Source: Neodothiora populina (taxonomy: Eukaryota). From it: a stretch of DNA of 64,000 bases. The stretch is from positions 1,674,001 through 1,738,000 of the forward strand of contig NW_027191413.1 in NCBI RefSeq assembly GCF_041146345.1, read 5' to 3'. The translations under genes were made by a program, and so were the position numbers. A model generated the notes under the pieces. It did no database searches. It was not told the origin of the DNA and was given only the letters and a program-made list of their open reading frames with translations. This document shows, piece after piece, positions 1-64,000 of this stretch. Positions within the stretch are counted from its first letter, which is position 1; each line of letters starts with the position of its first letter.

Positions 1-605
1 TGCACTTCCTTGACATGCAGCCACAGTTCTCAGCGTGCTTCTCGATTTCATTTGGGGGAGGGTGACAGCTATTATCGTCAGTAGATCATTGGTGGGCTTA
101 ATAACCAGCAAAGGACTCGATGTCTTAATTCATCTGTCCTGGTGTCAATGATCTGCTTCTCAGCTTATGTACTAAGATAGAAAGTACAGCACAGTATATG
201 CCCCGGATCTCAAGGACCTTGTGGATGACTCGACTCGAAAGGTGCGACCGTAATTATCTATAAAGTAAAGAGGAAATCTCAAATTAGCTCAAACACCCAA
301 TAATTATACTGTAACCCAGTGAGTAGCGCCACAATTTGCCAGTCTGAACCACGAACCTGGTCAAGTCCTCTTTATCGGAGATAACGTGGTTCCGCAAGGG
401 TCGAGCACTCCCCGAAGCCCACTGCCTCGCTTAGGTACCTCCCGGACTCCTAATCGATGTCGGCTGGCAGCTCATCTCCGCTTACTTCACTGCTCAGGTC
501 GGGCGTTTCCAGAGCCTCGTCGATGAAAAGTCACTGTGAGTATTCATTCAGCTGACATGAGCTTGTGAGGACGAGTTTCGTCAACACCCTCTGTCTTCGA
601 CTGCC

Positions 606-2893
606 ATGGCGACCACCGTCGATTGCACGGCTATCATCGCTGGCATCAGCAGCAACACCGAGTCCACACGTAAAGTAGCTGCATACCATCTTCAGAGTGC
701 CGTGAGCGATGCGTCGTTCGCCGACCGCTTCGTGTCAGCCGGTGGCATGCCGGTCTTGAAGAATGTGGTTCTCGAAGAACACGGAAACGCATTGGCATAT
801 GCGCTGGGCAGTTTCGTCAAGTTGCTGGAGGCGGGAATGGGCTGGGATGTTGTTAACCCAGACATAATCGAACGGGTAAGATGAAATCAACCCTATGCCA
901 TATCGATGCTGCAGCGCTGCTGTGTTGCTCCTGCGTAATACTGTATTCTCAATTCGTGGTTGTATATAGGCTATCCAACTCGTCATAAGTCGACCTCATA
1001 TCAATGTTCTCCGCAATGCTTTGTCCCTCCTGATGCTCGTAGTCACTCGGAGGCCCGATCAAACCAGATACATACGCCCTGCCAGCTCCAGCTCGGAGCG
1101 AAGCTTTGGTATCAGCGATGTCATGCCCTTGCTTCAGATGCACGAGGAGTTTCTAGAATGCCTCATAGAACATCTAGGCTCTGCGGATCACGCTCTTTGC
1201 GTCAATGCTCTGAGTCTGATCAATGCCTTGATGCGAGTCTCCATAGTCAGTGGTACTGGCGATGCGTGGCCGCAGTTTGTCATTAGACTCCAAGAACTTG
1301 GTGTCCTTAGTGCCGTAGAAGATCTGATGCGTGTTCCTGCCCCGCAGGATCTTTCACGCTGCCTGCTTGACTTCCAGAATCTGATCAAGGTGCTTCTGGC
1401 TCGCTGTCGCCGTGTAGCTCTCGAGCTTGAGAAGTACGAGCACCGCTCCGCTCTCAATGAATTGCACAACGCAAGCTTCCGACCTGACTACCCACTATCT
1501 ACTTCGTCGAATGGGTCCGACTCCGATCGGCCCTCAGACAAGTGGAGGAGACTCGGGTTCCAATCCGAGAAACCAGCGTCAGACTTCGAGGACGCGGGTT
1601 TCTTGGGGTTGATGGATCTCTCTGATTACGTGCGTAGGAACACCGACGCTTTTCGAAACACCCTGTTGGAACAGAGTATCTTACCTCCGGACCAGCGCTG
1701 TCCAGTGGCCCGGGCAAGCTTGAGCGTCACCATGTTACTGTATGAGTACTTTGACGTAGAGAAAGCTGTGGACGACGATGCTATCTCCGGACTACCTACG
1801 AGCATTGGCGAGGATAATCTCGAGCAGCAAATCGAGCCGCTCCTCCTACACTGGGAACGACTACACCGTGCCTCTCTGCTCGCTTTCTTCAGATTGTGGA
1901 AAGAGGCCGGAGCTGTTGACAAGGACTATCACAAGGTCGAAGACCTAGCCAGGCTCCTAATTGGGACCGTTCTAGGACGATTGGACCGCAAAAGTCCAGC
2001 CGAAGAGGTCGAGCGAAAGCTTGTTAATGCCTCGCTGAGCGATGTGAGGAAATGGCAATTGTCAGAATTGGATGAGGCATACGACTATGCCTGGGGCGCT
2101 GATCTTGTGTACGCTCACGGCGACCTACCAATCATACACCTTGATATGCTGACCTGTTTCGTGCAGACAATTACGAAGTCATATCCACCAGGAGTCTCTA
2201 CAGTTTCTGAAGGAACAGCGTATTCGATGCCTTCTTCAAGGCTCCTGGTTCCCGGTGATATCTTCCGCATCTGATCCGGCAATGTCAATACATCCAATTC
2301 CACAAACTGCCAGAACAACCGTCACTGCCTGGCGTTTCGTCAGGTTATCATACGATCGCGGATTCTTGCACCATGCCACATTCCCCCAGAAACTTGATCG
2401 AGCTTTATCGATTCTGGAGCTCCCGCAAAGACTCGACCTAAACACAATCAGCTCGGTAGACTCGAGCGTCTCGAGAGTGTCAATCCCGACTGACTACGAG
2501 ACGTCCAATCCAGAAGAGCTCACGAATGGACGATCTGCAAGTCATGTTTCGACGACAGCACCGTCCAACACCGTCACTAGCCTTACCATATACGGGACTT
2601 CTAGCTCTGCGTTGCTGGCAGTTGGTCAGGAGGAAGTTCTCATGGAGCTGAACAGCGGCAGTGCCTCACTCGCGTCCGAGTGGTTGGATGGTCTTTTGAT
2701 GCTGTTGAATCAGCAGCCGATCACGGCCGACACGAACAGACTCATCGAGACACTCAATGATTGGTCGCTCAAAGTCCACATGTTGAATTTGAGATGGGAG
2801 GATGTCGACTGGAATCAAGCGCGGACAGGTAAATCACTAGACTTACCTCCTCGACCGACGGATCGTGAATATTGGTATGAAATGGGCGTCTGA
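606..2893 (+). CDS. ELMO/CED-12 family protein (ELMO domain + C-terminal PH-like domain); 3 exons
   Basis: Exons 606-875, 970-2108, 2167-2893, with GT-AG introns 876-969 and 2109-2166 joining the three ORF-track fragments in frame. Motifs DKWRRLGFQSEKPASDF..GFLGLMDL, CPVARAS and FLKEQRIRCLLQGSWF are typical of ELMO proteins. Confidence 0.9.
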
Positions 2894-4768
2894 TAAGAAC
2901 GGCTTTGGAAAGTCAAGAGCTTGTCCCATTCATTCATGGTCAGGGATCCCCAGAATTTGATAACTATTTCAAGTATAATAATAATGAGACCTTGGCAATA
3001 ATGGACAGGGTTGGTCCACGATCACTACAACCAATGGACGCGCTATCTCGGAGCCCACTCAGATGGGATAGCCGATCGCATCGAACTAGCGATGCGATGA
3101 GACAACACCATCTACGCGAACAGAGGCTAGAGAGGCTAGAGAGGGAGACGAAGCTTCCTGGCCCCCACAGACTGCAAGCCAGATAACGTATTATAGTTTA
3201 TAGGAGACATGCAGCTGTGCAGAAAGGTAAGTGTGAGGTAGCTTGCATGCACGGGCAGGAGCAAGCATAGACCTGCCTATCGATTTTCCAGCAATCCTAC
3301 TGGCCGGCGAATTTTCGATATCATTCCTGGTACTGTGGACATCGCAATATATCGTGTCTGCCTGCCTGCACCTCGACCAAGATACTCTATTGTACGATAT
3401 CTGGTCCCTAGGTAAGGCACAATACTTTGGGCAGACGAAAAGCTTACCTTACCCTATGGCGTTCATTGGCTACCTCGCCTACCTCTCGCAACTTAATCGA
3501 TCTGACATATTGGTTTGTGCATCGTGCATCGGACAATAATACGAAGGTTACAGTACAGCACGACATTGAAAAATAAAATGTGCACACACATACCAAGTCG
3601 AGGTCCTTTGCTCCACAACGCGCCAATGGTAGCCATTTTAGATGGGCGCTTAAAACCGTTTGCTTGCCGGGCCAGCCGTTACGCCGATGGCGACAGACAG
3701 TCGTGCCACGGCGCCAACACCACCCATTTATGTGGATTTTCCTCGCGCAATATTTCGGTCGAAAGCCAAAATAGCAAGGTCGAGCAAACGCGAAGGACTG
3801 ATAGTACAGTATAGTATATGTCGCCCGCTCTCGAACAATGTCAACTCCGTGCTTAGTCCGGGAAAATGGGCTTGCGTGCATAAGGTACCTTGGGTAGCTC
3901 CACGATCTAGCGACGGATGGCAATCAGACCCTGCGCCTTGCATGAGGTCCCCATGTAAGTCATGCATGGCCAAGGAGCCTCACAGCCAATGATAAACTTT
4001 GGACCGACGGGACCAGGGGGGCCACTTTTGCTCCATCCACTCCACACATGTCAGGAGTTACAAAGGATCTGCTTGCATTAGTATTGAGCGTGTCGACATC
4101 GCGCTCGTAGCGCTGCTTGATTGCTTGCTTGCTTGCTCCGCTCCACAGCTCGCTCGCTTGTCAGGTATGCTTTTCTTGGATTGTGGGACTCTTGGTTGGC
4201 CGGCCGGCCCAGAGAATGGTTAATGAGAACTGTTGCCCCTCCCCTTATGGAACCGGCAAACGGAGAGATTAGTGCTTTCTCTCTCTGCATGCAAGCGACC
4301 CGACAGCAAGGAGGGACTGCAGCAGGTGCATGTCATAAGCAAGCGGCCGCGCCATGCAATTTAATCTTTCGATGCGTCCTCGCAGTTTGTCGGTAGGACA
4401 TCTCCACCAGACACTGACAGCAAGGTCTTTGATCTTCTTCTGCATGTGCCTTGCTTTCTTGTAACCTTCCCCCTCAAGGATAATACTGGTGAGCGTGTGT
4501 ACGCATAGAGTCAGTACTTCCGTCGAGAAAGAGATGTCGTGAGCTGGCCTTGCAAGACTGACCTTGCCACTCTCATTTTTTACATTCTATGGTGAGCAGC
4601 CTTTCTTGATAACAGACATCATCTTGAACCGCCACAACCTGTGTCTAGCAAAAGAGAATGTGGTGGGATCTGAAACGGAGATCATAAGCTGATACTCGCA
4701 TTACAGCAGCCTTGGACATTGGAGTTGGGTTTGACTTTGGAAGGGCAATATAAAAGCATAGCACCACG

Positions 4769-5956
4769 ATGAATCCTAATCGTAGAGCGTCTCTTATACA
4801 ACGTTTAGGTCGAATGGATTCACGCGCAGTTCATACCTCTCGGGAAACCGATAGTCGACGGCCCAGAAGGTTACGGCGCCTAAAGCGGGATGAAGCGATA
4901 TGGTTCATGTCTTTGCCGGAGAAGATCCAGACGCAGCTCTTTACGAATGAGGAGCTCTTACAACTGGAAGCAGCTTGTGAGATTGCACTGTTGGACATCC
5001 GGAAGGAAATTTCGTGTAGCTACGAAGCTGCATTATTTCCGGAAAAGACTTATCAATCCGAGGATTCTTCGGTCAATGGCATCCAGATTGACTATCCGAA
5101 TATCATAAGCCGTCACCTACACAACATGCCGGAAACTCCATCACGGAGGTCTGCCACGATGTCACGCCCTGCATCACGAAGTCCTGGCCTAGACCACACA
5201 CATGAAGAAATTCGATCTCCGTTTCATACCGCTAGCCGGTGTTGCTCGTCACTGTCAGGAGACAGTTCAGTGGACCGTATCACTACTCCCGAAACGAATC
5301 GGCATGACCGGGTCCTGACCAGCTGGCTCAGCGACAGCACTGAAGTTTCCGAGATAGTGCTGAAGCATACGCAGGATGGACAGGTTTACAGCGACGGACA
5401 GGAGTCTGTTGTCGTCATTGGACACGACACAAGCGTCAACGATGAGATCTATTCGAGATTGGAAGAAGTGCCCAAGGATGGGGGAAGGGATGGGCCACCA
5501 GAGCCGAGAGCCATAGCCAAAGTGCCTGCATACCCATCACAGACGGACACGACCAGTCTGCGGCCTCGGTCGAGGATGAGTATGGCCAGCGGGAAACGGA
5601 GTCTGAAAAGTGACGGAGGGCTCAGCATAGCTACGGCGAGGTCTGCCTTGACCAGACGCTTTTCGTCGCCGAGGAACATGAGCAGGGCGGACTCATGTCG
5701 CTCGATCAAAGAAGAAATAAGCCCCGAGACGAGACGATCACGGCAGGACTCTGCCACAGCAGGACACGATGCAGCGTACCACCAACGGCAAGTGCAAGGG
5801 CAAGATCCGGTCGAGCAGCTCCCGGCTGACCCGTGGGCTCTCGAACCCCTTGCATTCTTGGAAGAGAGCTCACCAAGTTCACCTAGCGACTCTATGGTGG
5901 AGGCTAAGCGGGTCAATGTATGGCAAGGTTTCAAGCGTGGGTTACGAATGTCATGA
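4769..5956 (+). CDS. Hypothetical Ser/Arg-rich protein, 395 aa
   Basis: Single long ATG-initiated ORF. WFMSLPEKIQTQLFTNEE resembles a motif I recall from uncharacterised Pezizomycotina proteins; otherwise low complexity. Confidence 0.65.
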   Translation: MNPNRRASLIQRLGRMDSRAVHTSRETDSRRPRRLRRLKRDEAIWFMSLPEKIQTQLFTNEELLQLEAACEIALLDIRKEISCSYEAALFPEKTYQSEDSSVNGIQIDYPNIISRHLHNMPETPSRRSATMSRPASRSPGLDHTHEEIRSPFHTASRCCSSLSGDSSVDRITTPETNRHDRVLTSWLSDSTEVSEIVLKHTQDGQVYSDGQESVVVIGHDTSVNDEIYSRLEEVPKDGGRDGPPEPRAIAKVPAYPSQTDTTSLRPRSRMSMASGKRSLKSDGGLSIATARSALTRRFSSPRNMSRADSCRSIKEEISPETRRSRQDSATAGHDAAYHQRQVQGQDPVEQLPADPWALEPLAFLEESSPSSPSDSMVEAKRVNVWQGFKRGLRMS

Positions 5957-7063
5957 AACAGCTGTGGAACGCAATTTGACCATGAAGTCGATACTTTAGG
6001 AAGCCATGGGTACATTATACCTAATGCGAAGAGTGTACTACAGCAGACGAGGGGCAGGCAACGACATGCAATCTGTAAAGTCTACTGTGCTCTTGTAGCG
6101 ATAGCCCAGTCTGTATCGTGATCTGTGATCTATTGCGTAACTAGACATACGCTTACATGAATCACTCGTATAAGGCTGTTAATGGCGAGGTGGTGAAAGA
6201 TTAGAGTTGCAGCTTGGTGCCTCCCAAGAAGCTTAAGGCAAGGCAGGGCAAGCTAAAAGCAACCGACGGGTGCGTTCTCGAGTCCCCTAGTAAGAAGAAA
6301 AGTTGAGGAGCCACCCCTTTTACTGTGTTAGCAGTAATCATATTATATCACACACAAAACAAACATACATCTTCTTTGTTGCTCACTCGCCCGCTTCGAC
6401 TCAATTTTCCAGCAAGACAGCAAACGAATCGAGATCCGAAAAGACTGGAGTCAGTGCAGATACTGTAAGATAAGTGTGCCTTGATTAGAAAAGTTGCCGT
6501 CTTACGCCAAGCAAGGAGTCGGTCGAGTTCCATCAAACCGCCTTTGAGGCTTGCTTGTACGTGTACAGTACTGTAAAGTGGTGCTTTTCGTATGCCTGAG
6601 GGTTAGCGATTGAAATCAATTGATTATCGCTTTCGGCTTTCAGCTTCAGCCTTCAGCTTCACACAGACCCCTTAGATCGCAAAGCCAGCTAATCATTGTT
6701 TCCATCACAGAAGCATTGTTGACGATCAACGCTTCATCACTGACCATTTGTCCCATTGGGAATTGACCACACCTGGCCTCGTCACCTGATCTGCTGTCTG
6801 CCCCATCAACCACAGCTATAGAGACAGAGACAGACAGATCCACAAGGGCAATAATCGTGGCGCCTCCCTCTTCCAAACGTGTCGAGTCGACGGGACGTTC
6901 CACTCGTCGCAGAGTCTCGTCGGTCAACCATCAGCAGAGACAGCATGCTCTAGACGCTACAGCTACAGCAGCTCGCAGATCATCCCCGCCGCCGCAATCG
7001 CGAGACCGCGAAGTCGATCAGACGTCTGTCCTGCACTCTTCGTCCGACCCCTACACTCAGCCA

Positions 7064-8618
7064 ATGTCTCTCTCGCGTTCGCCTTCGCCGCAACGAGCTG
7101 GCGGCTGGTCCAGTCCTGGCCTGAGTAATTCTTTCGCCCACAGCAGATCCTCGACTCCGGTCAAGAGCTACAGCGTGAACCCGGCGACAACAAGTCAGCC
7201 TCACAATGTCACCTGGGCTTCGGCTCAAGCCAGGAGTGCCCAGGTCAACGGCTATCCCGCCTACCAAGACACCGGGCTGGGCTTCTTTGGCAAACACATG
7301 CGCAACATCTCCAACAGTCTGCCTTTTTTCAACCAACACCCGCAAGATGATCGCTTTGCCGAAAAAGAGAAGCTGGGTCGCGGGCGATGGCAGCCACGGC
7401 CGGGAAGCTCGAGGTGGGCAGGTATCGGTGGACGCTTGGGACGCCTTCTCTGGCGCATGAGATTGAGGGTCATGGTCATCCTCGTTTTGCTTGCCACCGT
7501 GCTATCATTTTATGCTACGCGTGAGTTGTGTATCCTATTGTTCCTTGCGACTTTCGCTGACCCCGTCGACCAGCTCTTCATTACTGGTATCGCCGCACCT
7601 CTTGGCTCGGTGGAGGCAGTAAGTTCGTCGTTATACTCGCTGCCAACCAAGGTGGAGGTGTCATGGAATGGAAGGGACCCCGCGAGTGGGCCATCGAGCG
7701 TGACAGTGTGCGCAACAAGAAGAAATACGCTCAGACCTGGGGTTACGACCTCGAAATCGTCGACATGAGCACGAAGAAAAGATATGCTCACGAGTGGAGG
7801 GAGAGCTGGGAGAAGGTCGATACCATTCGCAACGCGATGAGAAAGTATCCACACGCAGAGTGGTACGTGGACGGCATCGCGCCTTGCATTGTCATTGACG
7901 GTGTATGCTGACCCATGAAAACAGGTTTTGGTGGTTGGATCTCAACACCTTCATCATGGAACCTTCCTACTCCCTGCAGTCCCATATCTTTAACAACCTG
8001 AACGCAAACACTTACCGTGACATCAACCACTACAACCCTCTAAACATCTCCCACCCGCCCACGGCAGCTCACCTTGACCCCGAGACTCTCTCGCCCGTCG
8101 GCGACGGCAAACCCGAGTCAATCAATGTCATCATACCGCAGGACTGTGGTGGATTCAACCTCGGATCTTTCTTCGTCAGGAGGTCGGCATGGACGGATCG
8201 ATTGATCGACATCTGGTGGGACCCCGTCGGCTACGAGCAAAAACACATGGAGTGGGAGCACAAGGAGCAGGACGCGCTCGAATACATCTATACCAATCAG
8301 CCCTGGGTGCGACCGCATCTTGCCTTTATCGAGCAACGCAAGGTCAACAGTTTCCCTCCCGGTGCATGCGGCGACAACGGCGAGGATCCAAACATCCATT
8401 ACAAGGAGACGGACCGCGACTTTGTGGTCAACATGGCCGGATGCGAGTGGGGTCGGGACTGCTGGGGCGAAATGTACAATTACCGCCAGCTGAGCAACAG
8501 GCTGAACCGCGGCCTGTGGGAGAAGTTTAAGGATTCTGTCTCCGACGGCTTCGGGAAACTGAGACCTGGTAAAAAGGAGGAGAAGGCGACGGAGCAGCAG
8601 CAGCAGCAGCAGCAGTAG
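7064..8618 (+). CDS. MNN10: GMA12/MNN10-family (GT34) glycosyltransferase, Golgi alpha-1,6-mannosyltransferase subunit; 3 exons
   Basis: ATG 7064 (MSLSRSPSP..GGWSSPGL); introns 7521-7573 and 7863-7924. Single TM helix; motifs YAHEWRESWEKVDTIR, FWWLDLNTFIM, QDCGGFNLGSFFVRRS and EHKEQDALE. Confidence 0.92.
8595..8615 (+). repeat. (CAG)7 microsatellite encoding the C-terminal polyQ of MNN10
   Basis: Direct reading, immediately before the TAG stop. Confidence 0.9.
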
Positions 8619-9292
8619 TAGCACGACGAGAAACATGTACCGGGGGAGAAAAGGCTGCCCAAGACATGTCAATATAATGCGGTTTCTCTCTTTCTTTTTC
8701 GTTTCTTTTGGCGACTCCGCACGGCAATGACGATGGCTTTGGGGAAGTCCCGATTGCTGCCACGCGTGAGATTTATATAGGACAATATTTTGGTGTATCA
8801 AAACATTATACGATGCTTTTATCTCCAGACTCGCGATTTCTTGGGCTGTTGACGCACGTGGTAATTGTCGGTGATGCACATTTAATGAATCAATTGAGCA
8901 AATAGAACACAACAAGCAACCGTGTTCCATGTATACCTACCCGACCTACCTACCCAAGGTACCTTCCCTACCTCCTCCCTACCTCCAGTCATATATCCGT
9001 CCGTCCATTCATCATCACTTCAGCAGCTTAACTCCAACCTCTATTGGCAACTCTCAAGTTTCTTCTCCTCCAGGTCAATACATGTGCATAGCATATAAAG
9101 TAGAGGTTGACGTGAGTGGTACAATCGTAGTTTTTTGATATGGACGCGCAAGCAAGACTAAAGCAGTATAAGTCTGATCTGATCCATCAACGGGAGTATA
9201 TAGGTTGTGTGTATGTGCGTATGTTGGTGCTTGCAGTTCTCCTTCCTCGACTCGAGATGCTGGCTGGCTTTGACGAGGCTAGACCAGGCAAT

Positions 9293-9696
9293 CTACGACT
9301 GCTTGTTGTGTTGCTCGTAGAGGAAACCCTTGATCTTCGAGTGCTTCAATTGCTCAAGGTAGCGGTCTTTTCGGGAGGGTATACAAAGTCAGCATTTCTT
9401 TCTCGATACAATTGGCAATTGCCAGGAACGTAAAACACAAAAAACCAGAAGAGAAAAGAACAAGAAATACCTCGCAGATGTCCGCATTTCTCAAGGTGGT
9501 TCACTCCCTCCCGGTAATAGCACTTGCCCATCTCCTCTCTGATCAGACGCGCCATCATGCTCTGCACCCACTGCTCGCGAATGATGGAGTCCTGGGCGGC
9601 TTTGAGCGCCCTGGTGTCGTCGTAGTCGACGCCGTCGAAAGTCGGCGGGACGGTGGGCTTGGATGCCCTGAATGATGCGGACTCGGGAGTGGGCAT
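9293..9696 (-). CDS. NADH:ubiquinone oxidoreductase 12 kDa subunit (NDUFB10 family); 2 exons
   Basis: MPTPES..KPTVPPTFDGVDYDD..IIREQWV..CYYREGVNHLEKCGHLR; intron 9367-9470; exon 2 DRYLEQLKHSKIKGFLYEQHNKQS*. Confidence 0.92.
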
Positions 9697-10039
9697 TGTG
9701 TTGTCGTATGTGTGTCGATTCAAGGTGTTGTTCTGGTAGTGGGCGGATTCCTACGGCGAGGAGATTGAGCTGTCTTTTGGGGATGATGCTGCCGAGGGGT
9801 AAAGTGTCACAGTAGCGCAAGAGCGACGAGAAGCGACAGCAGCAACGATCGGTGGTGAACAAGCTGGATTGGGATCGAGATAGTCCTGCTTCTTACATAC
9901 AGCCCTGCCGCCAGTGGTCGACGACGGACGACTTGCGGAGTCTCAGATGCGCACGGACCAGGGGTCTCACTGTACCGACTGCACTTCCGCGCTGTGGACC
10001 ATCAATTGCTGTTTGTCTGTTGCATACTACTGTATACCA

Positions 10040-10441
10040 TTACTTGGATTTTTGCTTCATCTTCTTCTTGTCCTTGGTCTTCCTTTCTTTCCTGTCGCCT
10101 TCTTTTTCTACACTGTTTCTGTTCTTCTTCTTTCCCTCTCGGTGCTGTCTCTGCTCCGTCATGTCGACTTCGGGTAGGCCGTAGCTGACTTTCCACTGCC
10201 ACTCGTCAAAGCGCACCATGGGTCGACTCTCGAGGCGCTCGAGGAGCTCACTTCGTTGCCGCTCACACCCCGTGCACAGTCTCTCGATGTTCAAGGTCTG
10301 AAACGGGTGCGACTCGGTTTCACATGTTCGCGAGTAAGAAGAGGTAGGATCGATCGATGCGTGTCTGCACATGACGAGTGGCTTCGCACTGTAGAACGAA
10401 TGACCGCATGTCGTGAAGATGTAGAGCTTGTGATAGCACAT
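10040..10441 (-). CDS. Small Cys/His-rich hypothetical protein with Lys-rich tail, 133 aa
   Basis: ATG 10441: MCYHKLYIFTTCGH...C...C..ESHPFQTLNIERLCTGC...FDEWQWKVSY, then a basic tail. The Cys spacing suggests metal binding. Confidence 0.75.
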   Translation of the reverse strand: MCYHKLYIFTTCGHSFYSAKPLVMCRHASIDPTSSYSRTCETESHPFQTLNIERLCTGCERQRSELLERLESRPMVRFDEWQWKVSYGLPEVDMTEQRQHREGKKKNRNSVEKEGDRKERKTKDKKKMKQKSK

Positions 10442-11355
10442 TTTCTTTGGGTTTCTTCTTCTTGTTCGTGTGACGAGCAAGATTATCACACACTTGCTTA
10501 CACCTCGCTATTTATCACTCTTCGTGTCATGCTGTCTTCGGCGTGCCTGTTTCATTGTCTTCCATTTCAGCATCGGTCTTGGTATAGCGTCGTCTCATTT
10601 GTTCTGTTCTCTGTTCTTTCAACATTCTCTGCATGTGTCCACCATTTCAGCCTTTGTCTTAGACAATCCGATCCCATTGATCATCACTTTGGACAATGTG
10701 AGAATCACTTCGCCAGCAGTGCCCGGTCCGCCAAATCTTCCTGTTTTAAGACCGCCAGGCCGCAATACATTTATGCTCATATCAACTTTACAAAGGAATA
10801 AACTTCACCAGTCAGAGCTCCATTGTTACAGAAGTCTTCAACAAACAGCTGTCTGCTTTCAAACCCCACCAAAGGGAAAAGGGGTAGAGAGACCCTGTTC
10901 GATCGGGTTTTGTCTTGTAGCTAAAGAATCAGACCACTGTCTCCCTGCCTGCCTGCTTTATGGAGGTTTTTTGTTTGTTACACTTGTAGTGGGCTAGGTA
11001 CTGTAGATTAGTTGTAGATAGACTGTAATCCTCGAGCTTCGGCGTATATCATGTTGTCGTGCAGGGGTTATATCTTAGTCCAAGTAACGGGGTCAAGGAG
11101 GGTTTGATCCGAATATGGAACAACATGAGAAAATAGCACCTGGTTGCGCTGGTTTCAATAAGTTTCATCACAGAGCTACCATTACTTGACAAAGTATACT
11201 ATAACCAAAGCGCACATCACGTTCGTAACTCCGCATAGAATGATTGCCTTCTCGCGTGTGAATTTTCGTCTCTCCAGGTCTCCAACCATTCGCTTTTCTG
11301 TCTGCCGTAAATGAGAATATAAATGTATCGCTGGCCTTCCCCGTCCTCGACCGCA

Positions 11356-12960
11356 TCAGTACGCCTCGACTGCCTGTACGGGAGCCATCTGTCCCATCGA
11401 AAAACCTTCTTTGGCAGCGAACAGGCTGCTGAGCGCATCGCGCACTTCGAACTCTTCCAGCACTGCTCCGAATCTGCGTGTCACACGTTAGCCAATATGT
11501 CACCGTCCGTCTCCAATTTTCAGTCACTCACCCGTAACAACGCACTTTTCCGGCCAAGTCTACCTTGACCAGCTCAAAGTCTTGCGCCGTCATCTCGAAC
11601 ACGCGCTTGCTCTGAAGGATCATCATCCATGCCATGACGGGTGTGATTTCACCCTCGAGCGGGAGCTTCGAGCTCAAGTCCAGCAACCTCATCAGATCCG
11701 GCGTCTTGAGATCAGGCATCTTGTGCGGGTAAGGCTCGTCCGGACTGTTCATTATGTGCGACGCCGGAGGGCAGGAAGCCATCAGGGCATGTCCACACAT
11801 GTGCTCGTGAGCTCCATCGTCTGATCGTTCCATTGGATGGTTGAAGGCTTTGCCTTCCGGATTATGAGAGCGGACCACAAGGTACTGCATATGCTCCATG
11901 CAGGGACGTTCGAGACTACGCAAAGACGACGTCAGCGCTATCGCTAGGGCCTATCTTGTGGAAGTGGTCGACAGCCTATCATTGACCCGGTGGAGGTGAA
12001 GGATAGGCCACGCGCTGGGGTTGCCCGTGGGAATCGTACGTCAAAACGAAGTCAATGCCAATCTGGTCATAATTCAGATTATTGTTCGGCACGTGACCTG
12101 AGCCCATCCCAGGTTGAGGATGTGCTGTCAACCCCTGCATCTCCGTCGAGTCCTGCGTCCGTAATCCTGGTGGACTGAAGCTGGACGCTGTCGTGTCGTA
12201 TCGATGACTGCCTGAAACACTTCCACTAGACGTCACACTGTACGATTGCGAAGGCATGGGTTGGTAGCCGGTGACCGGTGAGATGCTTTCGTAACTGATA
12301 CCATGTGCCGCGAGTAGTGCCTTGAGTTTCTGGTTCTCCGTGTCGACGTTGTCGCGATCACGTGTCGCGGATCCGTACAGTTCTTTGAGACGTAGCACTT
12401 CCTGTTCCAGGGCCTTGATGTACATTTCTTTACGCTCACGATGTGTTCTACTACCATCAGCTCCTTTCGTCGACCAATGTCGGCCCGGACAACTTGCTTA
12501 CCTTTGCGCCTGTCGATTAAGCTCCTGTCTGCGAGTCAAGGCAGGCTTGCTGTCAGGCTTGGGCCCACGACGCTTCGGCGCTTGGCCATCTGCACGATGT
12601 GTGAGTCTTCGTGTTGTACGGCCCAAGATCTGATCACTGACCCTTGGTTTGTTTCTGCGTCGTTGAAGCAAGATTCTTGAGAAAGGGAAAACCAGATAGC
12701 GGACTTTTCGAGTCTGCAGAGTCACTGGCAGCTGGTGAGATGTACATTAGCTGCTGATTGCCTGGAGGAGATTCTCCGTTGTAAGGACTAGCCACTGCCA
12801 TGACCATTACAGGCGGATAGATGGCTTGATATGACGCTGGGGCCGCAAGACAGGTGGGGGGAGGGAGCCAAATATAAGGTGGATTAGCGGGAAAAAGGAA
12901 GGACGAACCATAATCCGCAACACCACTCGCCGCTCTCGGTCCACTGATGGGAGTGGTCAT
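11356..12960 (-). CDS. flbB: bZIP transcription factor, FlbB-like; 5 exons (start codon uncertain)
   Basis: Introns 12590-12641, 12448-12501, 11916-12039 and 11474-11531. Spliced bZIP DGQAPKRRGPKPDSKPALTRRQELNRQAQRTHRERKEMYIKALEQEV and C-terminal LERPC..GEITPVMAW..KVRCYGFGAVLEEFEVRDAL match FlbB as I recall it. Confidence 0.85.
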
Positions 12961-14067
12961 GCTTTACGTGCAGTAGTCTACTTAAGACATAAACGTAGGA
13001 TGACGCTGGTCTGGACCGCTTTAGCCTATGGCCGTTAGCTACAGTACTTTAGCTCCCGTAATTTCCGTCGCAGGTAAACTCGCACAATAAGGTATTTGGA
13101 AGACTCGATTGGCGTTCTCGTTAGATGTGCATTAGGTTGACAATTTGGAGTATCGGTTCCTATGCTCATTGACTTTGGGAATAGGGCGTAGAATAAGGTA
13201 AATGCTCTACTCACAAGACTTCGGTATGATCCGTTCCGCGGACGACCTGAATCTAATACAATTGGGCTTGGCAAGGGCAGAGAGGCTTTGGTAACGCCTG
13301 CCAAAGTAGGGTGCGAAAGTGAGGTTGCGTGAGACAGCCGTTTTTATCCAGTTCGAGATGCAGCCGAGCAATCTGCTGAAACGGACTCGACTTCGGACCC
13401 GGAATGTTCGTGATGTATATGAGTGAAACCTGTGAGAAGAGATTATGATTGGAGATCGCAGCCAGGGCAATACGATGCCGAGCACAATGCCTGGACGGTC
13501 AAATTTGATGAAAGGACAGGTCCCCCTGCAAAAGAGGTCCTGTGGTTGCGAATTGCTGTGCCTGTATGACGCTTATACGGCATTAAACCGATACCTGCAT
13601 ACGCACAGAGGACACGGAAAAGTGGGTAACCATCAACCCGAGGCAGAATGTCGATGGATGCGCGGCGGATAGCAACCACAGAATGCTTTGCGATATGGTT
13701 CGAGGTTCGAGTAAACGTACGATGAGAACATGCGAGAAATGTAGGAGAGATTTGCGGTGCTTCTACCTTAGCTCCTACTATACTGTAGGTTCTAAATCTC
13801 GAGGCGAAACGATCGCTCCGAGTCAGAGAGGAGGTCTGAGCGCAGTAATCACCTTTCACCTCCACAGCTCCGTGCCTCAATGATAAGCGCGAAGGTCCGG
13901 TCCGCTTTTGACGGGGCACGCGGCTCACCGCATCCCACGATTCGTCGTGCGCGAATCACAAACGAGAGGTCGGGGATCTGCTTACTTCGCCTTTGTCTGT
14001 CTCTACAGCCTACTGCTAGCCGTCACTCTGGCGTAAGCATCACGCGTTCACGCCGCTGCTTCAGGAC

Positions 14068-15062
14068 ATGCAGTCTCAATCATCATCGAGTTGGTGGCTC
14101 GGCGCCTGTCTGTGTGCTAGGGCACTGTCGCTCGTCCTGCCTTGGCTGGTGCACCTGCTAGTAGCGGACGTGCTGCTATCGCTGTTGCTACCTCTGAAGT
14201 ATCTGGACCCCTCTCGTGTCTATCATGTCGCTTCTGCCATCGCGGAACCGGTTTGGGCTGGCATACAGCGAATATGCCTGTATCACAACGGGGCCGTCAT
14301 AGGCACTTCAGGTGACAAGTTACCTTTCCAAGAGAGTGCAATAGTTGTGAGCAACCATGTCGCATGGAGTGACTTCTACCTTATTCAGGAAGTCGGCCAA
14401 AAGACCGGCATGCTCGGTCGATTTCGATGGTTTGCTAAGAAAAGCCTGAGATATGTGCCTTTCTTGGGATGGGGCCTCTGGGCCATGGGCATGCCTCTGA
14501 TAAGTAGGCGATGGACAGAGGACCGCGAGGAGATGAACCGTCTGTTTGCAAATGTACGGAATGGAAAATTACCTATTTGTATGTTCGGATGAATTACATA
14601 GCCGAGTATTCTCTTTCTCGATCTCAATCTTCTGATATGCTTCCAGGGCTTATCTTCTTCTGCGAAGGCACACGGTATAAACCAGAGGCGCATCGACAGA
14701 CGATGGCTTGGTGTAAGGCGAATGATCGTCCGATTCCAAAATATACCCTGTTCCCACGCACCAAGGGGTTCGTTTCCACTGTACAGCACATGCGTAAATC
14801 GCACATCACAGCGGTGTATGATGTGACCATTGCGTACGCAGACGAGAGATCTTTCATGTCTGCGCCGTCGTTCTTGCAGACACTGTATCTGCCCGAAATC
14901 AGAAAGCGCTTTCGAATGCACATACACACAGAGCGATTCGAGCTTGCGTCTCTGCCTGCGACAGACGAAGGCCTTGCAGAATGGTTAGAGAAGAGATGGG
15001 TAGCCAAAGGCGAGAAATTGGTAGCATTGAAGCAGGAGCTTGACCGTGGACATCCATGGTGA
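14068..15062 (+). CDS. PlsC-family lysophospholipid/1-acylglycerol-3-phosphate acyltransferase; 2 exons
   Basis: Catalytic motif NHVAWSD (NHxxxxD), FAKKSL..VPFLGWG, FCEGTR, LFPRTKGF and VYDVTIAY; intron 14579-14646. Confidence 0.9.
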
Positions 15063-15425
15063 ATGCTTTTCCACTGCTGCGCCATCGAGCGTCATTGTCA
15101 GCTACTGCTCGAATGAGAACCGGCGTGTCACATAAGATGAAGCGATGGATATCAGTGGTCAGTGGATGATGCATAACACGTCTCTTGAATCTGCTAGAAT
15201 GCACGAAGATTCTCAATGATTCGTTTCCTATTTACAATCCTCACTTTCTCCTCATCCGGAAGTGTAATTGTGAAGGTCCAACACTCATCTCTAAACCTCA
15301 TGCTGTTGACATCCCACTTTACCTATAAAGGGGAAACTCCTACATAACAGCATTCTAGTCCTCCTCATCCGCAAGAAGTCAACGTACGACTCTCTTGCCC
15401 TGATTCAAACAATCACAACACAAAG

Positions 15426-16165
15426 ATGGCACCCAACGTACGCGGCCAGTCAGAAGATGTTGACAAGTCTCACCAGCATCAAACTCATCGCAAATCTAAC
15501 CAGCCACAGATCTCTGGTGCTCGGTACGTGGACGGCGGCTGGACATCGACTGCAGCAATATCACTAACAAATGCAGTGCAATCGACAACGACAGCCTTCG
15601 CCAATTCTTGAGCGGAGCAACTCAATTATATCAACATTATGGCCAGCTCGACGAAGCTCTGAAGGAAATTACTGCTGCGATCATTGCTATATATCGGCGT
15701 CAAGGCGATGTTGAAGGCAACCGTCCATCAGTCACTGTCGCAACTCTGTTCCAAACTCTGGGCAAGGCTTCACTAGCGTTGAGATCTAGGCTGGATGATA
15801 TGAAGCCACTGATGCTGGATAGGCAAAACATGGCCTTAATCCACATCGACGCAGGCCATGTAGGCTCAGCCCTTGCAGCCGTCAACGACGTCTATTCTCT
15901 GCTTATGGAAGGCCATCGAAGTATATGTAGATTCGATGAAATTGTCAACAAAACCATGGACAAAGCCGAGGCAGTGGCCAAAAGCAAGACTAAAGTCAAA
16001 TTCGATGTCGAGAGTGAGCTTCAAAAGCTAGAGTACCCGCAGGCAGTGTCCCAGTGGAAAGGTGCATTTCAGCAATGGCTCGACACATCCAAACAACCAA
16101 TGTGGGTGTTGCAGGATCGTGGAGGTGGAGAACATCTGATTGCGCAAGGCCTAAGTAACAACTAA
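15426..16165 (+). CDS. Hypothetical helical protein (~228 aa); 2 exons
   Basis: Intron 15524-15576 (GTACGT..CTAAC..CAG) joins ORF 15426 in frame to ORF 15608; TATAAA about 100 nt upstream. No family recognised. Confidence 0.7.
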
Positions 16166-17001
16166 AAGCGCGGCATAAGCGGAGGCGCATTCCTTCGGCA
16201 CACTTTCAGTTCGAAGAGATTCTTGCCAACAGGGAATTGCCGACCAGGAAACCTGTCAGCATACATGCATTGCCACGGGGCGTCTTATGAGCTAGACTTT
16301 ATCATTCAACACAACTAAATGGAGCTTCGGCAAGGACTGACTTCAAACATGTCAACGAAATTCCTTGAAATATGAGAGCGTAGTGACCGTAATGATAATG
16401 CGGTGGCTGTACAAATTCAGCCCCCCTGCCTTCGAAGCGATGTGAATGTCGTACTTGCCAAAGCCAAGCTGCAGGGGGCCCGTCTGAATTATGCACTCTC
16501 GGTAAAATGAGATAAAAGTATCCTCCACTTCTGCGCCTATGATGTGCGCTGACAGGTACGTACTGCAGCAAAACACATGTCAAGTCAGGCAGATAGTTCA
16601 GCTCGCAACACGTCACACGTGGGTTACACGCTGCTAGCGCATAGAGACAAACCCTCTTCGCTTCATCTTTCCCATGATCAACTTTAGTCCGCCCCGCAGC
16701 CGTATATCAACGGAATGGGACCCATAATTGCCGTTCCTGCTGTTCGTAGCCTTCCGTTGGCTGGTCACAAATGTTCTTATACGAATATATGATAGTGGCG
16801 CGGTGACCAAAGAGTCAGGGCACCTGTAGTTTCATCTGTCTCCTGTGTTCGGAGCTAGTCCAGAGTGGACCATGAATGCATCCGCAGGCGCAACTGAAGA
16901 CAAGCTCATCGTTTAGCGACTTTGCGACGAACACACATGCAGCCCCGGTCATTGTCAATAAGTCCATTAGCCATCATAGAATATTGGCCTAGGTCCAGGT
17001 G

Positions 17002-18285
17002 ATGCCTCCAGGATATGCCTTGCCTGACTCCAGCGATCAACGGACGTCCGCTGCCCCTCAAATGCCTAGATTCGCCGGCTACAACGACGCAGGAATTCAC
17101 AATGTTGCCTCGCGCGAAGTAACCTCGGCTGCCTTATCACCTGGTCTTGGAAAGACACCCGATTCCAAAGTGTTTGACCTCACCAATACAGACTATTCAT
17201 CCAAGATCTCCGCCGAGGCTGGTGTAAAGAACACCCCGAGGAGAAGCTCGACGGGCACAGCATTAGGCCCGAGCGAATCCACGTTTAGAGGAGCAATCAA
17301 TGATAAGAAGAAGAAGCATAGTTCTCTCCTAAGCCGATTCTCTCTGAAAGAGCCGTCGACTTCCGCTCTAGAAGAGTTCAAGAAGCAACAACAAAAGCAA
17401 GCCGCTGCGAAAGGTGGTAGAGCGGCCGCTGTCGGGCTTCCCGGCATATCGACTCAGAAGTTACCACCTACAGTTCCGAAAGTCAACAGTAAGTGGGATG
17501 GACTGCCATCGCCCATAACAGTTAGGGCCACATTCAACCAAAAGAGAGATTCAGGCTTTACAATAGCTTCGCGGACGAGCGAATCATCTTCATCATCCCA
17601 CTCAAGTTCTCTATTGTCAGTACATTCCACCGGAACAAGTCGAGGTCGACAAAGCTCGTTTCTGCGCCGGCCGAGTACTAGTGGTGCTGAAGAATCCCAC
17701 CTACGGACTGAAAGGTCACATGCATCTGAGCACCACTCTCGACCACATCAAAGGCTCGGCAAGCAACGCTCTGATTCCGTTGCCGAATCTTCGTCCTCAT
17801 CGTTGCTAGTTGTACATGAGGATGTAGAGGCCTTTCTGGGACTCCAGACGCAGCATAACGTCGATTTCCCTCATGGCAAGACTGGCGGCGTATCAGAACT
17901 GCCCGGAAGCATTATAGACGAGAACATCAGACCGTTCGGAGAGCCCGTCACCCGTTCAAATATGAATCTCTCGGGAGTCCGAAACACATCACCAGATCAT
18001 CATCGCGTGGAGGCTGTGCTACAAGAGACCCAACTCAATACACAAGGAGAGGTTTCGACGATCAGCGTAGACGACGCAACGAAGGAGAAGAGACTTAGAA
18101 GCAGCCCAGCGCAGATGAATCACACAAAGCATCAAAGACAACATTCGGGACCGCAGTTGCGAAGAGGGCAAAGCAATGCCGACATCCTACCTTGGGAGGC
18201 CTTTGAGCCACCGCCGCAGATGCCAGACGTCCCGGTCAAGAAAGAGACGAAAAAGAGGGGCATCAACTTGTTCGGAAAGAAATGA
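17002..18285 (+). CDS. Hypothetical Ser-rich protein (~427 aa)
   Basis: Long ORF. KEPSTSALEEF and KLPPTVPKVNSKWDGLP resemble a recurrent motif of uncharacterised Pezizomycotina proteins. The true start may lie upstream (see findings). Confidence 0.7.
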   Translation: MPPGYALPDSSDQRTSAAPQMPRFAGYNDAGIHNVASREVTSAALSPGLGKTPDSKVFDLTNTDYSSKISAEAGVKNTPRRSSTGTALGPSESTFRGAINDKKKKHSSLLSRFSLKEPSTSALEEFKKQQQKQAAAKGGRAAAVGLPGISTQKLPPTVPKVNSKWDGLPSPITVRATFNQKRDSGFTIASRTSESSSSSHSSSLLSVHSTGTSRGRQSSFLRRPSTSGAEESHLRTERSHASEHHSRPHQRLGKQRSDSVAESSSSSLLVVHEDVEAFLGLQTQHNVDFPHGKTGGVSELPGSIIDENIRPFGEPVTRSNMNLSGVRNTSPDHHRVEAVLQETQLNTQGEVSTISVDDATKEKRLRSSPAQMNHTKHQRQHSGPQLRRGQSNADILPWEAFEPPPQMPDVPVKKETKKRGINLFGKK

Positions 18286-19439
18286 TATGAATGAATTTAC
18301 GATCGAGCGCAGCATCATATAATGTTTGAGATTATCACCAACGCAGCGTACATATCTGTCAGTACCGCAGCTTGTTCATATGTAGATATATCCAATAGCA
18401 TACTCATTGCACATATAAACCTGGTATCGCAGCTGCAATCAATAGTGCAAGCATATCGTAGTGATACGCTAGACAGTCACCGAGCATCATACGTGTCAGG
18501 TCCATACATGCTGATCCTCATCGGCTGGAATCACCTCATCGACAACGTGAATCAATATTTATGGCTTGAAGGTAAATTGAACATTTCGGAGTTGCGTTTT
18601 ACCATAGGACGAGGAAGGGCGCCATACTTCTAGATGGCAGGTAAGCTATAAGCTAGCCCAAATGGGCTAGATCATGACTTCTCACTGCAAGAGAGTCGAT
18701 CGATTGACCGACGACCAAGACATACCAAAGAACGATTCCAGTGAAGTGGTCTTTCCCCCTTTTCGTACTACGATCTTGGGGCAGCGGTATCGCAGCCTTC
18801 TCGGTGTTCTTAACACAACATGTAGACTGATAAGAGCAAATGATTCTCGCGATTGATACTCTATGGCCTTGCGTACGTCCCACAGTGGTTGCATGGAGTC
18901 AAGTCTCCGACTACGCACTTGCAGTGGGCACTTACAAGTATTTCAGTATAGATATACAGGGATAGTTTTGGTGCAGAATTGATTGGATTACCTCTTCCTA
19001 AGGAAGGGAAAAGGCCCTCGACTGTATACACTAGTCACTCGAGTACCAGGCTCCTTGTAGATCTGTCAAGAGGCTCAGGTTTATCCAGCCCTCTCAACAA
19101 CATCACTAGGTCGATACTTCCACCTCTCGCTGATTTGGGCTCTAAAGTGTCATCTGCGCAGTGACATCCCAAGACCGTCACCAGTCGACGACATTGCGTT
19201 TAGGGAAGAATGATTCCATCCGACTCTCAAAGTGAGGTGTTTTGATGGATCAACAACAATTAAAATGTTTTTTTTTCTTTTATTGCTTAGGAGATCTATA
19301 TAATTCATGTGTGCGACCAAGACATCAAGAAGAATAGGTACGGTCTTCTCCCATTGATATGTTCCTTATTCATCAGACCTTCCAAACGCCGTCCCCAAAC
19401 CCAAAAAGTACAACAACATCGCAATCTGAAATGATTGCC

Positions 19440-20205
19440 TTAGACAGCAAGGTAACCAAGAATAGCGGCGACACCCAAAAGTCCGTTAAGTTCAAGTGCG
19501 CTTGCCGCGCCGACTGTAGGAACAGGGGGCACAGTGGACGCAGATGCGGGTGGCGAGACGGTGCTGCTGGGCGCTGAAGTCACGACAGTAGAAGAAAGAA
19601 GGGTAGTGGCCTTCGAGGAGGTGGTGGGTGGCTTCGTAGAGCTGCTCACAGCCGAAGACACACTGCTGGATGCAGGAGGAGCAGGAGCCGACGAGGAAGC
19701 CACAGTGGTGGCAGTCGTCTTTGGTGGGGGAGCGGAGCTAGCTGCAGAGCTGCTGGACACAGTTGGAGGTACACTAGCCTTAGAAGTAGCCGGAGGAGGT
19801 GCGGACGAGCTCGCAGGAGGCGATGCAGACGAACTAGCAACCGAAGAGATCATCACACTAGACGAAGACAGTGCCGTCGTGGACTTGGATATGACCACAT
19901 TTGGAGTTGGTGGGGCTTGGATCTGGCCATCAGAGATCTTTCGGAGCAAAAGATGTTAGCATGTTCATCGTGAACAGTCTGTGAGAGGTCGAAATTTGCT
20001 TACCTGAGTTACGAGATGAATGGACGATACTTCAGACTTGACCACGGTTGTAGTAACCTTGGTAGGACCTTGGATCTTGGATGAATTAGCGACTTTGGTA
20101 ACATGCAGAGATAAACAGCCTACGAACCTGGCCATCACCTATTTGAGTGACGATTTGAGCAGAAGCAGCCGCGACTACTCCGAGTACGAGTGCTGTAGTA
20201 CGCAT
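19440..20205 (-). CDS. Secreted Ser/Thr/Pro-rich cell-wall protein with two PIR repeats and a GPI-anchor signal; 3 exons
   Basis: Signal peptide MRTTALVLGVVAAASA; introns 20076-20127 and 19938-20003 give QIGDGQIQ and QISDGQIQ PIR repeats; C-terminus GAASALELNGLLGVAAILGYLAV. Confidence 0.88.
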
Positions 20206-21807
20206 ATTGAGTATGAAAGATTGAGCACAAGAGACACTAGCAGAGCTATATTGTTTCGTAGAGAGCGAAGGGCAAGCAAGCCAAAGGAATGTATCTAGAG
20301 CACCGGCAAGAAAAGAGTGATAATGCTGGAAGCTTTTAGATTGAGAAATGTAGGATAAGGGGAGATCAGCTATATACTTACATGCTATCTACACGGACTC
20401 GTTCGACGTTTGTGCTAACATTTGCTGGCCAAAACGTACAGGACTGTTAAGACGAGTGGCTCAGGACCAAACGACTGATATCAAAGCCTATTTGACCTGA
20501 CTAGTCGATTAGCGAGAGCAACGACCCCATGATTGGATCCCCAGAGCGTGCAGCACCCAGACTTGGACAAGTCGCATACTGGGGACCAGCTGTGTTGATC
20601 TTTCATCGATTCTATGAAGCATATCTAGACATGTTTTAGTCTTGCTGTATGCTCTGCTCCACAGCTTGTTATTCACACAGCATACCTGGAACACTGAACA
20701 TATAGCAACGAGCCACATGTACTTCCGCGCAACGGCGCGTGCAAAGCTAATGCAGAATCAGGGGTAAGAGAAAAAAAAGTTCGTCCAGCCAACGGAACGT
20801 TTTGCATCATGCAACCTCAGTACCTCGTGAACATCTCTAGGGGCTGGGCATTCTATCGATGTGTATGTCCTAGTGCGGTCCGCAATTTCATGGCCCTGCA
20901 TGCCTTTTGCATGGAATGTCTCAGGTTGCAACGTCGTACTCATTCCTCGAGTATTTTCTGCATAGTCCGAGAGCAACGAGAATACTTCAAGCAAATGAGT
21001 AATGACATGTTCGAGGTCCCGTCTACATGTAACCATGTGTACCTCAAGGATGCGCAAATTTGTTGTTGAAAGATTTGGCACATAGCATTTTTTGGCATTC
21101 ATGTTTTGCAGCATTGAATCCGTTGAAGATCAGCCGCGCTCGTGGTGATGCCCCAATAGTGGCGATGAACCAGAAAAAACATCAGCACCATACATGCAAA
21201 AATGGTGAAAATATCCATTACAGAGATGTAGCCATGTTGAGCAAGGATTTGGAGTGTCGTAAACTTCTGCACGTGTTATGAGTTACGAAAGCCTGTCATG
21301 ATGTGTCTGCCTCTTGAACAGCACAATCCTCTCTTGTTGGCACAAAACAACCAAGGAGTTGGGCAAGTGACATCTTGCCATGCATATGCATCTCTCTCGA
21401 GTATCGTATTGCAGATCATGATGGGTACCTTACGGGTGTGATCATTTCCGTCTCGACATGCAATACTGCGAAATGCTTTATTATCCGAGTATGATCAAGA
21501 AGATGATCGTGTGTGTATTCGTCTCGCTGGAATGAGTACCTCAAGTATTCAAGTTTCAGGGGCACCCTGTCCAAGCCGTGACGCAGACCCGTGCACGGAC
21601 AGGTGCGCTGCGATAAGATCAAGCGAGCTTCTCCCGACGACGGCCAAGCTTCTCGCCAAGAATAAGAAAATCACTGCTCCAGCTTAGAACATTTTCCTAC
21701 ATGCACGTATAGAGGTAGAGAATCTATAATCGCGACCGACACTTCACCCTCTCGAGCGAAAACTTACCTAGCGGATCGCCACATTTAATCATCAATCAAT
21801 AGACACG

Positions 21808-23460
21808 ATGAGCAGCGCTCTCGTGAAGACCGAAGATGCGGTCATCAAGCCCGAGAATGTCGGTCCTTCCGTAGACACCAGCAACTGGCCGCTCTTGCTG
21901 AAAAACTGGGATCAACGTAAGCATCTTTTTTCTGCCCTCTTATGTTGCTCTCTCGCGGCTCTAGCTAGCAGCTCGACGCCACGAGGGCTCGAGTCCTCCG
22001 AGTCGATCAGCCTACTCTGCAAGTTGCAATGGCCTGGAGAACGTCAGCTAAATTTCGCAATGCAGTCCTTGTTCGCACCGGCCACTTCACCCCAATCCCT
22101 GCCGGTTCCACTCCCCTCAAGCGCGACCTCAAGTCGTACATCTCCAGTGGTGTCATCAACCTCGACAAGCCCTCCAACCCCTCCTCTCACGAAGTCGTCG
22201 CCTGGGTCAAGCGCATTCTCCGTTGCGAAAGAACTGGACACTCCGGTACCCTCGATCCCAAGGTCACCGGATGCTTGATCGTGTGCATTGACCGCGCTAC
22301 CCGTCTTGTCAAATCTCAGCAAGGAGCAGGAAAGGAGTACGTTGCTGTCATCAGACTCCACGACAAACTCCCCGGAGGCGAGAAGCAGTTCGCGCGCGCC
22401 CTCGAGACCTTGACTGGTGCTCTTTTCCAGCGCCCTCCACTTATCTCTGCCGTCAAGAGACAGCTCCGTGTCAGAACCGTTCACGAGAGCAATCTTTATG
22501 AGTTCGACAACGAGAGGCAACTCGGTGTGTTCTGGGTCTCTTGCGAGGCTGGAACCTACATCCGTACCCTCTGTGTCCACTTGGGTCTTCTTCTTGGTGT
22601 TGGTGCTCACATGCAAGAGCTGAGACGTGTGCGATCCGGTGCCATGGACGAGACCAAGGGTCTTGTTACTCTGCACGATGTGCTCGACGCCCAGTACGTC
22701 TACGACAACCAGCGCGACGAGAGCTACCTCAGAACTGTCATCAGCCCTCTTGAGACCCTTCTTACCAGCTACAAGCGTATCGTCGTCAAGGACTCTGCCG
22801 TCAACGCTGTCTGCTACGGTGCCAAGCTCATGATTCCTGGTCTTCTCAGATACGGTAAGTGACAACAATGCTTGAGATAACTTGCGAGATCGGCTGCTAA
22901 CAACCATTACAGAGGCCGGTATCGAGATTTACGAGGAGGTTGTGCTCATCACTACCAAGGGTGAGGCTATCGCCATTGCCATTGCCCAAATGTCCACCGT
23001 CGAGCTTTCGTCTTGCGACCACGGTGTTGTTGCCAAGGTCAAGCGTTGCATCATGGAGCGCGATCTGTACCCCCGCCGCTGGGGTATGGGACCTGTGGCC
23101 ACCGAGAAGAAGAAGATGAAGGAGAGTGGCAAGCTTGACAAGTTCGGTCGCCCCAACGAGCAGACTCCCGCAAAGTGGAACACCGAGTACAAGGACTATA
23201 ACGCTCCTCTTGCCGATGGTGAGTCAGCCCCAGCAGACGCTGCTGCTACCGTCAAGGAGATTGCTCCGGCCACCGAGGGTGCCAAGGACACATCCATGGA
23301 AGACGTGCCTGCCGCCACTGAGAAGTCGGACAAGAAGAGGAAACGCGACGGCGAGACAGCCGAGGAGAAGGCCGAGCGCAAGAAGAAGAAGCAAGAGAAG
23401 AAGGAGAAGAAGGAGAAGAGAAAGAGCAAGAGCAAGGACGAGAGCAGCGATAGCGAGTAA
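21808..23460 (+). CDS. CBF5: H/ACA snoRNP pseudouridine synthase Cbf5/dyskerin; 3 exons
   Basis: [49 protein letters not shown] domain and KKE tail; introns 21917-22065 and 22855-22912. Confidence 0.97.
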
Positions 23461-24288
23461 GTGCAGAGACGCGCAAGTGCCCTTGTCTGAAGATTTGCTC
23501 GTGTCGTATTCAAAAAAAAAAGCAAGGTGTCCGCCTCGAATAGCGTGCCAACTGTACAGTACGCATGGGCAGGAATAGGCGTTTGGGCATGGCGGGTGTT
23601 TTCCAGGCGTTGAAAGTCCCGGTTATTGATTGGAATGCAATTTGCAGCGACGGCATAGTCGATAGTCCGAATGAAAGAAATGTTCTCAATTTGTCTGATA
23701 TTTCTTTGACAATCCTTTCAGTTGCAAGTAAGCATTGCCTGCCTAACCTCCACATGCGTTTCCTCCATGTGCCAGGTAGTCATTTAGTCAAGTGACGCAA
23801 CTCGATTGAGGATGCTGATTATGCGCATCACACGACACCTGAAAAGTGATGACATGAGACCAGTCGTGTGTTGTCGCAGCAAACCTGAAGCGTAGGCAGC
23901 TGCGCTTGCACTCACATGCACGTGGCTGCAATTTTCGTCGGTGGTATGGTTGGAAAGTGGAGAGTTCTGAAGCCATTCGTGTTTAAGGTAGACTTATTAC
24001 ACGTTCCTGAGGCAAGGTAAGGTAGGTACAGTACCTTCACTTTCCGTCACCTGTGTGGCTTCCAAAAGCGGCGAAACTGATATTTGTCAAAACCAGCCCC
24101 TGATGAACCTAGGGTATCTTGACCTTCTTCACTTACACTAGACAATTTCACAGCAACATAGCTTCTCAGCTTCTTGCTTCTTGCATTTAATTTGGTACCA
24201 GTTTATACTCTGGTCCCGCGCTCGGGCTGTTATCCGAGCAACTCAACCTCGTCCTTCCTCAATTCATCACCGTCCAGCCACTACGATT

Positions 24289-25130
24289 ATGGCGGAGAAG
24301 ATCTTGATGTCCGAATTCAAAGCTATGTCCAAGGTAGTGGAGCAACATCAACGAGAATCATTATTTACTAAATTGATCTAACACTTCGCAGGAGCCATGG
24401 ACTAATATCGAAGTAAATGACACGAAGCGGTCAGCATAAATGTACCACTAACACAGGCTCAGCTTGTCAACGAGAACATATTCGAGTGGAGTGTTGCCTT
24501 GATCGTCATGAACCCAGGCTCTCCATACAATGGTGGATATCTCAAAGCAGAAATGAGATTCCCAAAAGACTACCCCTTTCGCCCCCCAGGTGTGTTGCGT
24601 CTCCATCATGCCAGCGACGTCCAGTGGACTAATGTGCATTATCTGCAGAATTCAGGTTCCTACGACCATTATGGCATCCCAACATCTATCTGGACGGTCG
24701 ACTCTGTATCTCAATTCTTCATCAGCCGGGCCACGATGAGATGTCTGGAGAGCTCGCTGATGAACGCTGGTCCCCAGCGCAACGTGTTGAAACTGTATTG
24801 ATCAGTATCCTCTCCCTCCTAGACGATGCCGAGGTCTCATCACCAGCCAATGTTGACGCCGGCGTTATGCTACGCAATGATCCGGAGAAGTACAAGGACC
24901 GTGTCTGGTCGGATCTCGAACAGAGCAAAAAAGACATCCCGGAAGGGTTCGTCATGCCTACCGAGTACACCTTCACTCATCATGAAGTCGAAGCCAACAA
25001 CTTCACCTGGTCAGACAGCGAAGATGAGTATGACTTTGGAGGGAGCGACAGCGAGGCCGAAATGACCATGGACGAAGATGATGACAATGCCGACGAGCAT
25101 GTCGATACGGAGAGTAGTGATGAGGAGTGA
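24289..25130 (+). CDS. CDC34: Ubiquitin-conjugating enzyme E2, Cdc34/Ubc3 type; 4 exons
   Basis: Introns 24334-24391, 24413-24462 and 24590-24648. HPNIYLDGRLCISILH, acidic loop DEMSGELADERWSP, SPANVDA and acidic C-terminal tail. Confidence 0.85.
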
Positions 25131-25954
25131 CGGAGGACCCAGAGATAGCATAGTCACACGAGCAACGAATCATGTGGCACGTATGACTCGGAAATGGGCA
25201 CGAGGATGCTGATGATTTCTTATATTGCAGCGAGGCGTTTGTAGGCGAACATGCATTAGGTATTCTATATACGAATGGACACACCAATTGGAGACAGAGG
25301 ACTTTCCGAGCCCATGCACATAAAACCGCCGCTGCTCCTCTGAGCAGATGGGTCTACAGTGACAAGTCTCATCCAGCAACATACATTACCGATATGTTCT
25401 TCGTGGTGCTCCATCTTTCGCCGCACTTGAATGTATACGCATGACGTCAGCGCAACACGCCTGTACGTTCAAGTGTAGGTAGCAGGTATAGGTAGCTCTC
25501 AAGCGCACAATACTTGTGGTATAGATGCCTGTCGACTCAGGTTTCTTGATGCAGAGCAAGAAGACGGGTCAGATTTTGGAGCAGTAGTAAGTAGTAAAAT
25601 TACATCTTGTCTACCTCATTGACCAAGTCCTGGAACAAGTACGCAATCGGACGAATGATGGTCTGTCAACCCCACAAAGCATGTGTTTGAGTGATCTGTG
25701 CTGGTCTTCATGCCAACGTGAATGTAAATGAAAAGCTACTCTACTCTTCCCTTTATTTAGAAGCCTTATCGCTGATCGCAGTATTTATAGATCATCTTGA
25801 AGTGACCACAGAGTCTGGCTTCCCTCCCAGTCTTGATCTCTGGAGCAACGCAGACTCCAAGTGTCCGCATATCCCATGACAGCGTTGTCCAAAGAGACAG
25901 ACAACAGCTTACTTCATAAGACACTGTCGGCGACACACAGACTCCTAATCTATC

Positions 25955-28585
25955 ATGGCGATAGATGCGTCGGAGGAACACATCACCCAGGTGACAGAGT
26001 TCGCAGCTTGTGACCGTGACACAGCGTGCAGATATCTCAAGGTAGCCCGCCTACAAGATCGGGGAAGCAGTTGGAGTGACTGCCTCGAATGGTTCCATTG
26101 CTGACAGTGTGAATGATCAGGTCAAGAACAATGATGTACAAGCTGCCATTATGGCCATCTTCGATGGAGAAGACATCTCCCAGGCCGAGGTGTGTTTGCG
26201 CCTATGTTATCCACCGCCATTCGCTGTTCTACCGGTATTGACTCTGTATGCCTAGGCATCGCTAGCCTGGAATGAAACCGCCTTCAACGCTGACCGTGAC
26301 GGCAATACTTCATCTGCGCCGAACCAAACATGTGAAGACCGCCCTCGTAGTTCTGGCTTTCGACCGAAGAACCAACGCTGATGCCATGTATAGCATACAA
26401 CGACGACAATCTCCAACCGCTAGGGGCGCCGACTCGTGGATCTACACCTGTTCCTTCACTGAAACAGCCTACTACTAGTGACGAGGAGGATGCAGGACTG
26501 CAACAGGCTCTGGCTGCTTCGCGGGGTGAAACACACTATGGTCAACAAGAGATGGGTACCATATCTGCAGGCAAGACACATTTCGGCCCAGCGACAAGGT
26601 CCAACTACGATTCAAATCAGTGGGCCATGACTCTGCCAGGCCAGGAAGTCATGCCGGATCTCGAGCCCGCAGACCGTGTGAATGCGCGTGGAGAGCCTCG
26701 ATGCCTGAGGCCGCTTCCGTCTGCCGAGTATCTGCCCAACCTCCTGACGATACTCCATTCCATCCCCCTTGCTCGCAAAGCCCTTCTCGCACCGCATACC
26801 GTCAGAACGTCTTATGGCCAGGACCCCGAGTGGTGGAAAGGACATACGATAAGGATGCCTCGCATCGTGAGCACCGTCGATCTCTCTTCGGCTGCACTGC
26901 TCACGCCTGCCGAGAGCGACGAATTGATTGCGGAAATGCAGCGCCTGATCGCCCTCTTAGACTCCAGCTCTCGGTCGTATGGTAGCGTTGACTCCCTGTT
27001 ACGCCTGGATGCCGTCAACAATGTTGGCTCAGAACTTCCCGCAGAGACTCTATCCGACCGTGTGCTACATGCCTGGGAGATAGCTGCCGCAAAGTCGCCG
27101 GCTGATGATGGCGTTGACTTGGATGTTTTCCGCTCACGTATGGGCACCAACGACGATGATGGTGTAGAAACACCTTACATGCGCGTCATGCCTCTGAAGA
27201 TATCGCCCAGTACTGCAGACCACTCCGTCACTTTGGCTGAAGCTATGAACGAACTTTTGTGGGACGTTGACGATCCGGACGAGAGCGACGTCTACATAGA
27301 GCAGCCTGCGCAAATTCTTTGCATACACGCCTCCCACGAGGACAAGAGCGCCGCGCGTACTCGCTTGGTTATTCCCCAGTCCTTTTACATCGACCAATAC
27401 CTCAAGGAAAATGTTGATCAGACAAGGGGTCTGCGCCTCGATATTGCGAAAGCAAGGCACCGGCTTGGTGTCATCGAGACAACACGCCACAAATTGGAAA
27501 AATTCTCTCTCGGGGAGCCAAAGGGTAGGGTCGATACTTCTCTCCTGCTGTCGCATACAATCGGCCATTTCTCTGGCCAGAACAAGACAACCATGCTTGA
27601 GGAAAGGTTACTCAGTGGCGCAGACGTCAACGTAGATCTACCACCACCCACCGAGCAACACGAAGATATAGCAACACGCTTGAACGCCTTGTATGCGGGC
27701 ATCAAGATCAAGCTTGATGAGTTAGAGGAGGAGAGTATCAAGGCTAGAGACATCCTCTCACGATTGTGGCAATCGACTTCGGAGAGTCTACCACCGGAAT
27801 CCCTCAAGCACCGCTACTGGCTCAGAGGAGTGGCAACGAAGTCATCGGTCACTTATCTATTGAGACCTCGCGATGAGACTTCTGGCACAGGGGACGCCAT
27901 GAACATAGACGAAGATGCTCCTCCGGGCATGCAATGGTGGCGAATCGAGTACGACGATGATGGGAATAGGATCACCAAATCTGTGAGTGCAAGCTACCGA
28001 CACACCTCCGCTCTGGTCTCATACTGATTGCATTTAGCTGGCGACACAAGACGACGTCATACGGGCAGTAGAGCTGGAATACAAAGAAGCATTGATTGTC
28101 TACGCAAGTGATGCAGCGATTGCACCTCAAGATGATGCTTCCTTACCAGCCGCGCTACGGGTAGATTTATCCATTAAAGGAAGTGACTGTGGCGTGCTAA
28201 AACCTCACAGGACTTTATACGCAACGACGACGAGCTGTTCAAGACAGAGCTGCAATTTGCGACGCAGGTTGCTTCCAATTTTGAGACCTCACCACGAGAC
28301 GTTTCTACACGTCGTGCATCTATCGACAGTACTACAGTAAACTGGGGCGATGAGCCTCCCCCATATCCCGATCCTGATCCACCCGCACACGACATCATGC
28401 TCGACGGAGTTGAGCCCGAGGATGACACTAATATGGAGATGGTCGAGACTGATCACGGACCACTCACAATGAAATCGACAAAGCGAAGAGATAGTGACGA
28501 TGCTCTTATGATGGGTATGGGACGGAGTCAGGATGGCGTCAATCCACAAGATCCCAATCTCCCAGATTCTATGGACACACTCTAG
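25955..28585 (+). CDS. UBA-like + ubiquitin-interacting-motif (UIM) protein, Rup1-like; 6 exons
   Basis: N-terminal UBA-like MAIDASEEHITQVTEFAACDRDTACRYLK|VKNNDVQAAI; UIM DEEDAGLQQALAAS; FGPATR..YDSNQWAM and LLTILHSIP. Introns 26042-26120, 26190-26255, 26332-26393, 27983-28037 and 28161-28210. Confidence 0.8.
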
Positions 28586-29537
28586 GTCGAGGTTTCGTGG
28601 TCGGAACATACACCAATATTTGTCTGCACTTGACCTCCCCGTCTGTCTCAGGATCGATGCTGCTGAATTACATTTCTTTGTTCTATGCTTCTCTCATGCT
28701 GGACGATCAAGACTGGAATCAAGTCTCGACTATCAAGGCAGGGGGCGGCTGAGGATGAACGAAAGACGTGCCAAGTCCTCCAAGCCAAGCGAAGATCCAT
28801 CAGTGAGAAAGTACAGACGCCGGGAGGAATCGAAATATGGAAAGCCTCTTGTCGTCCTTCCTGCTCTCTCTGGGAGTGAATTTCGAGACGAGGGTAATTC
28901 ATCTGAGGCCCGGAGTAAATCTCATGAGTTGAAGATTCGCGAGTATAGGAGTTCATGCCTTCCGATCTAGAGATCCATAGGTGGGACTGTCAAACTAGCA
29001 TAGTCTACTGACTTGCCGTCTGTTCTCCGCATTGCAGGCCTTGATATTTGCTTGTAAGGACTCGCTTGCAAGCATGGCATGTGATCGATGCGGACCTATC
29101 ACGCTCGCCCTGACCGCCGCGGAGATGATAGCCTTTGCGTGATCGAGTCAAGAGTGGCAAGCGGATTCTTAAGCCGACAACGCAAGATAGGACTCGAGCC
29201 CACCACTGGATGCGAAAGATCCTAAGGGAAGCGCCGAGTCGGATAACAGTAGCAGTGCATGGAAAGCGGGATTGTCTATGAAGCATCGAGCAACTTCCAC
29301 GCTTTGCTTTCCAATTCGAGGTCTACTGTGACAGAAGGAGTCTTATGTACATACACACGCAGAGGATCACCTATATAGTGCTATTGCGAACACGCCTTCA
29401 CAGAGACAGCTATGTACTAGTATCTTCTCCATCGGCTTGCCGAGGGTGTAGTGCGAAGCTTAGATTAGATCTTAGATGTGAAGATAAGATACCACATCGG
29501 TCCTTACCTTATCCTTGTATTGTGTGACATCATAGCT

Positions 29538-29552
29538 ATTCGAGAATGTTCT
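29538..29552. promoter_or_regulatory. Heat-shock element (nTTCnnGAAnnTTCn) upstream of SIS1
   Basis: aTTCgaGAAtgTTCt is a perfect three-unit HSE about 355 nt upstream of an Hsp40 gene. A second, imperfect array TTCagGAAacaTTCcaGAA lies at 29809-29827. Confidence 0.6.
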
Positions 29553-29906
29553 GCCTCATGATGGGGAAAGCATGGCCTGATGCTTCCGGCAGCATCAAGC
29601 AGGTTCGACGGCATCGTCGGTTGATGCAAATACGTATGTTCGTGCTGAGAAGGACAACTTCAATCTCATTCACGTAATTCTCACTTCCATTATTCTGTAC
29701 CTGCAGAATTGACTTTCCAAGAACATAGCCTTTTCTTGTTTGCAACATTGACTCCGTCCATTGATCGGAACACGTGGGCGGTCATCATATAGCAAGAGAC
29801 ACCCCACTTTCAGGAAACATTCCAGAACACAATATATCATAAGCATTAGTAGCACCTAGCAAAAGTCGGCAGGTATTACAACAGAGACAACGCAATCGCG
29901 AAAAAC

Positions 29907-31136
29907 ATGGTTGCAGAGACAAAACTCTACGACTCGCTGTCGATCAGCCCGACGGCATCAGAAGCCGAGATCAAAAAGGCCTACCGCAAAGCAGCTCTCA
30001 AATACCACCCGGACAAGAACCGGGACAACCCCAATGCATCCGAGAAATTCAAGGAAGTCTCTCAGGCCTATGAGATTCTTTCTGATCCGGAAAAGCGCAA
30101 GATCTACGACCAGTATGGTCTTGAATTCCTGCTGAGGGGAGGAGCCCCTGCACCTGAGGATGCAGGCGGTCCTGGTGGAGCAGGTGGGTTCCCTGGTGGT
30201 ATGCCCGGAGGCTTTGGAGGCATGCCTGGCGGATTCGGCGGTATGCCAGGAGGAGGCGGCAAGACGTTCCGCTTCACGACAAGCGGAGGTGGAATGCCTG
30301 GCGGCGGCAGCGGCTTCAGCTTCAGCAACCCCGAAAGCATCTTCTCCGAGTTCCTACGGGGTGGCGCAGGTGGAGCTGGCGGCATGGGCGGCGGTGCCAC
30401 CATGGGCGGTGACGACGATGACTTCTTCTCAGCATTCGGCGGCGGGGGCAACTTTGGATCGTCACCATTCGGCGGACGCCCGGGCACTGGAGGTCGAACA
30501 CGCACAGCGAACGGCGGTATGAGGAGGCAACAGACACCAGAAGTCTCTGTTGTCGAGAAGCCACTGCCTGTGACGCTAGAGGATCTATACAACGGCGTGA
30601 CGAAGAGGATGAAGATCAAGCGCAAGACGTTCGACGAAGCCACCGGCAAACAGTCGCTGCAAGACCGCATCCTCGAGGTGCCCATCAAGAAGGGCTTGAA
30701 AGCCGGCAGCAAGATCAAGTTCAGCGGCGTAGGAGACCAGATCGAAGGCGGCTCACAGGACCTGCATTTCATCGTAGAAGAGGTAAGCGGCACAATCCCA
30801 AAATTGACCCACCCGAAAATTAGACACTAACTCATCCAACAGAAACCACACCCTCTCTTCAAGCGCGTGGGCGACGACATCCACCACAACGTAGACATCG
30901 ACCTCAAAGAAGCGCTCACGGGCTGGAAACGAACCGTCAAGACCATCGACGGCAAGCAGATCAGCGTCGGCGCATCCGGTCCCGTCGGCCCAACCTACGT
31001 CGACAAATTCCCCGGCCTGGGCATGCCAAAGCCCAAGAAACCAGAGGAGCGAGGAGACTTTGTCGTCGGCGTGAATATCAAATTCCCCACTTCCCTGACC
31101 GCGGATCAGAAAACGAAGCTCAAGGAGATTTTATGA
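29907..31136 (+). CDS. SIS1: Class II Hsp40/DnaJ co-chaperone (Sis1/Psi1); 2 exons
   Basis: [10 protein letters not shown]-domain with HPDKN, G/F- and G/M-rich linker, no Zn finger, C-terminal substrate-binding domain; intron 30783-30842. Confidence 0.93.
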
Positions 31137-31535
31137 GCTGAGTAGAAAAAGATAAAAGCCGAAGAGGTTTGGCACACAAACACACACTCGCGCAAAGAAC
31201 GAAAGAGTCATGATACCATGGAAGCGGCATTTTTTTTCTACTGAACGATATGTTTTTCTTTTCTCTTTTTCTTTTCCTGTTTCCAGCGAGCATTATAACT
31301 TTTGGATATGCGCAAGCAACAAAAACTCATTTACAAGATTTCTATCTGGTAATCCAATAAACAGAGAATAATTCCATTTCCTATCTTGAATGAACTTAAC
31401 GCCCAACGTAAGGAATCATTATGATTGGTCTGCGTAATCGAGACCCAAGCTAACTGTGCAATTGACTGCGTTCATTAATAGACTTATACAATGAATGCAT
31501 CTCCGAGTACTCCTTTCTGTACAATATGAAATCGT

Positions 31536-33195
31536 CTACGGCAAGGGCTGATTGCCATCTACACCACTTGCCGCCGACGACTGGGTCCGCCAACCCACGA
31601 AGCTCTCACTCAAAACCTGCCCCGTCCCCGTCTCCTCGACCTTAAAGACCTCAATGATCCCGGACCGCGCAGCCCGACGTATCCGCCAGACGCCCTCGCT
31701 GCCACCGACAGTCTTCTTGAGAAATTCGAGAAAGGCGCCGGTGAAATTAATGCACAGGCTGCCGTCCCATATGAAGCGTCCGTTGCGCAGGATATGCCCG
31801 GGCATGCGCTGCGTGTCCAGCTCTTCGAGGCTTTCTAATATGCCGTCTGGAGAGCGGTAGCCGATGATGATTTTTGGGACGCTGGTGGTATGGTTCGTAA
31901 GCTTTATGGCGCGAGGGATTTCCATGACATGTATTGGGGAGAAGAAAGGACGGGCTTGCTTGCTTACTTACCCGAGGAGGAACGACTGCGCCCAGAACTT
32001 GAGCAGTTTCTTCTCGTGGATTCGTATGTTCTTGTCGTTTTGCGGTCTTCGCGCTGTTTTGAGCTCGACCCATCGTGCGGGCTCGTTGGGGTCTTCGGGC
32101 TTGTAGCCCAGGACTGCCATTTGTTTCAGTACTGAATCAGCTATCTGGTCGTTTGGGACGTACCTCCGTCGACTTCTCCCCCGATGATCATGGACGCTCC
32201 CGCAATGCCAGTCTTGCATAAGCTGCAGTACTGCGCCGAGTTGTCGACAATGTCGTCTTCGCGCTGCTCGATCTCTTCTCGAGATGTGCTCGGCCAGGGA
32301 CGCGGGAGCAGTGATAGAGCCTCGAATTTGTAGCCCCAGTACATGGCGAGGTTTTGAGGAGGCCCGCCTGGACGCGAAAAGCGGCGCTGTTGGTCTTCTT
32401 TCTGCGCTACTTTGTACTGGTGATGCTCTTCGATGAATCTATATCACAAATCAGTCGTTGGGTCGGAGCGAACAGATGACTAGTTTGAAAAAGAAGATGT
32501 CGGACAAAGGAAAGCTCACATGGTACCCTGTATCCAGGTTTAGATTAGCTAAACTGCCAATTGTTCAAATATCAAGGACTAGCGATGGCAGTTGCGCACT
32601 TGGAAATATGTAGCGTTCATCTCGAAGCCGTCTTCTGAGTCGAACGGAGCAGTCATGATCTAGAAAGGGTAACATGTCAATATCAAGCAATGAGTACTAA
32701 GAACAGATAGCGTGTACCTTGGTCATCATGCCTCGCCAAGTGATGACATCGGCATCGATACGGTTGCCATCTCTCTTCTCTGCTGCTATTATCGTTTCCA
32801 GCAAGGAGTCGAGATGTTCATCTGCCGAATCGTCTCTTAGGCGAAACTTGTCATATCCTTTCGATCTGCATAAACTTAGCGAGACTGAACCTCATGCGGT
32901 TGTGAATGTACAGACAGATCAACTGGAAACCGCGGATCCTGTCCTCCTGGAGTGTCGAACATGGGAGGATAGTAGTAGCGAAGTGATATATCCGATAATG
33001 GATGCAATGTATGATCATCATCGTATGAAAAGTATGCGATTTCCTTCAATGTCGTCAGGTTCGATACTCATCCACAAGGAGGCGGCACCCGAAGATGGAC
33101 ATGATTTCGATTTGAGGAAATACCAGCGGTTTCTTGATAGAAGCATTCTTGACGCCTGCGAAGCGACCCAAGTCGATGGCGAAGTTGGCTTGCAT
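31536..33195 (-). CDS. RAI1: RAI1/DXO decapping nuclease; 8 exons
   Basis: Exons 33195-33124, 33043-32916, 32865-32718, 32659-32600, 32527-32520, 32438-32164, 32113-31972 and 31881-31536. Motifs EIAYFSYD, WRGMMTK, YWGYKFE, GGEVDG, WVELKT and KFWAQSFLLGVPKIIIGYR. Confidence 0.93.
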
Positions 33196-33822
33196 GTTAT
33201 AGCCTTATAGCAGGTATTCTGTTGTTGTGAGACACTCCCCGTGAGACGAAATCTCGATCTTCAATTGGTTGTTCACGCCCTTGGCTCTACAAACGATGAA
33301 TTGATGCTATGTGATTCAATATGCTCTGGCAAGAAAGGGTAACATTTACTATTCTACAGGTCAAGGAGTCGCGAAGGCTCGCGTACGCGACTCTCATGTA
33401 TGTGCTTGTACTTTGTTTCCTACCTTACCTTACTACAAGCGATCAGAGTACGAAGATACGATGACTTAATTCTGGTCAGCCGCAAATCACTCAACCATGA
33501 TTTCTGTCTTATCTGCTTCTCATGTTCAGTCACGTCTGAATCTTGCTTCCCGTATTCGAGAGACCTCTGGCTCAATGTGTCTGGAAGCTAGATCTGCCAG
33601 TTGTCAGAGCATGAAGCACAGGATGTAATGATGGACTCGGTCCTAGTCAGCAGTATCTCACTCAAAACCACTTGGTTCGCACCCTGCTTCGGTTAGCTTT
33701 CAACGACTTCTGGCTCATTCCTCTCAAAAACGGACTCAGTACCTCGCTTAAGTCCGACGAACTCGCTTAATATCTTGGCCGGAACCTTGCGAGTTTGCTA
33801 ATGTTTGCTCAGCCGATCCATG

Positions 33823-33829
33823 TATATAT
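33823..33829 (+). promoter_or_regulatory. Putative TATA box of the U2 snRNA gene
   Basis: TATATAT about 40-47 nt upstream of the predicted U2 5' end, followed by a pyrimidine-rich tract. Confidence 0.45.
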
Positions 33830-33869
33830 GCCTCCCTCATCTTCACCATTACTCCGACTTTCTCTTCCT

Positions 33870-34114
33870 ATGTCTCGTAAGATCTTCTGCCTTACCTCTT
33901 ACTGGTTGAGCATTTTCTGACTTCGATCACAGTTTGCCTTTTGGCTTAGATCAAGTGTAGTATCTGTTCTTTTCAGTTTAATCTCTGAAAGGCTTCCACG
34001 GAAGCATTTATTGATTATCCTAATTTTTGGAAATGGGTGATGGGATGCTCTGGGCTTGCCCATCTCTTGTCCCCACAGTGTCGCCAGTATTGCACTACTT
34101 CTGGCTGATGCGAC
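33870..34114 (+). ncRNA. U2: U2 spliceosomal snRNA (intron-containing; ends approximate)
   Basis: GCCTTTTGGCTTAGATCAAGTGTAGTATCTGTTCTTTTCAG core; branch-point recognition GTAGTA 33957-33962; stem IIa TTTCAG/CTGAAA 33971-33990; stem IIb GCTTCC/GGAAGC; IIc complement GATTA 34013-34017; Sm site AATTTTTG 34022-34029; SL III TGGGC-TT-GCCCA; SL IV GCCAG..ATTGCACTAC..CTGGC. Confidence 0.95.
33877..33932 (+). other. Spliceosomal intron within the U2 snRNA gene (56 nt)
   Basis: Donor GTAAGA, branch CTGAC 33917-33921, acceptor CAG. Removal joins TCTC to TTTGCC, restoring the conserved U2 5' sequence UCUCUUUGCCUUUUGGC. Confidence 0.85.
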
Positions 34115-34483
34115 TTTTCATTGGTTGCTTGGTCTCTTTTGACCGGGTTCTGAAGAAGAGTGTGTCTTGTGTTGGTCATTTCTGTAGCTCTTGTTGTGGT
34201 GTCCGTTGCACATATAGATCTCATGCTAAGCGCCCATCTTTTATTGTCAGGCTGTAGCTAAAGCAGAAGAGCAATGCTCTCATGCTCTCGGGAGAACACG
34301 AGATAGACCAGGGACTCCATCTTGAGCGATACAGATAGACATGACCGTGAAGCCCAATCGCCAGCACACCTGATAGAGTCCATGCTGGCGTGCCTAGTCA
34401 ATTGTAGATCCACGAAATGATAACTATTCTTTCTCATATCAGATCTCACAGTGCTGCTCTACAACAACCCATGACCGAAGCAA

Positions 34484-35829
34484 ATGCCTCGATCCACACG
34501 ACAACATGACCCGTTCAACGATGCCCCTCGCCGTCCTACCTCACGAGCGAGAGTGGCAGTAGCAGCATCAACATCAGCAGGCAACCACCTCCAAGAATCC
34601 CACGGCAGCACATCACACACTTCACGGTCTGCAAATCCTGTCAGCGGAATAAGCAACCGCAATCTGTTCGGGTACGCACTCCGCCGCGCCGCCGCCCGCC
34701 AGACTCCTACTGCAGGTGCAAGTGCAGGGCCAGGGACAGGGACAAGGGCCGGAGCAGCAGCAACGACTTCTGCATCTGCGGCCAACACGGACATTCTCGA
34801 AGACTCAGAGGCAGACGACAACGCTGGGGACCATCACTATCCTACGCCCCACGTTCGGCAACGCAATCAGTTGCGGAGTCAGCGGACCATTACGACTGCC
34901 GCTGCTGCCGCTGCTACACGAGCAGCTAAATCGTCAGTGACAGCGTCGAGATCTAATGCCAACAACAGCACAAAAAGCACGACTTCGAGACGAGCGAGAT
35001 CAGCCAAAAGCCTCGCTGTAGAACCCAGCCAAGACGACAACAGAGACGAGCTTATTCACAAAAGCGAAGATGCTGAAGACGACAACGACAGTGGCGACGA
35101 CGAAGAAGAAGAAGAAGAGGAAGACGACAACGATCTAGTCATACGCGACAAGAACGGGAATTACCTGCACTCGCAACCGCTGCCGGGCGAGCAATCGGAC
35201 ACGACAATCTATCAAGACGAACGTAAGTCCACCACTCTGATCAATCTCATGTAAACCCCAACCATCATTATCACCATCATCGTCTTCGCTTCTCTACAAC
35301 TCTATAAGTCGCGATGCACCAAAGAGCGAAGAAAACCTTATGCCCAAGCCTCACTTAACCGACCGTTAACAAAGAACAGAACGAGCGAATAGCGCGCGCC
35401 TCTCGACCGCTGCGCGAGCGTTTTGGCTCTCGGGAGGCGGATGCAGTACTAGCGCCTCTTCTACTTCTCCTCCTCCTCTTGCTTATTCGCACAACACAAC
35501 CACCACCACCACCACTTCTCAAGGGCGCAATAGTCGAGTGCGCAGGCGGGAGGCGGTACCGAGGAGTCCTGGCGGTGTGGAGAAAGGTGCGTTTACCCAC
35601 TCTCTCAACCCGCAATATACAGAGCGTAGACTATGTGATTGTAGAAAAGCAGAAAAGATAGGTCACACAGCTAACACCCGGCCCGAACAAACAAGACACG
35701 AAACTCGCGGAAGAAATCATGGCCGGTCTGCGAGAGGCGGTGGATCGTAAACTGGTCGAGGAGAGGTGGTTGTTTGAACCTACTGATTATCTCGAGGAGA
35801 CGAGGTTGGGGACTCATGGTGCTTATTGA
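34484..35829 (+). CDS. Hypothetical, largely disordered protein; 3 exons; C-terminus reminiscent of APC16/Apc9
   Basis: Introns 35223-35379 and 35587-35695 give NRNLFGYALRR..LVIRDKNG..RLSTAARAFW..LAEEIMAGLREAVDRKLVEERWLFEP..*. Confidence 0.7.
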
Positions 35830-36334
35830 TGCGCTTTCTGTGCTTCCTTGCCCTTTGATTGTGGGTTCTTGGGATGCTTGTACTTCGGTACTGGGGTCTC
35901 TTGGGTTGGTTCTGCTATTTTTGTGTATGTATGTGTATATATCATAGAGCTAATCGGTAGAGGACCTTTGATGTGATTTGAGTTTGCAGCTGGCTTTTTG
36001 GGCGATGCTTTTATTTGGTTCTGTATAGGAGTATCCGTTGGCTCTTCATCTCAGCCCTCATGGATGCATCGTTCGATTCATCGCTGCGTCTCCATTGAGG
36101 GTCTTGATCCTACTATCGTCTTGGTCCAGACTGATTCTTCGATTTGACTGCTTTATTCGACTGTATCGAGCTGTAACGGAGAATTGTAAAAGTATATTTT
36201 GATCTCGTCCACGATGCTAAGCTGTACTAGAATGGTGTCCTGCTTATTGCTTCCAAGGAACCCGACGAAGAAGAAGATGGTCTCGCGATGAGCGTATTTG
36301 ACTCATCCATCCATGCATCCATATAATTCTCTCT

Positions 36335-39300
36335 CTAGTCGCTGAGTTCGAATGCATCGTCTGCAGTGCCCGTACCGGCTTTTATAACACTCGCTCCTGC
36401 GCCATTGGGTGTGCCCCCATTGAATCCCGCGCTGTACCGACCGCCTGCGAATCCATCATCTTCTTCGTCTTCGTCTTCCTCCTCGTCGTAGTCTGATGCT
36501 TCTTCATCTAGTTCGTCGCCTTCTTCTTCTGCTTCTTCATCTTTTTCAATTTCTTCGAGTTCTTCCTCGGCTTCTTCGTCTTCCTCGTCGTCAGAATACG
36601 AAGTTCCTTCGCCGTACTCGTTGTCTACCCTGGAAACATCGACCCTATCCCATCCATGTTCGTCGTCGTCGGCGTCGTCGTCATATTCGTCGTCATCGTA
36701 GTCTACCAGCTCTTGGTCTGCGTCTTCCTCGGTGCCATTGATGCTCTGCGGTATACTCTGCTGTTGCTGTTGCTGCTGAAGAAACTCCGTTACAGAAAGG
36801 TCCGCACCGTTAGACGGCAAGAAAGTACCATTGGTGTTGTCGTAATGCAAATCATCCACATGAGCAATATGATCTTCGACTTGAGCAGCAAAGTGGCTCA
36901 AAGCATTGTATTGTGCTGCCGCTGGTGGCGGTGGGGAGACACGTGGAGTTTGGACAACTTTCTGAGCGTAGATCCTTCCGACAGATCCCATAGACGGAGA
37001 GTGGCGAGATGCAGGCTGTTGCGCAGGAGTCCGTGATCGCGATTCCATCAAGTCTCTTGCTTTTGCGACTGCCTGTGTGTAGTTGTCACGCGGCAAGAAC
37101 CTGCTCTCTCGTAGTCGATAAGCGGGCACGTCTTGGGTCAAGATCGAGCTGGCGATGCTGCTGCCGAATCCGGCGCTGCTCGTTGACGCCCGCAGCCGTG
37201 CCATTTCGCGCGCGCGTTGCATCGAGGGGGTCTCCAGGGTGCGCGATAATTCTTGCCTTGACTGAGTTTCGATGTTTTGTGTCTCTGAGCGATACCATGC
37301 TGCTGATTCTGACAGAGCTTGTCGTGCAGCCCGGGCACGGGCGAAGAGAGCCTCGTCCTCCTCTTCGGTCTTCGACGGCACTCTAGATCTTGACTGTGGA
37401 CGCGAAGAAGCTGGAGACTGAGCACTAGGCTCTACTGGTGAGATCACACCCTCAGTTCCGGCTGTATTTAATAGATCGGTGTTCGCGGGTAATCGTGTTT
37501 TCCTTGCAATTGGAGACTCCACAGCGGGTTCTTCGCTGTCTTCTCTTGCACGTTTTCTGGTTGATGCAGCAGCCCCATTGGGATCGATGCCCAAAGCCCG
37601 AAGGCGGAAATAGTTGGACCTCGTCGTTGTGGCTGGAGTGCCTGCCAGGGACACCTGGGGTGTTTGTCGGCGTGCCGGAGTCGCGACGTTTGACATTGCC
37701 GTAGCTGGTTTGTTGATCTTGCTGTGCAGATCGAGACCGTTGGTAGAATTGAAAATCCCCGGAGCTGCGGATTGATCTTGTCCCGTGGAGGCATTATACA
37801 AAGGTCGGTCTTTGACGGTATCATTTGCCTTGCGAGGGGTATCATCATGAGGTCTCTTGCCATGCACCGATTTGAGGAAATTGTCAACCGCATTGTTCTC
37901 TGCAGCAATCTTCTTCTCCATCTCTCTTGCGTGTTGTCGCTTTGCAGCCCTCTGCCTCTTTTCTCTACCCTGTCTGGCAAGCCTTCGCCGCCAGCAAATG
38001 TCTCTCCACCTCTTTCCATATCTGAAAGACAATTTCTCCGCTCGAAAATTATCTGCGAGTTGTTGCAGGCTTTCCGTGTACAGCTGATCATAGACCTCTA
38101 ATATGGTCTGGCGAGCATGAAACTCAACATACTGTCGGATGAAGCCAGTATCCACATCCAACGTGACCTCTCTAGCAATATTCTGTAGAATCTGTTTCTT
38201 GCTTAACTTGGGTTCTGGAGGAGGAACTGGCTTGCTGGCCAAAGGTTCGGTCCGCGCCACCGCGTTGGACGGCGCAGCATCAGGCTTGGGCTTGGGTAAA
38301 GCAGCAAACGGTGCGCCAGAGACGCCAGAATTCAAGTTACCGAACGGATTCGTCGTGCTCTTCGCTGGAGGGTGAGGTGGAACTGCATCGCCTGGCACAA
38401 CTTCTTCTGCTGCGGCGCTGAACGACCGGGACAGCGGACTAGGTTTCTTCGGCTGATTTGGCTGCGGGAATAAACTAGGCGGGGGCTTTGATGGCTGTGA
38501 TTTTGGTGCATCAGAAGTGCCGCCCAGATTCTGGAACAGGGATGGTGGTGGAGGCGTTGCAGTCGATGGGATTGCTTCCGAAGAGCCTGTCTCAGGGGCG
38601 ATCGATTGATTCGTATTGTTGAATTTGCTGCCGTAATCACCGTTGATCGAAGAGTTGTTTCCGCCGAATACTGGATTGACATCATCCGGCACAGGAGGCG
38701 TCGTACTCGATGGCGTAGGTGCTTTATCGAACACGAATGGAGAAGTTTTGGGAGTTGATTCCCTCGCGAACAGGGAAGGGGGTGATGTTGCATCTGTTGC
38801 CGCTAGTGTAGGAGTAAAGGACTGGGAGGGCTTTGGCGGTCCTGCAAATGAGAATGGCGATGTACTCTTTTCGGCAGGAGCGGTATCATTCTTGTCAGGT
38901 TCTGAGGATTTCATGCCGAAAGAGGCACTAGCGCCAAAGCTCGCCGATGATCCGTTGGCAAGTGAGCCTTGCTGTGTGAAGCCAAAGGGTGAAGCCGGAG
39001 GCTTCGTGAAGTCGGACGATTTCCCAGCTTCGGGAGCGGTCGTCTTCTCTGCGTTTCCCTGTGCGAACACAGATGACTGTTGCTGAGTGGCAAACGGTGT
39101 AAAAGGCTTCGCAAATGGCGATATCTTCGGCGCTGAATCTGATGCGGCCGCTGAAAAGGGGGCAGAGCTGCCAGCTGAGGGCTGTGTAGGCGCAAAAGGA
39201 TTTGCAGCTGGCTTTGATGCAGATTCTATCGTTGCTTTTTGAGCAGAGACTTGGCCGAACGAGAACGGACTTGCAGCCGGAGCAGGATTGTTTGCAGCAC

Positions 39301-41504
39301 CAAAGCCTTGTGAGATTGGCGCAGCTTCGGCTGGTTTCGAGATCTGGGAGGGAAACGACCATGGATTGCTGGCGCTAGTGTCAGTCTTAGCCGGTGCAGT
39401 TGTGGTGGCGAATGGCGATGAAGTGGACATTCCCTTGTTATCAATAGTCACGAAGGGTGATGAGCCGGTTAGATTGTTGTTGTTATTGCTTGCAAAAGGT
39501 GATGTAAACGTGGACGGCTTCGAGGCTCGAGTGTCGGGCACGAACAAAGAGTCTTCATCCTCCATTTCATCACCCTCAGCTATCTCTTCGACAAGACCTT
39601 GGTTCTGGGCTTCGACAACAGTCATACCAGCTATCACAGCCGAGAGTGTCCTACCGGCGCGCTTGATCTCCACTATCCTTGCAGATAAAGTCTGGCGAGG
39701 CATGCCCTGAGTAGCTTCGGGGAAAGTCTTACCCTTCACCGAGTTCAGATCCAGGAACGGTTCGTCGACAGTGTCGAGCTCTTTGAACACAAACCCAAAT
39801 TGCTGGCAGAAATTCTCGGTTTGGTCCCAGTCATCAAAGGCAAGTAAATCAGTCAAGAGAGTCAGTGTGAAATCCGAGACTTCGTGCCTGACACCCTGAG
39901 GCCTGGAGGCGCGCCATATAGCATTCAGGGCAGTTCGTCGCATAAGATTGAAGTAAATTTCCGAGACGCACGCCATGAGATAGGAAACAGTGTTGGAGCG
40001 TACTAAGGCGAAATAGCGGTTCCAGTCCTCCTGTGCAACGGGATGCACAGCTCGCGGTTTCAGGGGGCCCTGAGGGTCGATGATGTTGCAGGCGGCATTG
40101 TAAAGGTCCAGAGCTTTTCGAATGCGAAAGTCTGATCGAAGGTCGGCGGCCCAGCCATTGACTTTCTCTTCAACGTCAGGGGTAGGGTTTTGAGCTTGAA
40201 AGATGATGCTATAAGCTCTGAATTCGGCTTCGTTGGGACAGACGAGGCGGCCTTTGGTGTCGTCGTAATACTGTCCGAGGGACAACAAGGTACGGTCGAG
40301 CTGCTCTCGTTCCTGCCAACCATCGTACTGATCATATGGCTTCTCGGAACGAGCCAGCTGGTGCAATGAAAGAATATGGAAGCGGGCTATGCGTTCATAG
40401 CAGTCGATTGCAATCTCCAAGTCCGCGGGCTTGGTGAGCTGCTGAATGGAAAAATCGTTGCGGATGGCGCGAGTGCGATCCCAGACAAAATGGTGAACTG
40501 ATCCCAAGGACTCGGCATTCGTGATGATATCGTTAAAGAGATAGTCGCAAGTGGCCTGAAAGGATGATTTCAGCGGATATGACTAGAGGCGACCAAGTCT
40601 TGTAGCAATCTACCTTGAGTACAGCAGGAGGACGCAGATCGGAAGGCAACTGTTCGTCTAATCCAGCTGCTGCTCTCCTGAATTTTTTCACCATGCGAGC
40701 CTCAGCTGGGGCGCTACTGTCGTTTCCTGGCTCCTAGAAGGTCAAACAAATCAGCAAAGCGCTCTTGTAATGTCAAGCATGTGTTCCAAGCTCTTTACTG
40801 CCCATCCCCCTCCATCATATTCCATCATCTGAGAGGGGCAAATATGGACTGACCTGTTCGGCAGCCCAGACGTCATTCTGCACAACACGTTCGACGCGCT
40901 CGAACTCAGCACACATGTCGGGACACGTTCCAATCGGGGTGATGGCTTCGGCCAGTGTACGCGGTTTGTCGGGATCGGCGAGGAAGCCATTTGCTATAGC
41001 CTCAGCGCGCTCACGCTCGCGCATCTTTTTGAGTTGCTGATAGCGATCCTGGAACGAGGCATCTTTCCCATCGTGTGTTCCTGCTCCTCCTCCCAACTTC
41101 TCTTTCCTTGCTGTCAAAGTCGCAGCCGAGGCCATGGCGCTGTTCGACGCACCGCGTCCTCCTCGAGACGCAGAGATCCCACCACCACCACGCGCACTCG
41201 ATGCTCCTGCTGCGGCTCCTGCTGCTGCTCCTGCTCCTGCTCCTCCTCGTACACTTCCATTCTGGAATGTTTTTCCATTCCCGCGTCCACGACCGCGCGC
41301 ACTGGCCTGATTGAACCCAGGACGAGGCATCCTCGTGGCACCATTATTTCCCGTCGCTGCAGGCGCCGTCGTGGTCGCTATTGCGGTCATGGCCATTGAT
41401 GGAGCGGCTCCGAAGATGGAAAGACTGTTGTTTGTATTACCGTAGTTGCCGCGACCGCGACTGGTATTACTGCTGCCTCTACCACCGCCTTTCAATAACG
41501 ACAT
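36335..41504 (-). CDS. SAC3: SAC3/GANP-family TREX-2 mRNA export factor; 3 exons
   Basis: LAEAITPIGTCPDMCAEFERVER, MVKKFRRAAAG..LPSDLRPP, FVWDRTRAIRNDFSIQ, YERIARFHI and NEAEFRAY; introns 40734-40853 and 40556-40613. Confidence 0.93.
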
Positions 41505-42616
41505 GACTGGCGCTGGATGTGTTGGCCTGTCCAGGCATTGAGTATCGTCGCGGACCCTGGTGCCTGTTTCCACATTCGAGAGTGTCTATTATTCTCACTC
41601 AGTGGTGGATGATTTTTTTTGGAGAAGATGCAGGAAACTGTAGAAGTAACAGTAACTTCCAAATGTAGCATGTGAAGACGATGAAACTGGGCTGCGTTCC
41701 TGCCCTTGCTTGCTCTTGCTTGCCATCGCTCTTGCCTTAGGGCTTGCGGCTTGTCCTTGCTGCGCTAAGCCTGTACCGGAAAGTCTACTTGCTGTGTTGC
41801 AGAGCTGTTTGCGCCAGACATGACTCATGTCGATCTGGCACTTGACTCATCCATGATCTACAGTGGACGTTCCTGTGACATTAGACGCTTGTACTTTACA
41901 AGTACCATCCAGTGCCTTGGTCACCTTGTTCAGAGTAGAAGGTACGGTACTCACAGATGTGATACAATACCTTATCTTGGGCAAGGTACCTACAAACCTT
42001 GCCATCAGTACACAAAACCGCCCTCTGTGCTTTATACTTTGCGGCATCTCTACCATATCTTCGGGTACAGGCGCAGTAGCACACTACAGTACATCTGGTA
42101 TAACGTTGTCCAGGTCTGCACTGTTATTGTGTCACTCTATAAAGCATTCGCTCATAACTCACTTCGAGAGAGGAACGGAGCTCCGCGAAGGCGAAAATAA
42201 GTATTTGTCTTTTATCATTACCGATGAAAACAGAGAACACTATGGTAAGATATCCGTTGCACCATGAAGAAAAGAAAACAAAAAAGCATTCTCTTGCACA
42301 CTTTTAACCGCGCGTCGTTTCTTCGTAAGCCTCGTCATCGTTCATTGCGTCTGAAAGGAAAAACACATCCAGTCCAAATAAGTCAAGTCAAGTCAAATCA
42401 TGTCAAATCAAATCGCTCAATAGCCACGACGCTGGGATGCATATGCGCTCGGTGGTGGCTGAACTCACAAAACGAGACGCAACCAAAATCTCCCCCTTTT
42501 TTTTCGTGAAGATGCGCAAGATTCGCTTGATCGCTCCTGCGCGCCCGATGCACAAGACCTGATCTTTTCCTTTCCTTTTCCTTTCTGGTTGTCCAATTTG
42601 CTGTCCAATTTTGCCC

Positions 42617-44823
42617 TCAAAATTGCTGATACTCTCCCGAAACGAGCTCTGCTTGAGCATACACTCCTTCAGCATTGCTCATAGGGGTCATGTATTCCAT
42701 ACCAATTGACATTCTATGTCCAGGTATTGCCGTCCCCCGTCCCTGTGGGTTCTGTGTAGAATAGCTTTCTGAGCAGAGCGGTACAGCCCCACCGTACATT
42801 TGTGTTGCACTCGGCTCTGCGCCATACATTACAGGATACGAGATATTTGTCAATGGCGCAAACAATTTCTGATCCTGGGCGTAGAACGGAGCGTCGACAG
42901 CTTGCGAGCGGATAGTCAGACCGCCGAGCATTGGATCCAGCATACCCATATCTTGACGATATACTGTATCATTTCCGCTCGTCACTTGTGTTGCCTCGCC
43001 CGAGAAGCTTGCCGGAGTGAATGTCATGTAGGGGCCGAAATTCTCTCCCCAGACTGGAGCATTGCTGATCGTCGAGTGTCCTTGCGGACTAGCATAATGA
43101 GCAAGCGGACTGAAGTAGTGAGCCGACCCCACGGAATCGCGAGGGCCGATGCTTTGCTCTGTCTTCAGACCTTGCATAGACTGCATGGATGTTGGGCTGA
43201 GGACACTGGAGTCGCTTTCTGTTGGTGCGACAACAATCCAAGGAGAGTTCGGTATGGCAGAACTCGACTGGCCACTACTCACGTCCACCTCACGAACTTT
43301 CTGAATACTCTGTGTACGCGTCTTGTGGACCTCGAGTACCTTACTTTCCGAGATGCCTTGCCTTTCGTCAAATTTTGGCGATTCTGTGAGCTCATGCGAG
43401 GGACTGGTAGAGGTGGTGACTGTCGGAGCCGTGCTTATTGGTGTGGTACTTCGCTCTACGGGGTCTGCTTCAACCAGCTCGCTGACAATCGAATTATTGG
43501 GACGCGTGCGTCGCGAACGAGCATCTTTGGGATGCAACAGCTTGACATCTCCGGTGAATGTGAGCATTGTCCTGCCATCTATTCTTCCGTTAAAAGCTGA
43601 TCAAAAGCACAAAAGAAATGTACATACCATTGCCACCCTGAAGATACTCTTGCTCGGCCAGGGCGACCTTGTAAATGTCGTTTAGATATTGCACTCGCTG
43701 TTTCGTCTTTTCACCCGTACTCCCAGGAACCTCGGCTAGTTTTTCGGCTGGAAAGACCTCCTGAAGGAATTGTATCCAGTCTCCGGACATGATGAGTTTT
43801 GGTACCTCGCATGATTCGCCATTGGATTGCTTCCATTCTTTCGGCCCCCAAGCGATACGGATCAGATGCACCAGGAGATAAGTGCGTTCTGCAGAAATTA
43901 GATACGAGAAAACCCAGAACATCTTCTAAACCTACCGTTCTTATCGAGATGGTCGGGTTCTTTATGTCTGCACACATCGAGACCTGGCCAGAAAATAGGG
44001 ACTCTTGGTGGACCGGCATGCCTTGGCCTGCGCCGCGGCTGATCGGGTCGAGGATTACAGTCCACGTAGGGGTAATTGGCCTGTTTTTTGGGACATATCG
44101 CTTTGATCCAGGCTTTGGCGATGACTTTTCCTGCCGACTGTTGTATCTGCATGAACCTGGTGTAAAGGAAGGCCTGGACTTTCTCTTTGTCGTTCACCCG
44201 AAATGAAACACTGGGAAGGTCTTGAGGTCTTCTGATTTCTTCCCAATCGTCATCGGAGTCAGACTCGTCATCGACAAATTGTTTACGCTTTCTCGAGGCA
44301 GATTTTGATGGCGATGTTGACTTTGGCTTTGGTTGGAGCCTTGACGACCGAGGTTTCTGCTGCCATTTCGTCTTTCCCTTTGGATTTGATTGTTTTAGAA
44401 TATTAGACTTGGCTTGCGAGGGAACAAGCTCGCTTTGCTCTGATGATATCTCGCACACGGTATTGGACCGACTGGCAATTTGCATACACTTCTCACGCTC
44501 AGAATGTGACAAGTTACTCCAATTGCCAATTATGACTTGTAGCCATTCGTTTGACTTGGATGCTTCACTTTTCAAGCTACATTGTTCATCGAGAGCATCC
44601 GATGTAGTCAACCCAGCGTACTTCACTCCTGTTCCACGCATCTGTGATCTCCAATACATTGCTTCAGGCCCTTGCTGTGTATCTCGTTAGCCGTCATATA
44701 TATGAGTATCTCGGCGTAACAACGGGTTCGTACCGAATCGAACGAGGAAGCAGAGTCGGCATTGATCCGCCCAGTGTCAGATTGTTTTCCATATTGCGGT
44801 CGAAGGCGAGAATTTGCTACCAT
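42617..44823 (-). CDS. DUF2841 / YDR124W-like protein; 4 exons
   Basis: IQQSAGKVIAKAWIKAICPKKQANYPY, FWP..VCRHKEPDHL.K.ERT.LLVHLI; introns 44675-44733, 43889-43935 and 43579-43627 restore one frame. Confidence 0.85.
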
Positions 44824-45186
44824 GGTTCTCGGTCCGATTCCTCGTAAGAGTCAGTTAGTGAAAGTGGTATATTGATGAACAGTATGAAAGACAGTATTAT
44901 TGCCCTAGGTTTACTAGCGGCGCGCCGTTCGTGAAGAATCCTGGGGACAAGCTCAACGGACGCTGTCATAAGCTCAAGGTGTTTCCCGTACCCGTTGCTC
45001 GTGTGGCAGTCAGTGCGCTCGCTTCGTCACTGATGCTAGATGATTTGGTAAAGAAATAACGCGTCCGTGGGTATCATCACTGTGTAAAGAATAAGGAAAA
45101 ATTCTCCGTAAGCCTTTTTGCAGGAGGATGTGGAGCCAGTTGAAGGAGGCTCAAGGGACCTGCTGCTCTGCACGGTCTGCGAAGAT

Positions 45187-45201
45187 GGGGGGGGGGGGGG
45201 G
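45187..45201. repeat. G15 homopolymer
   Basis: Direct reading; intergenic, about 365 nt upstream of the DUF2841 start. Confidence 0.9.
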
Positions 45202-46397
45202 AGTGCGACAGTAGATAGGCCGTGAAGACACGACGATTGGTTGCACAGCGATTGCAGCTGTTGAAGAAACTACTGTAAGAAGCACGGGACTATCGAGGTC
45301 GACGAGGAATGATAGGCTGACGCGAGCGTGATGTGCGGGGTTCGTGAAGATGGACTTCTGGGGGGGAGAGGGTTGTGCTCAGGCTCCGTCTCTCTCTGAC
45401 TTGTGAATGTAGGACCGTTCGGTCTTGTCACGACGGAAATTTCTTGGGCGTCGGGAGGAGCGGGCGGACAGTTGTCTGGAAGTTGTGACTGGAGGCAAGT
45501 GGCACAGCTTAAGAGGCCACAGAGGTGGATGACCCGGAAGACAACAACGTCAGATCTTACACCCACACTACCTTCCATCTCGAACATGCTACGGGATCCG
45601 ATCGTGAAGATGCCTTAGTGCAGGGTCGAGCACGTCGTAGCCGACGCTTCTGGATAAATAGCACCACCTAATCATCGACCGAATCCTTGGTGTCCACACA
45701 TATGGAGAATTCATGCATAGGTATAGTGGGCTCAGATACAGCGAACAAGGGGTCCACCGCAGGGTATGATCGATGCTACAGGGATACAACGCTCGCGAGG
45801 TTTTGACTGGCTCTCAGCGTAGCTTAGCTGCGGATGGAACGCGTGCCCCGCCTGGTCCTGGCTGGCCTAGGGGCGCGCTCGGGCATCCATCCGCAAGCGA
45901 CTCGCCAACGGTTTGCTGCTTTCGCAATGGTGTAGTACCCATTTGCGGGTCATCTTCATGCATACCCGTTTGGTGCTCTCGATCACAACAGCGGCTGCGG
46001 CGCTCGTGTGCCGGGTTTGCTTGATTGCGCACTCTCAGCCCCGGCTTGCCTCATACGATTAATATTACATATATGCCCGTGTGAGCGCATGATCAAGCAG
46101 CTCGATAGACGGACACCAGCCAATGGCATTACCGTGGTGGATCATGTGTACTGCGGCAATCGATCTGCAATATTATATGGGGATGCAATCGATACGCGAA
46201 ACCAGCGTCGGGTCAGATCGAGAGAGCCTACGAACCGCAATCTGTGTGCAGCACTGTGGAAAGCAAGCAGCGGCTTAACTCTGATGCACACCGAAAACCC
46301 GGCTGCATGGCTGTGATTTTGCAGATGCTTATTGTTTCGTATTTACCGTCACTGCATCTTTGCGCTACAAGTACATTACCCCCATGTACCTATTGTG

Positions 46398-49300
46398 TTA
46401 CAAAAGACCCTGTGTTGTGTCCACGGAATTGAGCAGCCCCGACTCTTTGACCAACTCATAGAACAGCCCCTTCCGACGCACCAACTCGGCCGGACTGTCG
46501 AACTCTGCTACACGACCATGGTCTAGAACGACGATTCGGTCGCTGTCCAGGATGGTGTTGATGCGATGGGCAATGGTGATGATTGTGCGGTCCTTGAACA
46601 TGTTGCTCCTCAAGGTGGTTTGCAGCATAGCATCAGTCTCCACGTCAACTGCGGCCTTGGATTTTCTTGTCAGCAGATGCATAGATGTATGTACGTGTAC
46701 TGAGCTTACCGTTGCTTCGTCCAGGACTAAGATATTGCTAGGAGTGAGGAGTGCGCGAGCTAGTGACACGAGCTGTCGTTGTCCTTGACTCAAGTTGGAC
46801 CCACTCTCGTGGATCTGAGCATCGAGCTGTCCGGGCATCGATGCCACATGATCGCGGAGACGAGCATTATCTGTACTGTTGTCAGCAAATCAATCTGCGT
46901 AATTTGTGCCGAGAAATCTTACCCAGGGCGCTCCAAAGCGCAGTATCATCATGAACATGTCCAGGATCGAGATTGTCCCTTATGGTGCCTTCGAACAAGG
47001 CCGCGTCCTGGGGAATAATCGCCAGACGACGTCTGAGATCGAGAAGACCTATAGAGCTTGTACTGATATCGTCTATCGTGACATCTCCGCTTACAGGCTC
47101 TATTATGCGGAACAGGGCTAGTGTCAAGGAACTCTTGCCAGCACCAGTACGACCGACCACACCAATCTTTTCGTGAGACTTGATGTTCAGAGTAATGTCC
47201 TTGAGCACAAGGTCGAGTCCTTCACGGTATCTTGTGCTATAACCATTAAAGGACACTGCACCCTTTGACGGCCAGCTAGCAGGCGGACGATTCTTCGAGA
47301 TTATTTCTGGAGCCTCGCTCGGCAGTGCAGCGTACTCCAATACTCGTTCGACAGAGACAATGTTCGTCTCCACCTCAACTGTTTGACGCACGATCCAGTT
47401 CAGGGATTGTGTAATCTGGAGTGCATAAGACATGGCCAGACCCACAAGACCTGCAGAAAGACCACTTCCTGTGGAGACCGATATGATGGCGAACCCAGCA
47501 GCCGACAGAATGATCACGGAGCCGATGAACTCCAAGCGCACAGCGAGCCACCTATTGGCGTTGATAGAGGGGAAGTACGCACGGAGATTAGCATCAACAC
47601 GCCACTCGTTCTCCATCGCAAAGCGCTTGCTTTGCCTGTATGCTCGGATAGTGCTGATACCACTGAGTGACTCCTGGAAATGGGCATAAATAGGGCTACG
47701 GCTGATTGAGTCAAGTCTCTTGAGCTCCCGAGAAGTCCTGAGGTAGTACCGCTGAATGTAGAGGTATAGGAAGCCGAGGGGAATGATCAAAGCAACAAAG
47801 ATAGGCGTTGAGGCTGAAATGACAACAAGGGTAAATGCAGCTGTGCCAAATGTCAGTGTTCACTCAAGATAAGCAGGAGTGTCGGTCTTTGCATGCATAC
47901 CACGTGCCGAATTCACAAATAACATGTTGAATGTCCGGCTGTCAAAACTGTCAGTGTTTCGAGCAAACAACGGGATCGATTTCCTGTGGACTTACGCCAG
48001 AACCTCATCTATGCGATAGATGTCACTGTCAATCGTGTTAGTGGAAGTGGGCGTGACCGGGTAGCTGGGACAATAGAGATGCCGCGACATGGATGCATGT
48101 TTCACGCACGAGAGTAGAGAACGATATCTGCGGAAAAGCTGTCCTTCACTCTCGTGCGTGATACGTGCATCCTTGCCTCGGAATCAGGACTTACCTCGAA
48201 AAGCGATTTAAAATCCGACCTGCAGGTGTGGTCTCGAAAAATGTCATGGGTGATCTGAATATGGCGAAAGCCATGCGCTCATGGAGCTTTCGGGATGCCT
48301 GCACGAAGCATGAGTTAACGAATCTAGTGTATCGGGCCGATGCAGGCCGGCAGTATTGTAATGCACGTACCTCGATTGAGCAGAAGATCCACAATATCAA
48401 TGTCTGGATGACCACCAGTAATGCAGAACCAATGCCGAAAGCAAAGTAGATGCCGATATACTTCCCAACATGCGGGTTACCCCCGTACCTCCCATTGATT
48501 TCGGACCAGTTTTTCAACCAGACACTACCCCCTGCAAATTGTGTCAAAATCACCAGTTTCCACACGAGAATTATCAGCGCAGCTCACCAATTTGCGCAGT
48601 TTGCGACCCTACGAGAGTGAGGAGATAGATGGCGACTGCGACAAGATTGCTTGTCTTGGCATATTCGGCATAGACAGACCACTTGACCTTTCCTTGTTCG
48701 GAGAACTCCTTTGTCTGTTTCGTTTTGACAACAGCTCCACCTTCCTCGTCCATGACCTTGCCGTGCGGACCACGGAAACTTGCGGTACTTGCACGACGTA
48801 GGGTGAGGCCACTTGCCCTCCGCACCGTTCGACCTCCACCGGGCTTGATAGGGGCAAGTTGGGTATCGCCCTCCTCCGCATCCGTGATTGCCAGATCGTC
48901 TGATGTCGCGTTGGGGTCGTTCTCGAAGACAGTCGCAGAGTCATCGCTGTCCGGAGCCTCGGTGCTTTCACTTTGGTCCTCGTTGCTAGCGGTCTTGATC
49001 AAGTTCGAGATCTCCCCCTTCATCGCCATGAGCTGTTCGTAAGTGCCACGTTCCAGGATCTTATTATCACGGAGCAAGACTATATAGTTGGCTTCCATCA
49101 AAACAGGCAGAGAGTTTGTAGCCAGGATTCTTGTGCGTGACTTGAGAAGACCGTTGGGACCAAGGACGTTATCGATGAGGTGTCGACCAACATGCTGGTC
49201 TACAGCAGACAGAACATCGTCGAGAAGGTAGATATCCGCTCTTGCATAAACTGCTCGCGCCAAGGTCACACGAGCCTTCTGACCGCCAGATAGCGATATG

Positions 49301-51620
49301 CCACGTTCGCCGACTTCGGTTTGATCACCATCTGGCAGAGATGCAAAGTCTTCCTTCAGGGCACAAGCCTGAACCGTCTTTTCATAGAAATGTGGATCCC
49401 ATCGATAGCCGAAGACAATGTTTTCTCTCACAGAGGCATTCATGACCCATGGGGACTGGGCGACGTAAGCAACCTTTCCGCGCATGACGACCTCACCCTT
49501 GACCTTGTAAAGATCACCGAGCATGGTCGACAGGAAAGAAGATTTTCCGGCGCCAACGCGACCAACAATGCACGACAGTTCACCCTTGTGGGCGGAGAAG
49601 GAGATGTTCTCAAGGATGTCTCCACCCACTTGACTGTCCCACTTGAATGTGGCGTCCCTGATACGCACGTTCTCTTCTCCCTCTTCGGTGACGCTGTCAT
49701 ACTGCAAGACGGCATCGCTCTGTAACTCGGATGCCTCGAAGAAACTCGTGAGACGATTGACCGCCACGCTAGCCTCGATGATCGAAGTGATGACCATAGG
49801 AAGGATTGCCAAGGGAAAGGTGAGGAGATTGAACAAAGTAAGGGCGGGAAAGACGATTTCGGTAGTGAGTGGTCGACCTTGGGTCAGAACGAACACTGCA
49901 AAGGTCGAGCATGATACGAAGAATGGAGTAGTCGACCAGGTGAAGTTGGCGAGAGCCATAGTGGCACCAATCTTGCGCAAGGTGTTGAGTTCTTGATCAT
50001 TGCGAATGAAGTTGAGCTTGTTCATGAATGCGGTAGTCCATGCATAGAGTTTGATTGACTTCATGTTGCCCAGAATCTCGGTCATAAGCCTGGTCCTGGC
50101 GTCCTTGTTCTTCATCTGCTTCTTCTGAAGGTTCTTGGAGATTCGTGCGATCAAGCCGTTGATGGGGACCATGGCCAACATGGCGCCAACACCTGCAAAC
50201 ATGCTGAAGCCGACCAGCTGGTACAGTGAGATCATGCATAGAGTAATCTGGAATGGGGCAGACCACAACTGCATGCCGTACTGGGCGAGATCTTGCAGAC
50301 GCTGCGTATCCACAGCCATGTAGTTGACAATATCTCCAGTAGACTTGGAGGAACGACCTTCGTTGGACAAGCGGGTAGACTTTTGGTAAATGGCAGCAGT
50401 CAGAGCAGAACGGATACGCATTCCAGTCTCGAAGGCTCTCTGGAAATATTGGTGCAAGCAGACAGTCTGCGATACGGAAACTCCAAACATGGCCAAGGCG
50501 ATGGCAGCACCGCGAATGGGAGGCTGTGGCGTATCGCCGCGGTACGAGTCGACAAAGGAGATCAGGAGACGCAACAGCTGTGGCTGGACGAAGGCCAACA
50601 TGTCCGAAAGACTCTTGATGCAGGCGCCGCGAAAGTATGGACCTCCAAACCCCTTGAAAAGGGCAGTCCAGAGCGAAGGATTCTTTTTCTCCAGTTCGAC
50701 CTGCCAAGCGGACTCGAATGCCTCGACGGTGGCAGCGGTGGTGTCCCGTTTCCTCAGATTCCAAAGATCGTCTTGTGTCAAGAAGTGCTTGTAGCCGTAT
50801 TTCATCATAGGTGTCATCCAGCTGAAGGTCAGGATGGAGAAAAGATTGGCGTATTCCATGGGACACTCATCGTCGTCTCCGAGGGCATCGTAGTCACTGA
50901 GTCGCTTGGGTACAAGCCACTCCAACACGAACTCAATGGCGGCCAGGCCGACACTGACAGTGAAGGTGACAAAGTAAGCGAGATTTGTCTTGAACAGCTG
51001 CTGGGAAACGAGAGAACGAAGCTTGACGGCGTAGGCAATGAGGGTGAAGAGCCAGAAGACAAGCACGACTCCGTTCGGCTGGCGAGCGCGCCAATGCTCA
51101 ATGTATTGGATGTAGGAGATGACGACAATGGACAGGAAGCTGAGCACGGTAGCCCAGAAGCGAAAGTCGGCGGGCCATATGCCACTGAGGTTATCGATCT
51201 GGATGGCAGCCTGGAGAGCGGTGGTGATGAGAAGGGCGCCGAGCACCGTCTATGATGGAGTCAGTCAATTGCTTTTCTTGAACCAGTTGTGAAAGGACAA
51301 ACCATCTTGGCCCAGAAGTGCCAATCCTTCTTGATTGGTTGCGCGACACATTTTCTCAGCAAATAGTAGATGGCTCCCGCACCAAAGAAGATGCCAAAGG
51401 CAGCTACGGACGCCACCCAGACATCGAGGAAGCATGGAGTGAAATCATAACGGAAGGGACTCAGAGGTCCCCAGCCCTCGATATTTCCACATAGCGGTTG
51501 GGTCTTGTCTTTGCCGGTGGTGGCGACGAGATAATTCAAAGACAGACCAAGGTCCAGACCAAGATCCAGGTGCCGATCCAGATGGACCGGAGACTGGAGC
51601 AACGTCTGGGAGTCGGCCAT
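46398..51620 (-). CDS. YCF1: ABCC/MRP vacuolar glutathione-conjugate/metal ABC transporter, Ycf1-like; 9 exons
   Basis: TMD0 ([14 protein letters not shown]); NBD1 GRVGAGKSS / LSGGQKAR / LLDD; R-domain LRRAS; NBD2 GRTGAGKSS / LSQGQRQ / LDEAT. Exons 51620-51303, 51249-48588, 48531-48371, 48298-48195, 48025-47996, 47938-47901, 47840-46923, 46870-46710 and 46655-46398. Confidence 0.93.
48091..48172. repeat. 25-bp inverted repeat (23/25 match, 32-nt spacer) in YCF1 intron 4
   Basis: GGATGCATGTTTCACGCACGAGAGT (48091-48115) versus ACTCTCGTGCGTGATACGTGCATCC (48148-48172). Confidence 0.9.
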
Positions 51621-52780
51621 TGGAGAAATTCGAGGCCGTCCCGAGAGACGTGACAAGGTCGAGGAGGACAAGGTTGGGGTTGGTGAAGGAGGAAGTCGCT
51701 ATGTACAAGAGCGAAAGACGGTCAGGATTGTACAGATAATTATCCAGGTATACAGTCCAGTCGAGAGCACGGTCAATCCCACCTCGCCTACGATTACGAT
51801 ACTGTACCTTACCGTACAAGTACTGAGGAATGCAACACGCCTCTCAGACAATTCCCTAATCAGAAGAATGAGAGATCGCACTTCTCTATAATCGGAAAGT
51901 CGGCGTCATCGGATTTTAGCTCGGCAATTCCGCAAGGTTATTACTAAAGCACTTGAAGTTTGAGGTTCGGTGGGTTGGTGGGTGCAGTGGTAAAAGAGGC
52001 AAAAGGTGGAGCTACTACTGCTATACCTTAATCAATATCTTGACTACTAGACAAAGACGGTCTCTTATGTAGAGATAAGAAATAACGAATCGAGCGACAA
52101 AACATTAAAGAGCTTCTCGAAGACCAGTAGTCGAGGCTCGGTAGCGATGATTGTCTGACTGCATGTACACGAACCCGCTCTAGGAAGTCGATACGGCAGA
52201 TACTTGTACACCGTCCTTTGGGGTACCTTACCTTGCGTACCTTATCCTGCCCTATAACAACATGCCTCACTCTGCAACACGAATGCAACATCCTACAACA
52301 CTGCTTGACGAGTATTGATAGCTATAACAGCTGGTTCATGGACGACAGTGGGAGGAAATAAGTTCTCTCAACTAAGTACGTAGATATTAATCATTCGTCT
52401 GTCGACTTTTCCACATAGCGATTCGCGGAGCTCAGTGTTGCCTGTACTGATGTCATATGGTTGGAAGCCCAGTCGATACCCATCCATCGTGAAAGTGATT
52501 CGGAAAAAACATATTGAGTGTTTCGACATGCATATTCCCCTACATCTACAGCTTGTGGCAGATAGATGTGTTCGGCAGGAATTGTCCACTATTCATAGAG
52601 GTCTATCATCCAGCAACAAAAGTTCCGCCTTCCATGTTCCCTCCAGACAAAGGTGTCACGATTGCGGGGCTGGAACAGAGATGGAGGGTACAGAACTGTG
52701 CAAGTAAAGTTGCTTCCTGAACTGTGCATTACTGTTTCAGCTTCCGTCACCCAAGACACATTTCCCTCAATATACACAAC

Positions 52781-53947
52781 ATGTCGTCGATAGCGAAGAT
52801 ACAAAAGACCATAGCGCGACAGCAGCAAAAGTACGGAACCCGTTCTTCTATTTTCTGCTAGAGCTGCGCGGACTTGCTAACCACCTCGCAGGGTTGAAGA
52901 AGGTCAATTCTACGAGGCGCATCAACAGCTTCGGGTCATCGCCTCACGCTATGTCAAGTCGAGTGATTATGCCTCGGCCGTCGACGTGCTCTCTTCTGGA
53001 GCCTCGATGCTCTTGAAAGCTGGTCAAGGAGGTTCGGGAGGAGACCTGTGCATGTTCCTCATGGACGTATACGGGAAGGCAGAGCTCAAGGCGGATGTGG
53101 GAAACAAAGCACGAGTGCTCGCTCTTTTACGAGCCTTTCCTCCCGCAGAACCCACCAGGAAACGATTTGTAGGCGAGATCATCGGGTTTGTGCTGCCTCT
53201 GTCAATATTACTGTACAGCAGCCGCTGACATGATCTTGTCAATAGATGGTCCTCGAAGTTTGGAGATTACCCCGCCGGTGACCCTGAAATGCACCACGTT
53301 GCAGGAAGCCTCTATGCCGAAAGTATGAGCGCCCTGTTGTTTTTTCTTAGGATAGACCACTGACTCTTGCCTGCACAGATAGCGAGGCACAAGACGCAGA
53401 ACGACATCTCACCCTAGGCACATCCGACTCGCCCTCCGTCTTTTCCGATCTCGAATACGACTGGTACACCTCCGACGAGCCCTCAACTGCACCCTTCTAT
53501 GTCGCCAGAGGAGTCTTTCCATATCTTCTAGTCGGCAACGTGCGCGCCGCGAACAAGGTGTTTCTACTCTTCACATCCAGACTGGCGTCTTCGAATCCGG
53601 GACTGGGCTTCCAAGACGTATCGTCAGCATCGTCGGACCTGCGCGTCTGCCCGAGTCTGCCGCTGATGAATTTTTTGGGTCTGCTGTTGCTCGCTATCCA
53701 ACGGGGAACGCCAGATCTGTTCAGGCAATTGAAGAGCCACTACGCCAGCCACATCGCCGAGGCGGGTACTTGGGACGAGCCCCTGGCGCGGATAGGAGAG
53801 ACATTTTTTGGGATCAAGATACCCTCGCAGAGTAACCCGCTGTTTGACATGATGGGAAGTTTGTTCATGGGCGGCGGTGGTGGTGCTGGTGGCGCTGGAG
53901 GAAACAAGGCAGTGGGGGCTCCGCCGTCTGCTCCTGGACTGGACTAG
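52781..53947 (+). CDS. GET4: Golgi-to-ER traffic protein 4 (GET pathway); 4 exons
   Basis: KIQKTIARQQQK|VEEGQFYEAHQQLRVIASRYVK, GQGGSGGDL, WSSKFGDYPAGDPEMHH and NPLFDMMGSLF; introns 52831-52891, 53186-53245 and 53323-53378. Confidence 0.93.
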
Positions 53948-54232
53948 ACGGGACGGGACGAGATGAGAGAGTGGAACCAGATCCAGAAATAGAGAATCAA
54001 GAGGCAGGACACAGCTCACCTCCAACTAGTCGTGGGCCTAGCCAATGTGTATCTTTTAAAGAACGGCCCGAAGAAGTCATGACAGCCCCTATGCACATTG
54101 AATGAATACCAACACAAATACACATGGACACACACGCGCACACTCACTTTCTTCTCCCTCGCGAAGGATTAATCCAAAAGCTTAAAGGGAGAGAAAACAA
54201 CTCTCACTCCATCTATCTACACAAACCCCTCT

Positions 54233-57200
54233 CTAAGCCGCTTCCAGCAACTTCATAGCCTCATCCGTCTCCCTCTTGGCATTATCCCCACGGCTCGACC
54301 CCCAAAGCCTCATCATCTCCCTGGCCTCCTCAAGCGCGACCAGCCCCTCCCTAAGCGCGCCCACAACCGCCTCGGGGCCCTCGTCGAACAACTCCCAGAA
54401 CTGCGCCGCCACGCTCAGGCTCGCCTCGCGCTCTATATCCTTGAGGTTCTGCTGCAAGACCAAGATGTTGAGCTGCATGCGCGCGTTGCCCGATGCGTCC
54501 ATGGCGGGCACCATGTTCGCGAACCGAATGAGAGCCGTCTCGGCGACTTCGGACAGCGAGCGAGTCAGGTGCTTGTATTGCACTTCGGGCAGGTGCGAGT
54601 GCAGGTCTTCGTCCATGACCAGGAGGCCCTTGCCGAGATTGACGATCGCCGGGTCCGGGTCGCGGTATTCTTGGTCTAGCGCGTAGTTCGCGGATAGTGT
54701 CTTGGACACGCCCACGAGTATCTGCAGGCGTAGCTCGAGGTGCAGTGTGCGTAGGACTAGCGACGAGAGTTCGGCGAATGAGGCGCCTACTGCGTCGAAG
54801 TCGCGCGCGCAGTCCGTGTCGAGAGGCAGGTAGACGGCTTGGTTGGGGTTGACGGTTGTCAGGGTTGTCCAGCGCCGGTTTTGGTGCCGTGAGTTGCTGG
54901 GTGCCGTCATGGTTGCGGAGATGTGGCGGAGGTTGGCAACGTGCGATGCGAACCAGCGCGCGCTGGTGTAGAGGGTGCAGAGGCCGGAGAGCGCTTTGCG
55001 GTCGAGGATTAGGTCGCTGTCGCTCAGGGGTTGCGATTTCGTCGTGGAGATCAGGAGGGAGGTTTCCTGTTTGGCTCGAGTCAGTTTGGATTTCTTGCGT
55101 TGGGTTCGGTCAGTTGTGGTAGGTGGTGGTAGTAGAAATACCTCTTGGAGCAATTCCGGTCGCTCGTCGTCGGAAGCAGACAGAAGTTTGGCTACGAGAT
55201 CCCGCATGTGTGCGTTATACTCTGCGAGCACGGCCGCCTTCTTCGGCACTTTCTCCGCGTGCGGGTTGTATTGCGGTTTGTTCACGAGCGTCTTGTAGTA
55301 GCTGTAGCATTTATCGTAGAAGCTGCGCAGCTGAGAAATAATCAGTTGACTGAAAGCCTGGTCGTGCGGCAGGCTGTCCAGCAGCCGGCAGAATGCGAGG
55401 ACCAGGTCGAAAGAATGCGATATGCCCTGTGGTGAAGAATCAGCAATGTCGGTCTATCTAATGTCATTTTTGCAAGAACACGCACGGAAAATACAGGCTT
55501 TTGCGCCCTCGAGTACCACTTCGGGTCCTCCCTGAAGGCATGCAGATCCGCAAACACAGCGTTACTCGAGTCGGTGATGGTGTCCTCCAGCTGGGGATAG
55601 AAGACGTTGATCAGAAAGTCATCTAAGAAACCGGTCAAGGTGCTTGGTATGACTTCAGCACTGGGAGGGACGACGTCCTTCAAGCGCGTCAAGAAGGCCA
55701 GCGAAGGCGGCAACAAGATACCCATGTTGAAGACGCTGGGCTCAACGAGCAGTCTGTGACCGGTTGCAGAGCGGTCGGCTTCCTTGTGATCATGGTTTGA
55801 TTTCATGTCAGCACGAGCAGAACCTGCGGAGATCAGGCCAGGCGCGGAGGACTTGAGAATAAACTCCAGGTCTTCTCGCTCGGAGACGAGATCACCAGAC
55901 TTGGAGTCGGTGTCTGCAAGCTTGAAAAGCCGCTTGTTCTTGTCTCTTGTGTAAGGTTTGAAAAGACTGGTGCTGGCGTTGATCTCGTTCTGAGATCGAT
56001 CGCCGGAGTTCCCGTCCGTGGTGAGATGATCGTGGAGCATGGAACGTATTTCGCTCTGGTACAGCTTCCACAATTCAGTGAAGCTTCGCAGTAGTGGTGA
56101 AATTTGAACTCCCTGTCGTTTCAGTATGCGAGAAATGACCTCGTGTAGCACGCGATGGCCCTCTGCAATGGCTTCGAACTTGGCGTAGAGCGTCGAGAGC
56201 ATATCCTCGAGAATGGCCTTTTTGTCCTGGTCGAGATCTGTGGGAATGTCGGACTTGGGGTGCTGCTTTTTGGTGGCATTGCGAACGACACTGGGGTAGC
56301 GTTGCTCGACATCGATGTTGGCGCGCTCGACAACACGGAAGAGCTCTACAGGTAGACGTTGCTCGACAGCATCAACGGCAAGGTCAAGCCGAGACATGCG
56401 GTCCAGGGACTCGACAAGAAGATGTATGTAGGAAAAGGTGTCTGCCTCGGGGTTACGGGAGTTGTCGTCGAGGATCGTAGTGTTGTTCATGAGAGAATCC
56501 AAGAAGCGATACAGCGGTCTACCTTGCAGGGCGAAGGGACCAGTGGTGGCAACACCGGAACCAGATGTTGCGGCTGTGCGATGAGCATACGGTTTCCATC
56601 GGTCTTCGCAATAAGGACTCTTCAAATACAGATGACTGTGCAGTTCCTCGATAAGAATGTCAACAAGGGCATGTTCTTGGTTGCTGAAGTAGAGGCGCAG
56701 ATCAGCCAGGGCGCCAATCTCCTCCATTTCCGGCTTGCGCATGAGTTTGAGAGCTTCTTGCAATGTGTCGACTGCAGCGAGGAACCTCTTCTCGGAGATC
56801 TGGGCTTCTAGTTTCTCCGGCATGATTTGCAATTGCTCGATATAGGCCAGTGTCTGCAGCATATGATCGTAGCTCTGGCTCGAGGTAGCAAAGGCTTTGA
56901 GTTCTGGACGGCTTGTCCTCAGGTTTGTCTTAGCACCGAGGAGAGATTGTTTCAGAGTGCGCACTCTGGTCTGAGAGGTCAAGATGCTGGCCTGGATCTG
57001 ATGGAAGGTACCAATGGAGGAGTTGAAGCCCTGATGGTGTTCATTGACAATAGATTTCAAAGCATTCTGCAGTCGTTGGTGCGTCGCTCTGAATTGCTGA
57101 TGCTGGTCGGCCAGACCCAGAGAGCTCTGATCCATCAGCTGCAGGGCAACCTTGACAGGCACGCAGTCGTCGGATGACATGAAGGACCAATTGGCGTCTA

Positions 57201-57615
57201 TATCACGGAGAATGTCTTCAATCTCGTTTGCATTCGCATGGGAAGAGCCGTTGCCGTTGCCGTAGCCATTGACGCCGTTCTGGGGGTTGTGGTTTCCACC
57301 ACGTTGTCTGCTGGTGCTTCGACTTGCGCCATATGCGCGACCTGAGTCTGCGCTTCTTCGATGAGCGTGACGACGATCGAGCTGTGCGGGCGCATCTACT
57401 CTCGGACCGTATTCATCATGGTCTTGTTCCTGGCGTTGTCCTAGGTATTGAACGGGTGGGCCTCGGGATCTGCTGCGCTCGTCGGCGGAAGTGCTGCCCA
57501 CGCTCGCAGCATCAAGGTCGCGTCGGCGGGAGAAAGCGGGAGGATTTGAGTCGTAGCCGTAGCCATTGGTATAGGGGTGGTCGTTGTTGTTGTTGTTGTT
57601 GTTGGCGGCGTACAT
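54233..57615 (-). CDS. SEC8: Exocyst complex component Sec8; 2 exons
   Basis: CVPVKVALQLMD.SSLG, IVNEHHQGFNSSIGTFHQIQ, LEAQISEKRF, EELHSHLYLKSPYC and MQLNILVLQQNLK; intron 55427-55485. Confidence 0.93.
57583..57603 (-). repeat. (AAC)7 microsatellite encoding polyN at the Sec8 N-terminus
   Basis: (GTT)7 on the + strand. Confidence 0.85.
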
Positions 57616-58162
57616 GTCTCGTAGCCAATATACGGGCCTAAGCCGGAGTCCTTATCTGGCTCTGGATTGCTCGTCGACACACTCGTTATATCCTCCTAGG
57701 GTACAAGGGGACCTGCAAAGATTATGGGTGATGTGATCAATCGATGACACGACGCCTCCCTTTCAAGGCGGTTGGTGGGTGGACAGGATCACATAAATTA
57801 TCGGTATAGCAACTCGGGGTATACAAGTGGTGGAAGGAGGATCCAGGCTTGGTTATAGTAAGGAATATATGTACAGTATTGTAGATTCGATCTCCAACGT
57901 CTAATTTCTGTAATGACTGGATGCGGGCGACAATGAGAAGAGTGACCTTGCTAGCTGTTTCTTGTGTGTATAAGGTATTCACTGAATACACGCAATGAGA
58001 CGCGCCGCCAAGAAGAAGGTATACCTTACAGCTGGGTCACCACTAACTGAAGGCGGGCGGGAGTGGCATGTACAAGTAGGGAAACGGGAGACGCTAATTT
58101 CCTTCGAAGTGCCTGCTAACGAGCTCAAAGATTCCTTAGAAGCAGGTGAATTGATAGGGCTG

Positions 58163-58190
58163 AGTAGGTAGTAGGTAGTAGGTAGTAGGT
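58163..58190. repeat. (AGTAGGT)4 tandem repeat in the SEC8/CTR9 divergent intergenic region
   Basis: Four perfect 7-nt copies. Confidence 0.85.
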
Positions 58191-58783
58191 ACAGTACCTG
58201 CCTCGAGATATTACTGCAGTTTGGCGAACCTTCCCTAAGTGGCTGCGCGTCACTTCCTAACCAACAGAACACTGCGACATCTGGACTTCTTCTTGACACT
58301 TGCTAGCTGGAGACTTTCACTTCCACAAAAGTGCATCGTCCTTCATCCAACAACGATTGCTCCTTGAATAATAAGAAGCAGTCAAGACTTGGTCCATCTA
58401 TTCATCTGCGGTCATTCTTGGTCGCCATCTCTGGATTCTGCACCGCAATCATCTCCATCTCCATCACTTTTTCGCGTTCGACAAATACACCACCCTCGCT
58501 CCTCGAATCTCCTCAACCGGCGCGAGTGTTCGTTGTCATCATACGCCTTTGCTGTACCTGTCACCTCTTCAGGCCTCGTCCCATGGCTGTCGCGTCTCCG
58601 TCACCCTAAGCTCAAGCTGTTCTGTTTCGCTACCGCTACCGCTACCGCTACCACGCCTGCCACGCGCTCCAAAACCACCCCCGTACCGCTACTTCCTTCC
58701 CATCTCTCGTCTACTAGCGTAGGGCTGTAGCTCTCACCTCGATCAGCGCGCCCTCTTTTCCACATACATTCGAAACCGCAGAC

Positions 58784-61700
58784 ATGGCTGGAGGTGTGAC
58801 GCAAAATGGCAGTGGACGCACCAACGGAGCGAACGGCCATGGCTCTCCTTCCTCATCGGCCGTGCCATTCGCGCGCTTCTCTGCTGTCCCGCGAGCCATG
58901 GATATCCCAGTGTCAAGTGGCGACATCGAAGAAGCTGTCGAGGTCGATCTCGAGGATCTGATGGATGACCCCACGGAGCTGTGCACGCTGCTGGAGAACG
59001 AGAACGTCGCCAAAAACTACTGGATGACCATCGCCCTCGCATACGCAAAGCAACAGAAGGTAGACCTCGCCATTGACATTGTAGCGAAAGGGCTGAGCTC
59101 GATATCCAAAGGAGGTGGTAAACCCGAAGACAAGCTGGCCCTCTTATCATGCCTCTGCTGGCTGTACATCTGGCAGTGCAGGACTGCTCCTCGTCTCAAG
59201 CCCGAAGGACAACTCGCCTCCGAGGCTCGCACCAAGGACTACTACATCCGCCATGTCACCACCACTCTCAACGAAGCCTCGCGCATTTCTCCCACTTACC
59301 ACCCTCTTCTCCTGGCTCGCGGAGTCTTGCAACTTATCCGCGCCTCTCTGCAGCAACGTCCCACCGAGCGCATCGACACCCTGACACAAGCCGCCAAGTT
59401 CTTCGCCGATGCCTTGCGTGCTTCCAGCGGCAGGAACGTCATGGCCATCATGGGTCAGGCGAGAGCGCTGTTCTCTCTCGGCAAATACGCCGATGCCCTC
59501 GGCAAATATCAGCAGGCTCTCGAAAACGCTCCGGATCTGGTCGATCCCGATCCCAGGATCGGTATTGGCTGTTGCTTCTGGCAGCTCGGTCACCACAATG
59601 AAGCCCAGATAGCTTGGAAGCGCTCTCTCGAACTCAACCCTGCCTCCAAGATGGCCAATATCCTGCTGGGTCTTTTCCACCTGGCCGAGAGCGCTAGGTT
59701 GCCCACCACTGATCCCGACTTTCAGCAGCATTACAAGAGAGCGATGACCGAATACACCCAGACCGCATGGAAGTTGGACAACAAATTCCCTCTGACCTGC
59801 GCCACTTTCGCAAACTATTTTCTTTTGAGGAAGGCGTGGCCGACGGTCGAGAAGCTTGCCCGTCAGGCCATCGAGGCCACCGATGTCAACGCCATTGCAG
59901 GAGACGGTTGGTACCTTCTTGCGAGAAAAGAGCACTACGAGGGAGACATCGCAAAAGCCACAGACTACTACAACAGAGCCGATCAAGCTCGTGGTGGAGA
60001 TGACAAGGGTTATCTGCCAGCCAAGTTCGGTGCCGCCCAGCTGCGCACCCTCGCACGCGACTTTGAAGGTGCGAAGCACCGCCTCGAGAGGATCGTACAT
60101 CAGTCCAAGAATGTCGAGGCCATGACATTATTAGGTCTCTTGTATGCCGAAGATGTCTACGCCAACCAAGCCGCTGCTGTCAAAGAAGACATGTCGAGCG
60201 AGACGAACAAGGCGATAGCGCTGCTGGAGCAAGTTCGTAACTCGTGGAAAGACCCCAAGAAGAAGCACACCCCCGACCCTGCCGTCTTGCTCAACCTGGC
60301 CAGGCTATACGAAGTGGACAGTCCCGAAAAAAGTCTACAGTGCTTGCAGCAAGTCGAGACCATGGAGATTGACGACATTGCTGTCGAGGACCGTCCTCGA
60401 AAAGCAGACGAGGCCGAGACGCTCGCAGCACTCCGCGAGTCCTTGCCCCCACAACTACTCAACAACATGGCTGCATTCCACTACCAAGCTGAGCGCTACG
60501 GTCAAGCTCGTGAGCTTTTCCAGAGCGCACTGAATGCTTGCGTCAAGATCGGTGACAAGGACAGTACCATAGACGCCGATGCCCTCGTGACGACCATCAG
60601 TTTCAACCTTGCCCGGACCTATGAGGCCGAGGGCTTGACCAAGGAAGCCCGTCAGGTCTACGACAGTCTTGTTCAGCGACACTCGGATTACACTGATGCT
60701 CGCATCCGGCTGGCTTATCTCGACTTGCTCGAGAATCCCTCGGAACAGTCCACGCAAGGTCTCAAGAAGCTGCTTGATGCTGACCCTAGTGATCTCGAGA
60801 TCCGTGCTCTTTATGGCTGGCATCTGCACAAGGTCAAGAGACGAACATTGAACCCGGCCGAAGACCAAGAGCAACGACACTACAAGCACTCCCTCCAGGA
60901 CTACGACAAGCATGATCGATATTCTCTCACTGGAATGGGTAACATCTTCATACAAGTGGCCCGTGAAATGCGACGAGACACGGACCAAGACAAGGACAAG
61001 CGCTCCAAGACCTACGCTCGCGCTATCGAATTCTTCGACAAGGCCCTCCAATTAGATCCCAGGAATGCTTATGCCGCACAGGGCATTGCTATTGCTCTCG
61101 CCGAGGAGAAGAAGGACCACGCTGGAGCCATCCAGATCTTCACGGGTATTCGTGAGGCTCTGCGAGATGCAAGTGTGTTCCTCAACCTCGGTCACTCTTT
61201 CTGCGAGGTCAAGCAGTACTCTAGAGCCATTGAGAACTACGAGCTTGCGCTCGCCAGGAGTCGCGGTCCCTCAGACCCGTCCATTCTTGCATGTCTTGGT
61301 CGTGTTTGGCTTCTCAAGGGTAAGCAGGAGAAGAATCTTCCAGCCATGAAGTCGTCTCTCGAGTACTCTCTGCGCGCTCTCGAGGTAGCACCCGAGCAAG
61401 CACATTTTCGCTTCAACGTAGCTTTTGTTCAGATCCAGATCGCGTCTCTCATCTATGGTATGCCCGACGCGGCCAGAACCCTTGTGGATGTCGAGACGGC
61501 GGCCAAGGGCCTGGATGAAGCAATCGAGACCCTCATGGACATCGCCAAGGGTCCTAACCCGCCCTTCCCCAGACATGACATCGAGCAGCGCGCCAACATG
61601 GGTAAGAACACCATGCGCAAGCAATTAGACAGAGCCATGACGTCACAGCGCGAGTACGAAAGCAAGAATGCTGCCCGTCTCGAGCAAGCGAGGAGTCAGC

Positions 61701-62472
61701 GTGAAGCCGAGATCAAGAAGCGAGAAGACCAGAAGCGGGCCATGGCCGAAGCCGAACTGGAGAAGCGCCGCCTGATCAAGGAGGAGCGTGAGCGCATCGC
61801 TACAGAGGACCGGAAGATCATCGAGGACAAGCTAGCTGAGGAGGCGATGCGCAAGGATCGCGAAGCTGTCGACATGACGACTGATGTAAGTTTTGCCTGT
61901 ACTGTGGCCATTTAGTGCAAGAAACTAACCCTGAATAGGAGGAGACTGGCGAGAAGAAGAAGCGGGAGAAGCGCAAGAAGGGAGGTAAAGGATCACGTAG
62001 AACAAGAGAGGATGACGATCTGATCGACGACCGATCCGACAACGGCTACGGCGATTCCGACAGTGGTGCCTCCGATGCAGAAGGTGCCAAGAAGAAGCGA
62101 AAGCCAGCGAGAGGCAGTCTGACACCGGCCGAAGATGGCGGCGAGGGCGAGGCGCGAAAGACGAAACGCAGAAAACTCGAGCGCAAGTCAAAAGCTGTCA
62201 AGGAGAATTCCAAGTTCAAGTCATCAGAAGTCGTTGTCGATAGCGATTCTGATGACGAGGCTGTGCGTGAAGCCAACAACAACACGGCTCTAGCGAGCAA
62301 GCTCAACGAGGATGCCGTTGATCAAGAAAATGCCCGGTTGGACGAGCAGTTGGATAACATGAGCGATGGAGACGAAGAGGAAGCCGTCGCAGCACAACCC
62401 AGGAGGAAGAAGCGGGCCGTGGTTGATGAAGACGACGACGACGACGAAGAAGACGTTGCCATGGACGAGTAG
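58784..62472 (+). CDS. CTR9: Paf1 complex TPR subunit Ctr9; 2 exons
   Basis: DDPTELCTLLENE..YWMTIALAY, DPRIGIGCCFWQLG, DPRNAYAAQGIAIAL, many TPRs and an acidic/basic tail; intron 61886-61938. Confidence 0.93.
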
Positions 62473-63205
62473 TGACTTTTGTTCTTCTCTGGCATCTCTA
62501 TCAGGACAGCGGTCCAAGACAATACATTGTCATTAATCGCTCGGAGTTTCTGGGGAGAAAGGGAGGCAGGAAAGGTATATGTATACGAAACCCAAGGTGC
62601 GGTAGGCCATGCAATACCTGGTCTTTTTCTCTTCTCTACTTTCCAAACAAAATGACAGGATATAATCCAATTCTCAAAGTCGAGCAACAGAAGTCTTCGT
62701 CTTTACATACCACCTTGCCCACGACGAAATCGAGCCCCTCTTCTATGCAACCTATCTCACTCCCTCGGCGCCGAGACTTTCGTTCGTCCATTCGCTTTCG
62801 TGCGTATCCCAGAAAGCCCCGTTTGTCTTGGATTGTGATCGCATCGAAGTGAGTGAATCGCCCCGACGACGGAAATGACCACGAAACGAAACGAGCGTAC
62901 CACGAACGCCAACCGGACTTCACATTCGCATTTCACTCTGTAAAGCGGCTGGAGGTGCTATTCCCGCTCTGGCGTTTTTTCTTCCCCTCGCGCAAGTTCG
63001 TCTCGCATCGCTCACGTTCACTTCGCGCGCTCACTTCGCGCGCCTTTTTATCTGGCCGTTCTCGCCTCGTTCTTCTTCTCCTTTTCACGAACGTCCTTCT
63101 TCCATTGCAAGAGAGAAAGACGAAGCCACTACTTACTTTTGACTCGAGAAATACGATACAAGAAAGGAATCACTTCAAAGGAAAGTTGCATCAGAAGCTT
63201 CCGAG

Positions 63206-64000
63206 ATGACTGACGCCAACACTCCTTTCACGCCCAGTGAGGCCAAGATCATCTTGTCTATCATGAAGAATTTGGAGGGCGACATTAAGGTAAGTCTTCT
63301 CTTTTTCTTCTCTTTCCTTTTCTTCTTCCTCGTCGTGTTCTCGAAGTCAAATTCAACCCCTGCCCGACGCTCACTTCCTCGTATCTGCATTTGTCTTTTT
63401 TCGAATTACTTACCTACCCAATTCGTTATCTCCTGACTTTGACACTTCTCTCCTCTGTCCCCTCTCCACGAAAAAGAGCGAGACGAGTCCTCTCCTCGCG
63501 CAGACATCGAAAGCGGAACTAACGAGAGAAAAAAAACTCATAGGCAGACTTCGCCGCCGTCGCAGTCGACTGCAACCTGAAAGACGCCAACATCGCCAAA
63601 ACCCGCTGGCGCCAGATTCTCTGCTCCAAGAAGCTCAACAATCTGAGCCCTTCCAGCAACACCCCCACGGGCACTACTGGAGCTGGTCCATCTACCACTA
63701 CCGCCGGCAGCCCCTCGGGCATCGCCAAGAAGAAATCTCCTCGCGCGAACAAGAAAGGCGTCGCTCGTGCTCGCCCTCGTCTCTCCTTCGCTGACGACGA
63801 CGAAGACGAAGACGAAGACTCGGACTTCGTCGCTCCCCGCACCATCACCCGCAGCGGCCGCAGCGCAGGCATGAAGGGCATCGTGGCAGCCACCGGTAAC
63901 ACCAACCGCAAGATGATCCAAGCCAACCGCAAGGCCCACGCCAACACCAAGGTCCACGCCACCACCAAGGGAAAGGGCAAGGGCAAGGTTTCCGTCTTCA
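63206..64000 (+). CDS. Myb/SANT-like small DNA-binding protein with basic/acidic tail (runs off the window end)
   Basis: Exon 1 MTDANTPFTPSEAKIILSIMKNLEGDIK; intron 63290-63543; exon 2 ADFAAVAVDCNLKDANIAKTRWRQI...KKKSPR..., open to position 64000. Confidence 0.7.

Follow-up and report, generated by a model that had tools for sequence, protein, structure and literature searches.

A fungal U2 snRNA gene with a putative spliceosomal intron after its seventh nucleotide

The 64-kb window, i.e., the whole stretch of DNA that was analyzed here, contains a U2 snRNA gene on the forward strand, the conserved 5′ end of which is split by 56 nt with the layout of a canonical spliceosomal intron. Judged from the sequence, positions 33877–33932 are very probably a real spliceosomal intron that would be excised from the transcript. 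With good probability, the locus is a working U2 gene whose RNA would be spliced only 7 nt from the cap and would thereby gain the conserved 5′ end. In this model, RNA polymerase II would transcribe the gene from a TATA promoter with a start at about A33870, and the primary transcript would consist of a 7-nt exon 1, a 56-nt GT-AG intron and a 187-nt exon 2. The spliceosome would excise the intron and join ...UCUC to UUUGCC..., giving a U2 RNA of about 194 nt with the same 5′ end as in intronless relatives. Since such an intron needs the spliceosome, the machine probably splices one of its own parts, and the supply of new U2 would hang on spliceosomes which already contain U2. The intron itself would be one of a group of lineage-inherited but mobile U2 introns at RNA positions 5–11, which appear in many environmental fungi.

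Identity and proposed exon-intron structure of the U2 gene

The U2 model of Rfam (RF00004) matches positions 33926–34119 of the forward strand with 137.1 bits (gathering score 46, E-value 7.5e-28), and this is the single Rfam match within the whole window. The alignment comprises model positions 1–192 of 192. The branch-point recognition sequence GTAGTA (33957–33962) and the Sm-type run AATTTTTGG (34022–34030) align to invariant model columns; both of them, as well as the later stem-loops, are aligned with high posterior probability, and the last stem-loop carries ATTGCAC. The locus is a U2 snRNA gene. Its 5′ end is aligned poorly: ATCACAG is fitted to the start of the model by means of a deletion, and in this unspliced sequence the outermost two pairs of stem-loop I are flagged by Rfam as non-standard. 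The motifs and coordinates on which the initial annotation had based its intron model (TCTC, GTAAGA, CTGAC-N8-CAG, TTTGCC and the U2 elements) are all present in the sequence.

Exon 1 (33870–33876, forward strand) is 7 nt long and reads ATGTCTC, of which the last four bases, TCTC (33873–33876), are supported by similarity. We infer that transcription starts at A33870; the pyrimidine tract ahead of the 5′ splice site contains no other A. The putative intron (33877–33932, forward strand), as read from the sequence, is a 56-nt GT-AG intron of the U2-type spliceosomal class. It begins with the 5′ splice site GTAAGA (33877–33882), carries the branch motif CTGAC (33917–33921) with the branch A at 33920, 12 nt before the 3′ splice site, and ends with CAG (33930–33932), which lies 8 nt past CTGAC and contains the first AG after the branch. 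Exon 2 (33933–34119, forward strand) comprises 187 nt from TTTGCC onward and holds the remainder of stem-loop I, GTAGTA, stems IIa and IIb, the Sm site and stem-loops III and IV; its 3′ end is the end of the Rfam model and not a mapped RNA end. Taking this end at 34119, the predicted spliced U2 has 194 nt; a mature RNA of about 190 nt had been proposed initially.

The intron site lies between nucleotides 7 and 8 of the RNA, in the strand shared by stem-loop I and helix II and about 20 nt ahead of the branch-point recognition sequence. Helix II is formed by pairing between the 3′ part of U6 and the dozen nucleotides at the 5′ end of U2, and therefore the intron of the window would interrupt the helix II strand.

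For an estimate of chance occurrence, the intron configuration was defined as an AG at the boundary that is preceded by CTRAY at a distance of up to 45 nt and by TCTCGT at a distance of 35–150 nt. It was found at 38 of the 127,600 window positions on both strands, corresponding to 3.0e-4 per position, and four of these 38 positions are located at the U2 locus, 33933 being among them. It is unlikely that the configuration falls by chance exactly where the similarity to the U2 5′ end stops.

The neighborhood provides an intron for comparison. A DnaJ-family gene, identified by Pfam (29907–31137, forward strand), contains an intron of 60 nt (30783–30842) with the signals GTAAGC...CTAAC...CAG. This intron is verified by the Pfam domain DnaJ_C, whose profile positions 2–72 are matched before and 73–152 after it. 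The U2 intron with its 56 nt, GTAAGA, CTGAC and CAG matches this one verified host intron in length and signals. The U2 gene has as neighbors a RAI1-family nuclease gene (about 31536–32700, reverse strand), in which several candidate introns of about 55–90 nt were seen by eye, and a SAC3/GANP-family gene (36335–40507, reverse strand). For the SAC3-family protein the best atlas match is 0.87, with Ascomycota as the commonest group, which serves as a lead only. The two ORFs flanking the U2 gene (32719–33210 and 34484–35254) gave no Pfam match. The host of the U2 gene is a fungus and probably a filamentous ascomycete.

It is extremely improbable that the 56 nt arose from a recent insertion of a different nature, or from an error of the assembly, and only resemble an intron. 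The segment has exact GT...AG ends and a branch motif 12 nt from its 3′ end, its removal restores the conserved string precisely and its length matches the verified host intron. Moreover, the same layout is found on independent contigs from many samples, as described below.

Promoter geometry and the predicted spliced 5′ end

The joining of 33876 to 33933 rebuilds the conserved U2 5′ string without a base lost or gained. A contiguous UCUCUUUG string exists in the spliced RNA only, whereas the unspliced RNA reads ...ACAGUUUG. The initial annotation had proposed that the spliced and the unspliced sequence be compared by their match to a U2 model. For this, an nhmmer profile was built from 21 distinct intronless 5′ halves of metagenome relatives. 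The spliced form of the window gene scores 96.5 bits over profile positions 4–107, while the unspliced forms reach 91.8–92.0 bits over positions 8–107 and exon 2 alone 90.6 bits. The spliced form thus fits better at the 5′ end, where its match begins at profile position 4 instead of 8. The gain in score is small (+4.5 bits), because TCTC alone is added by splicing. Exon 1 reads ATGTCTC in the window and AGCTCTC in the relatives, with ATG in place of AGC as the first three bases; the first bases vary in other intronless loci as well, with ...TCTCTTTGCC being kept.

Stem-loop I is complete in the spliced form alone, where it is composed of the pairs U-A, C-G and U-A as well as G-C, C-G and C-G. 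The two outer pairs are U-A and C-G after splicing, compared to the mismatches A/A and G/G in the unspliced sequence. Folding of the first 27 nt gives a minimum free energy of -7.7 kcal/mol for the spliced and of -4.4 kcal/mol for the unspliced form.

The promoter contains a TATA box, TATATAT (33823–33829, forward strand), which is located 47 nt ahead of A33870. On reading the sequence between 33760 and 33930, no second TATA-like run was seen. In the intronless metagenome genes, the distance from the TATA box to the A of AGCTCTC is 37–59 nt with a median of 46 nt (n = 28). In intron-bearing genes, the distance from the TATA box to exon 1 is 38–47 nt (n = 9), including the window with 47 nt; the other eight range from 38 to 45 nt. 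These spacings exclude 18 of 55 loci without a match to the TATA pattern (12 intron-bearing and 6 intronless); in several of these, an A-rich run occupies a comparable position. Exon 1, rather than exon 2, is the reference point for the position of the U2 TATA box.

This spacing bears on the possibility that splicing does not take place at all and that the RNA starts inside the supposed intron, e.g., at A33926, with a divergent 5′ end AUCACAGUUUGCC... and with TCTC and GTAAGA being fortuitous. Such a start would agree with the Rfam alignment, which covers the full model from 33926 with 137.1 bits, and with the A-U start that is seen in many U2 RNAs. In budding yeast, changes in helix II of U2/U6 are tolerated, and hence divergence of the U2 5′ end need not be lethal. 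However, the only TATA-like run is 103 nt away from 33926, far beyond the 37–59 nt of the 28 intronless relatives. Such a start would also lose two pairs of stem I and would leave a full intron configuration, expected at 3.0e-4 per position, as a coincidence. Together with the loci of the relatives described in the next section, this makes the absence of splicing very unlikely.

U2 introns in metagenome relatives

A survey of relatives for the presence of the intron had been suggested initially. Metagenome contigs were scanned with a 34-base string from exon 2, which starts at GCC and has a sequence typical for the U2 of fungi. At least 116 loci with at least 118 matches were obtained; the scan is blind to introns falling inside the 34-base anchor, and the class counts given here are examples, not frequencies. 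Of the 118 matches listed, 66 are of the type of the window, with TTTT after the anchor. The other 52 have different 5′ ends, mostly ...CTTACCACTCTG, which presumably represents the basidiomycete type. In addition, GGTCCGTGCGC is conserved roughly 10–20 nt before the TATA box in U2 genes of the ...CTTACCACTCTG type (e.g., L002, L009, L012, L020, and L022) and may be a lineage-specific snRNA promoter element.

A contiguous 5′ end, AGCTCTCTTT followed by GCC (also written ...CTCTCTTT followed by GCC, or ...CTCTCTTTGCC), is present with at most one mismatch in 34 of the matches listed. In 20 of the matches listed, the same 5′ string is split by a GT...AG intron of 51–66 nt with a CTAAC, CTGAC or CTAAT motif. 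Among these listed matches, the intron follows position 11 in nine cases, position 6 in five, position 7 in three, and positions 5, 9, and 10 in one case each. The loci L004, L028, and L050 among them are split exactly at the site of the window (CTCTC/TTTGCC). By eye, the window intron has nothing in common with the introns of these three loci beyond the splice signals. The survey thus revealed 5′ U2 introns in at least 20 fungal loci, with at least three at the site of the window. The structure first proposed for the window gene, consisting of a 7-nt exon 1, a 56-nt GT-AG intron and an exon 2 from 33933, agrees with these relatives, with the TATA spacing and with stem-loop I.

Two further matches of the window type are too short for a full assignment: L019 ends with ...CAG/TTTGCC, which is consistent with site 7, and L116 with ...TCTCTTT/GCC, which looks intronless. 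Ten window-type matches were left unclassified by the script. Six of them are variant intronless genes by eye (L007, L060, L033, L111, L091, and L103), and three belong to the other 5′ type (L001, L008, and L072). L059, also inspected by eye, ends with ...TTAAG/GCC, and exon 1 is absent from the available 153 nt. A word search found 24 sequencing runs, each with at most 0.17 of the sampled words, which represent the conserved part of U2 and come from relatives.

Rfam was applied to 20 of the loci (11 with a 5′ intron, 6 intronless and 3 with an internal intron only), and all of them were recognized as U2 with 105.6–158 bits. Loci with a 5′ intron scored 105.6–151.3 bits (119.5–151.3 bits without L110) vs. 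142.9–158 bits for the intronless ones, and the 137.1 bits of the window lie in the range of the former. Annotation by covariance models misplaces the 5′ end of such U2 genes, in this case to 33926, and lowers their scores.

Six genes with an intron at site 11, three of which are the tandem genes L062–L064 on one contig, were compared pairwise. Each of the 15 pairs shows an identity of 100% for exon 1, compared to 85–94% for exon 2 and 58–77% for the intron. At the level of sequence comparison, this conservation of exons above introns is the pattern of true introns and not of a conserved leader or a structural extension. Both the recurrence of the layout of exon 1, GT...AG and exon 2 in at least 20 other U2 loci and the full conservation of exon 1 next to introns of 58–77% identity speak against an unspliced RNA that starts within the supposed intron.

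The tandem genes L062, L063, and L064 are about 1–1.7 kb apart, and all carry the site-11 intron. Within this trio exon 1 is identical, exon 2 is 85–94% and the introns are 58–74% identical.

A quick maximum-likelihood tree was calculated from 50 U2 bodies with 155 columns, taken from the loci listed and the window; rows with internal introns, aberrant bodies, the other 5′ type or fewer than 150 nt after the anchor were omitted. The window falls into a group of 13 rows (SH-aLRT 93), which contains all five site-7 rows (the window, L004, L019, L028, and L050) as well as one site-6, one site-10 and six intronless rows. Of the nine site-11 genes, L110 was omitted and the other eight group in a single clade (SH-aLRT 94). 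The site labels require 11 changes on the tree, compared to 19–21 in the ten shuffles printed. U2 intron sites thus appear to be largely inherited within lineages and to have changed many times. The branch that leads to the U2 of the window is long (0.47). The loci listed include no close relative of this U2, with a best identity of about 74–79% (79% over the variable 150 nt); its placement in the tree is therefore unsure. A common descent of the site-7 introns is suggested by their grouping in this weakly resolved part of the tree.

The long branch would also fit a gene in which the intron is structurally real, while the copy is silent, decaying or minor and an intronless U2 elsewhere supplies the spliceosome. 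Several U2 genes per genome are common in fungi, e.g., two loci in Aspergillus fumigatus (PMC2377427, Table 3). However, every functional element of the window gene is intact, its 137.1 bits lie within the 105.6–151.3 bits of the 5′-intron loci, and a well-placed TATA box is retained. Furthermore, the tandem copies L062–L064 are all intron-bearing, have exons conserved above introns and look like working copies there. A silent or minor copy is therefore considered unlikely, and a working gene with a spliced transcript is the preferred reading.

Introns were also found deeper in the U2 gene. Seven of the loci listed have GT...AG introns at three sites in or adjoining the stem IIa region, the first site being used in L030 and L068, the second in L084, L092, and L110 and the third in L087 and L102. 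In L110 the internal intron follows TTTTCAG, and a second intron is present at site 11.

The 5′ splice sites of the relatives show a further peculiarity. Purines are usual at intron position +3, whereas a pyrimidine occupies this position in 6 of the 8 listed metagenome introns at sites 6 and 7, in the form of GTCAGT (L018, L028, L050, and L083), GTCCGT (L115) or GTTCGT (L074). Weak 5′ splice sites near the cap might entail a regulated or unusual recognition.

In addition, six loci have an identical stretch of 30 nt right after the anchor (TTTTCAGTTTAATCTCTGAAACGTTCCTAC), and their intron state differs. L004 has its intron at site 7, as does L019, which is cut, L027 at site 5 and L059 has a 3′ splice site at position 10, while L033 and L111 have none. 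This suggests a fast turnover or sliding of introns among close relatives.

Finally, in L032 and L056 (reverse-strand copies) a second U2 copy adjoins a normal U2 gene in divergent orientation. In this second copy, the promoter-side context and the initial ~60 nt of U2 are retained, up to and including TTTTCAGTT, and are followed by an unrelated GC-rich hairpin (...GGAGGACCTTCGGCCCTCC...) in place of the U2 body. The copy may represent either a truncated U2 or the gene of a chimeric small RNA.

Significance and comparison with known introns in small RNA genes

Spliceosomal introns within spliceosomal RNA genes are rare curiosities. Taken together, the loci described above make U2 positions 5–11 apparently a widespread and little-described intron hot spot in many environmental fungi. 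The wider proposal, that U2 nucleotides 5–11 are a recurrent, undescribed hot spot across filamentous ascomycetes with six adjacent sites and at least three further internal ones, is tentative, with somewhat less than an even chance of being correct. If the hot spot holds true, many fungi would splice their own U2 from a precursor with a capped first exon of 5–11 nt, which would be among the shortest first exons known, and the supply of U2 would depend positively on the splicing capacity. It would also offer a natural system for the gain, sliding and loss of introns in a 190-nt RNA under strong constraint. If splicing is confirmed, a capped first exon of 5–11 nt would set a useful lower bound for the recognition of cap-proximal 5′ splice sites.

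Introns of the mRNA type in snRNA genes are already known and are attributed to reverse splicing close to the catalytic center, and the 5′-terminal site in the U2 gene of the window was not found described. The search in the full-text literature, with most subscription journals outside of it, yielded the U2 intron of Rhodotorula as the only one, and no description of a U2 intron in an ascomycete or of a U2 intron at the 5′-terminal site. The initial annotation had regarded the insertion site as possibly undescribed. The site is not peculiar to this genome; it is one of six adjacent sites and belongs to a hot spot that a lineage has in common, as opposed to a singular case. For Aspergillus fumigatus, excerpts of a report from 2008 give only a partial alignment of U2 and describe loci of 276–277 nt, whose predicted size disagrees with northern blots (PMC2377427). 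This size mismatch is suggestive.

The intronless U2 genes of the metagenome relatives (e.g., L016, L021, L024, L048, L055, and L078) share with the window gene the layout of the promoter and, from TTTGCC onward, the RNA. They differ by a contiguous 5′ end, AGCTCTCTTTGCC, and by scores of 142.9–158 bits, whereas the 5′ end of the window gene is split and begins with ATG instead of AGC.

Spliceosomal introns have been described in the U2 (Takahashi, 1993) as well as the U5 and U1 genes (Takahashi, 1996) of Rhodotorula hasegawae, as mentioned in excerpts of PMC5855946. The U2 genes of Rhodotorula hasegawae and of the window have in common a spliceosomal GT-AG intron in a fungal U2 gene of polymerase II, so that U2 itself would be spliced. 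Rhodotorula hasegawae is a basidiomycete yeast, whereas neighboring genes and U2 type of the window point to an ascomycete, which again is a lead only. The window intron would thus extend the case of U2 past one basidiomycete yeast. Also, the U2 intron of Rhodotorula reportedly adjoins the branch-point recognition region, whereas that of the window follows nucleotide 7 in the stem-loop I/helix II strand and leaves a first exon of 7 nt.

Introns in U6 genes are known from Schizosaccharomyces pombe (Tani and Ohshima, 1989) and were surveyed by Canzler et al. (2016). According to the same excerpts, fungal U6 genes contain many unrelated canonical introns at clade-specific positions, with little conserved beyond the splice signals, and these introns concentrate near the catalytic core, i.e., the ACAGA box and the internal stem-loop (PMC5855946). 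The determinants of intron insertion into snRNA genes are described there as unclear, and U1 introns also do not fit the rule of proximity to the catalytic core (PMC5855946). Fungal U6 and the U2 loci described here share the presence of canonical spliceosomal introns in a spliceosomal RNA gene. In contrast to U2, U6 is transcribed by polymerase III and lacks an Sm site, and its introns lie near the catalytic core, whereas those of the U2 loci are concentrated at the very 5′ end.

The pattern of the U2 introns is most closely paralleled by the introns of the fungal U3 snoRNA, which like U2 is capped and independently transcribed from a TATA promoter. In excerpts of PMC5832005 (2017), 133 of 138 fungal U3 introns are located in the 5′ half of the first stem-loop, at few clade-typical positions, and the choice between one gain with sliding and repeated gains is left unresolved. 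The same excerpts name only U3 and U6 as small structured RNAs that are often interrupted, U2 being unlisted. The 5′ clustering of the U2 introns has no obvious fit to the rule of proximity to the catalytic center and parallels the unexplained clustering in U3. U3, however, is nucleolar and acts outside the spliceosome, hence its splicing involves no self-dependence of the kind that is proposed here for U2.
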